DNA from: an uncultured virus (IMG/VR IMGVR_UViG_3300026097_000002)
Taxonomy: Duplodnaviria; Heunggongvirae; Uroviricota; Caudoviricetes; Crassvirales
Strand: one strand, 5' to 3'
Virus record (IMG/VR): IMGVR_UViG_3300026097_000002
Length of the DNA: 20,000 nt
Numbering within the stretch: the first letter of the stretch is position 1; each line of letters opens with the position of its first letter. The notes under the pieces were generated by a model. It searched no databases and had not been told where the DNA came from. It was given only the letters and a program-made list of their open reading frames with translations. A program made the translations under genes and the position numbers. Below are positions 1-20,000 of this stretch, one piece after another.

Positions 1-83
1 GACGCTATGGTCTTCACCGCTGATGATGATAGGTAACGCTTGTTCGCGTGGTACTCCTCGTTTGTCTCTACCTTGGTTGTCAT
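1..83 (-). CDS. N-terminus (partial) of a probable RecE/exodeoxyribonuclease VIII-like PD-(D/E)XK nuclease
   Basis: Manual translation from ATG at 83: MTTKVETNEEYHANKRYLSSSAVKTIA, running off the window. NEEYHA...LSSS.K is the typical N-terminus of this phage family. ATGA overlap with the upstream gene. Confidence 0.55.
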   Translation of the reverse strand, partial: MTTKVETNEEYHANKRYLSSSAVKTIA

Positions 84-379
84 AGGTTCTCTAGCTTTTT
101 AGTTAGGGCGTTTGTTATGTACTTAGACCCACCGAAGTCTCTGATCTGCCTGAGGTACTTGTCCCTCTTGTAGGCCTTCACCCCCTCATCGAAGCCCTGC
201 TCCAAGAAGATCGTGACGATGTCGTTACCTACCTTGACGTAGAAGTCACTCTCGGTGGACAGCATATGGAACCCGTCCTCGTCCTTCACCATCTTCAACC
301 CCTGATACAGTCGCGCCTCGTAGTCTCTTGTACTTAGATCCGCTCCGCGCTCTACAAATTCATTCCAGATGTGTTCCAT
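80..379 (-). CDS. hypothetical protein, 99 aa
   Basis: ORF in the co-oriented cluster, just downstream of a TATATTTG box (389-396). Confidence 0.8.
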   Translation of the reverse strand: MEHIWNEFVERGADLSTRDYEARLYQGLKMVKDEDGFHMLSTESDFYVKVGNDIVTIFLEQGFDEGVKAYKRDKYLRQIRDFGGSKYITNALTKKLENL

Positions 380-388
380 TTCTTTTCA

Positions 389-396
389 CAAATATA
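389..396 (-). promoter_or_regulatory. Bacteroidota-type -7 promoter element (TAnnTTTG)
   Basis: TATATTTG on the minus strand, 9 nt before the ATG at 379. Confidence 0.6.
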
Positions 397-411
397 TGTT
401 TATAAACCATT

Positions 412-606
412 CTAAACAAGCTTTCTCTTAAAAAAGTTTGTCTTCCTGCTTAAATTATTTTTTATCACGAACAGGTCGTAAGCCTTGGCCGCGTCCTTAG
501 GGTCGTCGTAGTACCCAAGCTGAACCGTCTCGTTGTTGTACTTGATCCTAGCTATCCACTTCTTCTGCCCCCTCGATACCCCAAGGTATGGTGTCGTTTT
601 TCTCAT
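412..606 (-). CDS. stand-alone AP2/ERF-domain DNA-binding protein
   Basis: YLGVS...KKWIARIK...LGYYDDPKDAAKAYD matches the AP2 domain signature; no HNH domain attached. Confidence 0.8.
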   Translation of the reverse strand: MRKTTPYLGVSRGQKKWIARIKYNNETVQLGYYDDPKDAAKAYDLFVIKNNLSRKTNFFKRKLV

Positions 607-757
607 ATACTTCTTTTTTATTTTTTAATACTACTTTTATTTTTCTTTGGCTCTCTCATATAGAGTAAAATCGACATTTTCGACACCCCCCTGTATTTAC
701 AGGCCTTCCGAGATGTCGATTTGGTGTCGATTTACCTATCTGGTGTCGATTTTCAGC
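590..757. repeat. origin-like element copy A (TCGACA iterons + AT-rich tract), inverted relative to 5411-5586
   Basis: Exact reverse-complement blocks shared with copy B: 611-629/5548-5566 (19 bp), 667-687/5491-5511 (21 bp), 714-733/5434-5453 (20 bp), 739-753/5414-5428 (15 bp). Confidence 0.9.
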
Positions 758-1080
758 TTTATGGTCACGTTGTCCCACCTGCCGAACCGTCTTTTTTTCG
801 ATACGAGGAAGTCTATTCTGTTCCTCCACCGCTTGTTCATTCGGTCTTCTATGGTCCACTCTCCGTCCATATCACCCGCTCCCGACACGATCACCTTGCT
901 CCCCATAGTGAACCCATCAGCCTCAAGGTCTCTGCTTACCGCTATCCACCTCTCAGGCTTGTATGGGTCTTCTATGGTCTTAAGTGACGCTGTGGTCAGG
1001 TAGTCTTCGTTACACTGAGCAGGATCTGCGTGATATATCGTCGCTGTAACGCAGGCGACTATCAACAGCTCCCTTATCAA
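736..1080 (-). CDS. 3D (Asp-Asp-Asp) domain protein, MltA/RlpA-like cell-wall-acting fold
   Basis: VTATIY...TTAS...IAVSRDL...GSKVIV...EDRM...RIDFL pattern; hydrophobic N-terminus. Confidence 0.7.
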   Translation of the reverse strand: MIRELLIVACVTATIYHADPAQCNEDYLTTASLKTIEDPYKPERWIAVSRDLEADGFTMGSKVIVSGAGDMDGEWTIEDRMNKRWRNRIDFLVSKKRRFGRWDNVTIKLKIDTR

Positions 1081-1496
1081 GATATAAACTTAATCAAAGA
1101 TTCAACAGACTGAAGGTCGTCGCACTCGATAGATCGTCCGTTTCTGCGTACGATAGCCTTACCGTTACTGAAGTTGATGGTGATGCCGTTACCCGCGGTA
1201 ACCTGATGTGATACCACACGCTCGGCGTTAGTCGCAACGCGCTTTGTCTTGTTCTTTATATCTCTCTTGATCCTAGAGGCGATGCTCTTAAGGTTATTGA
1301 AGGTGCGGATGTTTATCTCCTCCTCCTTAAGCCACACGTAGGTACTGCCAACCTTGCCTATGATGTTGGTCTCAAGTAGTGCCTTAATGAAGTAGTACGA
1401 CGCACCGCTGTCCTTAGCTAGTGTGGTTGATGATCTGTACCTAACCTTAGAGCTAAGTAACTGTTTTACGTTCTTGATGTTCTCGAAATTTGTCAT
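1077..1496 (-). CDS. hypothetical basic protein (possible DNA binder)
   Basis: ORF track 1077..1541; the ATG at 1496 (MTNFENIK) after an AT-rich leader is the more likely start. Confidence 0.7.
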   Translation of the reverse strand: MTNFENIKNVKQLLSSKVRYRSSTTLAKDSGASYYFIKALLETNIIGKVGSTYVWLKEEEINIRTFNNLKSIASRIKRDIKNKTKRVATNAERVVSHQVTAGNGITINFSNGKAIVRRNGRSIECDDLQSVESLIKFIS

Positions 1497-1550
1497 TGTA
1501 AATTGAATTAAATAGTTAGTAAAATAAATAAAGTTGTCCAAAAAATTAGT

Positions 1551-1766
1551 TTAATTAATCCTGTTCTCGAATCCATGATAGAGTTTGATGATAGTGAACA
1601 CCTCTTCGTCAGATAGAACGGATGTTACCGTCTGACAGTCGATGATGTACTTATCGTCTAGGGGCTCTACCTCATAGATTACGTAGTTGTTCCCGATGCT
1701 ACCTGTTATCTTGTAGCGCCCGAAACGTTCCTGTACTACGAGTCTTACCATTTTCCTAGTGGGCAT
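1551..1766 (-). CDS. hypothetical protein, 71 aa
   Basis: ORF tiled within the minus-strand cluster. Confidence 0.7.
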   Translation of the reverse strand: MPTRKMVRLVVQERFGRYKITGSIGNNYVIYEVEPLDDKYIIDCQTVTSVLSDEEVFTIIKLYHGFENRIN

Positions 1767-1999
1767 TTAGAGTTAGTAGATAAAGTCTTAGCTGAGATGT
1801 TGCAACCGCAACCACCTACAAGCTGTCCTGTAGCTACGTGCTCGCCCTTCTTGCGGGGGTCACACGTGTTACCTGTTCTGATGTCACAGCTATCGCATAG
1901 CAGTAGCCTGTCCTCCGATAGCCTCTTGGTATCGGGGTCTAGTTGGTTGAACCTGTCCTTGACAACGTTCGCCCACCCTTCTATGATGTCCCGTATCAT
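1745..1999 (-). CDS. small Cys-rich Zn-binding protein (DUF6171-like)
   Basis: RLLLCDSC...C...GCGCNISAKT...CPLGKW. Confidence 0.7.
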   Translation of the reverse strand: MIRDIIEGWANVVKDRFNQLDPDTKRLSEDRLLLCDSCDIRTGNTCDPRKKGEHVATGQLVGGCGCNISAKTLSTNSKCPLGKW

Positions 2000-2157
2000 A
2001 CGTTCTCTCTTAGGTAGGTGGATAGCTTCAGTTGGTTGGATAGGCTAGGACGAGAAACGTCGTCCTTGAGTACGGCGCGAACAAGGTCATGCTCAAGCGC
2101 TATCTCCGGTAGTACACCCACGTCGTCGCAGATGAATTGAAAGTCATTCTGTGTCAT
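1996..2157 (-). CDS. hypothetical protein, ~53 aa
   Basis: ORF track 1996..2178; ATG at 2157 (MTQNDF) preferred; ATGA overlap with the next gene. Confidence 0.65.
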   Translation of the reverse strand: MTQNDFQFICDDVGVLPEIALEHDLVRAVLKDDVSRPSLSNQLKLSTYLRENV

Positions 2158-2263
2158 GCTGTGATAGTTTAAATTCAAGGTTCAGCACCTCGATGTTCAG
2201 GTTGTATATCTCCTTCTCCATAGCGGCTACTCTAGCCCTAAGGAACTCTAACTCTTCTTCCAT
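2144..2263 (-). CDS. 39-aa coiled-coil microprotein (not in ORF track)
   Basis: MEEELEFLRARVAAMEKEIYNLNIEVLNLEFKLSQHDTE; fills the gap between neighbours exactly. Confidence 0.65.
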   Translation of the reverse strand: MEEELEFLRARVAAMEKEIYNLNIEVLNLEFKLSQHDTE

Positions 2264-2265
2264 AT

Positions 2266-2448
2266 CTATGCTTCGTTACGGTTAAACTCTATCTGGTCTA
2301 CAAGGTCCGAGAAGATGTCCGCTAGGTCCCTAGCGTCCTCCCAATCACAGTTCTTCATACAGAAGGTGAAGACCTCCTTAGGTGTCTTGTTAAGTAGCAC
2401 CCTTATGGTGTCGGGGTCGAAGTAGTACTTTCGTGTCATAGTGTCCAA
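2266..2448 (-). CDS. hypothetical protein, 60 aa
   Basis: ORF tiled within the cluster. Confidence 0.7.
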   Translation of the reverse strand: MDTMTRKYYFDPDTIRVLLNKTPKEVFTFCMKNCDWEDARDLADIFSDLVDQIEFNRNEA

Positions 2449-2834
2449 AATTTAAGTCCGTGATTTATTATCGTTTCCTCTACCTGATCGTCCGACGATA
2501 GGTGGTCCTCCTCGTCCGCTAGCCACTCAACTATCTCGTCCTCTAGCTTGTCGATGAAGGCCTCTAGGTCGCCGTCCTGCTTGTAGTCCCTAGCTATGTT
2601 AGCTAGATCGTTGTTGTTCATCATCAGCACTATCTCCTCAGCCACCTGCTCAGGTGGTAGGTATAGCTTGATGCTCGCGGCATCTCTGCTGTGGTATATG
2701 ATATCTATACCCATGTCCTGAAACATATCGTATGTCTCTAGCCACCAACCGTCGTACAGGTTGATCTCTCTGTGCTCCTCTATGGCTATCTGTTTCTGCC
2801 TAGTGGTTAGCTCGTCGTAGTGTAGGTGTCTCAT
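2436..2834 (-). CDS. acidic hypothetical protein
   Basis: ORF track 2436..2876; ATG at 2834 (MRHLHYDEL) overlaps the upstream stop as ATGA; highly acidic C-terminal half. Confidence 0.75.
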   Translation of the reverse strand: MRHLHYDELTTRQKQIAIEEHREINLYDGWWLETYDMFQDMGIDIIYHSRDAASIKLYLPPEQVAEEIVLMMNNNDLANIARDYKQDGDLEAFIDKLEDEIVEWLADEEDHLSSDDQVEETIINHGLKFWTL

Positions 2835-2938
2835 TGTGTTTCGATAAATTCGCAGTGCTCCTTGCACGCACCGCATATGCCTAGGTCCTCGTTGTTAAGC
2901 CACGGTGATGCACCGCAGCAGTCGCTTTCTATGTTCAT
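2831..2938 (-). CDS. 35-aa Zn-ribbon microprotein (not in ORF track)
   Basis: MNIESDCCGASPWLNNEDLGICGACKEHCEFIETQ; ATGA overlaps at both ends. Confidence 0.75.
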   Translation of the reverse strand: MNIESDCCGASPWLNNEDLGICGACKEHCEFIETQ

Positions 2939-3186
2939 ATCTGCTTAATTTCTTTGATTATCTCTTCCTTATTTTCTTCTACGTATTCATGAATCTTACT
3001 GTTGATGAACTCAACGATTTCATCTCCGTATGATAGCAGCACAGACCTCATCTCGTTGTCAAAGAAGCTATCAAACTTATCTTGCTTCGCTACGTATTCT
3101 TTAGCGTCTATCTCATGGTATATTTCTAGGTAGGACTGAACGTCTAGCCCTGACCAACTTACTGCGGGTATAATATCTTTGCTCAT
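2935..3186 (-). CDS. acidic hypothetical protein, 83 aa
   Basis: ORF tiled within the cluster. Confidence 0.75.
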   Translation of the reverse strand: MSKDIIPAVSWSGLDVQSYLEIYHEIDAKEYVAKQDKFDSFFDNEMRSVLLSYGDEIVEFINSKIHEYVEENKEEIIKEIKQI

Positions 3187-3187
3187 C

Positions 3188-3439
3188 TTAATTAAATTTA
3201 TAGTAGTTTGACTGAATGGTTTCTATTAAGTTTCTTCCGTAGGCCGTGTGGAACCCGTAGCTGTGGGTTCCGGTCATCGGCTCGTTCTCTATCAGCAGGT
3301 GAAATAGCTTCACCGCGTTTAGCTTGTACTCCTTAGCTACCGCCCTGCAGGCGCTCACTAGCGCCTCTACGTTGTGTCTAGGGCGTCCGTAGTTCCTTGT
3401 GATGTAGGCCTCAGCCTGCTTTACCGTTAGTGTCTTCAT
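3188..3439 (-). CDS. hypothetical protein, 83 aa
   Basis: ORF tiled within the cluster. Confidence 0.75.
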   Translation of the reverse strand: MKTLTVKQAEAYITRNYGRPRHNVEALVSACRAVAKEYKLNAVKLFHLLIENEPMTGTHSYGFHTAYGRNLIETIQSNYYKFN

Positions 3440-3711
3440 TTGAATTGCTCGTAATAATGGTTAATACTATCGTAGGCGATCTCGTCGCCGGTCTGCTCGT
3501 CGAAGGCGAAGACCTGTATCTGCTCCTCGTCCGTGCGCCCCTCGAATAGGGCTAGGCTTATGCCGTCGTACACCACGTACACGTAGCCGCTCCACTCGTT
3601 GTAGCCCACCTCCTCGATAGACTCTCTATCTACTATGTGGTGTCTGCTGTACAGGTACTCTAGCAGTGCGTTCAGCGAACGTACCTGCCTTAGGTTTCTT
3701 AGGTCAATCAT
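3436..3711 (-). CDS. hypothetical protein, 91 aa
   Basis: ORF with ATGA overlaps at both ends. Confidence 0.75.
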   Translation of the reverse strand: MIDLRNLRQVRSLNALLEYLYSRHHIVDRESIEEVGYNEWSGYVYVVYDGISLALFEGRTDEEQIQVFAFDEQTGDEIAYDSINHYYEQFK

Positions 3712-4025
3712 GGCTCAATAAAGTAGTCTTGGTTAAACGTAAACTTCTGCCCTCTGTAGTTAGGGTTAAATACTAAGCGGCCCTTGCCGTCGCGCTTAAG
3801 CGCTATCGCTTCCTGCGTCGTCTGCTCGCACAGCGTCTGTAGCTGTACGCGGGTCAAGCGCTCGTTCTCGTACACTAGCACTAGCGTAGGCTCAACGTCG
3901 CCCTTGTACTCGCCATCGATAAGGCTCCGCTTGACGGGAGCCCTACCCACTAGCTTGTTCAGGGTCTGCGTTATCTCTTCTGTGGTCTTGGGGTTGTTGT
4001 TCAGCCCGATATTTAGTGTTGTCAT
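3708..4025 (-). CDS. candidate S-adenosylmethionine lyase (T3 SAMase-like)
   Basis: GEYKGDVEPTLVL...LCEQTTQEAIAL...GRLVF parallels T3 SAMase GCY...EKTVRV...LACNEWEQDCVLV...GLVY (recalled from memory); size and early position fit. Confidence 0.5.
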   Translation of the reverse strand: MTTLNIGLNNNPKTTEEITQTLNKLVGRAPVKRSLIDGEYKGDVEPTLVLVYENERLTRVQLQTLCEQTTQEAIALKRDGKGRLVFNPNYRGQKFTFNQDYFIEP

Positions 4026-4252
4026 ATGTGGTTCATTGGTCTAAAGTCCATTGCTCGTACATCGTTGATGTAGCGCTTGCTCAGCACCTTTGATATCACT
4101 TGCACCACGTAGAACATATCTCTTGGCGCGTTCTCAGGTCTGTTGTCCCAAACGTTTCTAGCTTCTCTTAGTGAGCTCTCTAGCCTCTCAGTGCTAACGC
4201 CCTCACAGGCTCTTCTAAAATCCTTTGCAGGTGTTCCAAAAATTGTAATCAT
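4022..4252 (-). CDS. hypothetical protein, 76 aa
   Basis: ORF track 4022..4315; start moved to ATG 4252 (MITIFG) because the extension runs through the hammerhead. Confidence 0.7.
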   Translation of the reverse strand: MITIFGTPAKDFRRACEGVSTERLESSLREARNVWDNRPENAPRDMFYVVQVISKVLSKRYINDVRAMDFRPMNHI

Positions 4253-4266
4253 TGCTTTTGAGTTAT

Positions 4267-4335
4267 GGTTAAGACGCGCAAGCGAATTCGCTTCGCTCAT
4301 ACGCGTTTCGTCCAATAAGGACTCATCAGTTAACC
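4267..4335 (-). ncRNA. type I hammerhead ribozyme
   Basis: Minus strand: GGTTAA-CTGATGA-GTCC TTATT GGAC-GAA-ACGCGT...GCGCGT-C-TTAACC. Complete catalytic core, stems I/II/III and GUC cleavage triplet. Confidence 0.92.
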
Positions 4336-4602
4336 TTTGCTTGACCGGCCGTTATTGTAGATAGACCAATAAACTTCTTGTATCTGAGACTCGGTGTCGA
4401 TTGACTTCATGGTGAAAATGTCCTGCTCGTGCACCTTCTTGGTGCCCCACCTGTTCTCTAGGTAGGTGCTAATCTCGCCGTGCTCGTACATGCTCACCCA
4501 TTTATGCTTTAGGTCTACATCAAAGGTGTACTTGTGTACCTTGCCTTCGGCTAGCTTAAGTTCTTCAGCGATTAGGTTCAGTAGGTCATAGATAGTTTTC
4601 AT
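4330..4602 (-). CDS. hypothetical protein, 90 aa; first gene of the leftward operon
   Basis: ORF; its TAA stop lies within hammerhead stem I. Confidence 0.8.
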   Translation of the reverse strand: MKTIYDLLNLIAEELKLAEGKVHKYTFDVDLKHKWVSMYEHGEISTYLENRWGTKKVHEQDIFTMKSIDTESQIQEVYWSIYNNGRSSKG

Positions 4603-4624
4603 AGTGTGTAGTGTTAATGGTTAG

Positions 4625-4682
4625 TCCCTATGCAAGGTTTCGCTCCTTGGCCACTTAGTGGTAAGCCCGTCGGCACATAGGG
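4625..4682 (-). ncRNA. 58-nt tRNA-like cloverleaf (not a translational tRNA)
   Basis: CCCTATG-T-GCC GACG GGC-TTA-CCAC TAA GTGG-C-CAAGG AGCGAAA CCTTG-CATAGGG-A: 7-bp acceptor-like stem, 5-bp stem with 7-nt T-like loop, shrunken D and anticodon arms. Confidence 0.65.
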
Positions 4683-4696
4683 TTAGGTATCCGAAC

Positions 4697-4799
4697 CTGA
4701 TTCGCCGCGTACTAAGGTCACCCACTTGTTTGTTCGCATATGTTGCGGCCGCATCTTCGTACGGCACTAGTGGTCATCCCTAGGCTAGCAGTAAATCAG
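4697..4799 (-). ncRNA. structured leader RNA domain
   Basis: Nested pairings CTGATTT.CTGC/GCGG.GAATCAG, CTAGGG/CCTTAG and CCACT/AGTGG close two hairpins (GCCGTA/TGCGGC, CGCA/TGCG). Confidence 0.55.
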
Positions 4800-4800
4800 T

Positions 4801-4812
4801 ATTTCAAAGAAC
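4801..4812 (-). promoter_or_regulatory. boxA-like antitermination motif
   Basis: GTTCTTTGAAAT about 30 nt downstream of the promoter; resembles rrn-leader boxA. Confidence 0.45.
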
Positions 4813-4843
4813 GTCCCGACATCATTGTTATCGTTTGACATTG

Positions 4844-4890
4844 CAATGATATGGCAGAATGTTAATACGTGTCAAGTTTTTTTTCAATTA
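4844..4890 (-). promoter_or_regulatory. strong host-polymerase promoter of the leftward operon
   Basis: TTGACA (4875-4870), 18-nt spacer, TATCAT(TG) (4851-4844), upstream A-tract. Confidence 0.7.
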
Positions 4891-4896
4891 TTTTTA

Positions 4897-4928
4897 AAAT
4901 CCCAGCGTTTATGCGGCCTGCGAGAGGT
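4897..4928 (+). repeat. 32-bp direct repeat of 5459-5490
   Basis: AAATCCCAGCGTTTATGCGGCCTGCGAGAGGT vs AAATCCCAGTGTTTATAGGGTCTACGAGAGGT, 27/32 identical. Confidence 0.8.
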
Positions 4929-5410
4929 AAATTTTTTTTTCGATGTTGGATGTTATCAACAAAATATAGGCTCAGCCCACGCTATCAGAGGGATAGGTAG
5001 CGATTTGGTGGGGGTAATGGCCGCGATACAGGCGTTTAATGGTTGACGTTATGGGGACGGGAGTTATTCCTCATCTCAAGGTACCTTGCAATGCAAAATA
5101 ATGCAGAACGAAAACGGTGCTTCATATGCATAAGTAGATTTAAGTAGGTATACACCAGCCACAAACAAAACCTGAAAAGTTTGACTTCATTACATATATA
5201 TAGGAGGGGGGTGGGTAAATAGAAACGACTTTCCTGTGGCGCGCGTGTACGTGAAATATATATATAACCCATTTTCTACATATATCTGATGGTCAAAATA
5301 CCCTTCCCTGATGGTCAGAATTCGATGTCGAAAATGATGTCGATTTTTTAGTTAGGGGTCAATTTAGGCTTGTCTGGAATAATTCTAAATAAGCGTTAGG
5401 GGTAAAATAG

Positions 5411-5586
5411 GCTAAAATCGACACCAGAAAGCAAAATCGACACCAAATCGACACCAAGAAATCCCAGTGTTTATAGGGTCTACGAGAGGTGGTGTCGAAA
5501 ATGTCGATTTTTTTACTCCTTGACAGCCAAAAAAAAAGAAATAAGTAATTAAAAAATAAAAAAGAATATAGGGAAAATTCGTCACC
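5411..5586. repeat. origin-like element copy B (three AAATCGACACC, core, two inverted iterons, A-rich tract)
   Basis: See copy A; a further partial iteron pair lies at 5325-5349. Confidence 0.9.
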
Positions 5587-5597
5587 GGCACCTTTCA

Positions 5598-5605
5598 TAT
5601 CTTTG
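5598..5605 (+). promoter_or_regulatory. Bacteroidota-type -7 element
   Basis: TATCTTTG 4 nt before ATG 5610; TATCTTTGTGGT recurs identically at 7590-7601. Confidence 0.6.
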
Positions 5606-5609
5606 TGGT

Positions 5610-5738
5610 ATGATCAGCATTATTTTACAGCCTCCTCATGCGATGCTAATTGGGTGGGAGAGGATACGGTACGAGGAGGGTAGGTCTCTATGTATTCATT
5701 TATTACTTATTTCGATAGAATTTACGAAATTGGATTAG
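5610..5738 (+). CDS. 42-aa hypothetical protein (not in ORF track)
   Basis: MISIILQPPHAMLIGWERIRYEEGRSLCIHLLLISIEFTKLD, directly after a promoter box. Confidence 0.55.
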   Translation: MISIILQPPHAMLIGWERIRYEEGRSLCIHLLLISIEFTKLD

Positions 5739-5746
5739 TTTTTGCG

Positions 5747-5754
5747 TATATTTG
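5747..5754 (+). promoter_or_regulatory. Bacteroidota-type -7 element for groEL
   Basis: TATATTTG 18 nt before ATG 5773. Confidence 0.6.
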
Positions 5755-5772
5755 CGCATCAAATTGAATCTA

Positions 5773-7335
5773 ATGATCGAAAAAGACATACACTATGACC
5801 GTGAGGCGCGAGAAAAACTGGCTTCAGGCATAAATAAGATCGCTGACGCTGTGAAAACAACCTTAGGCGCGGCGGGAAACACTGTAATCTTAGAAGACGA
5901 GCTAGGCAGGCCTCACATCACCAAGGACGGGGTAACTGTTGCTAGGTCTGTGAACCTATCTGACCCTGTTGAGCACCTAGGTGCCTCTATTATGCGTCAG
6001 GCTTCCATAAAGACGGCGGACGAGGCCGGTGACGGCACCACCACGTCGATGGTTATAGCCCAGTCTCTGGTTAAAAACGCCTTCGAGGCTATAGATTCGG
6101 AGCAGGGGATCAGTGTGAACCAGCTGAGAAGGGACCTAGAGGTGCTCTCTAAGGCTGTTATAGCGGACCTGGAGAAGGTGGCTATACCTGTGACGGACGA
6201 TATGCTGGACAACGTGGCTGCGATATCGGCTAACAACGACACGGAGCTAGGGAAGATCATCGCTAACGCCTACAAGGAGGTTGGTGTGGATGGTGCGGTG
6301 ACGATCGAGCAGTCGATGTCTATGGAGACCTACACGGAGATCGTTGAGGGTACACGTATCAAGAGGGGGTTCCACTCGCCCTATATGGTGACCGACAAGG
6401 AAAAGAACCAAGCTATACTGGAGCGTCCTCTGGTGATGGTATCGGACAAGACGGTGACCTCTATCGACGACATAGAGCCTATCCTGATGGTTGCGGTGCG
6501 CTCAAAGAGGCCACTGCTGATCGTAGCGGACGTAGACATCCCTGTGATGAACACGCTGAACGTGAACAAGGCCAAGGGGGTGATACAGGTGAACGTTGTG
6601 GCCCCGGAGGGGGTGGGTATGAACAGGTTCGAGCTTCTAGAAGACCTAGCGGTGATGACCAGCGCTGTTCTGATATCCGACGAGACGGGTAACGACTTCT
6701 CTGCGGTCGACGAGAGCTTCCTAGGTGAGGCCAAAAAGTCAGTAAGTACTGACAGAGAGACGGTTATAACGCTGGATGGCGAAAAAACCGCTAGCGCGGT
6801 TAAGGAAAGAGCGGATATGGTGAGGCAGCTTATCAAGAAGAACGAGGACAAGTACAACCTTTGGCACCACAAGGATAGGCTATCTAGACTGGCTGGAGGA
6901 GTTGCAGCGATATACGTAGGTGCGCTGACCGAGGTAGAGATGAAGGAGAAAAAAGACCGCGTAGAGGACGCCATACACGCCACAAGGGCTGCCCTATCTG
7001 AAGGAATAGTATCCGGCGGAGGGGTTGCGCTGTATAACATAGCTGACAGGGTAAGTAAGTCAGCAGCCGGTACAATCCTCTCAGAGGCTCTCAGAACTCC
7101 TGTAAGGCAGATTCTCACCAACGCTGGGGTAGACATACCATCGTTCGAACAAAAGGTCCTTAGATCGCGTAAAAAAGGCTACGGGTTAGATGTGAAGAGG
7201 ATGAAGTACGGGAACATGATCGATATGGGGATCATCGACCCGCTTAAGGTGACTAAAAACGCGGTGCTGAACTCAGTTTCGGTGGCGGTGACTATACTAA
7301 CTACGAACTGTGTCGTATCAAACAAGAGAGCATGA
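5773..7335 (+). CDS. groEL: phage chaperonin GroEL (Cpn60)
   Basis: AVKTTLG, ITKDGVTVAR, AGDGTTT, LAGGVA, EMKEKKDRVEDA, EGIVSGGG, GIIDPLKVT. ATG 5773 preferred over TTG 5752, which lies inside the promoter box. Confidence 0.97.
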   Translation: MIEKDIHYDREAREKLASGINKIADAVKTTLGAAGNTVILEDELGRPHITKDGVTVARSVNLSDPVEHLGASIMRQASIKTADEAGDGTTTSMVIAQSLVKNAFEAIDSEQGISVNQLRRDLEVLSKAVIADLEKVAIPVTDDMLDNVAAISANNDTELGKIIANAYKEVGVDGAVTIEQSMSMETYTEIVEGTRIKRGFHSPYMVTDKEKNQAILERPLVMVSDKTVTSIDDIEPILMVAVRSKRPLLIVADVDIPVMNTLNVNKAKGVIQVNVVAPEGVGMNRFELLEDLAVMTSAVLISDETGNDFSAVDESFLGEAKKSVSTDRETVITLDGEKTASAVKERADMVRQLIKKNEDKYNLWHHKDRLSRLAGGVAAIYVGALTEVEMKEKKDRVEDAIHATRAALSEGIVSGGGVALYNIADRVSKSAAGTILSEALRTPVRQILTNAGVDIPSFEQKVLRSRKKGYGLDVKRMKYGNMIDMGIIDPLKVTKNAVLNSVSVAVTILTTNCVVSNKRA

Positions 7336-7589
7336 AAGCAATAGGATCATATGTGGTGGTAGAGCCGCAGAAGGAAGAAGTAAAGACCAAGGGAGGGCTG
7401 ATACTGACCGAGGCGAACGAGATGAACCTCAGGTACAGGCTAGCTACCGTTGTGTCGGCTGGTGATGAGGTGAAGGACCTGTCTGACGGTGACGGTATCT
7501 ACTACGACAGCGCCGCTGGCTCTGAAATACGCATCGAGGGCAAGAAGTACGTGGTGGTCCACGAGCGGCAGGTAGTTGTGAAGATTTAG
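7332..7589 (+). CDS. groES: co-chaperonin GroES (Cpn10)
   Basis: EEVKTKGGLIL mobile loop, VVSAGD, IEGKKYVVV; ATGA-coupled to groEL. Confidence 0.92.
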   Translation: MKAIGSYVVVEPQKEEVKTKGGLILTEANEMNLRYRLATVVSAGDEVKDLSDGDGIYYDSAAGSEIRIEGKKYVVVHERQVVVKI

Positions 7590-7604
7590 TATCTTTGTGG
7601 TCCT

Positions 7605-7736
7605 ATGAAGGACAAGTGTTACTACAAGGTCAAATCAAGGTACAGGGTGTTCCCGTCTGCTTACGCAAGCGGTGCGATCGCTAAGTGCCGTAAGGTAGGT
7701 GCTAAAAATTGGGGTAGTGGCAGTAAGAAAAAGTGA
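7605..7736 (+). CDS. 43-aa basic conserved viral protein (PSAYASG motif; not in ORF track)
   Basis: MKDKCYYKVKSRYRVFPSAYASGAIAKCRKVGAKNWGSGSKKK, after TATCTTTG at 7590. Confidence 0.75.
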   Translation: MKDKCYYKVKSRYRVFPSAYASGAIAKCRKVGAKNWGSGSKKK

Positions 7737-7986
7737 AAAAGGACTAGCGCTGAAGCGTTGGTTCAAGGAGGAGTGGACCGACGTACGTACAGGTAAGCCT
7801 TGCGGCAGATCTGAGGGCGAGAAGAGGGGTACACCTTACTGCAGGCCGAAGAAACGAGTGTCATCAAAGACACCTAAGACCGTATCTGAGCTTACGCCAT
7901 CTGAGAAAAGAAGCAGGGTAGCTGAGAAAAAAAGATTAGGGCAGCCTAAGGGCAAGCCTAGAAGAGTAAAACCACTAAATAGATAA
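7717..7986 (+). CDS. basic conserved viral protein (DUF5872-like)
   Basis: LKRWFKEEW.D...CGR...YCRP..RVS.KTPKT; GTG 7717 preferred as start. Confidence 0.7.
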   Translation: MAVRKSEKGLALKRWFKEEWTDVRTGKPCGRSEGEKRGTPYCRPKKRVSSKTPKTVSELTPSEKRSRVAEKKRLGQPKGKPRRVKPLNR

Positions 7987-7990
7987 ACAT

Positions 7991-8272
7991 ATGTTACTAA
8001 TTGTTATTGCCTTGGTACCTGTGCTTGCTGGACTAGTATTTCTAGCTATCAAGGCTAAGAACTCTGGGTTCCTAGATGACGCTAACGGGAACTACGTACC
8101 TGATGTCGTAGAGGACAAGGCTAAGAAAATTAAAGACGAGATTACCTCAAGAGCTAAGGAGGTATCTAAAGAAGTTGCAGACGTAGGCGCTGCGGTTAAG
8201 GAGGTAGGTAAGCAAGCCTCACACATCCCAGGTGCTGTTTCTGGTAAGCGCAGATCTGGTAGACAGAAGTAA
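7991..8272 (+). CDS. membrane-anchored hypothetical protein
   Basis: N-terminal hydrophobic helix, DDANGNYVPD motif, helical tail. Confidence 0.75.
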   Translation: MLLIVIALVPVLAGLVFLAIKAKNSGFLDDANGNYVPDVVEDKAKKIKDEITSRAKEVSKEVADVGAAVKEVGKQASHIPGAVSGKRRSGRQK

Positions 8273-8300
8273 GTCTTTACAAGATACATCTTGCAATAAC

Positions 8301-8795
8301 CTAAGAATCACCCTCCTCCTCGGAGGGTTTTTTATTCATCTTCTTTATGAGTCTCCTGTAGATCTTATCCATGTAGTTGTCTGACTTAAACACCTCGTTA
8401 CGGTACTTATCCTCAGATATAGGCTCCTCCTGAGTTAGTTTCTTGTAGGTCTGGTTACAGATAAGCTTCGCGTGCTGCGTGAGCTCGTACAGGTTAGCGT
8501 ACCCTTCCTTTCTACGGTCGCGCCACTTCCTGATAAACCCTCTATCCATAAGGTCCTCGAAGCGTCCACGCTTCCACGATATACACTCCTCGAAGTTCTT
8601 GAAGTCTGTCTTAGTGAACACGTTCTCGTCGTAGAGGTAGAGCAGCAGCTCGAGCTCAGGGTAGCTTATCTTGTACTGCTTTGTGATGTAGTACCTCACC
8701 ACCCTCCAGTACTTTAAGAAGTTGTGCTCCTTCGGGCGGGGCTGATACTTAGGTGTCTTGCCTCGCTTCTTGTCTACGTAGTATCTTCTGTACAT
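8301..8795 (-). CDS. probable winged-helix DNA-binding protein
   Basis: ISYPELELLLYLY...FEDLMDRGFI...LYELT pattern; ATG 8795 follows TATATTTG at 8802-8809. Confidence 0.6.
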   Translation of the reverse strand: MYRRYYVDKKRGKTPKYQPRPKEHNFLKYWRVVRYYITKQYKISYPELELLLYLYDENVFTKTDFKNFEECISWKRGRFEDLMDRGFIRKWRDRRKEGYANLYELTQHAKLICNQTYKKLTQEEPISEDKYRNEVFKSDNYMDKIYRRLIKKMNKKPSEEEGDS

Positions 8796-8801
8796 GAAGA
8801 A

Positions 8802-8825
8802 CAAATATAAAAATTATTACCTTTG
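8802..8825. promoter_or_regulatory. back-to-back divergent -7 promoter elements
   Basis: TATATTTG on minus (8802-8809) and TACCTTTG on plus (8818-8825). Confidence 0.6.
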
Positions 8826-8843
8826 CATCAAAGAAAAAATACA

Positions 8844-8981
8844 ATGATTACAGGTATAAAAAGAGAGATGATGCGCATCAAGGACCGTAAGAAGCAGGAG
8901 AAGCTTGCTGAGGAACTCAACGAGATGATCGTCAAGGAATCATTTAAACAGCAGATGGATTATACCTCTAAAAAAGGGTAG
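8844..8981 (+). CDS. 45-aa hypothetical protein (not in ORF track)
   Basis: [45 protein letters not shown], after an A-rich leader. Confidence 0.65.
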
Positions 8982-9081
8982 GTCAAAGAAGGTTGTATCA
9001 CAGAACATACGGAAGCTTATGGGGGAGGGATACCCTCAGAAACAAGCCGTAGCTATAGCATTAAGTAAAAGTGGCAAATAA
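8962..9081 (+). CDS. small basic phage protein of the MPLKKG...[10 protein letters not shown] type, lacking a canonical start
   Basis: (ATA)[38 protein letters not shown]; no in-frame ATG/GTG/TTG back to the stop at 8926. Confidence 0.55.
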
Positions 9082-9337
9082 AGCGAACATGAAGTGCAAC
9101 AGACCTATGAAGTCTGACCGCGCTGGAAAGAAGAAGATGGTTAAGGCCTGCGCTAACGGCAAGGAGAAGCTGGTTCACTTTGGCGCCACTGGTTACGGGC
9201 ACAACTACTCTAAGGAGGCACGTAAGTCTTTCAAGGCAAGGCACAAGTGTAGCACCGCTAAAGATAAACTAACAGCTCGCTACTGGGCCTGTAAACATTT
9301 ATGGGCTGGTAAGGGAGGATCAACTAAGCAGCCGTGA
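9071..9337 (+). CDS. basic conserved viral protein (VHFG...[10 protein letters not shown]...ARYWAC)
   Basis: ORF with a motif recurrent in aquatic viruses; function unknown. Confidence 0.75.
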
Positions 9338-9579
9338 AAGGAAGAACGCAGAGATACTACGACGCTAACCCTGAGGCTAAGGCTAAGAAGGCTAAGTACG
9401 ACGCTAAGTTTCAGAAAAAGCGTGAGCAGGTTAAAAAGCGCGTAGAGGCGAACAGGTTTAATAGAAACAATCCTAACTCTGTGATAGGGGATAGGCTGGA
9501 CGCTTCTCATAGAAACGGACGTATTGTTTTAGAAAGTCAGTATACTAATAGAGCCAGAGGAGGCAGAAACAGGAGATAA
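9334..9579 (+). CDS. small basic protein, degenerate HNH-like
   Basis: GDRLDASH...NRAR at the C-terminus. Confidence 0.5.
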   Translation: MKGRTQRYYDANPEAKAKKAKYDAKFQKKREQVKKRVEANRFNRNNPNSVIGDRLDASHRNGRIVLESQYTNRARGGRNRR

Positions 9580-9580
9580 G

Positions 9581-9883
9581 ATGGGGGATTACATTCAGGT
9601 CGTAGTAACTCTTATTGGTGTCTTGGGAAGTGCGTCTATCTGGAAGTACATGGAGGCAAGATTCCGTGCTAGAAATGAAAACCGAAAAACCGAAAACGAC
9701 ACCGTGCAGTTTAGAGACGACCTGAAACACCGAGTACGAAACCTTGAAGCGTTACTATCCGAATCCGGAAGCGAGAAGGATGAACTAAGAGAGCAGGTAC
9801 TTGCGCTTACCGCAGAGGTACACGCCCTTAGAGTAGAGGTGGACTACCTTAAGAAAGAGAACGAACGACTAAAGATGAAGTAG
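9581..9883 (+). CDS. TM + coiled-coil protein (possibly lysis-associated)
   Basis: N-terminal TM helix, long heptad region. Confidence 0.7.
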   Translation: MGDYIQVVVTLIGVLGSASIWKYMEARFRARNENRKTENDTVQFRDDLKHRVRNLEALLSESGSEKDELREQVLALTAEVHALRVEVDYLKKENERLKMK

Positions 9884-9884
9884 T

Positions 9885-10094
9885 ATGGAAAAAAACTTTA
9901 GACAGGGATGGAAGACCACGCTTATAGGTCTTATCCTGCTACTTGTAGATATATACTACCTGATAGAAAAAAACGGCAGCGCGATGATATTCTTTGGGCT
10001 ACTTGTTGTATCTTTCGGGCTGTTCTTCGCTCCTGATGACCTAATCAAGGGCGTCAAGAACCTAATCAAAAAGAACCAGGATAAACAGTTTTGA
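9885..10094 (+). CDS. putative holin
   Basis: 69 aa, two TM helices (WKTTLIG...), basic C-terminus, directly before the endolysin. Confidence 0.6.
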   Translation: MEKNFRQGWKTTLIGLILLLVDIYYLIEKNGSAMIFFGLLVVSFGLFFAPDDLIKGVKNLIKKNQDKQF

Positions 10095-10549
10095 GGATAT
10101 CAAAGCACATCTCCTACAAGGAGGCTACCCAGAGTCAGACGGCTACTAGGCTAGGGATACCTAACGTTCCTAGTCAGTACGATGTTCAGAATATGCAGCT
10201 GCTTGCTGAGAAGGTGTTCGAGCCGCTAAGGGAGTTCTTTGACGTGCCTATATACGTGAGCTCGTTCTACCGATCCAGGGAGATGAACAAGGCTATCGGG
10301 GGGAGTTCACGGTCTCAGCACTGCGAGGGCAGAGCGATTGACCTAGACGACGTGTACGGTGGGGTAACTAACGCAGAGATGTTTCAGTTCATCGCGAACA
10401 TACTAGACTACGATCAACTCATATGGGAATTCGGGAACGACGAGAACCCAGCGTGGGTACACGTGTCTTATGTGAGCGAGGACCAGAACAGGAAACAGAT
10501 GCTAAGGGCCACTAAGAAAAACGGTAAGACAATATATGAACCACTATGA
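10091..10549 (+). CDS. endolysin, peptidase M15 family Zn peptidase
   Basis: SSFYRS..NKAIGG...SQHCEGRAID...WVHVSY. Confidence 0.88.
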   Translation: MRISKHISYKEATQSQTATRLGIPNVPSQYDVQNMQLLAEKVFEPLREFFDVPIYVSSFYRSREMNKAIGGSSRSQHCEGRAIDLDDVYGGVTNAEMFQFIANILDYDQLIWEFGNDENPAWVHVSYVSEDQNRKQMLRATKKNGKTIYEPL

Positions 10550-10950
10550 GGTACGCTTTAGTGATGCTCCTCTTGCTAAGCTCCTGCTCGGTAAAGAAAA
10601 AGGTACTGTCACAGAAGACAGACACCACTGTTACTGTCAAGCGGAGAGATACTGTTGTTGTGAACTCGCAACTTGATGAGGTAGAGGTAGAGGTTCAGGA
10701 CACCGACCAGCCGGTTACCGTAAAGTTCGTCAGTGAGAACAGGCCGCCTGTTACAAGAACCTTCACCAACGTTAAGTCTGTTAAGATCAGCAACAAGCTT
10801 TCTAGGGAGGTTTCGCTTATCGATCAGGACATCAAGACTGAGGAGCGGAGGGTCGAGAAGAGCAGGGATGTCGATAAAAATAACTACCTTTGGGCTGTAT
10901 TAATCGTAGCGGTAATATGGCTAAGCAGCATGTTCAGATTCAGAAGATAG
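10546..10950 (+). CDS. putative unimolecular spanin
   Basis: Lipobox LLLSSC, beta-rich middle, C-terminal TM helix; follows the endolysin. Confidence 0.65.
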   Translation: MRYALVMLLLLSSCSVKKKVLSQKTDTTVTVKRRDTVVVNSQLDEVEVEVQDTDQPVTVKFVSENRPPVTRTFTNVKSVKISNKLSREVSLIDQDIKTEERRVEKSRDVDKNNYLWAVLIVAVIWLSSMFRFRR

Positions 10951-11051
10951 TTCGGAATATAAGCCGACCAGGCGTCCACGCAAAGACTAAAACGTCTTCC
11001 AATAAAGCAAGCAAGAACTACAAGAAACCTTATAAAGGTCAGGGACGTTAA
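10917..11051 (+). CDS. 44-aa basic microprotein ending YKGQGR (not in ORF track)
   Basis: MAKQHVQIQKIVRNISRPGVHAKTKTSSNKASKNYKKPYKGQGR; TAATG overlap with the next gene. Confidence 0.7.
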   Translation: MAKQHVQIQKIVRNISRPGVHAKTKTSSNKASKNYKKPYKGQGR

Positions 11052-11752
11052 TGGCAAGAATCAGTACATACGATAAGGACCAGAAAGTCAATCCTGAAGA
11101 TAAGTGGATAGGGTCAGACGCTAACAACGGCTTCGCTACGAAGAACTTCACCGCTAGAGACGTTGCGTTCTACTTAAACCAGTTCAATGAGGTAGGTGTA
11201 GGTAGCCAGATAAACTTTGAGTTCGCTATAGACCTAACGGAAGGTGTGTTACCGGGTACCATTGCGGTGGGGACGGGTAACGTAAACAACCTAGCTATAT
11301 CTACGGTTACACAGCTAAGGATCAATAAGTTTACCGTAGACGGTAAGCTGATACTAGAATACATTCAGTACCTCGTTAACGAGGAGATCATACTATTCAA
11401 CACCTCAGACAGGAACAACTTCGGTCACTTTAAGTTTGTATCTTTGCAGGAGGAGTCTGAGAACGTATACATCGCCACCCTAGAGCTTATAGCCGCTAAC
11501 GGCGTTCTTGTGGACGGTAGGGTATATGGTTTTGGACTATTCCTAAAGGGTTCTAAGGATAAGCACTACAGACATATTCAGGGGGCATCTAGTAATGTGT
11601 GGACGATAAACCACGGGCTACAAAAGTTTCCAGCTGTGGTTGTTAAGGACTCTGCAGGCACGATAGTTATAGGAGAAATAAATTACGTAGATACAAACAA
11701 TATAATACTAACATTCTCTGGATCATTTTCCGGTGAAGCATATTTAAACTAA
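11051..11752 (+). CDS. putative virion structural protein
   Basis: Beta-rich; C-terminal WTINHGL..FP.V domain common in tail proteins. Confidence 0.65.
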   Translation: MARISTYDKDQKVNPEDKWIGSDANNGFATKNFTARDVAFYLNQFNEVGVGSQINFEFAIDLTEGVLPGTIAVGTGNVNNLAISTVTQLRINKFTVDGKLILEYIQYLVNEEIILFNTSDRNNFGHFKFVSLQEESENVYIATLELIAANGVLVDGRVYGFGLFLKGSKDKHYRHIQGASSNVWTINHGLQKFPAVVVKDSAGTIVIGEINYVDTNNIILTFSGSFSGEAYLN

Positions 11753-11753
11753 G

Positions 11754-12785
11754 ATGGCACAAAGATTTCTTACCAGCATTAACCTAAGTAGCAACGAGCT
11801 TCAGAACGCCCTGCTACACCCACTAGCTACAGCCCCAGCAGTAGGACTCGCTGGTAAGGTGTACTATAACACTACGGAAGACGTTCTGTACGTATCTGAC
11901 GGTACGGTATGGAGAAGCATTTCGGGTGACATAACCTCTATCATTGCGGGTACAGGTATCACTGTATCTGGAACAACTGGAGATGTTACCGTAAATCTAG
12001 CGGACACAGCTGTCACACCCGGTTCATACGGATCAGCTACGCAGATTCCAACCTTCACGGTAGACCAGCAAGGTAGACTAACCGCTGCGGGTACAGCTTC
12101 GATCTCTACAGACCTAGATATCGCTGGTGACACAGGTACAGATACGATATCACTTGCTAGTGAGACGCTAACCTTCACAGGTGGAGACGGTATCACTAGC
12201 GCGGTTACTACAGGTGTAGTTACACTTGATGTAGATAGCACGGTGGTCAGAACATCTGGCGATCAGACTATCGCTGGTAACAAAACCTTCAGTAACAACG
12301 TGATCATAAACGGTGACCTAACGGTCTCCGGTAATATGGTTACCAAGCTCTCTGAGAACGTACTGATAGAGGATAATATTATCGTCCTTAACAGCAACGA
12401 GACAGGAGCTCCTACAGAGGATGCGGGTCTACAGGTCAACAGAGGAACGGATCCTAGTATCAGCTTGATCTGGAACGAGACGACAGATAAGTGGCAGATC
12501 GAGACCGCTACAACGGTTTACCAGAACATCGCTACTGAAGATTACGTAGGAACGCAGATCGGCAACAACTCGTTCGCTGCATCTATTGGTGACGGAACAA
12601 ACACATCTTACACGGTAACGCATAACTTCAATAGCAAGGACGTGATCGTACAGCTGTACGACAACAGCACCTTCGATACGGTGTATGCGGATGTGGTTAG
12701 AGATACAGTTAACACGGTGGAAGTTACATTTACAGTTGCACCAACAGCTAACGATATAAGAGTACTCATCACTAAAGTAGCATAG
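11754..12785 (+). CDS. tail fibre/baseplate-type protein
   Basis: Thr/Gly-rich; GSYGS....PTFTVD.QGRLT, GDQTIAGNKTF, IEDNII.LN fibre motifs. Confidence 0.75.
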   Translation: MAQRFLTSINLSSNELQNALLHPLATAPAVGLAGKVYYNTTEDVLYVSDGTVWRSISGDITSIIAGTGITVSGTTGDVTVNLADTAVTPGSYGSATQIPTFTVDQQGRLTAAGTASISTDLDIAGDTGTDTISLASETLTFTGGDGITSAVTTGVVTLDVDSTVVRTSGDQTIAGNKTFSNNVIINGDLTVSGNMVTKLSENVLIEDNIIVLNSNETGAPTEDAGLQVNRGTDPSISLIWNETTDKWQIETATTVYQNIATEDYVGTQIGNNSFAASIGDGTNTSYTVTHNFNSKDVIVQLYDNSTFDTVYADVVRDTVNTVEVTFTVAPTANDIRVLITKVA

Positions 12786-12786
12786 T

Positions 12787-14274
12787 ATGGCCAATCGGTT
12801 TCTTAGTAATATAAGAATAAACGATGCGTATACATTTCCATCCACGGATGGATTGTCTGGTCAGGCCATTATAACCGATGGCGCTGGTAACTTATCTTTT
12901 GGAAGTGTATCAGGTGGAGATGGACAAACCTCTTCTGTTGTTTACAGAGAAAATTTCACAGGAGATGGTACGACAACTGACTTTCAGTTAACAAGGAACA
13001 TCACTGATGAAAACATAACGCAGATTTATTTAGACGGTATCTACCAAGAAAAAGATGCCTACGAAATAATTGACTTTGATACAATACGCTTCAGTGCTGC
13101 GCCACCTAGCGGTCACAGTATTGAAGTTTTGTATTTTTATGCCATAGACGCCATACCACAGCCTTCAACGTCTGTTATCTACAGGGATAACTTTACAGGT
13201 GACGGTTCGACTACAGATTTCACACTTGCTAATAGTATAAGTAACGAAGACTATACGCAAATCTATATCGACGGTGCGTATCAAGAAAAAGATACATATA
13301 CTGTAACAGGGACGACGCTTTCGTTTACTACAGCGCCAGTTTCAGGACACTCGGTTGAGGTTATTAGTATTGCAGGGCTTACAACACCTTACAGTCCAAC
13401 AACAATTTATCAAGATAACTTTACAGGAGACGGAACATCTACTGCGTTCACACTTACAAATGCTGTAGACGATGAAGTAAAAACAATGGTGTACTTCAAT
13501 GGGGTATACCAGTTTAAAGGAACATACGTAATAGACGGTGTAACAATTACTTTTGATACGGCACCGGCCTCTGGGGTTGAAATTGAAGTTATCACGATAG
13601 CATCGGCACAAGGATATGACTACGATTCGCGCAAGCTTGTATTCTACGGTAAGGCATCTGGTGCTATAAGTAAAGGTGATGCTGTAATGTTTGCGGGAGC
13701 TCAGGGCGATCATTTCTTATTTGCTAAAGCAACACAAGCGGCCATTGCGGCAAACCACGAATTATTTATCGGGCTAGCTAATCAAGATTTTGATAACAAT
13801 GAATTTGGGTATGTTGTAGAGTTCGGTAACGTTACAGGGCTCACTACAAATATGTACGATGCAGGTGATACACTTTGGTTTGACTCTGAAGGGGCTACAG
13901 CCGGTGCACTTACAGATACAGAACCTGCTCCACCTAACGCTAAGATACAGGTAGCAGCGGTTATACGGTCACATCCAGCAGAGGGTGTTTTATTTGTGCG
14001 CCCTACGTGGTACCATGAACTAAATGAATTACACGATGTAAATATTACATCCCCGACTGATAATGATGTATTGAACTACGATGCCGCAACTGGAACGTGG
14101 AAAAATACAGATGCACCAAACGTAAGGGTGATGGAGGCAATTATATTCCAGACACCTAAATCATTTACAGAAACGCATACGGTACCCGAAGACTACAATG
14201 CCTTACTTATAGGACCAACAACACTAGAAGGACAGATAACAGTATCTACAAACGCAGATCTAACAATAATATAA
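12787..14274 (+). CDS. virion structural protein with three tandem ~75-aa repeats
   Basis: 3x NFTGDG...F.L...Y.(D/N)G.YQ....Y.....F..AP.SG..E. Confidence 0.75.
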   Translation: MANRFLSNIRINDAYTFPSTDGLSGQAIITDGAGNLSFGSVSGGDGQTSSVVYRENFTGDGTTTDFQLTRNITDENITQIYLDGIYQEKDAYEIIDFDTIRFSAAPPSGHSIEVLYFYAIDAIPQPSTSVIYRDNFTGDGSTTDFTLANSISNEDYTQIYIDGAYQEKDTYTVTGTTLSFTTAPVSGHSVEVISIAGLTTPYSPTTIYQDNFTGDGTSTAFTLTNAVDDEVKTMVYFNGVYQFKGTYVIDGVTITFDTAPASGVEIEVITIASAQGYDYDSRKLVFYGKASGAISKGDAVMFAGAQGDHFLFAKATQAAIAANHELFIGLANQDFDNNEFGYVVEFGNVTGLTTNMYDAGDTLWFDSEGATAGALTDTEPAPPNAKIQVAAVIRSHPAEGVLFVRPTWYHELNELHDVNITSPTDNDVLNYDAATGTWKNTDAPNVRVMEAIIFQTPKSFTETHTVPEDYNALLIGPTTLEGQITVSTNADLTII

Positions 14275-14275
14275 G

Positions 14276-15424
14276 ATGAGTAAATTAATTGTTAATGAAA
14301 TAGAAAAATACGACGCAGGTCAGTTAACCATAACCACGGGGACGAATGTTTCTATAGGGAGTGACCTGACTGTAGGAGGTGCTCTAAGCGCTACGCTAAG
14401 CACTGCTGCTCAAACAAACATTACAAGTGTAGGTACGTTATCGAGTCTTGCAGTTTCAGGAAATCTTACAGTAGATACAGATACACTCTTTGTAGATGCA
14501 GTAAATAATAGAGTGGGTATTGGTACTTCGAGTCCTTCACATCAAGTTGAAATAGCATCAACTGTTCCAACACTTGCTTTTAAAAGAACTAACAATACGA
14601 GCGGTAATGCAGAAATTTTTTCTGTAGGAAGTACAGGTGTAGAGAATGGTAAAATTATATTAGGAAGTGGAACTGACCAAGCCATTAAGTTTTTTCTTGC
14701 TACCGATGAAAAAATGAGCATAGACTCAAACGGCAACGTATCTATTGGAAATGCAGCTTCATTTGGTAATTTAAGAGTTGGACACACAGGAGATAATACC
14801 AATGCTTTAGTTATTGGTGATGGTGCTACCCCTGCAAATGATACGGGTATCTATATGCGAAGTGATACTTTGGCTGTTATTTCTGTTGGAAGTGGCGGAG
14901 AACTTTCATTTAGACAAGGCGGTGGAAATGGTACCGAAAGAATGAAAATAAATTCAGGAGGAAATTTAGCCTTTCCTAATGGTGGGGGTATTTACTTCGG
15001 TGCATCTTCAGGCTCAGGTTCTACTTCAGAACTTTTAGATGATTATGAAGAAGGGACTTGGACTCCTGTTTTTACAGGTTCAGGCGGTAATCCTACTTAT
15101 ACAGCATCCGTAGGCGGGCATTATACCAAGATAGGAAGGGCTGTAAACTTTACTTTAGATATGAATATTGGAACATACTCAGGAGGAAGTGGAGGATTAA
15201 GGATTTCGTTGCCATTTACTGTTGGAAGCTATGGGTTTCAACAAGCAACCATTTATGTAAGCGGAGTTAATTATCTCGCTGATTATTTAACTGCCGAGCC
15301 AAATGTTGGAAATACATTTTTATCAATAATAAGAGTTAATGATAATACAGCTGCTGACGGATTGTTAGTAGGTGCAGTTTCAGGTGGAGATATTATAAGA
15401 ATAACAGGAACATACTTTGTATAA
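14276..15424 (+). CDS. tail fibre protein
   Basis: NITSVGTL, RVGIGT, LDDYEEGTWTP...YTKIGR.V C-terminal domain. Confidence 0.8.
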   Translation: MSKLIVNEIEKYDAGQLTITTGTNVSIGSDLTVGGALSATLSTAAQTNITSVGTLSSLAVSGNLTVDTDTLFVDAVNNRVGIGTSSPSHQVEIASTVPTLAFKRTNNTSGNAEIFSVGSTGVENGKIILGSGTDQAIKFFLATDEKMSIDSNGNVSIGNAASFGNLRVGHTGDNTNALVIGDGATPANDTGIYMRSDTLAVISVGSGGELSFRQGGGNGTERMKINSGGNLAFPNGGGIYFGASSGSGSTSELLDDYEEGTWTPVFTGSGGNPTYTASVGGHYTKIGRAVNFTLDMNIGTYSGGSGGLRISLPFTVGSYGFQQATIYVSGVNYLADYLTAEPNVGNTFLSIIRVNDNTAADGLLVGAVSGGDIIRITGTYFV

Positions 15425-15443
15425 AAAAATAAATAAATAAAAA

Positions 15444-15698
15444 ATGGCACTAACAAAACAAAAAGTACAAGACAAAATCGAAATCGTTTCTGCTTTTAAG
15501 CACATACAGATTCGTTACGCTGACCAAATCGTAGAAGATGGTACTGTTATTTCTTCTGCTTTCGAACGCACCGTAGTTTCTTGCGGTGATTGGGATAAGG
15601 CAGACGAGCATAACGTAAGAGGTATTGCTGAAGCAATATGGTCTGAAGACCTAATCGCGGCGTATGAAGCATCTATTGCGGAACAACAATTAGCATAA
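15444..15698 (+). CDS. small tail-fibre-associated protein
   Basis: MAL.K....DKIEIV...IQIR type, typically found after DDYEEGTW fibres. Confidence 0.65.
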   Translation: MALTKQKVQDKIEIVSAFKHIQIRYADQIVEDGTVISSAFERTVVSCGDWDKADEHNVRGIAEAIWSEDLIAAYEASIAEQQLA

Positions 15699-15718
15699 AT
15701 AATTATTAAATAAAAACA

Positions 15719-16033
15719 ATGGCAACAACTTACAACTTTGTAATTTCAGATCTTAACGCTAAGATTCAGGACGGTGAACTATCAAACGTAATTGATACGA
15801 TTCATTGGAGATACCAAGCAACAGACGGTGAAAATACCGCTGATGTATATGGTTCTATCGGTTTAGATGCACCCGAAGCAGGGTCATTCATCGCGGCAGA
15901 TCAATTAACAAAAGAAACCGTTATCTCTTGGCTTGAAGCTAAACTTGATGTAGACGCATTGAAAGCAGGGTTAGACGCCCAGCTTGACGCTTTAGCGAAC
16001 CCGACACACACAAGTATTACACTTGCAGAGTAA
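15719..16033 (+). CDS. small tail-fibre-associated protein
   Basis: VI.TIHWR...YGS...FI....LT.E.VI.W pattern, within the fibre cluster. Confidence 0.65.
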   Translation: MATTYNFVISDLNAKIQDGELSNVIDTIHWRYQATDGENTADVYGSIGLDAPEAGSFIAADQLTKETVISWLEAKLDVDALKAGLDAQLDALANPTHTSITLAE

Positions 16034-16046
16034 TTAATTTCAGATA

Positions 16047-17630
16047 ATGGCGCAGACTAAGATTAAACTGATTGCCGATGGGGTTATTGATGCAAATAAC
16101 CTTAAGGCTGGTCATACTATTACCACGGATAATATCGGTGAGGGTACTAATTTATATTATACCGATGCGCGTGTAGGGTCGTATCTTTCAACGAATAGCT
16201 ATGCTACTGAAGGGTATGTAACTACATCGGTGGCTAATCTTGTAGATGCTGCCCCATCAACACTGGATACATTAAATGAATTAGCGGCTGCACTTGGTGA
16301 TGACCCTAACTTTGCTACTACAGTAACGAATAGTATTGCTACGAAGCTGCCATTAACCGGGGGCACAATATCTGGAAACCTTACTGTTGGTACAAATACG
16401 CTTTTTGTAGATTCCGCTAATAATAGAGTTTCTATAGGAGGAGGCGTTGGTGGCGACGTTTTTACTATTTTTAGTTCAGGCTATCCACTTGTTAGATTCA
16501 CCGATGGCAGTACCACTAGGGGCCTTTTAGGATATGTTTTTGATTGGGGATATTTTGGTTTGCAATCAGAATCTAACCTTGTTTTTAGAACAGGAACTTC
16601 AGGGGGTGCAGAAAGAATGCGCATAGACTCTTCGGGTAACGTAGGGATAGGAACGAGTAGTCCAAGCAATACTACGCATATATACAAAAACGCTACTATG
16701 GGAAGCCCCGCCTCATTCACATCAGCAAATGCGGGGTTGAGAGTGCAAGACAGCACTAATAGTATGTATTTTGATGGAAATGCTATTATAGCTGATGGTA
16801 CGGGTGATTTTACATTTGGAACTACTAAAAGTTCTCCATTGATACTGCATACTAACGCCACAGAACGTATGCGCATAGACCCAAGCGGTAATGTAGGAAT
16901 AGGTACGAGTAGTCCTGAGACTAAATTGCATATAAACGGAACGGATACTATTGTTTTAATAACAGAAGATAGCGAAGGAAAGGCTACTTTAAGGTTTGGG
17001 GATACACAAGGGTCTGTTAGCCAGTCAATGGCTTTAGCTTATAATACAGGGGGCGGAGATTTTACTTTTACAGCTAACGGTTCTTCAGAAAGAATGCGCA
17101 TAACGAGTGGAGGTGATGTTTTGTTTGGTACTACAGGAATACCTAACGGAACTTCTGTTTATGGGACTGCTTTTGAATCTACATCAAGTGGCAGAATGGA
17201 GTTGAACTTTGGTACATCTTCTGCGGGTTTTTTGTATCATATAAGATTTTGGAATCCCAACGGAGGGGTTGGAAGCATCAGCACAGAGGGTTCTTCAACT
17301 TCATTTAATACTTCTTCTGACTACAGATTAAAAGAGAATGTAGTACCTATGGAAGGTGCTTTAGACAGAGTAGATGCTCTTAACCCTTCTCGATTTAACT
17401 TTATTTCTGACCCTGAAAAGACAGTAGATGGTTTCTTAGCACACGAAGTGGCCGAGGTAATCCCTGAGGCTATTAGCGGAGAAAAAGATGCAGTAGATGA
17501 AGAAGGAAACCCTATCTATCAAGGTATTGACCAATCTAAGTTAGTTCCGCTTTTAACTGCAGCCATCCAAGAACTAAACGCTAAAATACAAGAATTAGAA
17601 AATAAATTAACCGCAAATGGCATTAACTAA
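16047..17630 (+). CDS. tail fibre/spike with C-terminal peptidase S74 intramolecular chaperone
   Basis: APSTLDTLNELAAALGDDPNF, ERMRI..SGNVGIGT repeats, TSSDYRLKEN...GFLAHEV...L..AIQEL. Confidence 0.88.
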   Translation: MAQTKIKLIADGVIDANNLKAGHTITTDNIGEGTNLYYTDARVGSYLSTNSYATEGYVTTSVANLVDAAPSTLDTLNELAAALGDDPNFATTVTNSIATKLPLTGGTISGNLTVGTNTLFVDSANNRVSIGGGVGGDVFTIFSSGYPLVRFTDGSTTRGLLGYVFDWGYFGLQSESNLVFRTGTSGGAERMRIDSSGNVGIGTSSPSNTTHIYKNATMGSPASFTSANAGLRVQDSTNSMYFDGNAIIADGTGDFTFGTTKSSPLILHTNATERMRIDPSGNVGIGTSSPETKLHINGTDTIVLITEDSEGKATLRFGDTQGSVSQSMALAYNTGGGDFTFTANGSSERMRITSGGDVLFGTTGIPNGTSVYGTAFESTSSGRMELNFGTSSAGFLYHIRFWNPNGGVGSISTEGSSTSFNTSSDYRLKENVVPMEGALDRVDALNPSRFNFISDPEKTVDGFLAHEVAEVIPEAISGEKDAVDEEGNPIYQGIDQSKLVPLLTAAIQELNAKIQELENKLTANGIN

Positions 17631-18729
17631 GGCAAGACTTATTGAAGATAACGCTATCAAAGCAGTACACATTGATGAAACAGCTACAGGTATAACCTTA
17701 GCTGATTTAACTGTTACTGGTGCTTTAAATGCTAATAGTGGTGTTACAGGTAATATAACAGGAACGGTATTAACTGCAGCACAGCCTAATATAACAAGTG
17801 TTGGAACTTTAACCGGCCTTTCGTTGAATAGTGAGTTGCAAATAAATGGTTCTTCAAATATTTCAACAATAAAAACTGATTCGGATAATAGTCTTATTGC
17901 CCTGATTGCAAGCCCTGAATTAATTGACAATAAGCCTAGGATACAAATTATAGGGACAACGTTTGCGTCTGATCCTAACACGATTCAATATTTAGGCGGA
18001 CAACATATATTCAAGTCAAGTGCTGCTGCAACGGAATATGTGCGCATAGACTCTTCAGGTAGGTTGGGGATAGGAACAAACTCACCCATTGCTTCATTAG
18101 ATGTCTTTGGCTCCATCATCACAAGAAACTCTACTGGAGGTGGGGCGATAGGTATTGGAACAATCGCAGGTCGCGGACAATATCAATATTTGAATTTTGG
18201 AGGAGCCACAGGCGGAACAGATTATGGATGGCAAATTGGGCGTTCTCCTAATGCAGGAGGTATTATTAACGACGGTTTTTATATTTATGATATTAAAACA
18301 AATAATTCTCCTTTTAACATTGCGCTTGGAGGTAACGTAGGTATTGGTACAACAGGTCCGTATGCAAAACTTACTGTTTATGGTGGTGTAGCTAATCCGC
18401 CGTCTGCTGGTGGAACACCGAATGTTGTTGGTATACCTGGATATTTTGAAACAAGATCTTACGGTTTTGGTTGCACGACTAGCTTTACAACATTTTTTAC
18501 GGTAGACGGAACTAACCTCACGTACCTTATTGTTTATAGGATAGGTCAATCAGATCTTACTTCAGTACCAAACGGGATGATAATGGTTTTTAAATCTCCA
18601 GGCCTAGGTATTAGTTATATAAGCGGAAGTAGCAGTTATATACAGGCTAGCGGTAATGATTTACAGATCAGAAGTGCATTCGGAAGTTACGGAACAGCTG
18701 TCACTATGCAAATAACTAGATTAGGATAA
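17617..18729 (+). CDS. tail fibre protein
   Basis: AAQPNITSVGTL, GNVGIGT modules. Confidence 0.8.
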   Translation: MALTKARLIEDNAIKAVHIDETATGITLADLTVTGALNANSGVTGNITGTVLTAAQPNITSVGTLTGLSLNSELQINGSSNISTIKTDSDNSLIALIASPELIDNKPRIQIIGTTFASDPNTIQYLGGQHIFKSSAAATEYVRIDSSGRLGIGTNSPIASLDVFGSIITRNSTGGGAIGIGTIAGRGQYQYLNFGGATGGTDYGWQIGRSPNAGGIINDGFYIYDIKTNNSPFNIALGGNVGIGTTGPYAKLTVYGGVANPPSAGGTPNVVGIPGYFETRSYGFGCTTSFTTFFTVDGTNLTYLIVYRIGQSDLTSVPNGMIMVFKSPGLGISYISGSSSYIQASGNDLQIRSAFGSYGTAVTMQITRLG

Positions 18730-18733
18730 AGAT

Positions 18734-20000
18734 ATGGCGAACACTAAGGTAACAGGTGACTTAATAGCTAACGGTACGGTAACAGCTACAAACTTAGCTG
18801 ACGGATCGGTTACGGCTGCGAAGCTGAACAGTATCACTACAGATAATATAACAGAGGGGACAAACCTGTTTTATACAGACGCAAGGGTTGGGAGTTACCT
18901 TTCTGGCAGCGGTTACGATACAGCAACGAATATCATCGCAACGATTACAGATTCAGCCCCTACAACATTAGATACGCTAAACGAGCTTGCGGCCGCTTTA
19001 GGGGACGACCCAAACTTTGCGACAACTGTTACGAATTCTATTGCAACTAAATTGCCTTTAGCAGGGGGTAATATAACCGGGAATTTATCTGTTGATACGA
19101 ATGTATTGTTTGTGGATACGGCTAATGATTTTGTTGGAATTGGGACGACTTCACCGGCAACTGCCTTAGACGTGAGTGGACGGATACGTAGTTTAGAATT
19201 TACCGCAGATGATGGAACAGTTCAAACAGGATTTAACAGTAACTCTTTAATACAAATAAGCAGAGGAGCGGCTCCGTCTTTCTTGCAGTTTATTTCCCCA
19301 AATAATCAGCAACAGGCTATATTATTTGGAGATACTGACGATACTGTTTCTGCTTCTTTAAGGTACGACCATAGCGGTGACTACATGTGGTTTGAAGTTA
19401 ATAACGCAGAGCGTATGCGCATAGACGGAAGCGGCAACGTGGGGATAGGTATATCTACGCCTCAGGCTCCATTGCATGTGATTGCTCCAAATTCTGCTAA
19501 TAATAGTATAATTCAAGAGTGGTCATATACCAATGATACAGAAGACCAATATAGCTTAATGCTAAAACAGACTGTTACAAGCCGCAATGTGCGTTATAAT
19601 TTTTCGATGGTTAACGACGATGTTGCTTATGATGACACTTTAGTTTTGAGTAAAGGTTTTGTTGGTATAGGTATAACTGATCCAGAAAGAAAGCTACACG
19701 TTGCTGATGACGCTTCTACATATATACAAGTTGAAAGAACAACTGCTGGTAGCGAGGGTAATATATTGCTTGGCTGCGCTACTACTGTGAATGCACTTTA
19801 TTCAAGAGATTCAGGGTCAGGTGATAGAGATTTCGCTTTTATTACAGGGTCATCAGAAAGAATGCGCATAGACTCAAGCGGTAATGTAGGTATAGGAACT
19901 GTTCCTGTAGGCACAAGAGCCCCCCTTCACATTCATAAATCAAGCGGCGCAACGTACATTCATATGACAAACAATGACGTAGGAGGCACGGAAGATGATG
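18734..20000 (+). CDS. tail fibre protein (partial, runs off window)
   Basis: MANTKVTGDLIA...EGTNLFYTDARV...APTTLDTLNELAAALGDDPNF...ERMRID.SGNVGIG. Confidence 0.85.
   Translation, partial: MANTKVTGDLIANGTVTATNLADGSVTAAKLNSITTDNITEGTNLFYTDARVGSYLSGSGYDTATNIIATITDSAPTTLDTLNELAAALGDDPNFATTVTNSIATKLPLAGGNITGNLSVDTNVLFVDTANDFVGIGTTSPATALDVSGRIRSLEFTADDGTVQTGFNSNSLIQISRGAAPSFLQFISPNNQQQAILFGDTDDTVSASLRYDHSGDYMWFEVNNAERMRIDGSGNVGIGISTPQAPLHVIAPNSANNSIIQEWSYTNDTEDQYSLMLKQTVTSRNVRYNFSMVNDDVAYDDTLVLSKGFVGIGITDPERKLHVADDASTYIQVERTTAGSEGNILLGCATTVNALYSRDSGSGDRDFAFITGSSERMRIDSSGNVGIGTVPVGTRAPLHIHKSSGATYIHMTNNDVGGTEDD

Follow-up and report, generated by a model that had tools for sequence, protein, structure and literature searches.

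The window, meaning the whole 20,000-nt stretch of phage DNA analysed here, encodes GroEL (5752-7335), GroES, an endolysin and tail-fibre genes on its plus strand, and about 18 small ORFs without an assigned family on its minus strand. Reading of the sequence located a complete type I hammerhead on the minus strand (4335-4267), between two of these small ORFs and in the same orientation as the ORFs flanking it, in a region where adjacent ORFs overlap or abut. According to the ORF list, the upstream ORF (P0001, 4330..4602, minus strand) encodes 90 aa, and the downstream ORF (P0002, 4022..4252, minus strand) encodes 76 aa from an ATG at 4252. P0001 could be assigned to no PHROG family and had a single Pfam match, which fell under the curated cut-off, while P0002 belonged to no PHROG or Pfam family. 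A consensus scan identified a sigma-70-like promoter, TTGACA-18-TATCAT (11/12), at 4846..4875 on the minus strand, approximately 0.5 kb upstream; judged by its sequence, this match is a possible start of the ribozyme-bearing transcript, with the qualification that the number of such sites makes this weak evidence, six being found against 4.2 ± 2.0 in shuffled sequences.

Other features of the locus concern the host and the leaders of the small genes. The genes for GroEL (527 aa) and GroES (85 aa) extend over 5752-7589 on the plus strand, divergently from the small-gene operon, and even the closest phage records, those of Flavobacterium phages, share only about 40% identity with GroEL. No Shine-Dalgarno-like motif was found at the 37 predicted starts listed in the window, where leaders are A-rich; the missing motifs, set against a near-consensus sigma-70 promoter, hint at different host types. 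The sequence TTAACCA/TAACCAT lies 19-24 nt upstream of four consecutive minus-strand starts (3458-3464, 3730-3736, 4266-4272, and 4617-4623) and includes the 3' strand of stem I of the ribozyme. As a shared leader signal it was rejected, given that TTAACCA occurs 7 times window-wide against 3.4 ± 1.8 expected and that 10 of 200 shuffles reach 7.

Read 5' to 3' on the minus strand, the element begins with the 5' strand of stem I, GGUUAA (4330..4335), delimited by the sequence, the ORF list and the fold, which pairs over 6 bp (G4335-A4330 with U4272-C4267) with the 3' strand, UUAACC (4267..4272), the predicted 5' end of the downstream RNA. The core strand C3-U4-G5-A6-N7-G8-A9 is present as CUGAUGA (4329-4323) and is invariant in 16/16 family sequences. 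It is followed by stem II, a 4-bp GUCC/GGAC helix (4322-4319 with 4313-4310, within 4310..4322) with G10.1-C11.1 as closing pair, capped in sequence and fold by loop II, UUAUU (4318-4314), and then by the second core segment GAAA (4306..4309; G12, A13, A14, and A15.1). Stem III is extended, occupying 33 nt (4274..4306) in the fold: its outer part consists of six pairs, from A4306-U4274 to U4301-G4279, and its inner part of a 2-nt bulge and a 7-bp hairpin with a 5-nt loop, with a 14-nt palindrome within the stem. A4306 pairs with U4274, as the A15.1-U16.1 pair of the hammerhead demands, and the cleavage triplet GUC (G4275, U4274, C4273) fits N-U-H. Given this triplet and the hammerhead consensus position, self-cleavage would be expected between C17 (4273) and U1.1 (4272). 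The initial annotation, made from the sequence alone, had described a perfect core, a 6-bp stem I, a 4-bp stem II and an extended stem III, all of which are correct on the minus strand, coordinates included.

Folding of a 91-nt stretch (4345-4255, minus strand) returned exactly the hammerhead both as minimum-energy and as centroid structure, with the topology of the class, stem I being open and stems II and III loop-closed. The fold reached -26.7 kcal/mol (z -3.35), a stability equalled by none of 200 shuffles. In a 241-nt context, the minimum-energy fold retained the three stems and the centroid dropped stem I, whose duplex is weak (-4.1 kcal/mol, against a family median of -4.2 kcal/mol among the matches listed) and has a G+C content of 38% versus 62% for stem III. 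The pattern CTGATGA-N8-38-GAAA occurs four times in the window versus 0.23 expected, and only the copy at 4335-4267 is accompanied by stems; the remaining three matches lie inside tail-fibre ORFs, with no hammerhead stems seen in the matched sequences.

Related sequences were collected from IMG/VR. An exact scan, in which the core and stem II served as query, returned an identical phage contig (L003) and two unrelated contigs (L001 and L002) that share stem II and the loop UUAUU with the window copy and differ in stems I and III. A scan with a free loop retrieved at least 127 loci, which were parsed together with L001 and L002 after exclusion of the loci from the same phage (L003, L131, and L132). 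Parsing yielded at least 133 motif rows, at least 94 of them in type I arrangement, and at least 85 non-redundant copies including that of the window. Among the matches listed, stem I measures 6 bp in 63 of the 85 copies, that of the window included, the cleavage base is C in 77, loop II has five bases in 47 and four in 29, and the stem III segment spans 14-16 nt in most and at least 33 nt in 12.

A covariance model, R1, was built from 16 equal-length hammerheads on other phage contigs, none of them from this phage; its structure string paired position 2.1, instead of 1.1, with C17, and the pair counts given here use the corrected pairing. Against R1 the window copy scored 64.4 bits (E 2.8e-18), a value inflated, like the pair counts, because the family set was gathered with the window's own core and stem II and the alignment was fitted to R1. 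In the alignment used for pair counts, comprising 92 matches from 82 sources among the matches listed, standard pairs fill 98.8% of pair cells and changes on both sides occur in 12 of 15 pairs. The covariation score is 0.645 versus 0.116 in shuffled alignments, with 0 of 500 reaching 0.645, and at most 0.063 with slid partners, again among the matches listed and with the caveat that kin sequences may exceed shuffles without any structure. Compensatory changes were found at the level of the family, stem II being fixed by the search pattern. Core, topology, fold and family covariation together bear out the designation of the element as a type I hammerhead, and the 69-nt element is, with high probability, a genuine self-cleaving hammerhead RNA.

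Several arrangements within the collection are recorded here in their own right. A sub-family of at least 10 copies has an identical stem I, CUGUCU/AGACAG, and the loop GUAG in all but one; its members lie on different contigs (L005, L006, L022, L026, L032, L041, L066, L072, L094, L108, and others), and their 3' flanks are often alike. In L051, a hammerhead (278-346, minus strand) stands directly upstream of a tRNA gene (372-441, minus strand), the Rfam tRNA match lying about 25 nt from the ribozyme, and the 3' flanks of the hammerheads in L063 and L067 are tRNA-like by eye; a hammerhead placed before a tRNA might set the 5' side of the latter. Two contigs carry three hammerheads each, L001 at 1472-1541, 2207-2275, and 2782-2850, and L009 at 1-51, 385-455, and 621-694, spaced by approximately 170-570 nt, which is the clustered arrangement of Perreault 2011.

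The Rfam hammerhead models, to which the initial annotation had pointed as a check, did not recover the element: with Rfam 15 at curated gathering thresholds, there were no matches across the window, the copy falling below the thresholds. In a permissive search the best match was the RAGATH-1-hammerhead (RF03152), with 24.6 bits versus a cut-off of 56.3, and in E-value mode the best match within clan CL00010 was a partial Hammerhead_3, with 20.9 bits versus a cut-off of 48.5. The same holds largely for its relatives, only three hammerheads passing RF00163 in 20 related loci, at about 36 bits versus a cut-off of 34. The window copy probably remains under the RF00163 threshold because of its 33-nt stem III. 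It shares the catalytic core and the GUC triplet with the RF00163 type I hammerheads of bacteria, prophages and phages (Perreault 2011, PMC3088659), as well as the open stem I, the hairpin-closed stems II and III, the intergenic site and the orientation of the flanking phage genes; it differs from them in being sub-threshold, solitary, and without an identified pseudoknot or other tertiary contact. RF03152 aligns over its full length (4268-4355, minus strand), with core, stem III and stem I matching, whereas the additional 5' hairpin of that model does not form here, where the region is coding and the pairs are non-standard, and stem II of the window copy is a regular 4-bp helix. Both the gathering score (24.6 versus 56.3 bits) and the extra 5' hairpin thus speak against membership of RF03152. 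The copy is a hammerhead by the features that define the class, though not a member by Rfam's own criterion, and the class of phage hammerheads lies at the edge of the curated RF00163 model.

Natural hammerheads normally need a contact between stem I and loop II for speed at cellular Mg2+. For the window copy, none was identified. A pseudoknot had been proposed between loop II and the AUAA that follows stem I; this tetranucleotide is present (4266-4263) and could form four A-U pairs with the loop, but across 84 copies among the matches listed the complementarity stays at the level of chance. When loop II was compared with the initial 12 nt of the 3' tail from the same copy, the longest run of Watson-Crick pairs averaged 2.405, against 2.433 ± 0.082 for re-paired loops and tails, and runs of four or more were present in 10 copies versus 8.5 expected (both among the matches listed). 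The two other UUAUU loops, in L001 and L002, have no AUAA tail, and contigs of relatives carry U4317>G, the differences listed, which are a part of the full set, including none at the proposed partner 4264. The 5' tail, tried as an alternative partner, performed no better than the 3' tail among the matches listed. The proposed pseudoknot is therefore rejected for lack of comparative support. Among the same matches, five-base loops have U at position 1 in 40/47 copies and A at position 3 in 43/47, and A is enriched beside stem I (40/62 copies at -1 and 35/62 at +1). The conserved U1 and A3 of loop II and the A next to stem I hint at a contact of non-Watson-Crick type. Pseudoknots are described in about 40% of hammerheads by Perreault 2011 (PMC3088659).

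The stop codon of the upstream ORF (TAA, 4332-4330) constitutes the final three bases of the stem I 5' strand. The ribozyme is therefore indeed fused to a stop codon, as the initial annotation held, yet this is a habit of the family and nothing special to this copy. Upstream ORFs were called as the longest frame of at least 60 codons, a heuristic that leaves the counts of stop positions rough; among the matches listed, such an ORF was clear in 72 of 85 copies, five having too little flank and eight lacking a frame of this kind. In these 72, again among the matches listed, the stop overlaps the 5' strand of stem I in 20 and the core strand CUGAUGA in 11, precedes stem I by 1-13 nt in 15, lies farther upstream in 18, falls inside the ribozyme beyond the core in four, and is past the cleavage site in four. 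Counted from C3, the commonest positions are +1 (11 copies), -3 (9), -8 (8), and -9 (7), and the stop in the window, at -3, has its like in those nine copies (n = 72, among the matches listed). A TAA stands immediately 5' of the core in 33/85 copies, and serves as working stop in 9/27 of those with a clear ORF (among the matches listed). This pattern, in which a stop contained in the ribozyme is used or the stop abuts it, matches what the loss of spacers predicts, and hammerhead-free gene junctions in the same operon overlap too. The overlap with the stop codon is an ordinary habit of the class, probably reflecting spacer-free phage DNA and not a dedicated ribosome switch. A full-text literature search covering main articles returned no statement on stop-codon overlap of phage hammerheads, and the term "stop codon" is absent from the main text of Perreault 2011 (PMC3088659).

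A terminating ribosome could nonetheless be imagined to gate the ribozyme, along the lines of the modulation of cleavage suggested in the initial annotation: ending at TAA 4332-4330, it would cover stem I and the core and keep the hammerhead unfolded, and the more the upstream ORF is translated, the less cleavage there would be. We regard this as unlikely, even though the stop of the window copy lies inside stem I and 46/72 copies among the matches listed have their stop in the ribozyme or adjoining it, so that a terminating ribosome, with a footprint of the size generally assumed, would often overlap the 5' half. Among the same matches, the stop is farther upstream in 18/72 copies and beyond the core or past the ribozyme in 8/72, and contact with the ribosome is therefore not required. 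Moreover, the preferred positions (+1, -3, -8, and -9) are the outcome expected from simple removal of spacers, the TAA preceding the core is the stop in only 9/27 ORF-bearing copies among the matches listed, and the adjoining junctions of the operon that lack a hammerhead overlap as well. Since tight packing accounts for the stop overlap, ribosome-gated cleavage is speculative. It is similarly doubtful that, in spacer-free phages, ribozyme folding is timed by the ribosome terminating at a stop within stem I or the core; were this true, each passage of a ribosome would melt the 5' half, the message would be cut only once upstream translation drops, and the decay and translation of downstream early genes would be tied to the translational state of the cell.

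By blastn, positions 3500-5200 matched nothing among phage records. Viral contigs, scanned with the proteins of both flanking ORFs as guides, yielded only the identical contig, and a protein-guided scan of metagenome contigs returned no orthologous locus; the ribozyme pattern, scanned over metagenome contigs, hit three loci whose flanking sequences are unrelated. G001, the record nearest to the window, shows 100% identity over the matching query bases (window 3700-5284) and hence adds no variation. Of the 19 sequencing runs listed for the stretch, none is an RNA run. Conservation at the exact site rests on contig fragments from four DNA runs, in which one joint steps back by 54 and differences within stem III are not resolvable into pairs. 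In one run (X10), the contig of a relative agrees with the upstream gene and with the ribozyme's 5' half (4307-4605), and a loose-end consensus from that run (0.78 agreement) has another stem III, followed by an unchanged UUAACC. In another (X3), the contig of a relative keeps both flanks and has 287 unrelated letters in place of 4278-4616, a swap that removes the upstream ORF and most of the ribozyme, one of its two junctions falling at the 3' edge of the latter. On an unrelated contig, L115, a homologue of the window ORF 3708-4025 (L115:10-276, 30% identity, E 3e-7) is located immediately upstream of a hammerhead that has a GGUUAA stem I, as in the window.

Such observations could be read as the traces of a portable boundary between modules, in the form of a cassette that travels among phage genes by movement or recombination, supplies its own stops in two frames (UAA, plus the UGA of the core), and cuts RNA only secondarily. 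One ribozyme design does recur between unrelated genes in many phage contigs, the X3 replacement of 4278-4616 ends at the 3' edge of the ribozyme, the homologue of ORF 3708-4025 adjoins a hammerhead in L115, and ribozyme-supplied stops are in use among the matches listed (20/72, with -3 in 9 and +1 in 11). However, phages in general have mosaic junctions where genes end, flanking repeats or mobility genes are absent, and the strict conservation of the catalytic core implies that catalysis is selected; as the primary explanation, mobility is very improbable, and it is compatible with the ribozyme acting as a separator of cistrons. Also very improbable is an inactive look-alike or decaying relic, with the motif present and no useful rate of cleavage: the missing tertiary contact, the sub-threshold Rfam scores and the unusually long stem III would agree with it, but all invariant core positions are intact, helix lengths are typical (stem I 6 bp, as in 63/85 copies among the matches listed), the score against the independent family model R1 is strong (64.4 bits), contigs of relatives match the core region though stem III differs, and a long stem III is present in 12/85 copies among the matches listed.

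The reading that we favour, at a probability of roughly 0.8, takes the element to be a self-cleaving ribozyme of the type I hammerhead class in a leftward operon, separating cistrons by cutting. Its most likely role would be to process an early polycistronic transcript by a cut between the two small genes that flank it. After transcription of the stem I 3' strand, the three-helix junction would fold and the RNA would be cut between C4273 and U4272. The upstream product would contain the entire 90-aa ORF with its stop and terminate, after stems II and III, in a 2',3'-cyclic phosphate, and the weak, A/U-rich 6-bp stem I would then release the downstream product. The latter would start with a 5'-OH, followed by 20 nt of unstructured leader up to the ATG at 4252. 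The length of this leader had been given correctly in the initial annotation, and the predicted segment (4253..4272, minus strand) is without a Shine-Dalgarno-like motif. In the family, an ORF start lies within 150 nt of the cut in 60/85 copies, at a median distance of 26.5 nt and at 40 nt or less in 43/60 (among the matches listed). As an outcome, the stability and translation of the genes on either side of the cut would be uncoupled, which amounts to a cistron separator. From the motif, the fold, the family membership (by model and covariation) and the gene context, all shown here, we infer cleavage in vivo, the fate of both products and the purpose of the cut.

A counterpart from synthetic biology is RiboJ, a synthetic ribozyme insulator of satellite-RNA origin with a hairpin placed after it. 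As with RiboJ, a hammerhead upstream of a coding sequence would remove 5' RNA and leave a short, defined 5'-OH leader, whereas the element in the window occurs naturally, shares bases with the end of the upstream gene and has no following hairpin. Among natural systems, Perreault 2011 (PMC3088659) describes hammerheads that flank genes in prophages, reports that such polycistronic RNAs are cleaved in vitro and in E. coli, and proposes their processing into gene-length mRNAs. Those hammerheads form clusters, in contrast to the single copy detected by R1 in the window and a 46-kb related record taken together, where neither R1 nor Rfam at gathering thresholds found a second hammerhead; the arrangement here is consequently not the clustered one tested experimentally in 2011. 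According to a 2026 paper (PMC13725137), DNA genomes of bacteria and phages are known to contain type I hammerheads whose helix III is longer. Phage hammerheads have been known since 2011, and the window copy adds one more, solitary and with a long stem III.

For the annotation of phage genomes, these results indicate that standard procedures overlook this class, Rfam thresholds having missed the window copy and found three hammerheads in 20 loci. The design of the class is regular: stem I has 6 bp and is rich in A/U, the stop codon lies at the ribozyme or within it, and the leader left by the cut measures 20-30 nt. This regularity fits a natural insulator between cistrons.

Follow-up and report, generated by a model that had tools for sequence, protein, structure and literature searches.

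The window, a stretch of 20 000 nt of phage DNA, carries on its minus strand a 58-nt tRNA-like element (4682..4625) that stands just before ORF1, the first gene of an early operon. Comparison of sequences confirms that the element is a real structure, beyond chance, and places it in a broad group of reduced, tRNA-resembling structures in phage operons. On balance we consider it probable, from these comparisons and by analogy with the t-elements of plant mitochondria, that the element directs the cuts of host RNase P and of a 3' tRNA endonuclease. It would be a reduced, non-decoding, tRNA-derived processing mark heading the operon.

Fold, strand and conservation of the element

The minimum free energy (MFE) fold of the element is a cloverleaf with a 7-bp outer stem and three hairpins. 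Read from the acceptor 5' end, the RNA begins with the 5' strand of an acceptor-like stem, CCCUAUG (4676..4682; all features described here are on the minus strand). After a single U it continues with a miniature D-like hairpin of 3 bp with a 4-nt loop (GCC-GACG-GGC, 4665..4674), the linker UUA, a mini-hairpin of 4 bp with a 3-nt loop at the anticodon-arm position (CCAC-UAA-GUGG, 4651..4661), a single C and a T-like arm of 5 bp with a 7-nt loop (CAAGG-AGCGAAA-CCUUG, 4633..4649), which is stacked on the outer stem and occurs as a single copy in the window. The 3' strand of the acceptor-like stem, CAUAGGG (4626..4632), leads to the discriminator A at 4625. The element encodes no CCA, a sequence that inhibits RNase Z where it is encoded, and its stem is followed by A-CUA. 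The original prediction had described this same anatomy (a 7-bp stem stacked on a 5-bp stem, the AGCGAAA loop, a mini D arm, a 3-nt loop and no CCA), and it was right that the element cannot decode, as the hairpin in the anticodon-arm position has a 3-nt loop only.

By energy the fold is marginal (-21.9 kcal/mol, z -2.37, with 3 of 200 shuffles as stable), and the plus strand of 4625-4682 is as foldable (z -2.60). Consequently, energy alone neither proves the element nor chooses its strand. The G.U pairs and a conserved sigma-70-like promoter favour the minus strand and point to it as the strand of the element. This early promoter (TTGACA-18-TATCAT, 4846..4875, 11 of 12 hexamer matches) would drive a 5' leader of about 155 nt upstream of the element (4683..4838, the start near 4838 being placed from the promoter), and its -35 to -10 stretch is identical at 24 of 30 positions in locus L007, the one homologous leader found. 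A 48-aa ORF overlapping the element (4621..4767) was rejected, since the alignment with L007 has indels of 11 and 4 columns, lengths that are not multiples of three.

The comparison with L007 also shows how selectively the element is conserved. There, the element agrees at 48 of its 58 positions (at 41 of 45 in its core), whereas the leader between promoter and element is poorly conserved, with 65 of 134 aligned positions identical plus 118 gap columns. All four substitutions within the two mini-hairpins fall in loops, so that the D-like hairpin differs in its loop alone (AUCG in L007) and the hairpin at the anticodon position likewise (AUA). Substitutions in the acceptor stem are compensatory or give G.U pairs, apart from one G.A mismatch, in L007. 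In a set of seven sequences 98.8% of cells are paired, against 27-61% in slid controls, and four of the seven acceptor pairs are changed on both sides. The original prediction had named covariance across homologues as the check on the fold, and the acceptor stem shows such compensatory changes.

ORF1 (P0001, 90 aa, 4330..4602) has 10 relatives with 53-91% identity; a search for its function gave no PHROG and a Pfam match that was sub-threshold only. Between ORF1 and the element lies a 22-nt leader module without a Shine-Dalgarno sequence, CUAACCAUUAACACUACACACU (4603..4624), the counterpart of the UUAACCA... leaders left by predicted hammerhead cuts. No terminator was found 3' of the element in the window. 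Three loci with ORF1 relatives, taken from the metagenome scan, were compared (L007, L008 and L009), and the tRNA-like element is absent from the leaders of L008 and L009. ORF1 thus does not need the element, since L008, a more distant homologue (42% identity), is without one. A search of the GenBank phage collection gave no DNA match to 4300-5800. Contig G001 is the same virus (100% identity over 801 nt) and extends 41 kb upstream; neither a second copy of the element nor a tRNA (ARAGORN) was found in these extra 41 kb.

The element was ruled out as a tRNA, both ARAGORN and Rfam being blank: ARAGORN found 0 tRNA genes in the window, and Rfam gave no match at gathering score over the window and no family with E <= 10 for 4600-4710 alone (111 nt). 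As in tRNA, the 7-bp acceptor stem is closed by a discriminator base, and the T-like arm has the 5-bp stem, the 7-nt loop size and the tRNA-type G53, C56, G57, A58 and C61. The loop itself is AGCGAAA in place of UUCRANY, with AG replacing UU at 54-55, and the arm at the anticodon position has 4 bp and a 3-nt loop in place of 5 bp and 7 nt. The fold is that of the t-element-like class, a non-canonical tRNA-like fold in a predicted mRNA with acceptor stem and T arm kept.

The likeness to mascRNA and to bacterial Y RNAs that had been proposed for the element holds for its shape and possibly for its use, while as a statement of family it fails (no Rfam match with E <= 10). mascRNA, from the 3' end of MALAT1, is a non-decoding cloverleaf of about 58-61 nt with a reduced anticodon arm; it is thought to be an RNase P/Z handle on a longer transcript and undergoes CCA addition and export. 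It derives from a eukaryotic nuclear lncRNA, whereas the element stands in a phage operon and has no sequence or Rfam relation to it (0 matches with E <= 10), and the mascRNA/menRNA family was rejected. Rfam includes a YrlA model, and the Y RNA domain was rejected as well, as there was no Rfam match and no long closing helix past the 7-bp stem; no Ro-like gene was found among the window ORFs scanned. The tRNA-like domain of tmRNA and the TLD-only mini-tmRNAs resemble the element in having an acceptor stem and T arm and no anticodon loop. However, the element has C3-G70 and not G3.U70, A-CUA and not ACCA, no single-stranded D-loop analogue and no tmRNA match (E <= 10), and it was rejected as a tmRNA domain.

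Look-alikes in other phages

In sister phages whose hammerheads are of the same family, a 59-nt element of the same four-helix topology was found (L111, L112/L127, L113/L114). It consists of GGCUAGC, UGC-AyAGG-GCA (at the D-like position in L111-L113), GCGC-GCrACG-GCGU, GGUGG-UUCGAsy-CCACC with a canonical UUCGA T loop, GCUAGCU and A. The hairpin at the anticodon position pairs GCGC with GCGU in L112 and L113 and has one A.C mismatch in L111 (GCAC). These elements are followed by CUAACCAA, with an AUG 19-24 nt on, and have the tail ACUAACCA in common with the window element and with the TLD-like L219; L122 and L107/L108 are three-way versions. The helices of the window element and of the L111 type were compared with a script using hand-set segment lengths, because MAFFT placed the two types out of register, and the result is a comparison of architecture and not a homology-based covariation test. 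The scan had required acceptor/T-arm pairing, so this pairing in L111-L113, L122 and L107 is not independent evidence; what the sister elements contribute independently are their mini-hairpins, tails and positions. The genes behind the element vary among close relatives, as between L111 and L112/L113 and between ORF2 of the window and that of L007. What stays constant across the sequences compared is the acceptor stem with the T arm, a 7+5-bp stack with a 7-nt T-type loop.

The T arm of the window element is itself found elsewhere. A scan with its 17-mer gave 41 viral loci, and the arm is identical in L007 and eight other viral loci. These eight read UCCCCUG-15 nt-CAAGG AGCGAAA CCUUG-CAGGGGA, then A-CUA or A-CCA. 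Their stem has 7 bp and aligns in register with that of the window, and the mini D hairpin is missing. They occupy a 3' slot behind a conserved gene of about 200 aa, 8-15 nt past its stop codon, and no conserved ORF was found after their CUAAC tail. Other matches to the 17-mer were discarded: 29 of the 41 go back to a single coincidence within the coding region of related contigs, L041 is a chance match too, L048 is the same virus as the window, and L037/L043 fall within an ORF resembling a helicase.

Relatives of the 200-aa gene were found at 34 loci; its protein had no match in the GenBank phage collection. The slot behind the gene holds a series from full tRNA-like forms by way of three-way forms down to L060, a hairpin of the acceptor alone; plain terminator-like hairpins occur in it too. 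ARAGORN called a tRNA there in 9 of the 25 loci given (2 further loci duplicate called ones), and all four slot elements tested against Rfam scored as tRNA (55-58 bits). The forms in L072 and L073 are reduced and have a UUCGAUU loop; the stem of L073 is again CAAGG/CCUUG.

A second pattern scan gave 15 loci, 9 already known and 6 new, and among the new ones the T stem is paired in L100 only (L102 was judged by eye). L100 reads GGGGGUG...UAGAUUCGAC...GGAC GCGGG AGCGAAA CCCGC CACUUCC ACCA. It has the tmRNA features G3.U70, ACCA and a junction of GGAC with the T arm, and matches Rfam tmRNA with 38.9 bits (E 2.8e-12), under the gathering score of 47. Its assignment as tmRNA-like follows from the Rfam matches and not from the energy fold, which gives no cloverleaf (z -0.74). 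The single bacterial occurrence of a 19-mer, in an Algoriphagus ORF without flanking stems, was put down to chance.

Positional equivalence with hammerhead cut sites

The junction of ORF1 and ORF2 holds a canonical type I hammerhead (4267..4335, predicted cut 4273/4272). Its MFE fold is a three-way junction, with the core CUGAUGA...GAAA...UH and three stems: stem I GGUUAA/UUAACC, which contains the ORF1 stop codon, then CUGAUGA, stem II GUCC/GGAC, GAAA, stem III and UC. The Rfam scores are sub-gathering (RAGATH-1-hammerhead, 24.6 vs 56.3 bits; Hammerhead_3, 20.9 vs 48.5 bits). ORF2 (4022..4252) has its probable start at ATG 4252, in frame with the listed TTG 4315 and 20 nt past the predicted cut. 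In L007 there are two homologues of the hammerhead, with a covarying stem III. Altogether, 66-67 distinct related hammerheads were found in 30 sources, with a predicted cut just 5' of UUAACCA...AUG; stems II and III covary across the set (15 stem II and 36 stem III sequences), and the pattern had 0 matches in five shuffles of 179 kb. The UUAAyC... leader is followed by an AUG 10-33 nt on in 66 of the 67.

Since the hammerheads are predicted to cut just before UUAACCA...AUG, the look-alike fills the slot of a ribozyme cut. It most likely marks a cut for host tRNA-trimming enzymes, because its slot is the one that the hammerhead occupies before the next gene. In a census of NTAACCA...ATG modules, 59 stand behind a hammerhead, 6 behind a tRNA look-alike (one of these doubtful) and 35, a large class, behind neither. 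That class counts against the processing reading, and so does the outcome of a search for swaps of hammerhead and look-alike before one gene family, which gave none (0 of 87 downstream-ORF clusters mixed). No ORF1 homologue was found behind a hammerhead in the loci retrieved.

Genuine tRNAs and many reduced look-alikes of other phages directly precede the same CUAACCA leader. A generality scan for a canonical T arm followed by CTAACCA 10-11 nt on gave at least 115 viral loci, part of which could be chance, since the TAACCA word is short and tRNA genes are abundant. The 94 unique matches listed include 24 ARAGORN tRNAs and 21 reduced elements (7/7 acceptor stem, at most 36 nt between the arms), and in L170 the arms adjoin directly (0 nt between them), which leaves a bare minihelix. 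A 7/7 acceptor stem is present in 48 of these 94 listed matches, against 6.9 expected from a shuffled 3' strand. In 65 of the 94 listed, 19 of the 21 reduced elements among them, the first ATG lies 15-27 nt downstream; from 59 of these 65 ATGs an ORF extends for 40 aa or more or continues past the end of the locus.

Function of the element and alternative readings

In the processing that we propose, transcription from the early promoter would yield an RNA that starts with some 155 nt of leader. The acceptor stem and T arm would stack into a 12-bp helix with a T-type loop; this would be measured by host RNase P, which would therefore cut 5' of C4682 (4683/4682). A 3' tRNA endonuclease, RNase Z or an RNase E-type enzyme in hosts using them, would cut after A4625 (4625/4624), a site predicted from the slot comparison. 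Both cuts together would free a 58-nt tRNA-like RNA, and the ORF1 mRNA would then begin CUAACCAUUAAC..., 22 nt before its AUG. Self-cleavage of the hammerhead would give an ORF2 mRNA beginning UUAACCAUAAC..., 20 nt before its AUG. The two leaders would thus be alike: short, A/C-rich and without a Shine-Dalgarno sequence. An RNase P/Z signal was one of the two roles suggested in the original prediction, and the slot equivalence with hammerheads, an argument from position, favours it. We infer the cleavage, the enzymes involved and a use of the processed 5' end, in translation or stability, from that equivalence.

Substrates of this kind are known for the bacterial enzyme. McClain, Guerrier-Takada and Altman reportedly used acceptor/T-arm minihelices as model substrates of bacterial RNase P in 1987. 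These have the same 7+5-bp coaxial stack and 7-nt T-type loop as the phage family, whereas the phage elements are natural and lie within mRNAs, and the window version adds two mini-hairpins and has A-CUA in place of RCCA. The passages on substrate recognition in PMC4919913 describe RNase P as binding the stack of T stem-loop and acceptor stem and measuring from the elbow; according to them the D loop is dispensable and a T-type loop is needed.

The closest analogy is with the t-elements, which the relevant sections of Forner et al. (2007, PMC1920247) present as non-canonical tRNA-like structures at mapped 5' and 3' ends of plant mitochondrial mRNAs, most likely signals for RNase Z and RNase P cleavage; the ends marked there as experimental are one 5' and two 3' ends. 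As described there, t-elements are, like the window element, non-decoding tRNA-like cloverleaves embedded in mRNAs. Those upstream of genes, where RNase Z would make the mRNA 5' end, correspond to the window element, and those downstream, where RNase P would make the 3' end, to the eight 3'-slot loci. On the other hand, the t-elements in these sections are organellar, were found through the motif GGTTCRANYCC and have some mapped RNA ends, whereas the element is in a bacteriophage, has the loop AGCGAAA and is known from its sequence and from the slot that it has in common with hammerheads.

Tandem hammerheads in phage-related polycistronic RNAs figure in the account of Perreault et al. (2011, PMC3088659). 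A 2019 review (PMC6765202) says, in its section on such ribozymes, that processing of polycistronic transcripts has been suggested and not established, and calls open the role of thousands of hammerhead and twister ribozymes beside phage genes. Going by these accounts the window operon is of the same kind, with a type I hammerhead between genes; the element itself is no ribozyme. Processing marks of tRNA-like form in mRNAs are known from plant mitochondria and MALAT1. In the literature searched we found no description of such marks in bacteriophage operons and no report of a tRNA look-alike in the place of a hammerhead before a first gene. Here a substrate of host enzymes and a self-cleaving ribozyme would stand at equivalent places before the same leader word, which argues that what matters in both cases is the cutting and the 5' end so produced. 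As a tentative extension, the early operons of many uncultured phages may be built of cassettes, each headed by a 5'-end generator (hammerhead, genuine tRNA or look-alike) that leaves a 5'-terminal YUAACCA about 20 nt before the start; the free 5' end of this leader, which has no Shine-Dalgarno sequence, would be what the host ribosome needs. If this is true, bacterial and phage hammerheads and tRNA mimics share one long-sought role, the making of translatable 5' ends.

It is rather unlikely that the element acts uncut in cis, by protecting the 5' end from decay or as a ribosome standby or enhancer platform by the CUAACCA leader. The constant distance of the leader-type members, always about 20 nt before a start codon, and the absence of Shine-Dalgarno sequences from their leaders are consistent with such action. 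However, the eight 3'-slot members follow a gene and have no conserved ORF behind them, genuine tRNAs, which need excision, take the same place in 24 of the 94 unique matches listed, and the equivalent place is held by hammerheads, cutters as a class whose cut is predicted here.

A role for the freed 58-nt RNA as the working product is unlikely. In that reading a stable mimic of tRNA or of the tmRNA TLD would titrate proteins that bind tRNA, or recruit them, for example SmpB, an enzyme of CCA addition or modification, or a defence protein. The AGCGAAA loop is identical in three otherwise different contexts (the leader of the window and of L007, the slot 3' of the 200-aa gene, and L100, which is tmRNA-like), and so is the T stem apart from GCGGG/CCCGC in L100; this suggests that the sequence itself is recognized, by something with stricter demands than RNase P/Z. 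A link to tmRNA is further suggested by the consensus T loop of Rfam alpha_tmRNA, GGCgGUA, which resembles AGCGAAA, and by the TLD-like L219; the odd T loop common to the element and a tmRNA-like element of another phage is a second thread. Against this, the element has no anticodon loop, CCA, G3.U70 or Rfam tmRNA/tRNA match (E <= 10), its CGAC resembling the tmRNA D loop is CAUC in L007, and a search of 185,579 bacterial species genomes gave no tmRNA-like match to the pattern of the AGCGAAA loop. The decoy for tRNA-targeting nucleases that had also been suggested is included here and is unsupported, as there is neither an anticodon loop to cut nor a free or encoded CCA end.

We consider it improbable that the element is a decaying relic, either a shrunken tRNA gene or what cassette exchange has left behind at a module border prone to recombination. 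The slot series down to the acceptor-only hairpin and the differing gene content behind the element could be read in this way, but the core is conserved within a leader that has diverged and has large indels, substitutions spare the stems or compensate, and the 7+5-bp geometry recurs in every lineage. Very improbable, finally, is a leader RNA that binds a protein or the polymerase (a put/nut-like antiterminator or a translational operator) and is tRNA-like by coincidence: the early leader about 155 nt past a strong promoter, the position of L100 about 130 nt past its promoter (TTGACA-17-TATAAT) and the conserved loop would suit it, but the sister elements in the same place have canonical UUCGA loops and other stem sequences, the slot of the eight 3' members holds Rfam-positive tRNA-like genes, and no terminator follows the element in the window.

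For the processing signal that we favour, the 700-bp fragment 4200-4900 offers a simple test system, containing the promoter, the look-alike, its gene, the hammerhead and the next start codon.

Anatomy and conservation of the element

The 58-nt element lies on the minus strand (4682..4625) and ends 22 nt short of the ATG (4602) of ORF1 (P0001, 90 aa), which is the first in a series of small minus-strand ORFs extending from 80 to 4602; nine of the ten tested had no match in a PHROG search. A sigma-70-like promoter, TTGACA-18-TATCAT (4875..4846, minus strand), is found ~155 nt upstream of the element, which occurs once in the known 61 kb of the phage genome. The phage also carries, divergent to the early operon, a gene for a GroEL-like chaperonin (5752-7335, plus strand; phrog_5725, E 9e-135), and tail-fibre genes from ~11 kb onward.

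The predicted fold of 4682..4625 contains all the helices of the original prediction: a 7-bp acceptor-like outer stem (CCCUAUG/CAUAGGG), a 3-bp hairpin (GCC-GACG-GGC), a 4-bp hairpin with a 3-nt loop (CCAC-UAA-GUGG) and a 5-bp T-like hairpin with the 7-nt loop AGCGAAA, stacking on the outer stem. At the 3′ border an unpaired A is followed by CUA and not CCA, in agreement with the claim that no CCA is encoded. The fold energy only moderately beats that of shuffled sequences (z -2.37; 3 of 200 equally good), and the plus strand folds equally well. ARAGORN called no tRNA for the element and Rfam returned nothing at gathering score or at E<=10. By the tests available it is a member of neither the tRNA, tmRNA, mascRNA nor Y-RNA families, and the suggested likeness to Y RNAs concerns shape and perhaps use, but not family.

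Conservation was assessed against one homologous leader, that of the metagenome contig L007, whose ORF1 is 68% identical. The two leaders share two conserved islands, the promoter and the element; the latter is identical at 48 of 58 positions (41 of 45 in the core), and the stretch between them retains 49% identity over 134 aligned positions, with 118 gap columns. All four substitutions in the mini-hairpins fall in loops, and of the three outer-stem pairs that differ, two keep pairing (C-G to G.U, U-A to C-G) and the third is a G.A mismatch in L007. Read on the plus strand, each G.U pair would turn into A.C; together with the promoter, this places the element on the minus strand.

Scanning viral contigs with the 17-nt T arm (CAAGG-AGCGAAA-CCUUG) yielded 41 loci. 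We discarded 29 as one coding-region coincidence among related contigs and another (L041) as chance; one (L048) is the same virus. In eight loci the identical T arm is preceded, at a distance of 15 nt, by UCCCCUG and followed by CAGGGGA and A-CUA (A-CCA in L021/L027). When the window and L007 are aligned with five distinct members of this group, 98.8% of cells are paired, against 27-61% in a control with slid partners, and the compensatory changes sought in homologues were found: four of the seven outer-stem pairs change on both sides. The T arm is invariant in this set by construction, since members were found by exact match to it; a looser pattern recovered locus L100, with the T stem GCGGG/CCCGC around the same AGCGAAA loop. 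Two related contigs (L037 and L043, ~1475-1535) carry the exact T arm inside a helicase-like ORF, with the two halves of an 8-bp inverted repeat (GGCAUGGU/ACCAUGCC) on either side; it may be due to chance or represent an RNA element within a coding region.

Kinship with tRNA and tmRNA

Three lines of evidence link the element to tRNA. The first comes from the eight AGCGAAA loci, in which the element lies 8-15 nt downstream of the stop codon of a conserved gene of ~200 aa without PHROG or Pfam match. Among 34 loci carrying relatives of this gene, fetched regardless of RNA content, the slot after the gene holds an AGCGAAA element in seven, and ARAGORN called a tRNA in nine of the 25 loci submitted to it (11 with two sequence duplicates). 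These tRNA-like genes (~2117-2210 in L056, L058, L061, L064-L067 and L083; 1691-1770 in L063) have good acceptor, D and T arms, and the four tested with Rfam score as tRNA (55-58 bits). They are probably non-decoding, as judged from their long, variable anticodon arms and, in seven of the nine, an undefinable anticodon of 2 or 4 nt. Reduced forms with the canonical loop UUCGAUU occupy the slot in L072 and L073, the stem of the latter being CAAGG/CCUUG; L060 (~2120-2160) has the acceptor-stem hairpin alone, followed by a U-rich tract; and more distant relatives (within L069-L084) have terminator-like hairpins. The slot thus looks like a series from tRNA-like element to terminator. Sub-gathering matches to twister-P1 (40.7-57 bits; gathering 67.2) were also seen in six loci: preceding the 200-aa gene by ~45 nt in L056 (1401-1457), L058 (1397-1455), L061 (1396-1454) and L064 (1398-1456), and in L086 (270-334) and L087 (2737-2801).

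The second line is L100 itself (401-500, minus strand), whose ~100-nt element with the AGCGAAA loop lies ~130 nt downstream of a TTGACA-17-TATAAT promoter and was aligned by Rfam to tmRNA (38.9 bits, E 2.8e-12, below the gathering score of 47). Its acceptor is GGGGGUG/CACUUCC with G3.U70; it also has UAGAUUCGAC and a GGAC preceding the T arm, and it ends in ACCA. L100 and another viral locus, L219, which has a canonical loop and then ACUAACCA, are both mini-tmRNA-like, with the tRNA-like domain alone.

Closest in form are the sister elements of 59 nt in L111, L112/L127 and L113/L114, which have the same four helices with other sequences and a canonical T loop (GGCUAGC, UGC-AyAGG-GCA, GCGC-GCrACG-GCGU, GGUGG-UUCGAsy-CCACC, GCUAGCU, A; in L111, GCAC in place of GCGC gives one A.C mismatch). 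They are followed by CUAACCAA and, 19-24 nt later, an ATG, and they head operons in which hammerheads of the same family as in the window separate later genes; L122 and L107/L108 have three-way versions. These three lines place the window element in a class of reduced tRNA look-alikes, among which its AGCGAAA loop makes it divergent; it is not a tRNA. Its remote ancestor may have been a tRNA or a tmRNA-like domain.

A slot shared with hammerhead ribozymes

The junction of ORF1 and ORF2 carries a canonical type I hammerhead (4335..4267, minus strand), and its MFE fold is exactly the expected three-way junction: stem I GGUUAA/UUAACC, including the ORF1 stop codon, core CUGAUGA, stem II GUCC/GGAC, GAAA, stem III CGCGU.../...GCGCG, and UC, after which the cut is predicted between 4273 and 4272. 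Rfam matches were below gathering (RAGATH-1-hammerhead, 24.6 bits; Hammerhead_3, 20.9 bits). The listed TTG start of ORF2 (4315) falls inside the ribozyme, and the in-frame ATG at 4252, 20 nt past the predicted cut, is the likelier start. L007 has two hammerheads (1384-1670), after ORF1 and after ORF2, with covarying stem III. A 17-mer from stem I and core retrieved 29 viral loci (L105-L132); a scripted search of these, the window and L007 recovered 66-67 distinct hammerheads with 15 stem II and 36 stem III sequences, and five shuffles of the same 179 kb gave none with the same script. The family separates genes, with up to seven copies per 6-kb locus and freely variable stems II and III. The RNA 3′ of the cut begins UUAACCA (UUAAUC in one contig), and in 66 of 67 cases an ATG follows the predicted cut by 10-33 nt, mostly 19-24. 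Tandem hammerheads are described in phage-like polycistronic RNAs (PMC3088659), and a review calls their role unsettled (PMC6765202).

Behind the terminal A of the window element the sequence continues CUAACCAUUAAC... and reaches the ATG after 22 nt; behind the window hammerhead it reads UUAACCAUAAC... and reaches the ATG after 20 nt. Given the matching leader and spacing, the 3′ border of the element is placed like a ribozyme cut. Across the same hammerhead sources, NTAACCA...ATG modules are preceded by a hammerhead in 59 cases, by a tRNA look-alike in six (one doubtful) and by neither in 35, many of which are probably chance words.

In a wider viral scan, a canonical T arm with CTAACCA 10-11 nt later was found in at least 115 loci. 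Of the 94 unique ones among the matches listed, 24 are called as tRNAs by ARAGORN (Arg, Met, Pro, Trp, Leu and others), 21 are reduced elements whose acceptor pairs at 7/7 positions and whose arms are separated by 0-36 nt, seven are other 7/7 cases including the tmRNA-like L219, and 42 have fewer than seven acceptor pairs. Complete acceptor pairing occurs in 48 of these 94, where a control with shuffled 3′ strands predicts 6.9. Of the 94, 65 (among them 19 of the 21 reduced elements) have their first ATG at a distance of 15-27 nt downstream, and 59 of these 65 ATGs start an ORF that is 40 aa or longer or extends past the end of the locus. The raw match count may be partly due to chance, given the many tRNA genes in the collection; chance does not explain the start-codon spacing.

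Diverse genes lie behind the elements, and one element heads different first genes in L111 and in L112/L113. In none of 87 gene clusters do hammerhead and tRNA look-alike alternate between phages, and no ORF1 homologue was found behind a hammerhead among the fetched loci; the comparison therefore shows interchangeability at the level of the slot, not of a gene. A distant ORF1 homologue (L008) has no element. We found no description of tRNA look-alikes in the hammerhead's slot in the literature searched; a phage structured-RNA catalogue (PMC10690425), whose supplementary tables might list related motifs, mentions tRNA-like candidates but not the hammerhead-operon context.

A putative processing signal

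We infer that the element acts as a processing signal for RNase P and a 3′ endonuclease. A genuine tRNA in the slot has to be excised, with RNase P cutting on its 5′ side and the 3′ endonuclease behind the discriminator, so that the downstream mRNA necessarily begins at CUAACCA; a look-alike keeping only the part that the enzymes measure would serve equally well without decoding. A non-CCA tail permits RNase Z cleavage, and in the A-CUA tail C74 and U75 could presumably still pair (G-C, G.U) with the P15 loop of RNase P. The part measured is the stack of acceptor and T stem, 12 bp long and capped by a T-type loop (PMC4919913).

The AGCGAAA loop is identical in three contexts, a tighter constraint than is known for RNase P or Z, and this leaves room for an alternative in which the partner is sequence-specific and the product acts in trans; a search of bacterial genomes for a tmRNA with the same loop pattern gave none. 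The decoy for tRNA-targeting nucleases, also put forward originally, loses ground, as the element has neither the anticodon loop nor the CCA end that a decoy needs. A relic without function is unlikely because of the conservation pattern.

As a processing signal the element would work like mascRNA or a t-element, and in this respect the mascRNA comparison would hold, without family membership. At the eight loci with the element behind the 200-aa gene, where more distant relatives have a terminator-like hairpin, an RNase P cut would instead produce the 3′ end of the upstream mRNA. Such two-sided use was proposed by Forner et al. for plant mitochondrial t-elements (PMC1920247); some of those ends were mapped experimentally, whereas the phage ends are predicted. 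Upstream of ORF1, the processed end may give a 5′-proximal, unstructured, Shine-Dalgarno-less leader for ribosome entry, differing cistron stabilities, or both.
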